The position numbers and the translations under genes are program-made. Shown here piece by piece: positions 1 to 64,000 of a stretch of 64,000 nucleotides of DNA. The notes beneath the pieces were generated by a model. That model saw only the letters and a list, made by a program, of their open reading frames with translations, searched no databases and was not told the DNA's origin. The stretch's first letter is position 1, and every line of letters begins with the position of its first letter. Source of the stretch: Carcharhinus amblyrhynchos (Eukaryota); contig OZ336881.1 of assembly GCA_965287045.1 (NCBI GenBank), forward strand, positions 73,470,001-73,534,000. Direction: 5' to 3'.

Positions 1-1113
1 TTCCTCCTCAACTCCGTTCTAAACCGCCCCCCCCCTTTATCTTGAGGCTGTGTCCCCTAGTCCTACTGTCCTTTCTGAGCGGGAAGAGTCTCTCCACCTC
101 TATCCTATCCATCCCATTCATCATCTTATACGTCTCAATGAAATCTCCCCTCATTCTTCTAAACTCTAACGAGTACAAGCCTAGTTTATTCAGCCTCTCC
201 TCATAGCTCAACCCCCTGAACTCCGGTATCAGCCTAGTAAACCTCCTCTGCGCTCCCTCCAAGGCCAAAATATCCTTGCGTAAGTACGGCGACCAAAACT
301 GCACACAGTACTCCAGCTGCGGCCTCACCAATGCCCTACACAGCTGCAGCAAGACCTCCCTACTGTTATATTCAGTCCCCCTCGCTATGAAGGCCAGCAT
401 CCCATTCGCCTTCCTGACCACCTGCTGCACCTGCTGGCTGAGTTTTTGCGACTTATGCACAAGGACCCTGAGGTCCCTCTGCACCATCGCCTGCTGCAGT
501 TTTTCACCACGTAAGAAATAGTCCTTCCTACCATTATTCCTACCAAAGTGGACCACCTCGCACTTGCCAACATTAAATTCCATTTGCCACCTCCTGGCCC
601 ATTCGCCCAGCCTATCTAGATCCTTCTGCAGACTCTCCACACCCTCCACGCAATTTGCCATTCCCCCAATCTTGGTGTCATCAGCAAATTTCGACACCAT
701 ACACTCGATTCCCTCCTCCAGATCATCTATATAAATGGTAAATAGCTGAGGCCCCAGCACCGACCCCTGGGGCACTCCACTAGTCACCAACCGCCAATCC
801 GAATAGCACCCATTAACCCCCACTCTCTGCCTCCTACTTGACAACCAATCCTCTATCCACGCTAACACCCTACCCCCCTGCTTAATGCTCCACGCCCCCT
901 TATCTTCTGCAATAACCTCTTGTGAGGTACCTTGTCAAACGCCTTCTGAAAATCAAGAAAGACCACATCCACCGGCTCTCCTCTATCCACCGCCCTAGAC
1001 ACATCCTCATAGAACTCCAATAAATTTGTCAGACACGACTTCCCCTTAATGAAACCGTGCTGCGTCTGCTCTATCAAGCAATTCCCCTCAAGATGCCTCG
1101 CTATTTCCTCCTT
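1..1113 (-). mobile_element. CR1-clade LINE ORF2 (reverse transcriptase) fragment, 5'-truncated, relatively young; runs off the window start
   Basis: ORFs 862-1179 and 8-868 give [64 protein letters not shown]; frameshifts near 870 and in the poly-C at ~30. Confidence 0.95.
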
Positions 1114-1129
1114 GCTTTGATTGTTAGTG

Positions 1130-1350
1130 TCTGATGGTGGCCCCTGATGCACAGTTGGGAGATTGAAGGAACAGTGCATTCCAATAGCATGTATTGTCCT
1201 TGGGTCTCGTGCCTGGGGGTATCCGAAATATGCACTGGGGAATTGTACCTACACACCCGGAAGCCCCATCTGAGATGCACAGCAATTGCGTGGGAGGTTC
1301 AGACATCCATTGGGCAATTGCTCTGTAATGAGTACCATTCAGTACAGCGA
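1130..1350 (-). mobile_element. Possible degraded PIF/Harbinger transposase fragment
   Basis: Across frames reads RWGF..CVGTI....IPP...PKD, resembling the Harbinger RWGFPxCVGAIDGTHIPI.PP motif; heavily decayed. Confidence 0.3.
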
Positions 1351-2004
1351 TTCAAATCACAAACTCCGAATGGTTCCAATTGTATTACAGTAATAGTTAC
1401 CAGAAAAAGTTAGAAGAATTAAAAACCACTTCTAATTTCTGAGCATTGAGAGTAGTGATAACAACCAATTACCCCACCCCAACTCACCAACTATCCTTCT
1501 CACTCCTGCTTAATGCTCTCCCTACCCCACATCAACCCCTGCTTTACGGCAGCCCATGCATGATCTGTCTTTCCTACCTCCAATTCAGCTGCTCTGGCAT
1601 AAGACTTTGGGGATTTGCAGCACTGCATCTTGCTCACCTGGCCCAAGTTGGAAGTTCAGGTGAGAAAGGTAGAGCTGCATTTTAGGGTAAGTAACTCGAA
1701 GCAGAGTGGCAATCCAACTCTGCCACTCAATGGAATTTAGGGACCGTAACTGTTAAGAGCAAGACAGCATGGAAGAACTGAAGGAAAGTATTTTTCTTCC
1801 CCTGTAAGTACCACATTCCGTCTGCAGCTTTCAGATTGCAGGTAATGCACATTTCCTGTCTTGGCAAACTTTACAAAAAAGTGATGTAAAAAGTTTACAT
1901 GTTGTGTCTGATTATTATGAATTTTTGTTTGCGTTAAGTTGCACCATGGGCTGTTAATGTGTGGATCTGCACTAACCTTTACCCAGATACCAAACACCTG
2001 GGAG

Positions 2005-2840
2005 GGTGATTCTCCCGTCGGGGCCAGGAGACTCAAGTGGAGGCCGTTTTGCAGGCTGTCTACTGGGGGCCATGGTTTCCGCAATTCTCTGGCAGCCAGA
2101 GTTCCGGCGCCATCAGCTCTGCACCAGAAATTTCACTCCAGCAGGGTTTAGTATAGCTCCCCACTTATCACTAGTGATCCAGCCCCGCTGGAGTGAGTGG
2201 GGGGGCAATCGAGGCCCAGAGGGTCGTGCGCTGGAGAGGAAATGCTACCCCCTGGGCATTGCCACCTTGGCAGTACCAGCCTGGCTCCCCTTGCACTGCC
2301 CAAGGGGCAAATTGCCAATGCCCAGGGGCCACCTTGACACTGCTCACTGGGCATAAGGCTTTAACAGGGCCTAATAGGGCTCGGGGGGTGATCAGTGGGG
2401 GTTGGAGCTCCCGCTGCCACTCTGCATTTGGACTGGGTTGACCAATGGGGTGGGGGTGTGGCCTGCCTGCTGGGGGAGGGGAGGAGAGGACAAGGCTGAC
2501 CTGGGCATGTTCGGGGGGCCAATACTTGGGGCCTATTCCCATTGCGGGGGTGGTGGGGGGGGCGTCAACCTGGCCAGTGATCAGGAGGCTGGCAGTGTGT
2601 GCGCTGATCTGAGCACTGATAGATCGGTGCATGCGCAGTGGCCAGTTCAACTCTATGCTGCCGGCCTCTCCAGCAGAAAAAGGCCTCAGCCTCTGATTTT
2701 CAGCAGGATTCACACTGAGGCACTCTGTAGTGCACAAAGTGTCGGAGATTCATTTTGAAACTTCCGCTGAGAAAGCCAGCATGATTTACTCCAGTTTTTA
2801 CACAAATTCAACACTTAGAATTTTTTTGGGACAATGACCC
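2005..2840. mobile_element. GC-rich non-autonomous element with short imperfect terminal inverted repeats (MITE-like)
   Basis: Begins GGGTGATTCTCCC and ends GGGACAATGACCC (reverse complement GGGTCATTGTCCC); abrupt GC rise relative to flanks. Confidence 0.45.
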
Positions 2841-3758
2841 ACCTGGTTTCAGTTGAGTTGACGAAAGGGAGGCACTGAAAAAAAAGGGAAGAGAAGAAAA
2901 AACAGAGAATGCAAATTTAACCCAGGTACAGATAGAGTGGGTGACACATGGGGCACAGTTCTGTAACTCTTAGCAGGGAGCTGAAGATGGGCAGCGATAG
3001 AGATCTTGAGGACAGATATTTTGCCCTCAGTCACAGTCAGAATAGTTTTAGTCAACAGCATTAGTTTGCTCAGGGTTAAATTTCTCTTGGCCTGGGAATA
3101 GAATGTCATGGTGATCTTAACTGGCACTGAAGGAGAATAACTTGTGAAGGAAAAATGAATTAAATCTTCGGACAGAAATGCCACAATTTTTGGAACAAAA
3201 AGCGTTTTTTTCTCACAAAAGCTCAAAGCTTTCTGTTCCCTAATAAAACCTGCATATTTGCAGTATAGCCATTGGCACATAATTGCATACAGCTAAAGCT
3301 ACTTCGGACTGGATTCAGAGAGTCCGGCATCGGAAAGCCAGGTCTTGGCTTTTACTTTGCTGAATCTGGATCCCTTATTCCTATGGTGGAATTGTAGATC
3401 AATTTGTCATACGTCTGTGAGCCTAACACCGAGATAAGGGACTTCATTTAGCAGTGAGAAGCCAGAGTCTAAATTAAAGCATACAAACACGACTTCAGAT
3501 TAAGCAATACAGAAATCAGTGTGTCATTAGAAATGAGGTCCTTTGAAGAACATTCTACCATTTTGATGTTCAGTGTGGGATTTCTGTTAATCAGATCAAT
3601 ATTCAATTTGATCATGTTATGTGTGGAGACTGTCACTTCTTGCTGTTACTTTGTGTTCTTGTTCTCATAATCAGATGAGAGTTTGTGATATGATATTCTT
3701 TAGAAACAATAGTTGAGCCCATCATGTTTCTGATATTACATTTGTTAATTCAGGACTA

Positions 3759-4096
3759 TAAAGTTAAAGTTTATTTATTAATCACAAAGTAGGCTTATAT
3801 TAATACTGCAATGAAGTTACTGTGAAAATCCCCTAGTCATCACATTCCAGCACCTGTTCGGGGACACTGAGGGAGAATTTAGCATGGCCACTGCACCTAA
3901 CCAGCACATCTTTCAGACTGTGGGAGGAAACCAGAGCACCTGGAAGAAACCCATGCAGACATGGGGAGAACATGCAGACTCTGCACAGATAGTGACCTAA
4001 GCAGGGAATGGAACTTGGGTTTCTGCGCTGTGAAGCAGCAGTGCTAACCACTGTGCCACACGTCTTCCCATTTAGGCCTATGCCACCGTGCTGCCC
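3759..4096 (-). mobile_element. V-SINE (HE1-like head/body), type-B tail
   Basis: tRNA-like head GGCACAGTGGTTAGCACTGCT..., V-domain, tail ...GGGGATTTTCACAGTAACTTCATTGCAG...TAATAAATAAACTTT on the minus strand. Confidence 0.85.
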
Positions 4097-6059
4097 TGGA
4101 AGCAGCATTGTGAAAATAACTAAGTGTTTGAACTTTTTATTTATCTTTCCTTTCAAAATCGAATAATAATACCAAGTTTTTTTAACTATTCGGATTGGTC
4201 AATTTAAGGTGTATATCAGTTGGTTTTATACCTTCTCTGTTTATTGCAAGTGATTTCTATCAAATACTCCGTATCTTCATGTTGCAATGAAATGTTACAA
4301 CGATCGCTTAGCCTGTTGGGTGGGTTTGTTGGGTGGGTAGTGCCTGGGTTTCGTTTTCAGCACCATTTTCCACTGGGACAGAACTGCAAAGTTGAAATGT
4401 AATCAGTTTTTAGGGGGATAAGATGCAAAACAAATTTGCAAAAAAAAAGTTGTTTCAGGGAAGAGGTTGATGACTGCAATTCTTATTGCATTAAATTAAA
4501 TTTTGAAGTATGTGAGTGTCATCCAAGTGGATTGCCTTTAAAGTGATTGGAAATGAAATCTTTTATAGCCAGATGAGCCGGATAACAAATTTATAAAAAT
4601 GTTTCAAAGAAGTGTTTGCTTAAATAAACGGTGGAAGGTAAGCTTTCAGAAGTATGGACAAGGGGAGATGCTGACTCTTTCTTTCTTCCTGGGGTATGAT
4701 TACTCTCTCCCTCTCATGGGGTATGGTCAAGGAGTTGCTGACTTTCTCGGGGTACACCAAAGCAATGTGATCCATCTCTCTCAATACTCCCCAGTCACCA
4801 ACTGTGTCACAAGGCCTTCTTACATCCTCCAATATGTAAGGTTTGTGAATCAGGCTGAGAAAAAATGCAGTCCTCACCCCCAGAAAGTATAAACTCCAGG
4901 CAGTGTTTTCTACATTAATTATGGAATTGGGAGGTACTCTGTGGTGCTGGCAGGATGGGAGGGGAAAAAAATGGAAGAGGGTACAAGGAACCCAACAATA
5001 AAATTACTCTGGAGGCAGGGAAAGAATGGTGAGACAGCAGTGGAAGGTGATCTGACATGGTGGGGATAGGGAAATAGCCATTGTTACAGGACCACATTGG
5101 AGGGATGGGAAAGGATGGCATAAGATAGGGTTTTTAAAGAAGTATTTTTGCAATAAAGATACTAGTTTTATCACAGAAGTTTAGCGGTCCTCTGCTGCTG
5201 TAAAATAAGCTCCAATTCTGACCACCATTCTTCCTTCAGCCCCATTTCCACACTAGCCTCAATTACAAGATGAGAGCACCCATTCCCCACTTTGAGTGTG
5301 ACAGGTAAGTATGCAGGAAACCTACTACTGGGCCATTAATGGAGCTACTCAGAGCAGGCTGAATATTATGTGAGGGTAGCTTGTCTTCCTTAGGGAAGCA
5401 ACCTGCTAACATGCTGAGATGATGAATTTATTTTGGGGCAAAGGAGATTCTGAGGTCAAGTTCCTCCCCTATTGTACCGGTATATACAATAACCTGCCCT
5501 ACAACACTTTAATGTAAATGTTTTACCCTTGCTTTAGGGCAGATGATTTTGACTTGGCGTGCCATCCCATAACAATTCCTCAAACCTCTAGATGTTGACT
5601 GCCCGAATTCTTCGGTTTTGTGTAAACAGTTCCTCAGGCTATGAACCTACTGATTCTGAGAAATACAGATCATTGGCTGCAGCTCCTTTCTACACATCTT
5701 CTAACTCTTTGCAGTTTTGAACATTGCAATTATGGAGAGTATATTTCCAAACAGCATTTTGTGCAATAAAATTGATTCATTGCTTTGCAAGCTGTCTAGC
5801 CCTCAAAAGGGAATTCAGAGTTGATATTCTGCATAAGGCAATCTACTTTACACATGACTGAGGTATTCTGTGAAACGGGCAAGATCTAATATACAGGGAC
5901 TGTAAATTATAGGAAACATTTCGACTGCAAACACATTTGTTTACTACAAACTCCTTACTCTACTTACTGTACATCCACTTCATCCTTGTGGAAATAAATC
6001 AAAGTGGTCGTCAGGATTCAGATTTCCAGTTTATCAGATGGTTGCTATCAAATGCGCCA

Positions 6060-6460
6060 AGTTCTGTCCACCTTTTACCCTTGTGCTCACCAACCGACAT
6101 TGGCTTCTAATCAAACAATGTGTTGATTATAAAATTCCCAATCCTTGTTTTCACTTCCCTCTATGTCATTGGCCTCACCTTTCCCTTTCGGCAAATTCCT
6201 CCAGCTCCACAAGCCTGCAGGACGCCTGCGCTCATCCAATTCTGGCCATTTCGGCATTCTCGATTTTAAATCGTTCTATCATTGGCGGTTGCCCCTTCAG
6301 TAGTTTAGGCCCTAAAGCTCTGGAACACCCTCCCTACACCTCTCCATCTCACTTTCCTCCTTTAAAACACTCCTTAAACCTCTTCGACCAAGTTCTTGGT
6401 CATCTCACCTAAACCTCTCCTTATGTGGCTTGGTGTCATATTTGATTTTATAATGCTCCT
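6060..6460 (+). mobile_element. L2-clade LINE 3' fragment
   Basis: Decayed HWL.IKQ..DYKI and FS.LGPK.(W)N.LP motifs typical of the L2 ORF2 C-terminus. Confidence 0.75.
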
Positions 6461-6749
6461 CCGCCATATGTACAGCAATCTTTCATGGAAAAGACCCACC
6501 ATCATCTTCTCAAAAGCCAGTAGGGATGGGCAAAAAATGCTGCCCTTGCCAGTGAACCCCACATCTGGAAAATGATTTTATGAAACATTTGTGGATCATG
6601 TACTCATTCTTATATGGGATGGCTTCACAGCAAAGCATTGCTTGTTGAAAGGTGAATAGCACAATTTTGGTAGTGACGCAATGAGCTGCTGCGGTTCTCT
6701 GTCCGGGTATCTGTTCTTCTTGTGTTAAGGGTAGGTGATGACTCTAGAC

Positions 6750-6965
6750 TCAAGACTCTAGACTATTAATCCAGAACTCAGCTAATGTTTTGGGGAGCGG
6801 GATTTGAATCCCGCCACGGCAAATAATGGAATTTGAATTCAATTAAAAATATCTTAAATTAAGAATCTACTGATGACCATGAAACCATTGTGGATTATCA
6901 GAAAAACCCATCTGGTTCTCTGATGACCAGCCAACAACACCCATGTCTCACGAATGAATGAAGAA
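6750..6965 (+). mobile_element. SINE fragment of a third family (GAAACCATTG...AAAAACCCATCTGGTTC); related copies at 11220-11585, 39150-39720, 40045-40390, 61515-61730
   Basis: Recurrent sequence shared among these loci, ending GGGCAATAAATGCTGGCC...CCCAC/TGAATGAAT. Confidence 0.65.
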
Positions 6966-7599
6966 GAATGTTATCATCCATAACATTTTGGATTTTTCAT
7001 GGTCAACATCTTTCAAAGGATGTGTCACAACCACGTACCTGAAAAGATTGGTTAACTTGAACACACCTTTGTCTTTTGGTATGTAATTGTGTTTTTATGT
7101 TAATGATATCATAAGATAACTTGGTTTGACCACAGTTGGACACTGCACAGTTCTGGCCTTTGAATATTTTGCTTAGACCCCATTTAGGAATAAAAACATA
7201 TGTTCAGAGGCCGAGCGGAGGTTGCTGGAATGGGAGGGCAATTGTGGAATACAGACACGACTATTTGGGCTGAATGATCTGTTTCTGTGCTATATGTTCG
7301 GTATAGATCTATGTCATTAATGGCTGAAGCTGCAACAAAACCTTCCAACATATTTCAAATTACTTAATATACATTACATGCAGTCAGTTTAGAAGTATAG
7401 TGACTCTTGTTAGGTAACAAATGCGGCAGCCACTTTCCGCAGTACAGGCTGATGTTTTTGGACTTAGCAATATTGAATATAGAGAGGTATATAAAATCTT
7501 AGAATTGTTACAGCACAGTAGACCATTCAGTTCATTGAGCCCATGCCAGCTCTTACAAGAGGAATTTAGTTAGTCCCACCGCCCTTTTCCTGTCGGAAG

Positions 7600-8418
7600 G
7601 GCTATGTCCTCAGACATTACAATACTCCTTATTCACCTATGACTGTGTGGTCATATTTCCCTCCCATTGGATTTTCAAGTTTGCTGATGACAAGTGGTTT
7701 GGATCTCAAAAAATGATGAGACAGACTATAGGAAAGAGCTAGAGAATCTGGTGAACTGGTGCGGCAACAATAATCGCTCCCTCAATGTCAGCAAAGTGTA
7801 GTGGAGAGCATGCCTCTGTCAACATCAATGGGGACAAGTAGAAATGTTCGGGAGCTTTCAAGTTTCTAGGTGTCCAAAGCAACAACAATCTATCCTGGTC
7901 CCCCTTTGCCAACGCTCTAGTTAAGAAAGCCTACCAATGCCTCTACTTTCTCAGAAGATTAAGGAAATTTGGCATGTCTGCTACAACTCTCACCAACTTT
8001 TATAGATGTACCATGGAAAGCATTCTCTCTGGTTGTATCACAGCTTGATATGGCGCCTGCTCTGTCCAAAACTACAGAGTTGTGAATGAAGCCCAATCCT
8101 TCACTCAAATCAACTTCCCACCCATTGACTCCATCTACACTTTCCACTGCCTCAGAAAAGCAGCCGGCATAATTAAGGACCCACACACCCCAGACATACT
8201 CTGTTCCACCACCTTTTGTCGGGAAAAAGATACAAAAGTCTGAGTATAACCCAACCGGCTCAAGAACAGCTTCTGCTGTTCCAACAGCCTGCTGTTGTCG
8301 GACTTTAGAATGGACCTACCTCATAAAATATTGATCTTTCTCTACACCCTAGCTATGACTGTAACATTCTGCACTCTCTCCTTCTCTATGTACGGAATGC
8401 TTTGTCTATATAGTGCGG
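7600..8418 (+). mobile_element. Rex1/Babar-clade LINE 3' fragment (tail resumes at 10298-10358)
   Basis: FKFADD, KKAYQCLYFLRRLRKFGMSATTLTNFYRCTMESILSGCIT motifs; the 3' UTR ending GTGACAATAATAAATCAAATCAAA is split by a CR1 insertion. Confidence 0.85.
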
Positions 8419-10297
8419 AAGAACAAAAAACAGTACAGCAGAGGAACAGGCCCTTCGACCCTCCAAGACTGCACCGATCACGTTTACTATCTAGGCCAAC
8501 TGTTTATATCCCTCTATTCCCTGTTTGTCCATATGCCTATCAAGATAAGTCTTAAATATTGGTAATGTAACTGCCTCAACCACCTCACTTGACAGTGCAT
8601 TCCAGGCCCCCACCATACTCTGTAAAAAACTTCCCTGGCATATCTCCACTGAACCTTTTCACCCCTTGTCTTGAACTTGTGCTCCCTTGTAATTGTCATT
8701 TCTGCTCTGGGAAAAAGCTTCCAACTGTTCACCCTATCTATACTTCTCATAATTTTATAAACTTCTATCAGACCGTCCCGCAGCCTCCGTCTTTCCACAG
8801 AGAACAATCCCAGTTTATTCAGTCTCTCCTTTCTCATAGCTAATATTCTCCATATCAGGCAACATCCTGGTAAACCTTTTCTGCACTCTTTCCAAAGCCT
8901 CCAAGTCCTTCTGCTGGTGTGGCAATCAGAATTGAACATAGTATTCCAAATGTAGCCTAACCAATGTTTTATCCAACTGTAACGTAATTTGCCAACTTTT
9001 ATACTCGATGCCCATCTGATGAAGGCAAGCATGCTATATGCTTTCTTCACCATTTTTTCCCCCTTCGCTGCCACTTTTAAGGATCTGTGGAACCGTACTG
9101 TCAGATCTCTTTGTGTGTCTGTGCTCCTAATGGTTCTGTCATTTATTTTGTAGCTCCCACCTGAATTAGATCTACCAAAATGTGTCACCTCGCATTTGTC
9201 TGGATTAAATTCCATCTGCCATTTATTTCTCTGCCCAATTTTCCAGCATATCTATATCCTCTGGCAATCTTCATTTCTGTCCACAACTCCGCCAATCTTA
9301 GTATCATCCACAGACTTGCTAATCAGACCAGCTACATTTTCTTCCAAGTCATTTATATATATCACAAACAGCAGAGGTCCCAGCACTGATCCCTGCGGAA
9401 CACCACTAGTTTCAGACCTCCATTCAGAAAAAACACCCTTCCATTGCTACCCTCTATCTTCTGTGGCCAAGCCAGTTTTAAATCCATCGAGCCATTTCAT
9501 CCCTGATTCCATGAGCTCTAATCTTTTGCGCCAGTTTGCCACGAAGGACCTTGTCAAATGCCTTAGTCCATGTAGACAACATCCTAAGCCCTTCCTTCAT
9601 CAATTATTTTTGTCACCTCCTCAAAAATTAAAGTAGTGAGACATGACCTCTCATGTACAAAACCATGCTGTCTGTCGCCAACAAAACCATTCAGTTCCAA
9701 ATGTGTATAGATCCTATGCCTAAGAATCTTCTCCAACAGTTTCACTATCATGGGCATCAAGGGCCTATAATTACCAGGGTTATCTTTGCTACCCTTCTTA
9801 AATAATAGGACAACATTGACTATTGTCCAATCCGCTGGTACCTCACCACTGATGTGGAGATGCTGGCGTTGGACTGGAGTGAACACTGTAAGAAGCCTCA
9901 CAACACCAGGTTAAAGTCCAACAAGTTTATTTGATATGAAACTCACTAGCTTTCATGGTTTGCCCCTTCGTCAGGTGAGTGGAGAGTTCTGGTCTCAAAC
10001 AGAGCATATAAAGGCACACACAGTTTACAGAATACTGATTAGAATTAGAATTAGACTTTGTGGGTTTACTATCAAATAAACTAGTTGGATTTTAACCTAG
10101 TGTTGTGAGACTTCTTACTGTGTTTACCTCACCAGTGGCCAGTAAAGAAGCAAAGATTTCTGTTAGAGGCCCAGCAATTTCATCTCTTGTCTCCCTCAGT
10201 AATCTGGGATAGATACCATCTGGTCCTGGGGGTTCGTCTACCTTAATGTTTTTTGATTCACCTAACACTTTCTCCCTCGTAATGATGACTTGTTCTA
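8419..10297 (-). mobile_element. CR1 LINE ORF2 fragment inserted into the Rex1 3' UTR, itself interrupted by a PLE piece
   Basis: PGPDGIYPRLL, DNPGNYRP, QHGFV..RSCLT, MEFNPDKCEV.HFG, LGLFSVERRRLR; AAGAACAA at both junctions (8419, 10298). Confidence 0.92.
9849..10124 (-). mobile_element. Penelope-like element terminus with inverted structure and a degenerate hammerhead motif (9942-9980, minus)
   Basis: Inverted AACACCAGGTTAAAGTCCAAC / GTTGGATTTTAACCTAGTGTT arms; CTGACGA...GAAAGCTA on minus; TACCTCACCA duplicated at 9839-9848 and 10125-10134. Confidence 0.8.
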
Positions 10298-11739
10298 AAG
10301 AACAATACTCTTCACTGTGTACAAACATGTGACAATAATAAATCAAATCAAAATCAAACTGTTTACCACTACTTTGTTTTCACTCACCCAACTTTGTGTT
10401 CACAGTCACTTTTACTCCATGGGCCTCAACTTTGTTGAAGAACCTATTATGTGGCACTTTGGAAGTCCATATACACCACATCAAATGTGGTTCCTTTATC
10501 AACCCTCTCTTTTTGTTACCTTGTTTTTTAAAAAAAACTCAAGCTGGCTAAAACAAGATTTCTCTTTACCAAGCTGTTGCTGATTTATCCACTTTTGTCC
10601 AACTTTCTGTTAATTTTGCCCCGAGGTATTGGCCAAGAAACCCAATTCATCTAACACACTTCTTTTCAAATTGGGATGTGGGAAATTCAGTAGGTGATCT
10701 GAACCATGAAGTTTAGTGTTTCATTGTCGACAATGCAGCACTGTCTGTATTGGCAACCTTTTCATTGCTTCAGATTTAACAGGGTGACTTAAACCTGAAT
10801 CTTCTGAGTCAGAGAGTGCTACAAGTTGAGCTCAGTGCTGACACTTGTTTGGTTTGAAAAAGTTTCTGAACCAGACAGTTTGTTGGAGCTGAGTTCAACA
10901 TGTCCACTTGAAACTGAATTATTCTCAGTCAGAGACTGCATCACGCCTGCTTCGGCGCACAATGCGGTCAGTAACTTCTTCCAAGTTAATTCCCTGCCCC
11001 CTCCCTTCCAACTCGCAATTTCTTCACTCATTGCTTCAAAAAGCATAGCGCCCTGATGTCATAATCACCAAATTTAATAATAAAACCTTTGTGCAAAGCC
11101 TCATTCTGATACTTCAAGAAATATTTCCGTTCCCTACAATTCATTTTAACCTAATTCAGAGAAAAATATGCAGGACAGAGGGGGCAAAGGCATCTGAAGC
11201 AGTCGAGAGGATTTTTAAAAATGTATTCTTTCATGGGTTGTGGGAGTTTCTGGGCAAGGCCAGCATTTGTTGCCCATCCCTAATTGCCCTTGAACTAAGT
11301 AAGTTGCTAGTCATTTCAGAGGGCAGTTAGAGTCAACCATATTGCTGTGGGTCTGGAGTCCCATTTGGCCAAACTGGGTTAAGGATGGCAAATTTCCTTC
11401 CTTAAAGGACATTAGTGAACCAGATGGGTTTTTACGACAGTAGTTGGTGGTTTCATTGCCATCATTCCTGAGATTACCTTTTCATAACTGAACTTAAATT
11501 CCACTGCCTGCTGTGCTGTGATCTGAACCTTAACCCCTGAGCCTCTGGATTTCCAGTCAAGTGACATTACCACTACACCACTATCTCCTCATAGCAATTG
11601 TATCGATAGGGGAAAGAAAGAATGGAAGTTGCACAAGTGAATCATGGCTCTTTGAGAATGCTATCAGCCAGTTCACTAATATCTTTTCATGAAGGAAACA
11701 TCCCTTCTTACCTGCTCTGGCCTAGGTGTGACTCCAGTT

Positions 11740-12075
11740 CCCTGCTGCCTCAGAAAAGTAGCCAGCATAATTAAGACCCATGCATTTCAGACTTCCGTCT
11801 TCGACCTTCCCCCATCAGGAAAAAGATACAAAAATCTGAGGTCAAGCACCAACCGATTCAAGAACAGCTCTTCCCTGCTACCATCAGACTTTTGAATGGA
11901 CCTACCTCTCACTAAGTTGATCTTTCTCTACACCCTAGCTATGAATGTAACACTACATTCTGCACTCTGTCCTTTCCTTCTCTATGAATGGTATGTTTTG
12001 TTGGTAGGGCATGCGAGAAACAATACTTTCCACTGTATACTAATACATGTGACAATAATAAATCAAATCAAACAT
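11740..12075 (+). mobile_element. Rex1/Babar LINE 3' end
   Basis: KVASIIK..., LPPSGKRYK..., same 3' UTR and (AATCA)n tail as 7600-10358. Confidence 0.85.
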
Positions 12076-13822
12076 CAACGTGATTTGTGGTTAACTGCCT
12101 GCTGAAGTGGCACGGCAAACTATTCTGAAGCATGGGGATGAACAATAAATGCCAGCTTTACTTGCATCCCAAGAACAAATGTTTTAAGTAATTCACTTCC
12201 AGACTGGCAACATGGACATTTTTGATCTAAGTATATAAGATATGTTAACCCTCTTTGCTCTTTTATATTGCCTTCCAATATAAGCAGCTACAGTTGTACC
12301 TTTTGTGAATTTGCAGAGATGGGATTAGTAACTTCAATACCAATACAGTTTTTCTGCATCCAGCATGTTTCCCTGTTTATTTTCCCTTTGACTGCCTGGT
12401 TGGTGTGGACCTTGTGGCAGAGATTTGGGCCTCGGTGGTGTGTGGCTGGACTCGAATTTGCGCCAGCGGTTTCCCAAGTAGTGAGAAGCTGGATTTTAAA
12501 AGCCAGGCCTTCAAGGACAGAGGGGTGAAATAAAAGCGAGAGCCAGAGAGTGAGCAGAATTAATAATCAATGCATTGCCAGTGCTCTGCCTGTTGGCTCC
12601 TAATTGCCATTGCCCTGCCAGCTCTAGAGAAGAATGTACAATGCTGAGAAGGGGAGTATTCTGAAACAATGCCCTACTTGAGCTCAAAGCAGAACTGCTG
12701 TATTTTTCCAGTTTATTTGTTAAGATATTTTGGTGCTTGTTTGATTATTTGGTTGCAATCACTAAATCACTGAAAAGTACAGTAATAACGTGGGAGCAGC
12801 AGTTTGACTCCTTGCATTACTGGTGCTGACGCAAATTTGTCTTGCCTAATCTCAGACAGTGACTAATCTGTGGTTCATTTTGTTCAAAGCCCATCATAAA
12901 GGCAGCAAAATCCTTTGAGGTTTTTCTAATTTTCATTTTTTGGGGGCTTTCTTTCATGACTAATTTGTGAGCTGAACAGGGAAAGTTGATGAATTGCCAT
13001 TATCTTGTAGGGGATGTTTTATTTAGCTTCTGCCAGCAGAGCGGATTAAATAAAAAAGGAATGCTATATGGTGCAGTGTGATGGCATGCTGTCCTTTCAG
13101 TTCAGGAACCTGGGGTCTGGAGTGCAGCCCAGACTGGTGGATTAAAGTTTCCTTTCTTTGCTGGCTGCAAGTGTCCTTGGGGAAATTACTTTAGGCAGTC
13201 TCAACCCAGTTCCTAATGGGCACCAGTTAACAGCAAAAATTGCTCATAATTAGACACTAATTGACATTAAATTGGCAGTTCCACTTAGAACGTATAAGGA
13301 TGCCTGGTGTGGGAAATGGAAATGTGTTGCAGCCGGGCATGCTTTTCTGAGGCTTGGGTTTTGGCAATGTTGAGCTTAAGTTTCACAATTGAGTCCTCAT
13401 GTCAGTAGATTAACGTCAGTCATCGGTTTCTGTATCTGTTGATGTTCTAGCTCCACTTGTTTGTCAGTACAATCCCACCACTTAAAAAGTCCACTTTAAA
13501 AATTGGTAGTCATTTATGTCAGCCAGAACATGATAGCCATTATCCTCTTTTAACATCCTAGACAAAATTTTCCGGCTGCGCTTGCCCTGAAGCCGAAAAA
13601 TCCCGTCTGAGGTCAACGGACCTTTGCATGGTCTGTATCCAAACCACTCCGATTCCCATGGCAGGCAGGGAAAATTCTGCCCCCTGAGTTAATGTCAATG
13701 TGAAAGTTGTCCATCCTGGCGTTTTAAGTGCTCCATTCACTTTTGGACAGAAAGAGCTGTCCTTACTCATAGGTTTATGCCTTGTTAAGATGCACTGAAT
13801 GTTAAGATAACCATCCCCATTT

Positions 13823-14149
13823 TCATAGAATCATAGAATCCCTACAGTGCAGAAGGAGGCATTTGGCCATCAAGTCTGCACTGACCACAATCCCACCCAG
13901 GCCCTCTCCCCATAACCCTACTTATTTATGCTGCTAATCCCCTGACACTAAGGGGCAATTTAGCACGGCCAATCGACCTAACCCACACATCTTTGGACCG
14001 TGGGAGGAAACCGGAGCACTGGAGCAAACCTACACAGACACAGGGAGAATGTACAAACTCCACACAGACAGTGATCCGAGGCTAGAACTGAACCCGGGTC
14101 CCTGGCACTATGAGGCAGCAGTGCTAACCACTTGTGCCACGTACTGCCC
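13823..14149 (-). mobile_element. HE1-type V-SINE, type-A (CR1-like) tail
   Basis: Full head and V-domain; tail ...CCTCCTTCTGCACTGTAGGGATTCTATGATTCTATGA on minus. Confidence 0.9.
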
Positions 14150-14269
14150 GTTTTATCCCCTTTTTTCCATAATTAGCACAATGCTAAACCAGTCCAGAGA
14201 GTGCGGTTTCTTTAATTGTTGCTGCGAGAAGTGATGTGTTGCTGGAGCTTTTCATCTTGCAGTCATCTG

Positions 14270-14455
14270 TACAGACATATTCTTTTTGTGAGTCTAACAA
14301 TCCTGGATGTGCCAGTATTCTACATTAGCAACCGATTTAAGACAATCAGTCAAGCTTCTCACGTAACTCACTCGTGCTTGTTAGAAGCAGCATACGTTCA
14401 TATGCAGGGACTCACTCTCAGCAAACAAAAGAAATATGTTTAATCTTTACATCTT
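14270..14455 (+). mobile_element. Penelope-like element endonuclease C-terminal fragment
   Basis: NRFKTISQASHVTHSCLLEAAYVHMQGLTLSKQK matches the 23.7-23.9 kb fragment (NQFKIVG...HFCVLEATYINMQGPMLCR). Confidence 0.6.
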
Positions 14456-14564
14456 TTTTGAATTAGTTTAGGCAATTTCAACCTGGTTCCTAATGGGCAC
14501 CAGTTAACAGTAAAAGTTGCTCATTAGAGCTTGGGGAGCCTAAAGTTCTCTGTTGTTTTCTCTG

Positions 14565-14693
14565 TGGCCATGATGTATAGATGCTGGCATTGGACTGGGA
14601 TGGGCTGATGAAAGAGCAGCGCTCCGAAAAGCTCGTAATTCCAAATAAACCTAAACCTGTTGGATTTTAACCTGGTATTGTGTGACTTCTTAC
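14565..14693 (+). mobile_element. PLE terminus with hammerhead-core motif, copy 1
   Basis: CTGATGA (14605) AAGAGCAGCGCTCC GAAA (14626) AGCTC GTAATTCCAAATAAAC; the 5' strand of stem I is missing. Confidence 0.75.
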
Positions 14694-14915
14694 CTTTTTC
14701 CAGGGCAATACCTCAAGCAATCAGAGAGAGAATAGAGTCAGTGTTTCATGTCTGGATCATCCTGATATGAAATGTTGACTCTATTTTCTCTCTCCACAAA
14801 ATGCCGTCAGACCTGCTGTGATTTTCTAGCATTTTCTGTTTTTGTTGCTATTAGATTGTAACCGCGATATACTGCGAGATGTGGCTGCATATTAAATCAG
14901 TATATCTATTTTATA

Positions 14916-15093
14916 GTAAGAAGCCTCGCAACATGAGGCTAATGTCCCAACACGTTTATTTGGAATCACCTGATGAAGGAGCAGTGCTCTGAAAGCTCGT
15001 GATGCCAGATAAACCTAGTGGACTTTAACCTGGTGTTGTGAAACTTCTTACAGTGCCCACCCCAGTCCAACGCTGGCGTCTCCACATCATGGC
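14916..15093 (+). mobile_element. PLE inverted terminus, copy 2, enclosing a hammerhead core
   Basis: ~54-bp imperfect inverted arms (14916-14969 / 14999-15051) flank the ribozyme core. Confidence 0.85.
14954..15014 (+). ncRNA. Putative minimal type I hammerhead ribozyme (PLE-type), sense within the TTC27 intron
   Basis: Stem I GTTTATTTGGAATCAC/GTGATGCCAGATAAAC; C3-A9 CTGATGA 14970-14976; extra A; stem II GGAGC-AGT-GCTCT; GAAA 14991-14994; palindromic AGCT stem III; predicted cut after C14998. Confidence 0.7.
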
Positions 15094-15852
15094 CACCATG
15101 TTTTATTATAGAGCTTGGAGGTCTATAACTTTAACCTTGACCAAGTGCTGAAGAACGGGATTGGAATAGATAGGTGCTTGATGGCTGCAACAGACTTGAT
15201 GGGCCTAAGGGCCTCTTTCTGTGCATCAGAAGAAACCAGATGGGAACAGCATGTTATCTGCTGGCAGTTTTGGTGATGACACCAGTTTCAATAGCCTATA
15301 TAATTTTCAGTGAACTGTCGTAAGGTTTGTCATATGTTCTCCTAGCCATCACCCGTGGCAGGCAGAATGTGTTCACACAAACACGGTGGAGACTGCAGCA
15401 GCTCATCTTCTGTAATAGTTGTTTTTTTCCTTTGACACACAGGATTCTATAAAAGCGAGAACGGGATGTTCCTGGAATTACGTCTGCTAATAACCAGTCT
15501 GGTTTAGTAGCAGCACTCTTACCTCTGCGTGATCAAACCTTTTTAAGGCGGTGTTGCATTTCAAAGGGCTCCACCTTTTGCATGAATCATTAAACTCCTG
15601 TTCTGCAGAATGTAAAAGACCCCAAGGCGCTATTTAAAAAAGAGTTTAAAGGGAGTTCCCTGAAAGTCCTAGCCAACATTCATCCCTCAACCAAAATCAG
15701 GAATGTGTCATTGCCTGCAGCAGGCTTCCAACACTGAAAAGTTTGAATTTAACTCCATGTGCCCCAGGTTTTAACCTGGTGATGTTGTCATGGTTGTTGG
15801 TGAGGGAAATGTTCAATTATAGGGCCCCTACTGCTGGCCTGACTGAACTTTA

Positions 15853-16208
15853 GGGTAGCACGGTGGCAGAGTGGTTAGCACTGCTGCTTCACAGCACCAG
15901 GGATCCGATGCAATTCCGGCCTCGGATCACTGTGTAGAGTTGGCACATTCACCCCATGTCTGTGTGGGTTTCTTCCAGGTGCTCTGGTTTCCTCCCACAG
16001 TCCAGCGATGTGCAGCTTAGGTGGATTGGCCATGATACATTGCCCTTTAGTATCCCAAGATGTGTAGGTTAGATGGATTAGCCATGGTAAATGCATAGGG
16101 TTACAGAGATAGGGCAGGGTGATGGACCCAGGTAAGATACTCTGTCAGGGAGTTGGTACAGACTCGATGGGCCAAATGGCCACCTTCTGCACCATAGGGA
16201 TTCTATGA
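15853..16208 (+). mobile_element. HE1-type V-SINE, type-A tail
   Basis: Head GGGTAGCACGGTGGCAGAGTGGTTAGCACTG, V-domain, tail GATGGGCCAAATGG...GGGATTCTATGA. Confidence 0.9.
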
Positions 16209-16359
16209 ATTTAACACAGACTAGGAATGAAATCTGGAATGCTCTTAATCTGAATGGCCCAGAAACTCATTCCTTTAAACAGTGGGTTACATTTTCCTAG
16301 AACTGAACTAACATTATTCACATTGGTAGCTGGATTGGACAGGCAGACTGCATGAACAA

Positions 16360-16790
16360 ATGAAAACCTTGCATTTGTGTAGTGCCTTTTACAACCTCAG
16401 TGTTGCAAAATACTTTATGTTCACTGTTGTAATGGAGAAACATGGCACTCAGTTTGTCCTACAGTAAGATCCCACAAACAGCAAAATAATAGTGGCAAGA
16501 TAACCTATTTTTTGTGGTTTTAAATAAGGGATAGATATTCATCAGGACACTGGGTTAACTGCCCTGGGATCTTTTACTTCCACCTGAGAAGATATAGGGA
16601 CTTGGTTTAATGTTGCATCTGAAAAATGACAGGTGAAATTTTGCTGTCCCGCCATAGGAATCATAGCGGGCGAGGGTGGACTATGTCATGGTCTGTTGAC
16701 CTGGGATTTTCCAGCTTTGGGGCGTGCATGGCTGCAAAATCCCACCCGATACCTCTGTCAGTGCAGCACTCCCTCAGCATTGCAGCCAGG
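16360..16790 (-). mobile_element. Deu-domain-like SINE (SacSINE1/AmnSINE1-related) with a MITE-like insert at ~16630-16748
   Basis: Resembles the recalled Deu core GTGTCCTGGCCAATATTTATCCCTCAACC...GCTGTTTGTGGG; related copies at 21800-22085(+), 22485-23060(-), 30000-30250(-), 57760-57975(+). Confidence 0.6.
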
Positions 16791-17315
16791 TTCTTGTTCT
16801 CAAGCCTCCAGCATGGGACTTGGCCAGATGAACTATTGACTCAGTAAGGAAAATATTAAAAAGCCAGCCAAGACTGACAGTAAATAAACAACATGGAGAA
16901 GGTGGTCCTGCTAGGTAATATTTAAAGCAAATCATTTTCCATGTTAAAGAAGTTTGTCTCAAGTTTTTTAATGTTTCCCAGTACTGCAGACAAGCCATGC
17001 ATCATCCCCAAATGAGGGTATAGACTCGCAGGAAATGACCTCCTGACAATTTGTTCTTAACCAAGCCTGTAATGAGGTGCGACTCAACCTCCCTTTCCTG
17101 TGAAGGAAGCACCTGGCTATCATCGCTTGGCGATTCCTGCTGATGACCTGAACATCAGGAGCTGGTTGTGTAAGGATATCAGAGGCGTGAACCTGTGTTT
17201 TTATGTTATGTACCTGCAGTTTAGCATGGAAGACTAACCTGAGATTCAGTATAATTGGTGGTCACCTATCTCTTGATGGCTAATTTAAGCAGAATGTGAA
17301 ATGAATTGCAGGGTA

Positions 17316-17648
17316 GGATCCCTACAGTGCAGAAGGAGGACATTCGGCCCATCGAGTTTACACCAACAACAATCCCACCAAGGTCCTTTCCCCTTAACCC
17401 CACATATTTGTCCCACTAATCCCTCTAACCTACGCATCCCTGGACACCAAGGGGTAATTTAGCCTGGCCAGTGCACCAAAACCACACGTCTTTGGACTGG
17501 GGAAGGAAACTAGAGTGCCCGGAGGAAACCCACACAGACATGGGAGAACGTGCAAACACCACTCAGACAGTGACTCAAGCTGGGAATCGAACCCACATCT
17601 CTGGAGCTGTGAGGCAGCAGTGCTAACCAGTGTGCCACTGTGCTGCTC
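17316..17648 (-). mobile_element. HE1-type V-SINE, type-A tail
   Basis: Same head, body and tail as 13823-14149. Confidence 0.9.
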
Positions 17649-18297
17649 AGGATAAGACTAACTTAACCCCATTATGGTGGCTGGAGCATCAAGACATGAC
17701 TATGCACCTCATTACCCAAAGAAAACAGAGAAAAGACTCTAGGCCAGTAAGAGGAAAAAGTGCTCTCGACCATGCAGGCAATGAAAACACTTTGGTTATG
17801 GCGAAATCCTTTTTATAAGGTCATTTCAACAAAGACTCCTCCTTTTTTAATGGTGGGTTTTAAATTTCAATGGCATTGTGTGTGACTCACCTCCTTTGTC
17901 TTGCTGGAACTTGATGTTACTGACAAATATTCAAAGACCTCAATCAGAAATTGTAGAAATCCTGATTGTATTTCTCTCTCTCAAATTCTTTTGAAGAGTT
18001 TGGCTTCTAAGCGGGAGAGAGTCAATTGCTCAGAGAAAAGTCATAGCGTGCTTTTATCCAGACCTGATGTTCAAGGGCATTGGGAACGATGATTGTGTTT
18101 TTTGGTAAGGAATTCTGGTGTGCTTATAGACTATTTTGTTACAGGGATTGATATTCCAAACACTTTTTAATTAAAATGTGATGCTTGGACAGAAAATGTT
18201 ATGAAAAAAATGTTATTAAAAATAAACTGTGCCTTTGTAGCACATTTTCACAGAGAGAGTGCACGTGCTGGTGAAGTTACTCCATCACATTTACCTC

Positions 18298-18634
18298 TGG
18301 GGTGGCACATGGTTAGCACTGCTGCCTCACAGCGCCAGGGACCCAGTTTCAATTCCAGCTTTGGGTCACTGCCTGTGTGGAGTTTGCACATTTGTGTCTG
18401 TGTGGACTTCCTCCAGATGCTCCAGTTTCCTCCGACAGTCTCTCCCGCCATTCCTCCCACATGATGTGCAGGTTAGGGTAACTGACCATGCTAAATTGAC
18501 CCTAGTGTCAGGGGGACTAGCAGGGGTAAACATGTGGGGGTTACGGGAATAGGGCCTGGGTGGGATTGTGTTTGGTGTAGACTCGATGGGCTGAATAGCC
18601 TCCTTCTGCACTTGTAGGGTTTCTATAATTCTAT
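18298..18634 (+). mobile_element. HE1-type V-SINE, type-A tail
   Basis: Head, V-domain and CTGCACTTGTAGGGTTTCTAT tail. Confidence 0.9.
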
Positions 18635-20037
18635 AGTGGATGGACTGGCACAAGTGTGGGAAGTTTTCATCCCTCCCTGCCCACTGCCTCTTATTGCTTT
18701 ACCCAGAGGCTCACCTTTTCTACAGTACTTTGAAATCACGGAAGTAAGCAGTGCGCCTTTTACCAGCTTTCGCCTCTTCCTTTCTGCTGCGATTGATCCC
18801 TGAAGGGATAAGTGCTGCATAAGCACTGGACACTCTATGGCATCTCACCAATGTGGTTATTTTCCATGTGAGTGCCAAGCCAATGAATGGTAGCAGCTGT
18901 GCAACCACCAGATATTCTGGAACATCAAAAAGAAATAGAAGAAATCCCAAGAGTGTTTCTGTTCATCAGAATAGTTTAGTTTTGAAAAGTGAGTTGGCTG
19001 TCCAAACGGAACAGTGGTGAAATGCGGTTTCATACAATGAATGAGGATCTATCAGCACGTTTAATAACAAATCTTATTAGTGTATAATCAAGAAGCTTGG
19101 GTAATTGGCCAAAACTAGCTGCAGCATGAATAATTTAGCAATTTAATAAGAGAGTAATTAAGCGAGCAGATAAGTAACTTAATGGAATAACAAAAGGACA
19201 TTGTGCACGAGGTATAACAAAATATTTATTAAGTAACAGCTGCATACCACTCGCCCACTACCATGAGACAGGAAAGAAGCTGTTAACCATTCCTTATTCG
19301 ATTGGGAGGGGGGCAATAGCCCTTTTCATTTTAAGAGGATCCTTTTCGGAACCAGTGCATGTGCATGAGCAGAATCAACTATTATTGCAAGTGCTGACTC
19401 CTTCTAAAATAATCTTCATTACCCAAGAGTCTGGTGGAAGTAGATTGAATTGTGGCTGTAATAAGGGAGGTTCTAGAAGAGAAGATTTGCAAGGGCATGG
19501 AGGGAAAGGACTGGGGAGTGAGACAAGCTCAGTTGGTTTTGCAGAGATTTGGGGGTTGCCTTGTGTGCTGTAACTGTGCTATTCGTTGTGTGATTTTTGT
19601 ATTCACTCTGGCAACCTCCCCAGCTTTTGGGCAAGTTCTGTTTAGGTGAGTAATGCCGATACTGCTTGTACAGGAAGATTGTCTGCTTACGCTGGCAGAA
19701 GCTGCTTTCTTTTGCAAAATCTCTTGTAGTTCCTCCTGAGAAACTGCCCTCCACAAAATAGTGATAATCTGAAGGCCTAGGGTCACAATTTGAGAGGACT
19801 GTGTTCTTAACCGTCATCCACAGTTTGCTGCCAAAGATTACTTTGACTCACACTTCAGTTAAAAATAGAGAAGCCGGATTTTTGTTTGACAAGAGAAAAA
19901 CTGTTAAGAGATAACTCCAACAGACTCATTCAATGGCAACATCAGTCACAAAAGGACTGTCATTGTTTTAACCTATTTCTTTAAACAAAACCCATTGTTT
20001 ACAAGAGCCATTCAGCTCTTGCAGCACAGCCAGGATG

Positions 20038-20605
20038 ATGGTACGGTGGTCAGCACTGCTGCCTCACAGCATCAGGGACCAGGGTTCAACTCCTGGCTTG
20101 GGTCACTGTCTGTGTGGAGTTTGCACATTCTCCCTGTGTCTGCATGGATTTCTTCCGCGCGCTCCAGTTTCTTCCCACAGTCCAAAGAATCATAGAAATA
20201 GAAACCCAACAGTGCAGAAAGAGGCCATTTGGCCCATCAAGTTTGCACCGATCACAATCCAACTCAGGCCCTACCCCCTTATCCCTACATATTTACCCAC
20301 TAATCCCACTAACCTACGCATCCCAGGACTCTAAGAGGCAATTTTAGCATGGCCAATCAACCTAACCCGCACATCTTTGGAAACCGGAGCACCTGGAGAT
20401 AACCCATGCAGACACAAGGAGAATGTGCAAACTCCACACAAGATGTGCAGGTTAGGTGGATTGGCTGCTGACATGCTAAACTACCCCTTATTGTCAGGGG
20501 GACTAACTAGGCGGTTATGCGTGGGAGTTATGGGGATTGTTGTCGGTATAGGCTCAATGGGCCAAAACTGGCCTCCTTCCGCACTGTACGATTCTATGAC
20601 TCTAG
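20038..20605 (+). mobile_element. HE1-type V-SINE containing an oppositely oriented 5'-truncated HE1 copy (20188-20439)
   Basis: The outer element breaks at CCCACAGTCCAAAGA and resumes AAGATGTGCAGGTTAGG; the inner copy is tail-first. Confidence 0.85.
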
Positions 20606-20719
20606 TCTCAATACCCTGTCCTTTCCTCATATAGTCTTTGCGAATTTGCTCTCTTCATGTGCTTACTGAGTTCCTTTTTTACAGCAACAATTGTGTGTTG
20701 CAGATTCATTTACCTTAGT

Positions 20720-21140
20720 AACAAAAGCGAAATACTGCGGATGCTAGAAATCTGAAACAAAAACAGCAATTGTTGGATAAGCTCAGCAGGCCAGACATCA
20801 TCTGTGGAGAGAGAAACAGAGGTGAATTTGGAATTCTCCGGCTGTTTATGCCAGTGGGATTCTCCAGTCCCAACGGCAGTTCACCACTGCTGGCATGGGA
20901 TGACGTAAATGGGAACTCCCATCAACATCAGCGAGACCAGAGAAATCCTAGCAAACAAATGCGCCACCTCTCGCCGGCAGGAAACACGCAGCTGGGAGGC
21001 CAGGGAATCTCATCCTTAATGTTTTGAGTCTGTGTGACTCATCTTCAGAGATATTGGACTTGAAATGTTAACTCTTTTTCTCTCGCCACAGATGCTGCTG
21101 GACCTGCTGAGTTTATCCAGCATTTTCTGTTTTTATTTCG
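20720..21140. mobile_element. PLE family-2 inverted termini with a MITE-like insert (~20822-21013); degenerate hammerhead on minus (21016-21049)
   Basis: Inverted CTCTC..CCACAGATGCTGC..GACCTGCTGAG arms; minus strand CTGAAGA-TGAGTCACACAGACTC-AAAACATT. Confidence 0.7.
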
Positions 21141-21276
21141 TTCATCTTGGTGTTAGTCTTCTCACAAAGTGTCACTTTCTCCACTATCGGGTATCTGGAA
21201 TCAGAATAATTGGAACAATGTGAACGGTATTAAGAAGAAAACTCCATGTTTGAAAATCTCCACTTCATCTCCTATT

Positions 21277-21601
21277 GGGGTGGCATGGTGGCACAGTGAT
21301 TAGCACTGTGCCACTGTGCTCCAGGGACCGGATTCGATTCCCAGCTTGGGTCACTGTCTGTGCGGAGTTTGCACATTCTCCCTGTGTCTGCGAGGGTATC
21401 CTCCATGTGCTCCAGTTTACCCCCACAGCTTGAAAGGTGCACAGATTAGGTGCATTGGGCTATGCTAAATTCTTCCTCAGTGTACCCGAACAGGTGACAG
21501 AGCGTGGCGACTTTTCAGAGCATGGGGATTTTCACAGTAACTTCATTGCAGTGTTGATGTAAGGCTGCTTGTGACTAATAAATAAACTTTAACTTTACTT
21601 T
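21277..21601 (+). mobile_element. V-SINE, type-B tail
   Basis: Head and V-domain, then GGGGATTTTCACAGTAACTTCATTGCAGTG...TGTGACTAATAAATAAACTTT. Confidence 0.88.
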
Positions 21602-22635
21602 GATTGGTCAGATCATGGCATGACTTCTTTCAGATTTAATTGTTATGCCATAACTCATATCTGGCAGAGAACAGGTTGATGGGAGACCCTGCCTACTTAT
21701 GGAACCGTCACTGAGTCAGGAACAGGAGAAAAGCATTGGGGGAAAGGGTCCAAACTGCACATGATGCACCTCTTGCCACTATTTTCTTGTAGCATTTTTA
21801 AAATTAGATGGTGGGCGTAAGATATCCAGTAGCACTATTTTTGAAGAAGAACAGGGGAGGTCTGCCTGAGGTTCCGCCCATTGTTTATCCCTCAACCTAC
21901 ATCAGTAAAAAAAACCCAAATTATCTAGTGATTATCATATTGATGTTTGTGGGAACTTGTTTTGGGCAGAATTGGCTGCTGTGATCCCTATGTTATAACA
22001 CTGCAGTTTAGAAGCTCTACATGGGCTGTAAAATGCTCCAGACTATGCTGAAGTTGAGTTGTATAAGTGAGAGTCAGTCTTTATTTCAATATAAACAGCA
22101 ACCTCAGTATTTTTCGCTTCATGGAGTTTTAGTCCAAAAACCCAGAATCCTAAATCCTACACAATGCCCCAACTATACACCTTTAACTCAAGCGCAGACA
22201 AGCACCTGTTTCTGCACCTGTTTAATATGACCTTTTGTGGCTCCTTTGTGTGCGATTGTCAAGGTTTGAAGAGAAATATACACAATACGTACTCACTAGA
22301 AATTGTCTAGAATCAATAAAGGTAGATTTTATATATTGCAGAACTGGAAAGTTGCACACATAGACTGGATAAGGATAAATTCTCAAAAGCCAAAGAAAAG
22401 TCAAATAAAGGAAATATGAGGGGAAAATTAATTTAAAGAGAAGCGTTTGTGAGCAGTAACGAGTCAGGACTGGAGCTGGAGTTGGAAAGACTTGCATTTA
22501 TATCATACTTTCATGAATACTGGATCCCTCAAAGTGATTTACAGCCAGTAAAGTGCCATTGAAATATAGTCACTGCTGCACTGTAGGATATGTGGAAACC
22601 AATTTGTACACACCAAAAGCCCACAAAAAGCAACT

Positions 22636-22946
22636 AAAGTTTTAAAGTTTAAAGTTTATTTATTAGTGTCACAAGAAGGCTTACATGAACACTGTAATGA
22701 ATTTACTGTGCAAATTCCCTAGTTGCCACACTCCAGCACCGGTTCGGGTATACTGAGGGAGAATTTTGCACGGCTAGTGCACCTAACCAGCACATCTTTC
22801 GGACAGTGGGAGGAAACTGGTGCACCTGCAGTAAACCCACACAGACACGGAGAACGTACAGATTTCACACAGGCAGTGACTCAATCTGGGAATCAAACCC
22901 GGGTCCCTGGTGCAGAGATGCAGCAGTGCTAACCATTGTGCCACCC
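22636..22946 (-). mobile_element. V-SINE, type-B tail, inserted in a Deu-like SINE
   Basis: Same as other type-B copies; the Deu-like sequence continues on both sides. Confidence 0.85.
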
Positions 22947-23164
22947 TTGTAATAATGAGCAGAAAGTCTGTTTTTGTGATGTTGATTGAGGGATAAATAT
23001 TGGCCAAGACACTAGGAATAACTGCCCTGAGCTTCTTCAAAAGATTACCATAATCAATGCATTGCTGACTGGTCAGAGTCAAAGAATTAAATTGGTCATC
23101 ATTCACTTTTCTTCGAAAACTTGGGAGTCTGATCCTGTAGCCTGACAAGGCCTTAATAAACCCT

Positions 23165-23318
23165 GATGTGGATATGGTGGCATTGGACTGAGATGGGCAC
23201 AGTAAGAAGCTCACAACATCAGGTTAAAGTCCACTTACCTGATGAAGGAGCAGCACTCCAAAACCTCGTGATTTCAAATAAACCTGTTGGTCTTTAACCT
23301 GATGTTTTGAGACGTCTT
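23165..23318 (+). mobile_element. PLE family-1 inverted terminus with a mutated hammerhead core
   Basis: CTGATGA at 23239, AGGAGCAGCACTCC, then AAAA (G12->A); imperfect flanking duplication CTTAATA(AA/GG)CCCT. Confidence 0.8.
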
Positions 23319-23429
23319 AATAGGCCCTAACACTTGTAGAAGTTATACAAAATAATTTCCTTTACCAATAATTTTATATTCAAATAGTCATTTGGCAGTA
23401 CAGAACTTGAGTATTGCTGAAAAAATACA

Positions 23430-23910
23430 TTTTGTCAAAGCTTTTTATCTTGCACTCATCAGGACAATTGCAACACTACCATGTCAGGTGAAACAATGTT
23501 AAACTGTATGAGAAGAGAGTGCGGATTGGTTGGCAAATGGACTCTGGTAGAGGTGTTGTCATGGAGGATGCACCAGTTAATAGTGGCTGACAGTTAACTG
23601 TCATACATTTTGAAAATCTGAACCAGGCAGCTTGACTGTGATTGGTCGAGGAATTGCCCTGAGGAATGAATTGACAAATGGCTGTCGTTTTGTTTAGCTG
23701 AAACAGGTGCAGTGTGTGTATGTGTTCTTTCTGCAAAGCATAGGGCCCTGCATATTAATATATGTAGCTTCCAGTACACAAAAATGCACAACACTGTGAA
23801 CCAGACCAACAATCTTAAATTGGTTGTCAGTGTAATACTTAGCACATTGAGGACTATTTAGCAAATGTTGTTCATTCGCAGAATCACACCTGATGTTAGA
23901 CACTCTACTT
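23430..23910 (-). mobile_element. Penelope-like element 3' part: GIY-YIG-associated C-terminus, 3' UTR and degenerate hammerhead (23432-23468)
   Basis: DSANEQHLLNSPQCAKYYTDNQFKIV...VLEATYINMQGPMLCR(Q)KEHIHTLHLF; minus strand TGTC-CTGATGA-GTGCAAGAT-AAAA-AGCTTT-GACA. Confidence 0.75.
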
Positions 23911-24309
23911 TGAAATGTTATATTTATTGTATAAACAGGACCCACAGCAGGGAATAATGATGCATCTCTTTTACTACCTAGCCAGCTTACCATAGATCAT
24001 GGCATATAAGTTGATCCAACAATCAAGAAGACCCAATTTTAATGATGGCAAAACCTCCTGATTTTTCCATAAACTTGTAAAAGTTGATCCTATTTTTCCA
24101 CTATGAACTGCTATATTCACATTAGTAGTCAGACTTAATTTTTCACCCCAGAAATACATGTTTTACTTACCTTATAATGTAAGTCAGTGCAAGGCACCAA
24201 GCAGGCGATAAGGTCTGTGTTGTGAAGAAGGTGCAAGGAAGTTTCAGACAGGCACACATAGAGCAGAACACACATGATGATGCTGATTAAAATCAGAAAA
24301 GGCCTTCCA

Positions 24310-25005
24310 GCAAAATGAATGAAGTCCAAAACTGCTTTCAAGCTAACAGTCGTAACATTTGCTAAGTTGTCAATTAACTGGTCAATAATTGAGGGGCTTG
24401 AATTTAGTGAAAAGCTGATGCAAGAAGAAAGAATCTGCCCTGAAGAGGATTCCCAAGACCAAATGTGCTATCACAACAGGGAGCAGCCACTGGCCTGACC
24501 TTGAGAAGCATGTATCGGAATGGATCCTCAAGAAGCGTTGGAATGATTACATCACCAGAAATGCAATATGCACTAAAATGGCCCAGATCAAACTTCGAGT
24601 CCATCTAAGGTTTTAGACCAACAGCTAGCTGGTTTGGCTGCTTTATAGAATGAAAATGTTTAGTGTTGGGGAAGAAGACTAAAATTATTCAGACTCTACC
24701 TTGATGCCAAAATTACCAGTTTCTTGCAGTACATCATCCATCAGACAGCAACAAAAACATGCTGAGTCACATGAATGAAGTGTTAGTGGATTTCGGTATG
24801 CCCAGCACCCAAACTGTGGAGTGTAAAGGTTCGAAAAAAGTTCTCATTGGACAGTAGAAGACAAGATTCCTGGAGGTACTAGTCTGCATATCCAGTAGAA
24901 CAAAATTAATGCCCATGGTAATGTTCAACCAAAACACCATGCCAAACATCTCGTCCCCTGCATGAGTTTTTGTCCATGTCCATGACAATGGTTGGATTAA
25001 GATTT
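24310..25005 (+). mobile_element. pogo/Tc5-family DNA transposase fossil (pseudogenised)
   Basis: TAFKLTVVTFA (Brinker-like DBD), WPDLEKHVSEWILKKR (CENP-B HTH), MNEVLVDFGMPSTQTVECKGSKKVLI..KTRF.EVL.C....TKLMPMVMF...VFVHVHDNGW (DDE_1); contains stops. Confidence 0.8.
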
Positions 25006-25019
25006 GATATCATGAGAAT

Positions 25020-25256
25020 AAAAGGTAAATCAGTATAGTCCCAGCTGACTATCGGCTGTACTCCCCTTTGAGGGGGAGAGCTGACTGGTGGTGACTTAAC
25101 TGGTGCTGAGGATAACCACACCTCTGGTGAGGGGCAAGGTTGAGAAGGCAGGTCTTCATGAACAACCTCAGCCGGTATAGGAATTGAATCCATGCTGTTG
25201 GCATTGCCCTGTATCGCTAACCAGCAATCCAGACAACTGAGCTAAACCGACCCCCT
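25020..25256 (-). mobile_element. tRNA-derived SINE of another family truncating the pogo fossil
   Basis: Minus strand begins GGGGGTCGGTTTAGCTCAGTTG (A-box-like) ... GGATTCAATTCC (B-box-like). Confidence 0.7.
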
Positions 25257-26617
25257 ACCATCAGAATAGATGATGTGATGTAATTCACATCACAAAGCGC
25301 ATCCTCTCACTAACTGGTTCATGAGCTTATTTGAAGTTTTTACTCTGAGATCTTATCATTTTTAATTGCTGTGTTTCCTCTTGTATAGTAATTGCTATTT
25401 ATATAGCAAAGACATTGAGTATGTCCCTGTACATGGGTACAGTCAGCGATCTTCTATAGTTCTCTTGTAGCCAGTGAATGCCACAGTTGTTCTGTGCTTT
25501 AGAGTAAAAATTACTCATGATAAAGTTAATACGTCTGGATCACCAGTTAGAATTAATTAGCGGCTTGTTTGCATGTGGTTTTTATGTTGGTTCATATTGT
25601 TCCAAAAATGCCTGGATATTGCTCATCAGAGGATGGTAAAACCACATGCAAAGACTCATTTGTATTTGTTTGGATAAAATTATAGATCAACAGTTTGATT
25701 TCGAGACTTATTAAATCACTTGCGTGCAGCAGTAACATTTTTCTCTGCTGTTCCCCACTCTGATTGTAGCCAGTTTCAGTCTAACATATTTCCTTTGCTA
25801 CACTCTGGTTCGTGGATTTGCCATCTCTTTAAGGGAGTAATTCATGCTTGATCTCTCAGGAAAACATTAATGCTGCATCATTTTCCAGTGAATAGCTGGG
25901 ATATACTGATTCGGACAGCTTCGTTCCCACTGTACGTAGCCGTACAGCTTCCATTTCTGTGACATCTGAACATAGTATCATGACAAGGCAGTTCACAGAC
26001 TTGCTATCGGCTAATCTTTGTTAATGAGCCGTGAGATAATACAACAGACCACAAAATGGTTGGTCAGAAAAGTAGTTTTGGAGAGAATCTAAAAGAGGGA
26101 GAGAGAGGCAGAGATTTTTAGAGACCAATTTCAGTGTCTAGGATGTAGGCAACTGAGGGCACAGCCACCACTGGGTGGGATGATGAAAATCAGGCATATG
26201 TAGGGGACCAGAACTAGGTGATCTCTACCAGAGTTGGTGGGGAATGCAGCAGATTGCCTCATCCATCTGGGCTAAGGAAGGGAATATTGGCCAGGATTCT
26301 CCTTGGTGTCCCTGGGCATTGGATCTAACTGCAATGCTCCCTGAGATTCATTTGGCTGCCAGCACTTACCAAGTGGTCATGTACATTGGTAAAATGTTCA
26401 CTCTGGTGTGGAAATGGAAGGTGACTGGTGGAACAAGCGATGGATCAAAGCCTTTGGGGGAGGAAAGGAAATTTCAAGAGTAATTCTTTTAAAAAAATCC
26501 TGTTAAAGTGCAAAGGGCTCTTGATATGTTTTTTTTACTTCATAAACACTGCGTGCAAATGTTGTATTCCCACCACTGATCTCTTAAAATCTGCTTAATT
26601 ATTTTCTTTTGAAACCT

Positions 26618-26901
26618 GGGCAGCACAGTGGTTAGTCCTGCTGCCTCACAGTGCCAGGGACCCAGGTTCAATTCCTGACTTCGATCACTGTCTGTGTGGA
26701 GGCTGCACATTCCATGTCTGCGTGGGTTTCTTCCGAGCGCTCCAGTTTCCTTCCACAGTCGGAAAGATATGCTGGTTAGGTGCATTGGCCATGCTAAATT
26801 CTCCCTCAGTCTACCCGAACAGCTGCGACGAGGGGATTTTCATAGCAACTTCATTGCAGTGTTAATGTAATCCTATTTGTGAGACTAATAAATGAATTTT
26901 T
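26618..26901 (+). mobile_element. V-SINE, type-B tail
   Basis: Head, V-domain and type-B tail ending ~200 nt upstream of a TTC27 exon. Confidence 0.88.
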
Positions 26902-27103
26902 AAATCCTATGTGAAGGGCAGCATTCATTCATTTAATACCGCACTGGCTTGTCACCTTAAATTACTGTCGCACTCAATTTCACGTACAGACCTAAAACTG
27001 ACAGCCTTCCGGTACAGAAGCAAGAGAATTTTATCAGCTGGGCCAGACGTACCAATAAGAATGCTTGTGCATAAACTGCAGTCACTTCTTGTGCCCATTT
27101 CAG

Positions 27104-27301
27104 GTTCTGAAAATCCTGGTGCGAGCTGTGGATGAAGGGATTACCGATAGCAAAGGAGATTCTGCAAAGGCGTTGACAGGGAAACTGCGGGAACTCTTTG
27201 GCAGGGTGACTTCTAGAATAACCAATGATGCTGAGATTTGGAAATTGTATGCCAAGCTGTGCGGAGACGGGCAAACAGAGAACGCAGAAGACAACGAAAA
27301 G
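27104..27301 (+). CDS. TTC27: TTC27 (tetratricopeptide repeat protein 27) internal coding exon, 198 nt, phase 0/0
   Basis: ttcag|GTT...AAG|gttagt; [66 protein letters not shown] matches recalled vertebrate TTC27 (VLKILVRAV...[20 protein letters not shown]). Confidence 0.95.
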
Positions 27302-28117
27302 GTTAGTGTCCTATAACGCCGTGCACTTTGTGTCCATCTGACTATTTTCTCTTTCAGCTCTTGTTGCCCAGATTCACCACCCCTGCTGTTCTGTCAGAGG
27401 TCATTCTGAAGAGCTGCCCTGCTTAAAGCAGCTACAAGAAAGTGCAAAGGGGTTAACGTTGGATGACACCCCTCCCACATGTGTTCCCTCATTGCCAAGT
27501 TCATGGATGTAGATTGAAAGCTTGCTGCCTGAAGAATCAGATTGCTGCCTTTGCCAATGTGCTGTGCCACTGGGGCATCTTGCCTGCTGGTGATTTAGCA
27601 TTTAAATCGTCTACAGCTTTATGGTTTTTTAATGTTCTCTGTGTTTTAATTAGTGACAAAGGTGCATACAGATGCTCAGTTTTCTTTTGTGCTAGTCCTA
27701 CCTCGTCAACCAAAAACGCTTTTAATGTACATGCCACATATTTTATCTTTAAAAGAAAAACAATGGCTGCTGATCTTGTGATTAGTAATGACGCAGCAGT
27801 GTATACTGCTAACTGCGTTCAAAACCACTTGCCTACCTTTTTTGTTGGCCGCAGCAGGAACTTGCTCTCACTGCTGTAGGAAGGATCCAAGTGGATAGGG
27901 GAACCTATTGTCAAGGTGCAACCCCAGCAAATCCTTCAATGACATGAGCTAAAGACATGTCCTCTGAGGCCTGTCCTCAGTTCATTGACTGTCGAGGTAT
28001 TTTTAATGATAGATCGCACAAAAAATCAACTACTTCAAATTGCAGTCACCCCCCCTCCCCCCAAAGCTCTGCTCCCCACTCACTGCCCCCCACCCCTCCT
28101 CGCCCCTCCCTGGCTCT

Positions 28118-29250
28118 CATAGAACATAGAACACTACAGCACAAACAGGTCCTTCGGTCCACAAGTTGCGCTGATCACATCTATACCTACCAAGCCATAG
28201 GACTATCTGTAACTTCCAATGCCATTAGATCCCATATACTCATCCAGAAGTCTTTTAAAAGACCCCAGTGAGTTCGCCTCTACCACCACTGACAGCAGCC
28301 AATTCCGTTCACTCACCACCGTCTGAGTGAAAAACTTTCCCCTAACATCTCCTCTGTACTTGCTTCCCAGCACCTTAAACCTGTGTCCTCTCGTAGTGAC
28401 CATTTCAGCCCTGGGAAATAGCCTCCGAGAATCCACCCTATCTATTCCTCTCAACATTTTATAAACCTCTATCAGGTCGCCTCTCAACCTTCGTCTCTCC
28501 AGGGAGAAGAGACCTAGCTCCTTCAACCTATCTTCATAAGGCATGCCTCCCAATCCAGGCAACATCCTTGTAAATCTCCTCTGCACCCTCTCAATAGCTT
28601 TCACATCCTTCCTGTAGTGAGGCGACCAGAACTGCGCACAGTACTCCAAGTTGGGTCTGACAAGGGCCCTATAAAGTTGCCGCATTGCCTCCCGACTCCT
28701 AAACTCAATCCCTCGTTAAACGAAGGCCAGTACACCATCCGCCTTCTTGACCACATCCTCCACCTGCGAGGCTGATTTAAGAGTCCCATGGACCCGGACC
28801 TCAAGATTGCTGTGCTCTTCAACCCAGCTAAGACTCCTACCCTTGATATTGTACCCCTGCATCCCGTTGGTCCTGCCAAAATGGACCACTACCCGTTTAT
28901 CCGCTTTGAAGTCCATCTGCCACTTCTCCGCCCAGTCTTGCATCCTGTCTATGTCACGCTGCAACTTCTGACATCCCTCCAGACTATCCACAACACCACC
29001 AACCTTCGTATCGTCGGCGAACTTACTAACCCATCCCTCCACTTCCTCATCCAGGTCATTTATGAAAATGACAAACAGCAAGGGTCCTAGAACAGATCCC
29101 TGGGGCACTCCACTGGTGACCGACCTCCAGGCAGAAAAAGACCCATCCACAACCATCTCTGCCTTCTGCAGGCAAGCCAGTTCTGGACCCACAAGGCCAA
29201 AGCCCCTTGGATCCCATGCCCTCTCTCCCTCTCAAGAAGTCTTGCATGGG
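28118..29250 (-). mobile_element. CR1 LINE 3' fragment (RT to tail)
   Basis: [53 protein letters not shown]; TTCTATG-repeat tail at 28118. Confidence 0.95.
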
Positions 29251-31399
29251 GGACCTCTCATTGAGGCAGACTGAAAAACTGGGGTACAGGAATGAGGGTG
29301 GGTGCCAGGATTGCAGAGAGTGTTTTGACCTGTCCTTTGGTTTCAAAGGGCTTGCCCTCCTGTGCTACAACCATACCAGTTTGGAGCAACCTTATATATA
29401 TCATTGCCCTGGGCTTGCCCCTATATTTACAATAAGCCCAAGCTTACATGCTGATAGGATTCAGTGGGGTTGGGCTACACCACGGTCATTTCCGACAGAC
29501 CACAACTAGTTTGCTGCTGTTGTGAATACAAGATCTGGGCCACTTTATGACGAGGGAACTAAAACTAAGACACAAGCTGTAAGTGAGATTTTACAGTACT
29601 TGTGTCTGAAAGTGCATTGTTGTGAGATGTAGATACCACCAGGAATGCAAGACATTAGGCACTTACTAACACATTCATTTTAAGCTTGCATGAGTAAATA
29701 TTTCTACTCATCTTTTGCTTTGCTTGCTCCCAGACCTGTAATGTTGCTGTTATTGTGCCACCGTTTAAGAAATACGCACATCTCACACTTGAACATCTAA
29801 GCAGGAAGTTGGATTTTGGTGCCTTACTGTGGGGAATTGTGATTGTAATTGTGATCCAACCATTCCACAGCATGTGCCACAGGTATCACAGGTGAAATGT
29901 GCTGCCCATTTCTAGACAAGTGTTATATTTAGGACATGTTAACTTCTGTCTGAAGCTCAGGGCACCTTTCAACCCTTAATAAGGAGGCCACTGTTTGAAT
30001 CCATTTTTTCTTGGCCCTATTTGAGAGGGAAAAGATATGCCAGTTTGGACCTTGGCAGAACTCTCCCTGCTTATCTTTTCTTGTGTCCTACATCTGAGAT
30101 AGCAGCTGGGCCTCAATTTAATGTCAAATGTGAAAAACAACACTGCTGACAAGGCAGCAGTCTCTCAGCTTGGCACTGAAGTGTCAGCCTGGGTTGCATG
30201 CTCAAGTCCTGCTGTGACTTTGACCTTCTGATGCAAGATCTGGAATATTACCAGTGAGATCCAAGGAGAGAGGAGTCTTCATTTCAGCATCCGGGTGACA
30301 GAATTCATAAATGGATATTTTAAGAAATTTAATGGGTTTGCAGTGCCGAATCATATCCTTCTGCAGTTGTTTCAGGGGAACTGCGGTTGATGGCCCTCAT
30401 TCAAATTCCTCATTGAGAACACATTAACTTTATAAATTGGGATTTTCTTACCAAAGGATTAGAAAACTCCTGCCACGTAACTGCACCGCTTTTTGCCGCA
30501 GACTCCCAGAGGCCTTGGCCCAGACACTCTGATATTTGCAATGCCTGGAGAGTTTACCATACTCAATCATTCACTGCCATGGCCCAAAACAATTTTGGAA
30601 GCCTTTGACACTCACTTCCATACTTCTCCAAAGCACAAAAAGTCTATTCAAATAATTGACAGGAAAAACAGTCCTTTCAGTGAATGAGGAGGCACCACGC
30701 TGAGTTCTTTTTCAGAAGCATGTTCGGGATTTACAGTGCTAATAATTTTGACTTGTTTTAAACTTGCAGGCGCTTTTGGCGGAGTGGGGGAGGTCGGTCC
30801 ATGCACACATTTGCCTTTGCACTGCTTATTTGGGTAAAGCCATACGACACTTTTCACACTGTGTGCCTTGAGACACTTGATGCATGCACTTTCTCCATTA
30901 ATACCTAATCCAGTACAGCTCTCCAGCTCAGGATTGGCTGTCGTGTGGAGATTTCTGTCTGTGAGGCTCCCCTTGGTATATCACCTGAGAAAGGCATTCT
31001 GCAACAGTGTAGTTGAGGAAAGTACACTATAAATTTAAGGAGAAAACAGCATAGATTTTTTCTCCAATTCGTGGGATAACTTTTGAAAGGGCTCTTTTTC
31101 ACTCTTTGTATTGTAAAATTCAGAACAAGTAGTAAGCAGGTTGAAGAAGATAATAGACTACAAGAGGACAGCCTAATTAATGGGTTCAAAGGTTATCAGA
31201 ATGTTGGAGAGCAAAAATATCAGCTGGAATGTTCTGGCTGTTCACTTCCCTGCCCCCCAATCGCTGCAAGTAAGGGCAGCAATTTGGCGCCCAGCCAAAT
31301 CTCCATTCACTGCAGCGGGACCAGAAGATCTCACCGGCTTGAATGAAAATTCTGCTCATCATGTTTCTAATTCTCTGAACCCAGAGACTGTTTTATTAC

Positions 31400-31530
31400 C
31401 AAAGCAAAATCACGTGGATGCTGGAAAACTGAAATAAAGACAGAAAATGTTGGAAAAACTCAGCAGCTCTGGCAGCATTTGTGGAGAGAGAAGTGGAGTT
31501 AATGTTTCAAGTCCATGTGATTTCTTCATA
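31400..31530 (-). mobile_element. PLE family-2 terminus, decayed hammerhead
   Basis: Minus strand ...TGAAGA-AATCACATGGACTT-GAAACATT-AACTCC followed by the CTCTCTCCACAAATGCTGCC arm. Confidence 0.65.
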
Positions 31531-32169
31531 TTCCCTATTACAGTTGTTCATTCCTTGTGTGTCCATTTTAATGTATTCATTTGACATTAATTGAGGCTAT
31601 ATTAGATAAATTTTTGATAGCTAGAGAATCAAGTGTAATGTAGTGTTGTTGGTTGGGGGTGAGGGGGAGATCGTGGCAATAGAATTGCGACCACAACTAT
31701 ATCAGCCATGATCTTATTGATTGACAGAGCAGGCTGGATGGGCTGAATGGCCTCCTCCTGTTCAGTAGTCCTATGTTCCTCTGTCCCATTTCCAGCCAGA
31801 ATTTGCCCTTTCTTGCAAGGTACCTGCTTACTGATGGCCATAATGAATTAAAGTCCATTCTCACTACATTCAAAAATTACTCAAGAAGCAGCAACAATGG
31901 TCACTTAAACATAGTCAGCAGCATATTACCAAGGAAGTACTATACCTAATTCAAATCAGCAAGTGCTGATAGTTCCAGTATTGCAAATCTGTTACCCTTT
32001 GAATCGCATTAATAAATGTCACTAGTAATTAAATGTGAAATTTCTTGAATATTTGTTTGGATGTTTTCGTTGCTTCCAATGTGCATGGGTTAAAGAAATA
32101 CTTCATAATAACAGTGTGATTTTTAAAAAATCTTATTGCTATGCTTATTTTTCATACAAATGTAGATTT

Positions 32170-33150
32170 ATAAAATGCACACACATTTCCCTCCCTGGTA
32201 ATTGTCTGAGGCAGAACCACACTGTTTGCAACTTCAGTGTCATACTTGACCCTAAGATGAGTTTCTGATCACATATCTGCACTGCCGCTAAGTCTGTCTA
32301 TTTCCACCTTGAAAACATTTGCCAAACTGTGCCCCTTTTCGTGCTGATTTGTGCCTTTGTTATCTCTATCTTTGATTATTCCAATGAATTCCTAGCCAGC
32401 TTTCACATTCTACCCCAACGAAATTTCAATTCATCCAGACACTGGTTTGCATTGCTACCTCACAGCACCAGAGACCCGGGTTCAATTCTGCCCTCGGTCA
32501 GAATTGTCTGTGTGGAGTTTGCACATTCTCCTGTGTCTGCATGGGTTTCCTCCGGATGCTCCGGTTTCCTCCCGCAGTTCGAAAATGTGTAGATTAGGAG
32601 GATTGGAGGGTAAATGTGGTTGGGGGATAGGGCAGGGTGTGGGCCTGGGAAAGATGCTCAGCCAGAGGGTCGGGGCAGACTCAGTGGGCTGAACTGACTC
32701 CTTCTGCACTGTAGGGATTCTGTGATTCAAACCTGTGCTGCAATTGTCCTAACTTGGATCAGATTGGAGTCACACTTCACCCCTCTGCTACCTACACTTG
32801 CTCCCAGTAAAGCACCCCCTGGATTCTGAATCTCTTGTCCTTGTTTTCAGACCCTTTCCTGGTCTCCCCACCACACACATACATACTGCCCCCCTCCCAC
32901 CCCCCGTGCCCCATTTTCATCATTCCACCATTGGTTGGTCATGGCTCCAACTCCCTAAGCTTTGCACTTCGTTGCTAAACCTCTCTCCCTTTTAACTTTG
33001 TTTTCCTTAATGGTATTCCATAAAACCGACCTCTTGGAACAAGCTTTTGGTCGTCTGTTCTCATCTCTCCTTATGTGGCTTGATGGCATATTTCCTTTCA
33101 CAATGCCCATGTATATCACCTTGGAACATTTTATTATGTTGGAGACACAT
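32170..33150 (+). mobile_element. L2 LINE fragment interrupted by an HE1 V-SINE (32441-32728)
   Basis: Decayed L2 motifs on both sides of a SINE carrying the V-domain and type-A tail. Confidence 0.7.
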
Positions 33151-33399
33151 TTACACACACACGTACATACAAGTTGAGTAGTGGTCATTGAGGCATTATT
33201 AGAAAACCTATGTTTAACTGTATACTGTAATTCCATTATGAGCTGGATGACCTGAGTTTAAATTATTCTAACCTTGACTGGCAAGTGAACTCTGAATATT
33301 TTGACTGTGTAAAGTTATTTTGATCATTGTTGATTGAACTACTCCACTGCCCTTAGGCTAAGGGAGATCGGAGTGGCATTGATGAGAAGAGAAAAGAAG

Positions 33400-34266
33400 C
33401 AACAAAGGCTAATGGTCAATGGATGTTTTTGTAAATAGAAAGCAGTTTCCAGTGGGGTTCCACAGGGCTCTGTGTTGGAGCCCTTGCTGTTTGGTATGTG
33501 TATTAATGAGTAAATGTAGGAGGCACGGAAGGGAAATTTGCAGATGACTTGAGAACTGGCCATGTAGTGAGGAGGATAGCTGAAGATGGCAAGACAGGTG
33601 GGTAAGGTGATAAAGAAAGCCTGCAGAACACTTTCCTTAATTGGATGAGACCTTGAATGCAAAAATAGGGATTTAATGCTGGAATGGTATAAAATGCTGG
33701 TTAGGCCACAGCTGGTATCTTGTGTACAACTCTGGTCACTACATTACAGGAAGGACATAATTGCTATCGAAAGAGTGCAGAGGAGATTTACAAGAATATT
33801 GCCAGAGCTTAAAAATTGGAGTTCAGAGGAAAGGGAGGATAGGCTGACGTTGTTTTTATTGGAACAAAGGAGGCTGAAGGGTGACTTGATTGGGGTATCC
33901 AAAATTATTAGGGGCCTGGACAGGGTAGACAGGAAAGACTTCTTTCCCCTAGCTGGGAGTTACCAGGGGGCATAGATTTAAGGTAATTGGTAGAAGGAGA
34001 AGAGGAGAGATGAGGAAAAGCTTTTACACTCAGAGGATAGTGGGCATCTGGAATTCACGGCCTGAATTGGTGGATGAGGCTGAAACACACAACTCAATTA
34101 AAAGGCACCTGGATCTGCACCTGAAGTGCTGTAACCTGTGAGCTACAGACCGTGTGCTGGAAAGTGGAATTAAAATGAGCGGCTAGCTTTTACTCTCTTT
34201 ATTTGGCCGGTGCAGATACAATGGGCTGAATGGCCTCTTTCTGTACCATAACTTTCTATGGTTCTA
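33400..34266 (+). mobile_element. CR1 LINE 3' fragment ending ~85 nt before a TTC27 exon
   Basis: [10 protein letters not shown]; LVRPQLVSCVQLWS.HYRKDI.AIERVQRRFTR; tail GGCTGAATGGCCTC...TTCTATGGTTCTA. Confidence 0.9.
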
Positions 34267-34350
34267 AGAGAGTAGAGAAGTTATAATGGGGAAAACAAAA
34301 TAAACGTGCTTTCCTCATATGTTGTCTAATGTCTTTCCTTTTGTCTGCAG

Positions 34351-34462
34351 GCATTGCAGTACCTAGTGAAAGCTCATCAATGTGAAACCCAATCCAGTAG
34401 CTGGGAAAAGGATATTGCATCTTTCAAAGAAGTAGCAAAAGGAGTGATAGAACTTGCGCACG
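34351..34462 (+). CDS. TTC27: TTC27 coding exon, 112 nt, phase 0/1
   Basis: tctgcag|GCA...CAC G|gtaagt; [37 protein letters not shown], in frame with the previous exon. Confidence 0.95.
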
Positions 34463-36257
34463 GTAAGTTCTCAATAGTTGTAACTAGCATCTATAATCCT
34501 TAATTTTAATGGTCATTCATAATCAGCTAATCTTCTAGGTTCTGTTGTCTGTGCTGCCCCGTGTAACAGCAAGAAGTGAAAGTGAGGATGTGTCAGAACT
34601 TAGTTAAGGTGGTGGCCCTAGGGCTCAATGTTGGGGCCATGACTTTCTGTCAGATAAATAACCTGGCATTGGGAATTTAATGCCTAGTGATAGACACCAC
34701 ACAGAGAGGCAGTGAAATCGAAGGAAGCAATTCCAAAATTGCAGTGAATTGGATAGAGTAAGTATTCTCATAGAGAGCCTCACAGCCAAGCAGGGTTCCA
34801 ACCAGTACCTATTCTAGTTGGAGTTATTGGACAGCTATAAGAAGCTGATGTTCCTTTTCCCCATCCCCTCTTGCAAACAATGTCTGTCATTCATTACTCA
34901 ATTACCACAGTTTTTCTGTATCAATGTAAATCAAAGAATGTAAAAAAAAACTTCTTTGTTCTGCAAGGATAAGATGAGTTGATAGAATGATACTGCATGG
35001 TAGGAGGCCATTCAGCCCAAAATGCTGATACCGGAATTAACTGAGCTGTTTTTAGTTCTACATTTAATTTGGTTTTATTCTACTTGCACTCCACCAAAAA
35101 TTGTGGGTGGAAGAAGATGAGGTCTGTTGGCCTGGATTCTGATTCTTGTTCCCATGATATCACTGGTAGAGTACTCGGTGTGGCAGTCGGGCTGTACGTT
35201 ATTAAAGCAACTTGCATTTATACAGAATCTTTTAACATAGTAAAATGTACTAAGACATTTCATAGGAAAACAAAAAAGTTCAACACCAAGCCACATAAAG
35301 AGGTACGAAGACAAATGACAAAAAGTGATCTTTTTAGAAGGAAGTTATGATTCAGAAAGTATCCAGAATAGATTTGCGAGGATGCTGTCTTGTATGAGGA
35401 AATACAAATGTGAGGAAATTTCGCTGGAGGCAGTCTTACCAAAAAAATGCTAATTACCGAATAAGCATGAAAATGGGAGAGAATCGTGCCCATTTTTTCA
35501 GCAAGAGAAAAATTCAAATTTTATGCCACTTAGAGAAAAAAATCAGGCAAAGTGTGATTTGTGTCCATAGGGGGAGTGGACGAAGTTTATTAACACTGGG
35601 AAGCCGGCTGTTGACTGTTAGAGGGTGCCATTGTGGATGCACATGAACTCACACACAAGAGTGCACTGTGTAAAGTGTACACAGTTAGTGCACTGGGAAT
35701 CTGACACTCCATCCCCCTCCCAATCGTGACCTCAGGTTCACTAAAAATATTTAACATTAGTTTTAAAGATTTAAATCAGCCTTGCGCGCTTCCCATGCAT
35801 GAGGCTGATCACAGCAGCAACCCAGTGCTGGTATCACCGTGAGAGGTGAGAGACCAGGCGCAAAGGTGGTTTTTCGCCTCTCTTGCCTCTCCACTGACTC
35901 TCCATGTTGATCGGCTGGTGTGATGACTAAGATCGCCCCCTTGGACTTCGTTAGAAGCAAACATGTTATAAAGTTGGTTAATACGATGAAATGGACATAC
36001 CTGTTTCATTAACTGATCTCAACCAAAGCAGTAGCAAGAGCTCAAGAGCCAGATTTTAGTGCCCCAGGATCTGACCACAGTGTGCATTTGTGATATGTAG
36101 CACAATCAAATCAAATTAAGCAAATATATTAGACCACTTCAGGAGATAACAACCGTTAATGTTCCAAGGCGCTTCACGAGAGAATTTAATACTGAGCCAC
36201 AGGATAAATTGGCCAAATGCTTGACCACTGAAGTAGATTTTATTGAATGTCCTGAGT

Positions 36258-36539
36258 TGCGGCACGGTAGCACACTGGTTAGCACTGCTGCCTCACAGTG
36301 CCAGAGACCCGGGTTCAGTTTCTGGCTTGGGTCAGTGTCTGTGTGGAGTTTGTATGTTCTCCCTGTGTCTGCACGTGTTTCCTCCTGGTGCTCCTGTTTC
36401 CTGCCACATTCTGAAAGACGTGCTGGTTAGGTGCGTTGACACGAGCAGGTGCCAGATTGTGGCAACTAGGGGAGTTTCACACTAACTTCATTACAGTGTT
36501 AATGTAAGCCTTACTTGTGACCAATAAATAAACTTTAAC
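36258..36539 (+). mobile_element. V-SINE, type-B tail, tail-to-tail with a Rex1 copy
   Basis: Head, V-domain, tail ...CTTGTGACCAATAAATAAACTTT. Confidence 0.88.
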
Positions 36540-36540
36540 C

Positions 36541-37195
36541 TCTGATTTGATTTGATTTATTATTATTACATATATTAATATACAGTGAAAAGTATTGTTT
36601 CTTGCGCACGATACAGACAAAGCATACCGTTCATAAAAAAAGAAACAAGAGAGTGCAGAATGTAGTCTTACAGTTATAATTAGGGTGTAGAGAAAGATCA
36701 ACTTAATGCGAGGTAGTTCTATTCGAAAATCTGATGGCAGCAGGGAAGATGCTGTTCTTGAGTTGGTTGGTACGTGACCTCAGACTTTTGTATCTTTTTC
36801 CCAATAGAAGAAGGTGGAAGAGCGAATGTCCGGGATGCATGGGGCCCTTAATTATGCTGGCTGCTTTGCCGAGGCAGCAGGAAATGTAGAAGAGCCAATG
36901 GATGGGAGGCTGATTTGCATGATGGGCTGGGCTACATACATGACCTTTTGTAGTTCCTTGCCATCTTGGTTAGAGCAGGAGCCATACTAAGCTGTGATAC
37001 AACAAGAAAGAATGCTTTCTATGGTGCATCTGTAAAAGTTGGTGAGAGTCATAGCTAACGTGCCAGATTTCCTTAGTCTTCTGAGAAAGGCGTTAGTGGG
37101 CTTTCTTAACTATAGTATCAGCATGGGGGGACCAGGACAGGTTGTTGGTGATCTGGACACCTAAAAACTTGAAGCTGTCAATCATTTCTATGTTG
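36541..37195 (-). mobile_element. Rex1/Babar LINE 3' fragment
   Basis: SFKFLGVQITNNLSWSPHADTIVKKAH; (TGATT)n tail at 36543. Confidence 0.9.
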
Positions 37196-37659
37196 TCTGA
37201 AATGACCATAGAGGGATAGAGAGGTGGAGACATATCGGCAGGAATTCCAGAGCTTAGGGTCTCAGGAACTGGAAACACGGTGCCTGTGGTGGGGCAGTTA
37301 AAATCGGAGATGTTCCAGCTTTAGTACTGAAACGGTTCAAGTCATGTGGAGGCTTACAGGCTGGAGGAGTTCACAGAGATGGAGAAGGGGGAGGCCCTGG
37401 AAGAATTTCACAATTTAAAAATTGAGGTATTGCCCAGCTGGGGGGCAAAGTGGGTCAGGACTTGGTGTGATTTAGGATCTGGGCAGCAGAGGTTATGATG
37501 ATCTTAAGCTGATGGAGGATAGAAGATGGGAGGCCAACCAGGGCAGCATTGGAATGGTCACATTGAGAAGAACCAAAGGCAAGGATGAGGGTTGCTGCGA
37601 CAGGTGAGCTGAGGTAGAGCAGACACAGATGACTTTATGGGGTTGGAAATTTTAGACCA

Positions 37660-37885
37660 ATAAATAAAACTTGAGAATCTCAGTGAAGGTGGCATCGATG
37701 GAGAGAGAAACAGTGCAAATGTCTCAGGTTGATAACCTTTCATTGGAAAGAATTCAGAACAGTTCTGACGAAAGGTCATCGACCTGAATCATTGGGGCAG
37801 TTTCCCTCTCCATAGTTGCTGCCTGATCTGCTGAGTATTTCTGCCATTTACTGTTTTGATTTCAGATTCTCAGCATCAGTACTTG
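37660..37885. mobile_element. PLE family-2 inverted termini with hammerhead-like core (37761-37790, +)
   Basis: AGTT-CTGACGA-A-AGGTC-ATC-GACCT-GAAT; a more decayed inverted copy lies at 37700-37748. Confidence 0.75.
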
Positions 37886-38672
37886 CCTTCACTTGTTCAT
37901 TCAGTGAATTAATTTTATTCTTGGAATAAACACCAAATGAAATTAAATCATAGTACAATTTTTATTTATTTTGGTGATGCATTGTTGTCATCAGAGAATT
38001 TACCACAGGCATTGCTTGCAGAGTCATCTGGATTAAATTTTCAAGTTTTTAAATAACTAATTACAAAAATATCCCAGCTTTAAAGTGCAGCTATGTTGTC
38101 AGTTATTAAAATGTGAAGAATGTACTTAATGTTGGCAGCGCTGTTCATTTAGCTCATTGTAGGTTCCAAGAATCAAACAAGCCCACATTAAAAAACATCA
38201 TTCTTTGCCATTTCTGCCTTACTGCTCTCCTCCTGGCATATGGAAGGAGCTTTTCCCTCAGTGACATCCAAGCCCACTCTTCCATCCTACCTGCTCTCCT
38301 TCCCCGGTAGCTTTCCATGTTAAGTGTATATCAGTTGGGTGTTAATTGTATTCAGGATTAATTAGGAACTCACCCAAAGCTGAATAAAGCTCAGTGTTTC
38401 GTTGATCGGGACTGGAAGGGATTTCAAGTGCACTGCACACCATCCTGACTTGGAACTATATCACTGTTCCTTCCAATCATGGGTTCAAAATCTTGGAACT
38501 CCCTTCTTAGCAGCACTATGGCTGTACCTACACCATATGAATCACAGCAGTTTATGAGCGCAGTTCATCGCTACCTTACCGAGGGCAATGGGAGATAGGC
38601 AACAATGTTGACCTTGCTAGTGACATTCACAACACATTCGAGAATGTGTTTTAAAAAAGGCTTTTAACGAGA

Positions 38673-38978
38673 TTGGCACTACTGCCTCACCGCGCCAGAG
38701 ACCTGAGTTCAATTCAGCCTTGGGGGACTGTGACCTTTCGTGTAGAGTTTGTGCGTTCTCCCCATGTCTGCGTGGGTTTCCTCCAGGTGCTCCAGTTTCT
38801 CCCATACTCCAAAGATATGAGAGTTAGGTTGATTGGCCATACTAAATTGCCCCTTAGTGTCAGGGCAGTTAGCAGGGTAAATACATGGTTTTACAAGGAT
38901 AGGATTTGGATGGGTTGTTAACGGTGCAGGTTTGATGGGCCGAATGGCCTCCTTTTTCACTGTAGGGATTCTATGATC
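38673..38978 (+). mobile_element. HE1-type V-SINE, type-A tail
   Basis: V-domain and GATGGGCCGAATGGCCTCC...GGGATTCTATGA tail. Confidence 0.88.
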
Positions 38979-41542
38979 AGAACAAGGGAAAAGGGGTGGC
39001 TGAAAGCATGGTTGTTGGTTGGAAGTGAAGGATATGTATATGTATTTTTGTATTGAAAAGCTTTGTCAGTATAAGAGACCAGCCTCAAGTTCTATCCTTC
39101 ACTGTGCCGAACAATGTGAATTTCATCATTCCCTGTGAACCCAAATTTTTAAAAATTATTTTCATGGGTTGTGAGCATTGCTGGCAAGGGCAGCATTGGT
39201 TGTCCATCCCTAATTGCTATCAATGGGTTAGAGGGGAAGAGAAGTAAAGTTGAGATCACTACTCAAGCAGCCATGATCTTATTGAATGACAGAACAGGTT
39301 GATTGGCCTACTCCTGCTCCTATGTCCCACAACTCTATAACGGAATGGCTTCCTAGGCCATTTCAGAGCGCCATTGAAGAGTCAATCACATTGCTTTGTT
39401 CTGGAGTCACATGTAGGCCAGATCAGGTAAAAACGGCGGATTTCCTTCCCTAAGATAGTGAACTAGATGTGTTTTTATGACAATCGATGATAGTTATTTT
39501 TTGTTATTCATGGGATGTGGATGTTACTGGCATAGATTGCCCATCCTGAATTACCGTTGAGAAAGCGGTGGTCAGCTTCCTTCTTGAAGTGCTACAGTCC
39601 ATGTGGTTTCATGGTCACCATTACTGAGACTAGCTTTTTCAAGATTTCTTATTAATGAATTAATTGAATTTATTTATTAATTGAATTCCAATTCTACCAA
39701 TTTCCATAATGGGATTTGAACCTGATGCAACACCTGCTCTTTCACTAACATCTAGGGCACCGATCACTCATTACAATCAAAACAGCAATTGACTTGTGCT
39801 TCTTGCACTTATACTATATTCATTGCTCACTATGTGGCCTTTGCTGTCTTGGGTAGATAAAGGGTAGCTTGCTGTTCTGAACACCCGTCATTTTAATCCA
39901 CAAGGGCAGCACCCCTAGACACGCAGTGTTAATCAAATGCAGTAAAGGCATACCAGCACTTCAGGGGTGGGGCAAATTGTCAATTTGTGCCTGTTATGGG
40001 GAGTAGTTTGTCTCTCTCATTTCTGTAACTTCTCTCATTGAGTTTTGTTTTAATTCATTTGTGGAACGTGGGCGTTGCTGGCTGGCCAGCATTTATTGCC
40101 CATCCCTAGTTGCCTGAGGACAGTTGAGAGTCAACCACATTGTTGTGGCTCTGGAGTCACATGTAGGTCAGACCAGGTAAGGACGGCAGATTTCCTTCCC
40201 TAAACGACATTAGTGAACCAGATGGGTGTTTCCACCAATGGTCATCAGTAGATTCTTAATTGCAGATCATTTTTATTGAATTCAAATTCCACCAGCTGCT
40301 GTGGCAAGATTCGAACCCAGGTCCTCAAGATCTTTAGCTGAGTTTCTGGATGAATAGTCTAGTGATAATACCACTAGACCATCGCCGCCCCGATAGGGAG
40401 TGTATCTCCTTTTAGCTTAGAATATTTTCACTTCTGCCATTTAATCACCTCCTCCCATTTTTGCAGATAACTCATTTTCTTTTCTTGAGTACAGGGTGAA
40501 TTCTACCCATCTCTTTTCCCTTTCTGCCATCCTTGTTCCGAGCTTCTTAAAATATATATTTCCTAAAGTATTGTAACGCTGGCAGGGTCAGCATTATTCC
40601 CTATCCCTGATTGCCCTCGAGAAAGTAATGATGAGCTGCCTTCTTAATCTGTTGCAATCCACATAGTGTTGTTAAGAAGAGTGTTCCAGGGTTTTGATCC
40701 AGTGGTTGGGAGGTTCAGTGATATAGTTCCAAGTCAGGGTGGTGTGCATGCGCAGTATATCTATAATATCCTCCAGTTGTGATAAAAAAAACATGAATTA
40801 AGCTTATTTCTTTCTCTGCAGTTGCTAACTGACCTGCTGAGTGTTTCAGTACTTTTATTTGTAGTATTTTTAGGTTTCCAGCATCTGGAAGTTTTGCTCT
40901 TTTTAAACAATATCTAAGTGTTATTTACATTTTACATAACATTAAAATGATTTGATTTGATTTGATTTATTATTATCACACGTATTAACATACAGCGAAG
41001 CATTGTTTCTTGCATGCTATACAGACAAAGCATACCGTTCATAGAGAAGGAAGTGAGAGAATGAAGGTGCCGGGCACAGCTTGCAAGAAATCACCTCGCT
41101 CCGGCACCATCTTACAACTTAGGAAAATAAGTTTTTCCTAAATAGAGTCCTAGAGCTTTACAGCATGGAAACAGGCCCTTCGGCCCAACTTGTCCATGCC
41201 GCCTTTCTTTTTAAAACCCCTAAGCTAATCCCAATTGCCCACATTTGGCCCATATCTGTCTATACCCATCGTACCCATGTAACTATCTAAATGCTTTTTA
41301 AAATACAAAATTGTACCCGCTTCTACTACTACCTCTGGTAGCTTGCTCCAGGCACTCACCACCCTGTGTGTGAAAAAATTGTCCCTTTTCAAAAACAGAA
41401 AAGAAAATCAATTTCTTTTCTGTTTTTGAAATGCATCTGGCGTGTTGCTTATTTCTCCAGTATATTTTAATGTTCAGTGATTGAATGCTATAACTGAAGT
41501 TGTGCCTTCTGTCTTTTATGTGTGTGTCTGTTTTCCATGCAG

Positions 41543-41643
41543 TGTCAATCAAATGCAGTAAAGGCAAGACCAACCCTCAGGAGGCTCTGCAGATGTTGTC
41601 CTCAGCTCGCCTCAGCCTGCGTAGCCTATCCAGCAGAGCACAG
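41543..41643 (+). CDS. TTC27: TTC27 penultimate coding exon, 101 nt, phase 1/0
   Basis: ccatgcag|TG...CAG|gtagaa; (V)SIKCSKGKTNPQEALQMLSSARLSLRSLSSRAQ, in frame. Confidence 0.95.
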
Positions 41644-42079
41644 GTAGAACACCACAAAGCCCCTTGATTCTTTTTAATTACTGAATTATCTTTGCAGCCA
41701 ACAGAAATAGTGGCGGAGTTTCATCCTATTTGCGCAGCTGGCATTGCAAGATATTGTAACCTAGGAATGTGTTGTGTTCAAATAACATCTGTATTTGTCA
41801 TCATTTTCATATGAATATACTCCAGTATAGAGAGATGGCAATGCTTCTTATGTACTTTTCTGTATGTATAATGAAGTTTTTGCATCCAATGTGCATTTGC
41901 TGTATCAGGATTTTGCGCACCTGAGTGTACCTGATATTGCTATTAAGCTTCAATATTGTTGATACACTCTTCCTAGTTCCGTATAATGCCTGGGTGAGAC
42001 TGTGGTGCCAGTTTTTATGTACTTACCTGCAGTTAGCTGTAGAGGAAGTCTGTTTTGGTGTCCCAAGCCTCTGTCCCCA

Positions 42080-42528
42080 TCCTTGGATGGCAGGACTGTC
42101 ATATGGAGTAAGACTAAATCAGTTAGGATTATATTCACTGGGTATAAGTGTGAGAGGGGAACTCATAGAAACTTATAAAATTCTGACAGGATTAGACAGA
42201 GTAGATTCAGAAAGAATGTTCCCAATGGTTGGAGAGTCCAGAACTAGGGGTGATAGTTTGACGATAAGGGGTAAACCTTTTAGAACTGAGGAGAGAAGAA
42301 ATTTCTTCACCCAGAGGATGGTGAATGTGTGGAATTCCTCCCACAGAAAATCGTTGAGGCCAAAATGTTATGTGACTTCAAGAAGAAATTAGATATAGCT
42401 GTTGGGGCAGAAGGGATATGGGGGGGGATGGTGAATCAGGATTATAAATTTAATGATCAGCCATGATCAAAATGAATGGTGGAGCAGGGCCGAATGGCCT
42501 ATTCCTGCTTCTAGTTTCTAAGTTTCTC
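42080..42528 (+). mobile_element. CR1 LINE 3' end
   Basis: GLSYGVRLNQLGLYSL...RGELIETYKILTGLDRVDSERMFP...RRNFFTQRMVNVWNS. Confidence 0.9.
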
Positions 42529-43240
42529 AGCCTAGTTTTATCTATAACTCTCTGGATGAATTCTCTCAACTTATCTTCTGCTCACCTTAAACTTGTTTTT
42601 TTTTCTGGTTTTGTTGAATAATACACCTTGATAAACTGATCCCAAAGAAGGTGCTGAAATTAGGAAATCCCTGCGTAAGGCACTTGCTACTTCCTGGCTC
42701 ACATAGACAGAAAGCAAGAGACTTCACACTATCCACTATCAACCCTTAGTAACTGCAGACCAGCATTGCAATTGCTGCCTATAATAAAGGTCATGGAATC
42801 TTAGTGGATGAGGAACTGATTTAAGATCTTGGCCTTCATAACTTGCGTGTGGTTAGTTTCAGTCCTATTTGTGACATTCCCGAATCTCATAAACAAAGAA
42901 TAAATCTTTTGTCTTGACGCTCAGCATGAGATTGAAACTGTAACCTTCAGTAGGAGGTTATATACCTTGGTCTGATAGAAAAGCCAACACATATTGATCA
43001 GCTGGTGATCTGAGTTACATCAGAGTGCACCATTGTCAAAATATTGAAAATTGTTTTTTTGTTTTTATCACAATCTTCACTCAGATCCTTCAGGAATGTG
43101 CTTTTTCATCTTTGTTAGTGACCTACTGAATGGTGATTCTCTTGACTTCCTTTGGAATTTTCCAACAACTTGTATTCATCAGAGCATAATAAAACATCCC
43201 AAGGTTAAATTAAAACATAAAATTTGACACCAAGCCACTT

Positions 43241-43516
43241 AGAACCATAGAACCCCTACAATGCAGAAGCAGGCCATTCAGCCCATCAACACCAATCCCA
43301 CCCAGCCCCTATCCCCACTTAGTTACACTGCTGATCCCTGTAACCTATCAAATCCCAGAGCATTAAGGATTCATTTAGCATATCCAGTCAGCCTAACCTG
43401 TGCATCTTCGGACTGTGGGAGGAAACCGGAGCACCTGGAGGAAGCCCACGCAGATACAGGGGAGAACGTGCATTCTCCACACAGACAATAACCTGAGCCA
43501 GGAATCGAACCCGGGT
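43241..43516 (-). mobile_element. HE1-type V-SINE, type-A tail, inserted in an L2 3' end
   Basis: V-domain and tail; L2 sequence continues at 43520-43700. Confidence 0.85.
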
Positions 43517-43714
43517 GGATATTGGAGCAGATGGCCAAAAACATGGTCAAAGACCTAGATTTTAAGAAACACTTTAAAGGAAGAAAGAGAGGCATAGAGA
43601 GATTTAGAGAGGGAATTCCAGAGCTTAGAACCCAGGCAGCCGAAGGCATGACCATAAATTGTGGAGCAATTAAAATGGGGAGTGCTCAAAAAGCTAGAGT
43701 TAATTCATTTATTA

Positions 43715-44003
43715 TTTATTTATTAGTGGCATGAGTAGGCGTAGATTAACACTGCAATGAAGTTATTATGAAAATCCCCTAGTCACCACTCTGGCGCCTG
43801 TTTGGGTACACTGAGGGAAAATTTAGTATAGCCAATACACCTAACCAGCATGGCTTTCTGACTGTGAGAGGAAACCAGAGCACCCGAAGGAAATCCATGC
43901 AGACACGGGGAGAATGTGCAGACTCCGCAATGTTAGTGACCCAAGCTGGGAATTGAACTTGAGTCCCTGGTGCTGTGAGCCATCAGTGCTGGCCACTGTG
44001 CTG
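43715..44003 (-). mobile_element. V-SINE, type-B tail
   Basis: Same as other type-B copies. Confidence 0.85.
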
Positions 44004-44374
44004 ATATCTCAGATGTTGCTGAACAATATGGGCCTTGACGTTTATCACAGTTTCTTAAAATAGAAAAATCGCTGATATTACCCATCGCCCACAATTCTTT
44101 AATGGTTCCAAACACTTACAAATACTCAGTAAGCTGGTTGGGGAATCATGATGGGTTTGCATTGGGGAGAACAAATGGCAGAAAGATGGAGATCATCAAG
44201 TTAGCTCAACCCTAGTTTGTCCTCTTCAGAAACTGCACTGTTTTGCAAAATGTACATTACACCTTGGATGGAAAATGGCATACCTGTTTGACAGGCTTCA
44301 GAGAACATCCATCTCTTGCTCCTGGGTTACAATCTCCCAAATCTACTGAGGTGACAGACAATGCAGACCAGCCT

Positions 44375-44880
44375 TTGATTTGATTTATTATTGTTGCATG
44401 TTTTGGGATATTGTGAGAAGTGTTGTTTCTTGCATGCTATACAGACAAAGCATACTATTCATAGAGAAGGAAAAGAGAGACTGCAGAATGTAATGTTACA
44501 GTCATAGCTGGGGTATAGAGAAGGATCAACTTAATGTGAGGTAGGTCTATTTGAAAGTCTGACAGCAGCAGGGAAGAAGCTGTTCTTTAGTCAGTTGGTA
44601 CATGTCGTCAGACGTTTGTATCTTTCTCCCGATGGAAGAAGGTGGAAGAGCGAATATCGGGGGTGCGTGGGGTCCTTAATTATGCTGGCTGCTTTGCCGA
44701 GGCAGTGGGAAGTGTAGACAGTGTGAATGGATGGGAGACTTTTTTGCATGATGGATTGGGTTACATTCATGACCTTTTTGTAGTTTCTTGTGGTCTTGGA
44801 CAGAGCAGGAGCCATACCAAGCTGTGATACACCCAGAAAGAATGCTTTCTATGATGCATCTGTGAAAGTTGGTGAGAGCC
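44375..44880 (-). mobile_element. Rex1/Babar LINE 3' fragment
   Basis: LTNFHRCIIESILSGCITAWYG; KAASIIKDPTHP..SLFHLLPSGERY; (TGATT)n tail. Confidence 0.9.
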
Positions 44881-47265
44881 TCTGGACTATTGCAGTGTTG
44901 CGGCTGAGCTATCAGTCCTTTCTGAGATATGAGTAATATCATATGAATTACAAACTTTAAACCAGACTGTCACTTTTATGCCAAGAATATAAGAGCCACT
45001 GTACTAAAAAACCAGCACTGGATACCAGTGATAATGTTTCATGTGTTACTTCCAGGTCAAGAATATCTTTTTCCCACGTGATGATATTATTTAGAAGCTG
45101 GAATATAAAAATAATATGTTCTAGAATCCAGGTTGCAAGGATGTGAGTGATATCACAGTTCAGCTTCTCGATATCCTCATCTGCCCTCAAAGCTTTGATT
45201 CATCAGATATCCATTCTTGTTAACACCTTCCACACACTCACACAATGATGTTACCTTTCAAAACCATATCAGTGTCATCAATATCATTAACAAGAAGTTG
45301 TGGCACCTGTAGATTTTTCATTATATTAGCAGGTTGTCCAGGTTGAAAAGATTTGTGTGATACCTGATTGGAATGTCAGGCACTTTTCACCTGAAACTGG
45401 ATTCAGCACTGGTGCATGTTAGGCATGTTGATAGCTTGGAAACCAGTGATGTTATTTTAGAATTCAGTGAAGGAAATTTTTCTTCAGCTTTTCTTTGTGC
45501 GCCCAACATAAATTTCCACAACTGTAAATTGATTGTTTGATTTTCACTTAAAACGCATAGGTTGCTCGCCCCATTCCTGAATTGCCAATTGTGTAGAAAA
45601 TCTCTGATGGTACCTAAACAGATGAAATAGCTTTGAAAGTCTGTGCTGATATTTTGGAAAGCAGTGATGAAAGTCTGTGTTGAATGCAATAAAATGTTGG
45701 TTAACTTACACCCAGTCCAGTTTCAAAGAACACATTTACAAACTAGTTTCTGAAACGCCATTGCTGTAATCTCAATTGTGCTTGAAAATGAAGAGTTCTG
45801 ACATTACTAAAGATAGAGTTCCTCATACAAACCCAGCAAACAAAGACAATTTCAATCACTGGCTAAGTGTGACTCTGTAGCCACCATCCACATTGTTACT
45901 TTCCATCACACTGGTGCTGCATAGAATCAATCATTGAATCCCTATAGTGCAGAAGGAGGCCATTCAGCCCATTGAGTCTGCACCGACAACAATCCGATCC
46001 TATCCCTGTAACGCCATGTATTTACCCTGCTAATCTCCCTGACACCAAGGGACAATTTACCATGGCTAGTCAACCTAACCTGCACACCTTTTGGGAAGAT
46101 GTAGCGTTTCAGTTTTCAAACAATTTTAAGGCATAATTATGATCCTGAAGTCATATCACAAGTTGAAACAGAAACTGTACAGTGCAATGCAGCTGCTGTG
46201 TTCTCCTATTGAGATTGGAGCCACACTAAATATTTTCCTCCTGGAGACCTCTAAGGTACAGTATAACCCCATAGCAGAGGTGTTATTGTTCCTAAATCTG
46301 GGTTTATTAGATACACATTGGTATGCAATCCTCTCACCTACCAAAGTGGGAGCCATTCTTGATCTTCCCTCCACTGATTTACATAAATGAAAATAATCCC
46401 ATGCGGACTAGTTTTTTTTTCCTTTCTGGCTGATCTTTCTCTATATCCTTGTACGATCAATACAGTCTGAATCAGTCAGAACATCTGCACTGTTTCTCCA
46501 TTGTGATAACCTAAACTGCACTGTCTCCAAGAGATGGTCTGACATCAGTTTGATTTTGAATTGGCTGCCTTTGTATAAATGTAGCTAGTGCAATGGCTGT
46601 ATCTGTGTATTGCTGTTTGTACAGTTAAGCATTTTCCTGTGTTGCCAGGTGTCTTTTTTTTGTAGACAATAGAAATGTCAAAGAAGCTTTTTCAGCATGA
46701 CATGGAATAGAAAACCTTTCAGTGAAATTTGCCACCCACACATCTGGGTGCTGCCATAATATTTACACACAGTGGCTGGAATTCTCCCATCCTGCCCACC
46801 ACGGGAATTGTAGCGGATGGAGAGGGAATGTAAAGGTCCATTGAGCTCGGGTGAGTCTCCGGTTTTGAGGCGAGTGTGGCCAAAGAATCCCAACCATTGT
46901 GTCCCAACCCTACTATTTCCAGTGTAAGTGATCACTATAATGGGATGATTTTCAGTGCAGTTTTGACCTATGTACATAACAGCCACTGCTTTGCATCATG
47001 ATGCTTGGCACAGCCTGGATTGAGAGCTGAGTGGAGTAACTTTGCAATCTATAACCCTGAGTGCCAGCATTGGAATCCCCATTTCTCCAATGAATGTCTG
47101 TCTCTCTTCTTAATCAAGAGCACAAAGTCCTAAGTCTGTTGCTCCTCATTCCTCAGTGGTTTTCACTGCCATTCAAATGCTGCCACAGGAGAAAATTCTA
47201 AACATATTTTACCTAGCAGTGTCCATCTGGACAGGGTGAAATCCATAAATAGTCAGCAGTAAGTA

Positions 47266-47520
47266 AAGGGTATTTATTAGTGTCACAAGTAGGCTTACAT
47301 TACATTGCAACGAAGTTACTGTGAAAATCCCCGAGTCACCACACTCTAGCACTTGTTCGGGTAGGAAGAATTTAGCACCTAACCAGCACATCTTTCAGAC
47401 TGTGGGAGGAAACTGGAGCACCCAAAGGAAACCCACACAGATACAGAGAATGCGCAGACTCTGCACAAACAGTGACCCAAGCCAGGAATCAGCAGTGCTA
47501 ACCACTGTGTCAACGTGCCG
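47266..47520 (-). mobile_element. V-SINE, type-B tail (internal deletions)
   Basis: Type-B tail and V-domain. Confidence 0.82.
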
Positions 47521-48159
47521 TAGGCTATGTTTCAAACCTGAGGAGGTGAGTATGTTTTTAACAGAAAGCTATCCGGCACACATATACTTTGAGGTCCTCT
47601 GAGGAAGTATCATGGAAGTTTTTAATGATGACTGAGTCTTCTGGGATAAACATTCAGATGAGCAAACCTAATGAGAAACCAGTTTCACAGTAGGAAACAA
47701 AAGGTGAAGGTTAAAGCAGCAGCCAGCTGCAGGGGGCTGCTCCACTCTGCTTTGCCATTTGTTTCATCGATTAATTAAGAGAGGGGAATTCCACCAGTGG
47801 TATAAAATGTACTGCTGATAACGTCTCATTAGTGCCATGTCAAGGGATTTGGATAAATGATTTGAATGAGCTGAAGAGAACAAATCAAGCTTAATGTGGA
47901 ACAGGTAGAAACTAATACACGATAAAGAGAAATTCAATTTCCCAATCTGCAAATGGTTGTTATTGGCTAAGGTATCATAAGGATGTCCGGCGATTGAGGG
48001 AATGATATACCTTTATATCATCTTGCTGATGAAGCTACATTTGAAATATTTTAGACATCCTAGTGGCAGGAAGCTAAGAGAAGGGGACATGGGTATGAGA
48101 AATTTGGGGCAGAGAATGGGAGCAACTTTTACACAATGAGTTGTGAGGCTGGAGAAAGC

Positions 48160-48480
48160 GCAGTGGCACAGTGGTTAGCACTGCTGCCTCACAGTGCCAG
48201 GGACCCAGGTACAGTTCCTGGCTTGGGTCACTGTCTGTGCGGAGTCTGCTCATTCTCCCCATGTCTGCGTGGGTTTCCTCTGGGTGCTCTGGTTTCCTCC
48301 CATAGTCCAAAGGTGTGTGGGTTAGGTGGATTGGCCATGCTAAATCGTCCCTTAGTGACAGGGGGACTAGCTAGGCTAAATGTATGGGGTTATGGGAATA
48401 GGGCCTGGGTGGGATTGTGGTCGGTGCAGATTTGATGGGCCGATTGGCTTCCTTCTTCACTGTAAAACTCTATGATTCAT
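48160..48480 (+). mobile_element. HE1-type V-SINE, type-A tail
   Basis: Head, V-domain and tail. Confidence 0.9.
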
Positions 48481-49995
48481 CTTGTTAACCTCCAGACTAA
48501 TATGTCAAACTATGTAGTACGTTTGCAGTCTTCTCGGAATAAGGAAGAAATGGCTAACCATGTCATACAAAGTAGGTATTCCAAAGCCCAATATGTTGTT
48601 GGTTCTGGGATTGAGAGGCTGAACATTGGCTGGCTCATGTGATTTCCCCATACCATGCATCCTAAACTTTGGTTCCATTGCTTTGAAGTTGACTGAAGCC
48701 CAGTCTCTTTCCCAGAAAGATTGGGAAGTTCAGATATATGCCTGTTTGCGCTATTCCCCCTTACATCTGGTTATAGAATTCATAGAACCTATCAAGGAGC
48801 AAGGAGGCAACAGTCCACCCTCATTATAATTGGGGAGATGAGGTAGAAGGGAGGGGAGTTAATGTTTAAAAAGTAATAATTAAATTGTTCCCATTCTCAT
48901 CAAAGGGTTAAAATTACCCCATAAATTTCTCTGTTGTTTGGAAGCAAAATGTCTTCATTGAATTTTTTTCCCATTTGGTCACAAAGGAAACTATTGTGGT
49001 TAATATTGACACATTTATTGTCTTGCATATTACAGGAGCATTTTACAAGCTAGTTCAGAAGCACATCTGTTTTACAAATGGGGAGTACTGCCAGGATAGC
49101 CTATTTTAACCAAATGTTCATCTTTCTTCCCCTCCCCAAGAGAACAGCTTTTGTAACAATTGTCCCTCAACTTGCAGTACCTTTAAAAGCAAAGCTTCCT
49201 GTCCTTTTTTTTTCAGATGTTCTTTTATTTATCTACTTTTTACTTTTTTTAGTCTTCCTTTGCCTGAATTAAATTACTCTTGCAAGGGTACTATTCCATG
49301 GGTAACTCCAGCCCTCGAGTGACTCAGAGGTGCTTCAGTACTGTGGCTTTGATCCAACACGGCATTTACCCACCAAGCCTTTGGTTAGTTACCAGTTCTT
49401 ATTATTTCCTGCTTTCATAACAGAATTGAATCTGTACTTAAAATTGCAACCGGCTTAGGTATTTCTTCTTGAGAAAGACCCCTAATCAAGAAGCTTCTTA
49501 GGATTATGTTTGATCTTCTGATGGTGGAGCTATCAAAGCAGCTGCTCATGGACAAATATCTGCAGGATTCAGCAGAATACCTGTAGTCCTGTGTGCTGTT
49601 TAGTACTGGTTAGAAATGTGGGCTCTTTTGTCTGTACCCACCCACTATTCTCCTTTGTGGTATTGGCAGTCAAGGCTCGGTCTATCAGTTTGAAGCTTTA
49701 TTGTGTAAATTAATCTTCATTTTACTTCCAAATTATCATTCGGAAAATGAAGCGCTCCCTCCCCACCATGTCAGTAATTACTTTCCGCTGGTCCTCATTA
49801 TAACTCAGTGTGGAACAAATGCTCGACTTTTTATAGAACATGGACTGATAAACATTTGTGACGTAATCCACTCTGATCCACATCAGTTTCAAGAAAATCT
49901 TCAACAAAATTAGAAACCATCTGGAGGGAAATAATTCAAACAGGATTGGTTTTACACCGAACGTTGGATACTGAGAGTTTGAAGTTCATTTTTCC

Positions 49996-50118
49996 GTGTG
50001 TGTGCATGTCTGTGGTGTGTGTGTGTGCATGCACGTGTGTGTGTGCGTGCATGTGTGCGCATGACTGTGTGTACGTGCGTCAATGTGCATGCGTCTGTGT
50101 GTATGTGTGCATGCGCGA
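49996..50118. repeat. Imperfect (TG/CA/CG) alternating purine-pyrimidine microsatellite
   Basis: GTGTGTGTGCATGTCTGTGGTGTGTGTGTGTGCATGCACGTGTGTGTGTGCGTGCATG... Confidence 0.9.
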
Positions 50119-51575
50119 GACCCCGTAAGTCATCGCACTCTCTGCTGTTCTGAACTATGTTATCAGTGAGTTTCCTCCACCTGCATTTCCCACGTGGTTC
50201 ACTGTGTAATAGGGGCATCTTTTCAACTCTTCCATTTTCATCAATCTGAATAGAGTCATGGAGTCATTGAGGTATATAGCACAGAAAAAGGCCCTTTGGC
50301 CCATCGTGTCTGTGCCAGTCAAAGACTAAACAACCAAACTACTGAATACCAGGTTAAAAATGCTCTTCTTTTTCCCTCCAGTTATCTGTGCCATGTAATG
50401 GTTAGCTACACAGCAGAGACTGAGCATCAAGTTGCTCCAATTGTGACCGTCTCCACTATGGATTCGTTCCCTTTCAGATTTGTTGACAGTGTTGGGATGA
50501 GTGCTGGACAGTCTAGCAGTACAGAAAAGAAGCATTGTTGTCTCCCAGAGCCCTGCTCTGGGCCCCGTCCTGCTCACTACCAGGCTCCAAACATGCAGAT
50601 TGGTAGCAATAACTCCAGCAGGTGCTGTTTGGGTTTGACGCTGACCGTTCAGTTTGATGGTGACAGAGAGAGAAGTCCTTACTTTGCTACCTCGATTATG
50701 CTTCAGAATAACTCATCTAAAGCCACTTTTATCGGTTCAGGGTGAGGCGCTTTATAAATGCAATTCCGACAACAAGAACAGTAGGTTATTTACTCTCCAG
50801 CTTCAGCCTTGCCAACATCTTGGGTGGGATTTTATGGCCTCGCTCGGGTGAGATTATAAAATCTCGCCTGAGGCCAAGAGAGATTTCTGTTTTGGGAACA
50901 TTGCCCACCCCGAGAGCTGGTAAGGTTTCAGCTCTTGTGTCAGTAAGACCTTGAAGCTCAAACGTGCAGAGTTTTTGTGCGTTTGTGACAAGGTTATAGG
51001 AAAGCAGACACTGCCTGACCCGTTGAGTATTTCCTGCAATTTCTGTTCTCGTTTTAGATTTCCAGCTGCCGCACAGTTTTGCTTTTGTATTTGTGACTAA
51101 GTGAAGTTGGGGGTGCCAGTGTTTTTAGGTGCAAATATTATGAAGCATTGTTGCATGGCTTGTGCTGGAGATGCTTACCATTTACCTAGTAAAGATGTAA
51201 TGGAATTAAGTTTTTTACCATCTGGATGTGTCAACAGTAAAAGCAAGACTCGGTTTGCAAACAGATTGGATTATTCAAGTAACACATTTTCAGATGTATC
51301 AGTTTTAAGCATCAACATTTATTTAAAACCCCAGCTGTGATGCTGGCTGATAGCTGTTTGGCAATGCAGCATTGGTGAAATTTAAAGCTGCTTCCTAATT
51401 GTAACTAATACTCGTGTCTGTAAGGAGCAAAGATTCTAAGCTCGATTAAGGACCGGATTAGAAATACCTGCTCAATAAAATGATGTGGCAGCCGACACGA
51501 GGACAGTAAACTGGTCCTTAAACTTCTGTTGTTTCCTTCCCCCCCCACCCCCGTTTTGGACCTTACCTGCTGCAG

Positions 51576-51698
51576 CAACTCTACACTGATGTTATTACAG
51601 GTGAAATACAGATCGAGTTAGCCGACGAGAAAACCACAATGGACAACTTGATCCTGGAGCTTCAAGACCTCAGCAACCAGCTGCGGAATCAGTCATGA
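51576..51698 (+). CDS. TTC27: TTC27 last coding exon to stop codon
   Basis: ctgcag|CAA...TCA TGA; [40 protein letters not shown], matching the recalled vertebrate TTC27 C-terminus (..[13 protein letters not shown]). Confidence 0.95.
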
Positions 51699-51790
51699 AG
51701 AAGAGGAAGAACTCACTTTCCCATCAAAGACGCCGGGAATTCCCTATAACACCTGTAATGAGTTGTTGTGCTGGATGTATGTTAATAATC

Positions 51791-51796
51791 AATAAA
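51791..51796 (+). terminator. Candidate polyadenylation signal of TTC27
   Basis: AATAAA 92 nt after the stop, followed by T/GT-rich sequence. Confidence 0.65.
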
Positions 51797-53118
51797 ATAT
51801 TCCTTTTGTACACGTTACTGTTAGGGCGGCACTTTGTCCCTGTTTACATCTTTCTGAGGTATTTTGTATTGTTCACTTTTTTAATTTGGGTGATTTAAGA
51901 ATGGAATTGCCTCATGTCAAACTTCTGACAGGATTGTTGGATGATTTTTTTTTTCAATGTGCTTTCTAGAAAATTCTTTAGGTGCTATTGTCCAGTCTTT
52001 GCATTGAAAGTGCAAAAGGAAGGATGAGCTTGCCTTTATATGGTGCCTTATTGCATCACCAGGGCATCCTCAAACTCAACAACCATAGGGTATTCCACCT
52101 TGATTTTGGCACACTATCATATAAACATAACAAGGAACCTTACTTCCTTCAGATGTTGAGTTGCCTTCTTTATGGTTGAGATTTTGATCCATTTTATTTC
52201 ATTTTGGGGCAATGTAGAATTCAAAGTCAAATATAATGGAAATTACAATGAAGTAACAAAGTAATCAAAAAGGTTGCATTTTAACTTGACTATCATGGCA
52301 GAGGGATGATGGAACCACTTGTGCTACCAGCCCTGCACTAGGGGGTGGAGGTGTGTGACATGGGGAAAAGAGGTTGCAAACTGCCACAACAACTTGCAAT
52401 AATACAACACCTTTAACCTAGCAAAATTCCTTAAATTGGCAGCAAACAAAGCTTTTCAATAAAAAGATGTGACAACTCAGAGCAAAGTTTGGCATTTTGG
52501 AGAGAAAGCTTCCTCTAAATGGTGGAGTTTTATTAAATCAACTGCTTTAATCCATTATCCTAACCAATTGCGACAGCTGCGTTCTGCAGAAAGCAAGAGC
52601 TGAATTTTGCTTTCACCTCAGCAGTCGGTTTTCTCATGAATGTTTCTGGAGTCTTCACGTCCAATCATTAGAAGCAATAATAGGTGTGTTACTTTAGTGC
52701 AATCCACAGATGTGTCCTGTAAAGGATTACTATTATTTTCTTTCTGAACTCACGGGTATTTTTAGCCGGTCTCTGGGGAGAGTTGGATGTCAGGTTAAAC
52801 AAATTGCTGTTAAAATGATAATCTCAAACTGCTCTGCTGTCTTAAAGGAAATCCTATTATCACCTCATTTTGCTTAGGCAAATACTTGATCTAATTGGCA
52901 TGTGCTTGGACCATAAAAATTAAGTAGCTCTTATACGTAAGCACCTTAATCACACCAAAAGGTTGTGGCTATTGCTAATCAAGTAAATGTAGCAGCTATT
53001 TCTGTGGTATCGATGTCTACAGCAGCAAGGCTGTGATATGGGTAGAGGGAGAAATGATGGCCAGGGCAGGATGGAATTGCTTCAGATGTGGTTTCTTCAG
53101 AGTCACTGGTGTCAAATG

Positions 53119-53420
53119 TTTAAGTTTTAATTTTATTTACTAGTATCACAAGTAGGCTTACATTAACACTGTAATGAAGTTACTGTGAAAGTCCTCTAGT
53201 CATCACACTCTGGTCCCTGTTCGGGTACACCAAGGGAGAATTTAGCTTGGCCCAATGCCCCTAACCAGTAGGCCTTTCGGACTGTGGGAGGAAACAGGAA
53301 CACCCGGATGAAACCCACCCAGACGCAGGGAAAAGGTGAAAGCTTCGCACAGACAGTGACCCAAGACGGGAATAGAACCCAGGTCCCTGAAGCTGAGAGG
53401 CAGCAGTGCTAATCACTGTC
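53119..53420 (-). mobile_element. V-SINE, type-B tail
   Basis: Type-B tail, V-domain and head. Confidence 0.87.
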
Positions 53421-55500
53421 TATCGTATGCAGATCACGTATTATTGCAAACGTATTGATTGCATAAAAATTGGAATCTGTAGGATAGAGGTAGAACCAGG
53501 CACCCCATTTGTGGCCTGATACGATCCTGGACCAGACCCTCAAGTCTTTAGTATAATTCGTTTAGTGACCAATAACATTTTATTTGAAGTGGATGAAGTT
53601 TACTATTTAAGAAACTTGCTAAGAGAATAGACTCAAGATTCTATGATTTTTGAACAAAGTAAACTTTACCGTGCCAATTCAGAAAGATAACACAATTTAT
53701 AATAGTCAAACATTCAGGGTTAATATGAGGAAACATATATGAACAGGCAATCTTTTGTTTAACACCCTCATTACATATTAAATAGCAAATGAGACCAAGA
53801 CAGATCCCATGGATTTCTCTGTTGCTCATCTAGACAATGGTGAAAAGCGTGTGTCAACTAATTTTGTTGAAGCTCTGGATCTCTCATGAGGTATTTCAAT
53901 CTTCATCTTCGAAGATCTAATTTTGGAATTCTCTTCAAATGTTACTCGATTCAGAATGCCTCAATAATGACACACCTCACAGGGTTTTAATCTTACCTCC
54001 TGAGACTCCGTACCCCTGGATTCCTGCACAGCAGCATCATCTCATTGGTACAGTTTAGCACTTTGGCTGTGCCAAGCGGAACACTACTGGTCCAAAGGAG
54101 TACCTTTGCCCCAATGACCCGCAACACAGAATCACCAATCTACTGCTACCTTGTTCAAACTCCAAGGCTTTTCCAGAGCCCCCACTAGGTAAAACCTACC
54201 AACCATAGCATTCGTACTGTTTGGAGCTTCTTTTCTTGCTCCACCATATGGTGGTTCATACTAGTGATCTCTTTCTGGTAACACCTTTAGCTGGGACCTC
54301 TCCCTATCCCCTGCCTGTAACCCCTTTATGATCTCTCCCTGTCCGGCACCCCCTTTGGGACCCGTCCCCTGTCAGTGACTCTTCTCTGTTTACGGTATTC
54401 TGCTGCTGGCTCACCCAGCTGGAGTTCTTGCACTGTTTCCTTTTTATGCAAGCACACTGGACCCATCCTCAGCTCAAAGAATAACAAGATACTAGATTGC
54501 CCATACACCACCCACTGAAAAACTCAGACTGGATCTCGTAACTGGCCTCAACCTCTGCTTAGAGAAGCCATTAAAGAGGTGTGCTAAGTCAGTCACTTTC
54601 TTCGACATGGCAATTTCCTGTTGATTCATTCAGACTGGATATTTAAACGTACCATATGATGGCTAGTTTTGTAAAATGATGAGTCTTCCCCTGATTTTAC
54701 TTCAATACAATGGAATTCTCCGATGGACATTGCACTCCATATTTCTGGAATAGCTGGATTTGGATGACACTGAGTTTTGGATTCAGGGCTGCAGATACTG
54801 AAGATAGGAAATGGACTATTTGGAATTAATTTGAGGATAATTTATGAAGAAGCGACGGCTTAGATATGAAGCATTAACTAAATTTGACTGTGACAGTTGA
54901 GGGTGGTTTACTGAGACAGTTTATACAGAGAGTATTGATCTCAATAGCTTGTGATAGTCGCACTTTGACCTCTAGCTGATGCATCAAGAAACTCTACCCT
55001 CGGTCCTTCTCTTGTTTTTCCTCTTCCATTTGAAGAATGTGACACCGAAACCTCACCAGCCCTTGGACCTTGTCCCTGAGCACTTGTTAATATACCCTTT
55101 GGAGGAGCTGGTCGCTTACCCAGTGTCAATCATCTATCCAAACCCATCTGACCAACAGATACAGGACGGGTAACCACAATGTCAGGATAGTTACTTCCTC
55201 CCGTTTGTCTCCTGACTCAAGGTTTTTCTTAAGTTTACATCATGCTGAGGGTCATTCCCTACTCTTTCTAAACACTTGCATAGATAAGGGTGTAGACAAA
55301 GCGCCAACCCATCAACTGAGGAATGTCAACATAGCAGCCTGAACCAAATTACCTTACCACTTCCGGCAACGGTTTATGAGTTGAGGTGTTTGGAAATTGC
55401 CTGTCCAGAAAGAGAATCGATGCTGTTGTGAGCTATTCTCATAAACATTTGATTCTGAAGGGACTTGATAGGATAGACTCTGAGACAGGGAGAGGTCTTG

Positions 55501-55903
55501 GGGACGGTGGGAAAGTGGTTAGGACTGCTGCCTAACCACAGTGCCAGGGACCTGGGTTGGATTCCTGGCCTCAGGTCACTGTTTGTGTGGAGTTTGCATG
55601 TTCTCCCTGAGTCTGCATGGGTTTCCTCCAGGTTCTCCAATTCCTCTCATAGTGCAAAGATGTGCGGGTTAGGTTGATTGGCTATGCTAAATGCCCCTTA
55701 ATGTCGTGCGGTGTGTAGGTTAGTAGTATTAGCGGGATAAATGTATGGGGCTGTGGTGATAGGTCCTAGGGTGGGATTGATGTCGGTGCAGATTTGATGG
55801 GCCGAATGGCCTCCTTCTGCACTGTGGGGCTTCAATGATTCAGTTAGTGCAGACTAATTAGGTCAAATGGCCTCCTTCTGCACCGTATGGATTCTATGAT
55901 TCT
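55501..55903 (+). mobile_element. HE1-type V-SINE with tandemly duplicated type-A tail
   Basis: GTGCAGA...GGCCTCCTTCTGCAC tail segment occurs twice (~55787-55842 and ~55847-55903). Confidence 0.85.
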
Positions 55904-57974
55904 ATACAATGCAGAAAATACTAGTTCATAAAAGATTCTGATTTTTGGTAGTTACAAGTGTAGATTGGGCAAATCTCTGGATATAGCAGCAATCTGCCAA
56001 TGTTTACTGATTCTCAGAAGATTCAGGCTTCCAAGCCCTTCAGTAATAGCAGTCTGGAGATTGAAAGAGTTCAACTTTAAAAAAAATCCTATTTAACGCT
56101 GCAAACATTTTCTGTACAAAAAAAATCAACTTTTCCATCCTACAGTAACAAACCAGAGAATGTTCATTAGGGTGACCCATGCAAAAATGTTTGTTTTCAA
56201 AACAGATTGCCCAACATGAACAAGTTCATGTGTGACGCACTCAGCCTATTAAAGGGGAGGTATCACAGCTGAGGGTCTGCTGCTTTATGTTTCTGGAATG
56301 TCTACCTTAGTGTTTAATAGTCATTCCAGGAATGAGATGGCTCAGATTTTCACCTGTGGCACATTTTCTCCCAGCAGGTCACATGCGGTAATTAGAATTG
56401 CAGAAATCCAGGGACTGTGTAGTTTTTTCTCTATGAAAACTTGGCCACTTCTTGCAACGGTTGAATGTAGCCTGGTTCTGTCTCTACCTCCGTGTGTGGG
56501 GAAGGTGGAGAAGAAATGTAAATGCACTACCACTCGCCTGGTTAAACCCAGATTCCATTCCACAATCAACTAATTTCTTGTCTCACTATTCTCCTGTGGA
56601 CACACCTCAACGGAAGCTGTTTTAACGTTAAAAAAAGGTAAGAAATGCCATAAATCACAATGGTGGACACTGAGGAAGAAGAATGAAGGACTGAGGGTTT
56701 ATCCCAGATCTCAAAGTACGTAATCTAGGTTGACACGACAACGTACTACTGAGGGAATGCTACATTGTCTGATGTGCAACCTTTCTGATGGGACATTAAA
56801 ATAAAATCCTCTCTGATTTGGAGTTCTTGAAGGTTTCCATGACACACATGTAAATATAGCCCACTCCCGCTCCAAGTTCATATATTCTCAACAAAAGAGA
56901 AAATGGCATTTCTTCCGGATTTATTCTTTCCATTGCCATCGTTGTCACTGGCAGTTTCTCATGTTGAGCATAATCGTAGAATCCCTACAATGCAGGAGGA
57001 CGTTCGGCCCACTGAGTCTGCACCAACCACAATCTCACCTAGGCCCTATCCCCATAACCCCATGCATTTATCCTAGCTAATCCAGTGACACTAAAGGGCA
57101 AGTTAGCATGGCCAATCCATCTAGCCTGCACATCTTTGAACTGTGCGAGGAAACTGGAGCACGCAGATAAAACCTCAGTCTTAGAACTGAGGTGTAGATA
57201 TGTAACGCCTTGGCCGGAATTCTCCAGCTGTTCACGCCCTGCAGCCACCAGCAAGAATGGAGAATTTGGCACTGGGTCAAATCTCCAATTCACTGTGAGT
57301 CCTGGCTGTGTGTGAGGTCAGAGAATCTGCCCTCTGTTTACTTTCTGGTGTAAAAAGGCAGTGCCCAGCAAGGATGCACGGACAAGTGGATTAATGGCAA
57401 GAGTATGCGCTGGGACATTTGGAGCCAGGAGGTCATGTGATGCAATCTCCAGGAATATGTCCAACTAGTGTTGGCAACCGGATTCCAAAGAACAATAGGA
57501 CTGACTGACTAGTGCCATCCCATTGCCCCTTAATTTGTCTGCATTTGTGTGAGTGTGCCATGTGACAGACTGGCAACCCATCCTGTTAGTAGCCTGCCTA
57601 AAACTCAGTGTCTGTTGGGATAGGCTCTGCCTCCCTGTGACCTGAATTTGAGGACGTGTTTAAGTGAAGTGAAGGTTTCCTGTACCAAAGGATTCATTCC
57701 TATCTGGGGGAATGAATGACTGCAAAGACTTCAGCACAAGTGTCTCTGTTAACATTCCAATGGGGTACTGAGAGAGTGCTGTACCATCAGACGTGCCATT
57801 TTCTGAATGCGGTCCTGTCTAGTGGGTACGGAAGTTCCCTATCATGCTTAAAAGAAGAGTAGCTAAGTTATCTTTAGTGTCCTGGCCCATATTCATCCCT
57901 CAATCAATATCACTAAAACAAATTGGGATCTTGTTCTGTACAAATTAATTGCCAGGTTTTTCTAAGTTGCAATA

Positions 57975-58478
57975 TAGAAGGTAGAAGCAGGAGGAGGCCA
58001 TACTGCCCTTCGAGCTGCCACCATTCATCACAATTGTGGCTGATCATCCAAGTCAATAGCCCAATCTTTCTTTCTCCCCCTAACCTTTGATCCCATTTGC
58101 CTCAAGTGCTATATCCAGCTGCCTCTTGAATACGTTCAATGTTTTGACATCAATTACTTCCTGTGGTAATGAATTCCACAAGCTCACCACTCTTTGGGTG
58201 AAGAAATGTCTCCTCATCTCTGTTGTAAATGGTCTACCCCAAATCTTCAGACTGTGATTCCTAATTTTGGACTCACCCACTATTGAGAATAGCCTCCCTG
58301 CATCTACCCTGTCTAGTAGAATTATATAAGTCTCTAGGAGATTCCCCCTCATTCATCTGAACTGCAGCGAAAACAATCCTAACTAATGGAATCTCTCCAC
58401 ATACATAAGTCCCGCCATCCCCGGAATCAGCCTGGTAAACCTTCGCTGCACTCCCTCAAAAGCAAGAATATCTTTCCT
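57975..58478 (-). mobile_element. CR1 LINE 3' end
   Basis: MRGNLLETY...DRVDAGRLF...RRHFFTQRVVSLWNSLP. Confidence 0.9.
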
Positions 58479-59111
58479 CTATTCAAAAAAAAACATCAGT
58501 TGTGAACCTGGGATAGGTGCTGGGTTAGTGCAAGATCTTTTCATCACCAAGGTGGGCCTGGTTTTGTTAATAAACGTAAAAGATTTCTGTGAGGAAGGTA
58601 CAATGTAGATCTCAAATGTCTAAGATGAGATGTCTTCACTTGTAACGTGCAAGCTCACATCTGCCCAACTTTTCACTGTGTTCACTCATCTTCTCCAATT
58701 GGCGGAATATTTGAGTTTGTAGGGTGTGGTTTGTGATTCCTATGTTTTATACAGGAGAGTACAAAGAGGTTTTCTTACTAGCCATCCCCTTCCCCTTCCC
58801 CCATCGCCTTGGATCTTGCTATTTCAAATAAACTGAACTGGTAAAACCAGTTATTTTTCTGCACAAGATGACGGATGGAAACTCTCACCTTCCCACTTTC
58901 TCTTAATGTTAGAACACAGGGTCAGATACTCAACAAAACACAATGAACCTTGTGTACTGCAGCCCAGGAAAAGTCAGCGCCTGTGTTTTAGGATTGATTG
59001 ATGTTGTTATTCTTTGATAATGATTAGATTAATGTTGCAGAGTGCAGTTCTTTCAGTTAATTTGAGCCTTCCTTATTCATTTTGGTCTAAATTCTCTTCA
59101 GTTTGTTTAAT

Positions 59112-59375
59112 TATTAGTGTCACAAGTAGCTTACATTAACACTACCACAATCCGACACCTGTTCGGATACATTGAGGGAGAATTTAGTATGGCCAATGCA
59201 CCTAACCAGCACGTCTTTTAGTCTGTGAGAGGAAACTGGAGCACCCAGAGGAAACCCACGCAGATGTGGGGAGAACATGCAGAATAGGCAGAGACAGTGA
59301 CCTGAGGCAGGAATTGAACTTGAGTCCCTGGTGCTGTGAGGCAGCAGTACTAACCACTGTGCCATCATGCTGCCC
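59112..59375 (-). mobile_element. V-SINE, type-B tail (partly deleted)
   Basis: Head, V-domain and partial type-B tail. Confidence 0.82.
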
Positions 59376-59924
59376 AGTTGACCTCATAATCAGTCTTATA
59401 AGCAGCTCTTCATTCTCATACCATTCCTGCCAACCACCGATAAGCTTTGTTAATCCAGAATCTATCGAGTTCGGCCTTAAAAATATTCGAGGACCCTGCT
59501 CCAACTGTCTTTTGAGAAAGAGAGAAAATGGTCTGTAGTGTGCTCGAAGGGGATTCTGGCTTCAAGCACACAAATGATCTGGAAATGAATATCTGTTACT
59601 CTTTGATAATTATGTAATAACTGTGCCAGCTGTTAATCTGCTGTGACGAAGCAGGATTCAGCTGGCTGTACAGTGGGTGAAAGCTGTTCCCAGGCTGAAG
59701 TGCTTCCAGGTCAACCTCCAGGTCAGTCTCCAATGGTAACTCCCGTCGAACCAGATGGAGATTCTCCAAGATATACACAATGAACACCACTGTGAGGAGA
59801 GAATGGAAATGATGATCCCTTGCGTCCAAAATACATTACAAAATTTTAGTCTTCTGTCGAGGGAAATGTCTTAATCTTTTGATTTGTAAAGATGACTTAA
59901 GCGGGAAAACACTTTGTGTAGAAC

Positions 59925-60735
59925 CATAAACAGAAAAAGATGGAAAATCTCCGCATGTCTGACAGCATCTGTGGGAGAGCCAACGTTTTGAGACTGGATG
60001 ATCCTACGTCAGAGCTAAGAGCAAAGAGAATCAACAGGGCTTTCTACTCTGAGGGTGGGGAGGGGGCTGGAATGGGACAAAGGGAATGTAGAGAGGACAC
60101 AGAAGGCTGAGAAGGTGTTTAAAAATGTGCATTTGAAGTGCTCAGAATGCTAGAATGGCAGGTAGTTAAAGGACTGCCTAAGGAATGTGGCACTTGCCCT
60201 GAAAGCAGGGGGGTGGGGGGGGGGGGGGATGTGTGTGCAAGAAGGAGAGCTGGTATGGAAAGTGGAAAGATGAAGGTGAGAAAGAAGGATGATAAAATAG
60301 ATGAATAGAATGAAATAAAATAAATGGAAATAGGGTGAATGTGGAGGGGAGGGTTTATGCTCTGAAGTTGTTGAACTCAATGTTCAACCCATAAGACCAT
60401 AAGGTTTAGGAGCAGAATTAGGCCACTCGGCCCATTGAGTCTGCTCCGCCATTCAGTCATGGCTGACATTTTTCTCATCCCCATTCTTCTGCCTTTTCCC
60501 CATAACACCTGACCCCCTTATTGATCAAGAACCTATCTATCTCTGTCTTAAAGACACTCAATGACCCTGCCTCCACAGCCTTCTGCGGCAAAGAGTTCCA
60601 CAGGTTCACCGCTCTTTGGCTGAAGAAACTCCTTTTCATCTCTGTTTTAAAGGATCGTCTCTTTAGTCTGGAAGTCCAGAAGGCTGTAAAGTGCCCAATC
60701 GGAAGATGAGGTGCTGTTCCTCCAGTTTGTATGGA
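59925..60735 (-). mobile_element. Penelope-like element 3' part (endonuclease C-terminus, UTR, decayed hammerhead), split by a CR1 3'-end insert (~60390-60672)
   Basis: KLEEQHLIFRLGTLQPSGL (60730-60673) | NIEFNNFRA* (stop 60355-60357); CTGACGT..AAAACGTT at 59975-60016. Confidence 0.85.
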
Positions 60736-61118
60736 AGCATTCCTTCTTCCAACAGCTTTCCCTCGATGTCAAGCGGAGGTTGTCAAACACTTTCATCCAC
60801 TGACCACATGTGTGAGTCGGAATATCCCCCACCCACCCACCCACTTTCACCTGACACTGCAAAAGAAATTCTTCATAATGAATGGAAATTTACGAAAATT
60901 ATAAATATTTGACTACTTTTTCAATACTAACTGCTATAAATGGATGTTTTTTTCATTCAATATCACAAGTAAATGATTAATTCCTGCCACAGCTTTTCAC
61001 ATCATAAATACAAATACTTCACAAGAGCACATTGAATTGAAAAGTTCCAATATGTTATAAATTTGTTACTGAAACTTTTTTCAGAATATCTATTTACTTT
61101 AAATCCATATTTATAGCA

Positions 61119-61380
61119 TCATAGAATTCCTGCAGTGCACAATGAGACCATTCGGCCCATCAAGTCTGCACTGACTCTCCGAGTCTGGGTACCTTACCCA
61201 GCCCTATCACTGTAACTCTATGTATTTACCCCGCTAATCCCCCTAACCTGTACATCTTTGGACTGTGGGAGGAAAGTGGAGCACCTGGAGGAAATCCACG
61301 CAGATAAGGGGAGACTGTACACAGACAAGCAAGAATTGAATCTGGGTCCCTGTGAGGCAGCAGTGCTAACCACTGTGCTA
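61119..61380 (-). mobile_element. HE1-type V-SINE, type-A tail
   Basis: Tail, V-domain and head. Confidence 0.85.
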
Positions 61381-61739
61381 CAACAGGAAAATAAATCTTG
61401 CTTAGAAAACTATATAGTTATTGTTGGGGCTCATGATCACTCAAGCTGCACCTACCGGAGCCAGTTTGGTTGAGTGACATTGTGTGCATGGTAGAGTGAA
61501 GGTTCTAACCTTCTGAAACCATTGTCGATTGTCGGAAAAACTCATCTGGTTCACTGTAGTCCTTTAGGGAAGGAAATCTGTCGTCCTTACCTGGTCTGGC
61601 TTACATGTGACTCCAGAGCCACAGCAATGTGACTGACTCTCAACCAAGAGCAGTTGAACAAGGCCAGTTCGGGATGGGCAATAAATGCTGGCCAGCCAGC
61701 GACGCCCATGTCCCATGAATTAAAAAAGGTTAAGTGACC

Positions 61740-62485
61740 AAAACCTGGGTAGGGTTTGGCTTTAAGCAATGTTTTAAAGGAGACAAAGTGAGGGGTGTAG
61801 CGAGGTCATTCTGGAGCTTAGGGGCCTTGACGACTGAAACATGGCCATCAATCCCGCAGTGATATCATAGAATCAGAAGAGACCCTTTGGCCCATCAGGT
61901 CTGCACCAACACATTAGAAACTGCACTGACAGAGTTCAGCAGACCCAACCTGCCAGAATGAGAGGGGCACCGATATCTGAGGGACTTGTGAGGCTGGAGG
62001 AGGTTACAGTGATAGGGAGGGAAGCAAGGCCATGGAGGGATTTGAGAATTTTAAAGTCAAGAAATTGCTTGATTGAGAGCCGGTGTAAGTCAGCAAGTAA
62101 AAAGTCTGACAACACCAGGTTTAAGTCCAACCGATTTATTTGATAGTAAACTTTACTATCAAATAAATCTGTTGGACTTAAACCTGGTGTTGTCAGACTT
62201 TTGACAGTGTTTACCCCAGTCCAACGCCAGCATATCCACATTAAGTCAGCAAGCACAGGGGTGCTGGAGGATCAGGATTTGATGTGGGTTAAGGCATACG
62301 CAGCAGAGCTTTGGCAGAGCTGCAGTTCAGGGAGGGTGGAAGGTGGGAGAGCAGTCATGAATGAAGGTCTCAGCCACAGATGAGCTGGGACAGGGGTGAG
62401 GTTGAGCAATGCTACAGGAGTGGAAATAGGCAGCCATAGTGACGATGGGGAAGTGAGGCCAGACGCTCAGCTAGGGGCCAAATAT
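61740..62485 (-). mobile_element. L2 LINE fragment with nested inserts
   Basis: LADLHRLSIKQFLDFKILKSLHGLA motif, split by the PLE palindrome. Confidence 0.8.
62098..62241. mobile_element. PLE family-1 foldback insertion with 12-bp target-site duplication
   Basis: 51-bp arms 62100-62150 / 62152-62202 with 1 mismatch; TAAGTCAGCAAG at 62086-62097 and 62242-62253. Confidence 0.9.
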
Positions 62486-62487
62486 TT

Positions 62488-62890
62488 TTGGATTTGACTT
62501 GATTTATTACTGTCACATGTATACAGTGAAAACTATTGTTTCTTCTGCACTTTACTGACAAAGCATACCATTCATAGAGCCTGTAGGGGAAAAGAAAAGG
62601 AAGGAGTGCAGAATGTAGTGTTTCAGTCATAGCCAGGGTGCAAGGTAGATCCATTCAAAAGTCTGATGGCAGCAGGAAAGAAACTGTTCTTGAGTCTGTT
62701 GGTACGTGTCCTCAGACTTACTCCCGATGGAAGAAGGTGGAAGAGAGTAGCTGGTATTTTACGACCTCGCTCGGGCAAGACTTATTAAATTCCGCCTGAG
62801 GCCAACAGAGAATTTGGTTCTGCGAGCCTGGCCCACCCCGACAGTAAAATTCCAGCCAGTCTGTCCAGGGTGTGCGCGCTCCTTGATTAT
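62488..62890 (-). mobile_element. Rex1/Babar 3' end with a MITE-like insert (~62750-62858)
   Basis: Same 3' UTR and tail as other Rex1 copies. Confidence 0.8.
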
Positions 62891-63159
62891 GCTTGAAATT
62901 GAAATGAGTGGTTGAAATGTTGACACGAGACCAAGCCCGAGCTCAATCTCAGACTGTTGCTGGGGAGAGAGATGGAGTTGGCAGGCCAGGGAATGGCGTG
63001 GGGACCAAAAATAATTCTTTTGTCTTCCCAATATTTAATTGGAGGAAATTTCAGCTCATCCAGCTGGATGTCGGATAAGCAGCCTTGAATAATTAGCAAC
63101 AGTGAAGGAATGGAGAGTTGTGGTGATGGGCTGGTAGTGCTGTCAGAATATATGTGAAA

Positions 63160-63438
63160 AGTTAAAGTTTATTTATTACTGTCGTAAATAGGCTTACATT
63201 AACACTGCAGTGAAGTTGCTGTGAAAATCCTCTAGTCGCCACACTCCTTTCAGGTCAATGCACCTAACCAGCACGTTTTTCAGACTGTGGGAGGAAACTG
63301 GGGCAGCTGGAAGAAACCCATGCAGACACAGGGAGAATGTGCAGATTCTGCACAGACAGTGACACAAGCTGGGAATCAAATCCTGGTCCCTGGTGCTGTG
63401 AGGCAGCAATACTAACCACAGTGCCATTCTGCTGCCCT
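63160..63438 (-). mobile_element. V-SINE, type-B tail
   Basis: Type-B tail, V-domain and head. Confidence 0.87.
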
Positions 63439-64000
63439 AAAACTAACATAAAAAACTAATGCTATGCCTCGGAATGGTGTCACTCAGGAGTGGCGTTGGG
63501 GGAGTGGCGGGGGGGGTGCGGTGTGTGGTCGGTGGCGAGGAGAGATTGAAATGAGGAAACAAAAGCTGGAACCAGAGCTTTCAACATGGGCTGAATGAAA
63601 CCTTTCTGCTGAGAATGTGTTAACATCCTTTCTTCCACACCCACCCCTGCCCATCCCCACATTTCTGAAACTCTGGCGTTTTACACTTTGCTTTACAGAG
63701 ATTTTCTTACAAACTGCTGAAGCCCTCAGGTGGCCTATCTAATTTCAAAGGCTGTAATGGTGCTTATCCCACCAACTCACCAGCAGCTAGAGGCTGACAA
63801 CTCATGGTGTGCATTCTGATATGGCACTTGCTCACTGCTCAGCAAGCTTGTTCAGTATAACTATGGCCACTGCTCATCTTACAGTCCGAACGTGGCCAGT
63901 ATAGCAGCCTTATAATGGAGTTGATGGCACGGGGAAAGGTATAACCTTTTAGGAGCTGAACCAGCAACGAGGCGCTGAATCTTGATTGATTCAGAAGTTT

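Follow-up and report, generated by a model that had tools for sequence, protein, structure and literature searches.

A hammerhead motif in a shark TTC27 intron: part of an inverted, truncated Penelope-like insertion and most likely inert in the host transcript

The TTC27 intron and its insertions

The window, which is the whole stretch of 64,000 nucleotides analysed here, contains part of the gene TTC27, and one intron of this gene carries a fragment of a Penelope-like element (PLE) with a complete hammerhead core (Table 1). The gene was recognised with the TTC27 protein of Scyliorhinus canicula, which gave 18 matches on the + strand of C12:73,340,914-73,521,695 (181 kb), and the exon present in the window, found by a splice-site scan, is 89% identical to the protein of that species. 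A search with this exon returned 30 matches among 76 candidates, 28 of the 30 being named TTC27 and the best coming from sharks. The TTC27 motifs looked for are absent from the window; the exons that hold them lie upstream of it. The host intron extends over about 34 kb between the exon at C12:73,462,789-977 and window position 27104, and the hammerhead sits in it 12.1 kb before the next TTC27 exon. The flanking exons and the protein matches agree with an earlier reading made from the sequence alone (the sequence-only reading), which had placed the motif on the sense strand of a TTC27 intron.

Table 1. Features of the host intron, with positions in the window
Feature	Position	Strand	Remarks
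Second, separate insertion of the same PLE family	14564-14693	+	360 nt upstream
Inverted 5' arm of the insertion	14915-14969	-	without tail; meets the direct arm at TCAC
Direct arm of the insertion (pseudo-LTR end, hammerhead, tail, first ORF codons)	14966-15099	+	
Minimal type I hammerhead	14970-14998	+	nominal cut after 14998 (predicted)
TTC27 exon closing the host intron	27104-27301	+	protein match to shark TTC27

The insertion shows the hallmarks of PLEs, namely 5' truncation, an inverted arm and a tail on one end only; inverted 5'-truncated copies with a 30-40 bp tail at one end are described as typical of these elements (10.1101/2021.04.23.441226). The ATG of the element is located at 15089, the direct arm ending a few codons into the ORF, and a target-site duplication is weakly visible (seven of eight letters, 14907-14914 against 15099-15106). 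The inverted arm 14916-14969 pairs with 14999-15051 over 54 nt with an energy of -53.9 kcal/mol. The letters TCAC at the junction are those of the native 4-bp stem I, which the inversion lengthens to about 54 nt. The sequence-only reading had described a stem I extended to 16 positions with one mismatch and one G-U pair; that pairing is present between 14954-14969 and 14999-15014 (14 Watson-Crick pairs, one G-U and one mismatch), but the length of 16 given for the inversion has to be corrected to 54 nt. The identical junction occurs at 22 loci genome-wide, and the long stem I is therefore a recurrent by-product of inversion. Among the 20 of these loci that were fetched, one is the TTC27 copy itself and nine of the 19 others also keep the core.

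The arrangement may have arisen from reverse transcription that started within the tail, a short way into the ORF, halted at the 5' edge of the hammerhead and underwent a strand switch at the TCAC letters, which are complementary because the native stem I is made of them. The tail of PLEs is reported to result from reverse transcription starting at two internal sites (PMC11167929). A start at the edge of stem I, no more than about 10 nt upstream of CUGA, is shared by at least 13 of the 29 similar copies L002-L030, a pattern that may be favoured by the query and the ranking.

Other repeats surround the insertion. The upstream insertion of the same family is formed by an inverted tail (14564-14604) and a direct arm (14605-14693). 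Between the two PLE copies a 35-bp near-perfect hairpin (14723-14757 / 14759-14793) lies within 14723-14846 and resembles an inverted end from another high-copy family, probably a PLE too; three such insertions (the copy at 14564-14693, the hairpin and the copy at 14915-15099) are found within 550 bp. Further copies of this PLE end, decayed or without the hammerhead, lie at 9850-9978 (-), 10071-10131, 23164-23327 and 62093-62241. A SINE-like repeat has three copies around the locus, one of them inverted (13826-14149, 15853-16213 and 17314-17644), a 64-nt direct repeat joins 13184-13247 and 14461-14524 with 89% identity, and elsewhere the window holds many LINE reverse-transcriptase fragments. 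Some 17 kb upstream in the same intron there is a sense copy of a sister subfamily (C12:73,467,663; L080:7164-7258) with a matching core and a 5-bp stem II.

The hammerhead motif and its element family

Every letter of the catalytic core that had been read from the sequence was confirmed in type I order: CUGAUGA (14970-14976), a bulged A (14977), GAAA (14991-14994), G-C-U (14995-14997) and C17 (14998), in hammerhead numbering. Stem II pairs GGAGC (14978-14982) with GCUCU (14986-14990) in 5 bp closed by the 3-nt loop AGU; its closing pair is G10.1-U11.1, where the commonest form of the family has C (2,067 CG against 1,434 TG). The palindrome A-GC-U (14994-14997) constitutes loop III with a 2-nt loop, and A14977 is the extra nucleotide before stem II, as in the minimal hammerheads (min-HHR) of PLEs, so that the minimal anatomy with a palindromic loop III, also proposed in the sequence-only reading, is supported. 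The Rfam check proposed there was negative: a search of 14500-15500 with E up to 10 returned eight matches, none of them to a hammerhead family. A loose hammerhead pattern matches four times in the window; 100 shuffles average 0.42 +/- 0.68 matches, none of them reaching four, and the fold of 14930-15040 has z = -5.5.

The motif belongs to a very large family. A strict pattern of the intact motif (core, stem II and A-GC-U-C) has 3,501 exact matches in the genome, 1,722 forward and 1,779 reverse, and its reversed control has none. A DNA search with 14960-15100 gave 3,838 candidates, and among the best 40 scored the top other copy is 94% identical; over 14966-15099 the 39 other best full-length matches show 88-94% identity. 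A sample of 27 segments, each of 10 kb and placed at round coordinates, contained 16 copies that span the hammerhead, five of which retain the core and at least 3 bp of stem II. From this sample the number of core-keeping copies in the genome is estimated at about 54,000 (18,000-126,000), an interval that is too tight given the dependence within inverted pairs, the calculation having used 17 copies where the sample list gives 16.

At locus L010 the same hammerhead follows the C-terminus of an endonuclease, which is the pseudo-LTR position of a PLE, and at L015 it runs into the beginning of the ORF, the ATG being shared by L015 and L007 and continuing into the ORF. The PLE origin attributed to the hammerhead from the sequence is supported by this linkage to both the endonuclease C-terminus and the ORF start. 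The search for relatives of the endonuclease piece yielded 43,111 candidates, of which the best 150 were scored. Five fetched frames (L075-L079, 374-544 aa) contain a C-x4-C-xx-C linker and a GIY-YIG-like IVY..WYIG motif, the latter spotted by eye, Pfam at E 0.01 giving no GIY-YIG match in these frames; L075, of a sister subfamily, matches Pfam RVT_1 with 39.9 bits (cut-off 29.6, E 5e-10). The PDB match, to 'Endonuclease II' of the GIY-YIG family, is weak (E 1.4). By the features of its sequence we assign the element to the EN+ Penelope-like elements of Neptune/Nematis type, the linker fitting Neptune and Nematis alike; a CX2-5CxxC Zn-finger linker between RT and EN is described as the mark of either group (10.1101/2021.04.23.441226).

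The frames L075-L079 represent a younger-looking sister subfamily, with open frames of up to 544 aa and other stem II sequences. In a comparison of 69 loci, from which those chosen for likeness to the TTC27 copy were left out, the sister subfamilies retain the core (CUGANGA and GAAAGCU), the bulged purine and stem I, and stem II differs in sequence and length yet still pairs, a pattern which makes selection on the hammerhead in active elements likely.

Probable neutral decay and predicted inertness of the copy

G12 is the general base of the hammerhead, and the CpG formed by C11.1 and G12 can be followed through the whole family. Among the strict patterns genome-wide CG is present 2,067 times, TG, which spares G12, 1,434 times, and CA, which destroys it, also 1,434 times; the exact tie is a coincidence, and the 95% interval of the TG share is 0.48-0.52. 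Contig 1, over its listed places, has 59 TG against 68 CA (p = 0.48). Since TG is as common as CA, whether G12 is spared is a matter of chance, and decay in the family is neutral. The sequence-only reading was right that the CpG of the TTC27 copy decayed on the C, giving a G-U closure with G12 spared, but the suggestion that this makes the copy special is not supported. The even count (1,434 : 1,434) means that among dispersed copies there is no selection for or against the catalytic G12, which argues that the motifs are mostly inert in host transcripts.

Two observations speak against neutral decay of this particular copy. In the TTC27 copy the stretch 14966-15003 has no non-CpG change, against 15 changes in 141 other aligned positions (p = 0.02), a probability that rises to about 0.3 because the copy was picked for its intact core. 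Compared with the majority of 29 similar copies, a majority biased towards the TTC27 copy, it differs at seven of 125 places, none of them in 14966-15003, and the inverted arm differs at eight further places. The insertion is common to at least two related organisms, C and D, according to contigs across the junctions (runs X8 and X12). The left junction is spanned by the X8 contig 14817-14983, with four other letters, three of them before 14890 and at most one after, so that the motif may be conserved, and the right junction by X8 15065-15186 and X12 15063-15183; such contigs indicate an insertion older than a split that corresponds to some 3-4% divergence of the flanks. Among contigs placed on 14860-15140 at 95% likeness, no orthologous one from the relatives crossed 14984-15064, where short paralogous contigs predominate, and the orthologue comparison accordingly covers close relatives and the 5' half of the motif.

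Folding of the complete transcript predicts paired stems I and II (p of at least 0.98) and an unpaired A14994-U14997, in a model that cannot close a 2-nt loop. With a loop III of two nucleotides the motif is predicted to be unable to fold alone: the finished RNA would collapse into an extended nested hairpin that accommodates stems I and II but not stem III, a single A-U pair closing two nucleotides. Cleavage would need a second copy supplying stem III, and even such dimers would be slow. Single minimal hammerheads of metazoans were reported to show no cleavage and their dimers low cleavage (PMC4209133), the corresponding statements of a review concur in describing single motifs as uncleaved and dimers as weak (PMC6765202), and an anole PLE hammerhead is described as cutting only with the protein of the element, with no RNA-seq read ends at its site (PMC11167929). 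To form the dimer, two copies would have to exchange stem I. The calculated energy of the active homodimer is +4.4 kcal/mol with respect to two monomers (+1.5 to +18.3 for four other copies), and in the predicted minimum-energy dimer of the TTC27 copy the stem II palindromes are cross-paired and the structure is inactive. The idea that a long stem I forbids dimers energetically was rejected, the values being +4.4 kcal/mol with the long stem and +4.3 kcal/mol with the native 4-bp stem; any block to dimerisation would be kinetic, the 54-nt arm having first to open. Nested long duplexes of 42, 54 and 35 bp are also predicted across 14564-15096 and may be a substrate for A-to-I editing.

We therefore regard it as highly probable that the TTC27 copy is a 5'-truncated, inverted PLE end, most likely decaying neutrally and without any meaningful cutting of the TTC27 pre-mRNA. 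This proposal builds on the family membership, the copy number, the symmetric CpG decay, the recurrent junction and the position within the intron.

Alternative readings and known hammerhead systems

The alternative that survives best, although we consider it unlikely, is an accidental split hammerhead acting during transcription, by which a small but measurable share of the transcripts would be cut after C14634. The upstream copy has a broken enzyme half (G10.1 changed to A, and one extra A) and an intact A-G-C-U-C substrate at 14630-14634; organism C has it as well (X8 contig 14151-14652). In the split fold the upstream strand 14635-14693 would be the partner of the inverted arm (14916-14969), the core 14970-14997 would serve as the enzyme, and its A-G-C-U would form with 14630-14633 a 4-bp stem III. 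For transcripts ending at 14998-15035 the pairing between the arm and the upstream strand is predicted with p = 0.94-1.0, and for the isolated strands 14630-14650 and 14954-14997 the complete fold is the calculated energy minimum (-20.6 kcal/mol). In its context, however, the active fold is predicted to lie at best 8.2-9.4 kcal/mol above its competitors, because the palindromes of the two stems II pair with each other or the core is drawn into other pairings. Once transcription has reached 15055, the copy's own arm would win (-53.9 against -43.2 kcal/mol) and the tail duplex (-72.2 kcal/mol) would then lock this pairing, the interval of transcription open to the split fold being about 50 nt. 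The fold also has a C-A mismatch at the third pair of stem I, a G-U closure of stem II and no loop contact; hammerheads without contacts between stems I and II are reported to be slow and to have failed in cells (PMC10761166). Any function of the split hammerhead is less probable than the measurable cut itself. If the split fold did cut nascent RNA, retroelement debris could become a discontinuous ribozyme similar to that of Clec2.

A wider version of the same idea, which we find somewhat harder still to credit, takes the inverted PLE ends in general as antisense-armed hammerheads: through the arm an intact core would gain an extended partner for stem I in any copy of the family, of which tens of thousands of cores exist, and neighbouring copies would assemble split ribozymes, cutting TTC27 after C14634 and shark introns generally.

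Much more doubtful is domestication, in which TTC27 would have kept the copy as an intronic ribozyme like that of RECK in order to tune splicing or output. The sense orientation, the intact core, the unchanged motif outside CpG and the presence of the insertion in relatives speak for it, and conserved intronic hammerheads are described in amniotes (PMC6155905). Against it, stem III is unable to form alone and tertiary contacts are lacking, no hammerhead family was matched in Rfam, G12 was spared at 50:50, and the exact junction occurs elsewhere too. By density, 0.11 sense copies of the strict pattern are expected per gene of the length of TTC27, so that about one such gene in ten should hold one; in TTC27 itself four of seven sense copies covering the motif have a matching core, as do two of three antisense copies. 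The RECK-like retention suggested in the sequence-only reading is consequently not upheld, given 3,501 intact copies, an even decay and a junction shared by 22 loci. Finally, chance resemblance to the hammerhead consensus, which does appear to explain two of the window's four loose matches (43155-43182 and 47538-47571, both outside the family list), has a practically negligible probability for the TTC27 motif and is refuted by thousands of genome copies against none in the control and by the conservation of the motif in sister subfamilies.

Coming back to the inert PLE end, the class of PLE hammerheads has been known since 2014 and the TTC27 copy is one more member of it. A literature search found no shark Penelope hammerhead, the one paper retrieved using 'shark' only for the shape; the supplements of a 2026 preprint (10.64898/2026.07.22.740005) may list the family, and in the passages available from it hammerhead retrozymes are reported in one chondrichthyan and described as depleted in Xenopus introns. 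The same preprint defines retrozymes as head-to-tail tandem units with complete hammerheads. A non-LTR retrozyme of this kind was rejected for the present locus: the neighbouring copy (14605) was inserted separately, its core is broken, and the DNA between the two is unrelated.

The mammalian discontinuous hammerhead in the 3' UTR of Clec2 (PMC6155905) has the same layout as the split fold, with the substrate first and the enzyme last, and a long insert, comparable to the insert of about 330 nt in helix I here. The Clec2 ribozyme is described as conserved and self-cleaving, whereas the split fold of TTC27 is predicted, transient and unfavoured and would be made from two transposon copies. The amniote hammerheads of RECK and C10orf118 are likewise intronic type I motifs, probably derived from retroelements (PMC6155905, PMC10761166); these are reported to be active in cells and conserved across birds and mammals or most mammals, whereas the TTC27 copy belongs to a repeat of high copy number and lacks a usable stem III. 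In place of the canonical RECK-type fold, with its stem III and its contact between stem I and loop II, the TTC27 copy has a loop III of 2 nt and a loop II of 3 nt.

The closest relatives are found among the PLEs. With the Neptune/Nematis EN+ elements, as described in 10.1101/2021.04.23.441226 and PMC11167929, the shark family shares the RT, the Zn-finger linker and, judging from the motif, a putative C-terminal GIY-YIG-like domain, as well as the inverted arm, the tail on one end and an insertion that ends inside the start of the ORF; its hammerhead is followed by the ATG after about 90 nt, whereas the ORF of Poseidon_Ac is reported to start at stem II (PMC11167929). Compared with the min-HHR of the pseudo-LTRs of metazoan PLEs (Cervera and De la Pena 2014, PMC4209133), in whose passages sharks are not named, the TTC27 copy differs by its occurrence in a shark family, by the G10.1-U11.1 pair and by a stem I lengthened through inversion, and it has in common with them the core, the extra nucleotide, the palindrome and the location in a pseudo-LTR.
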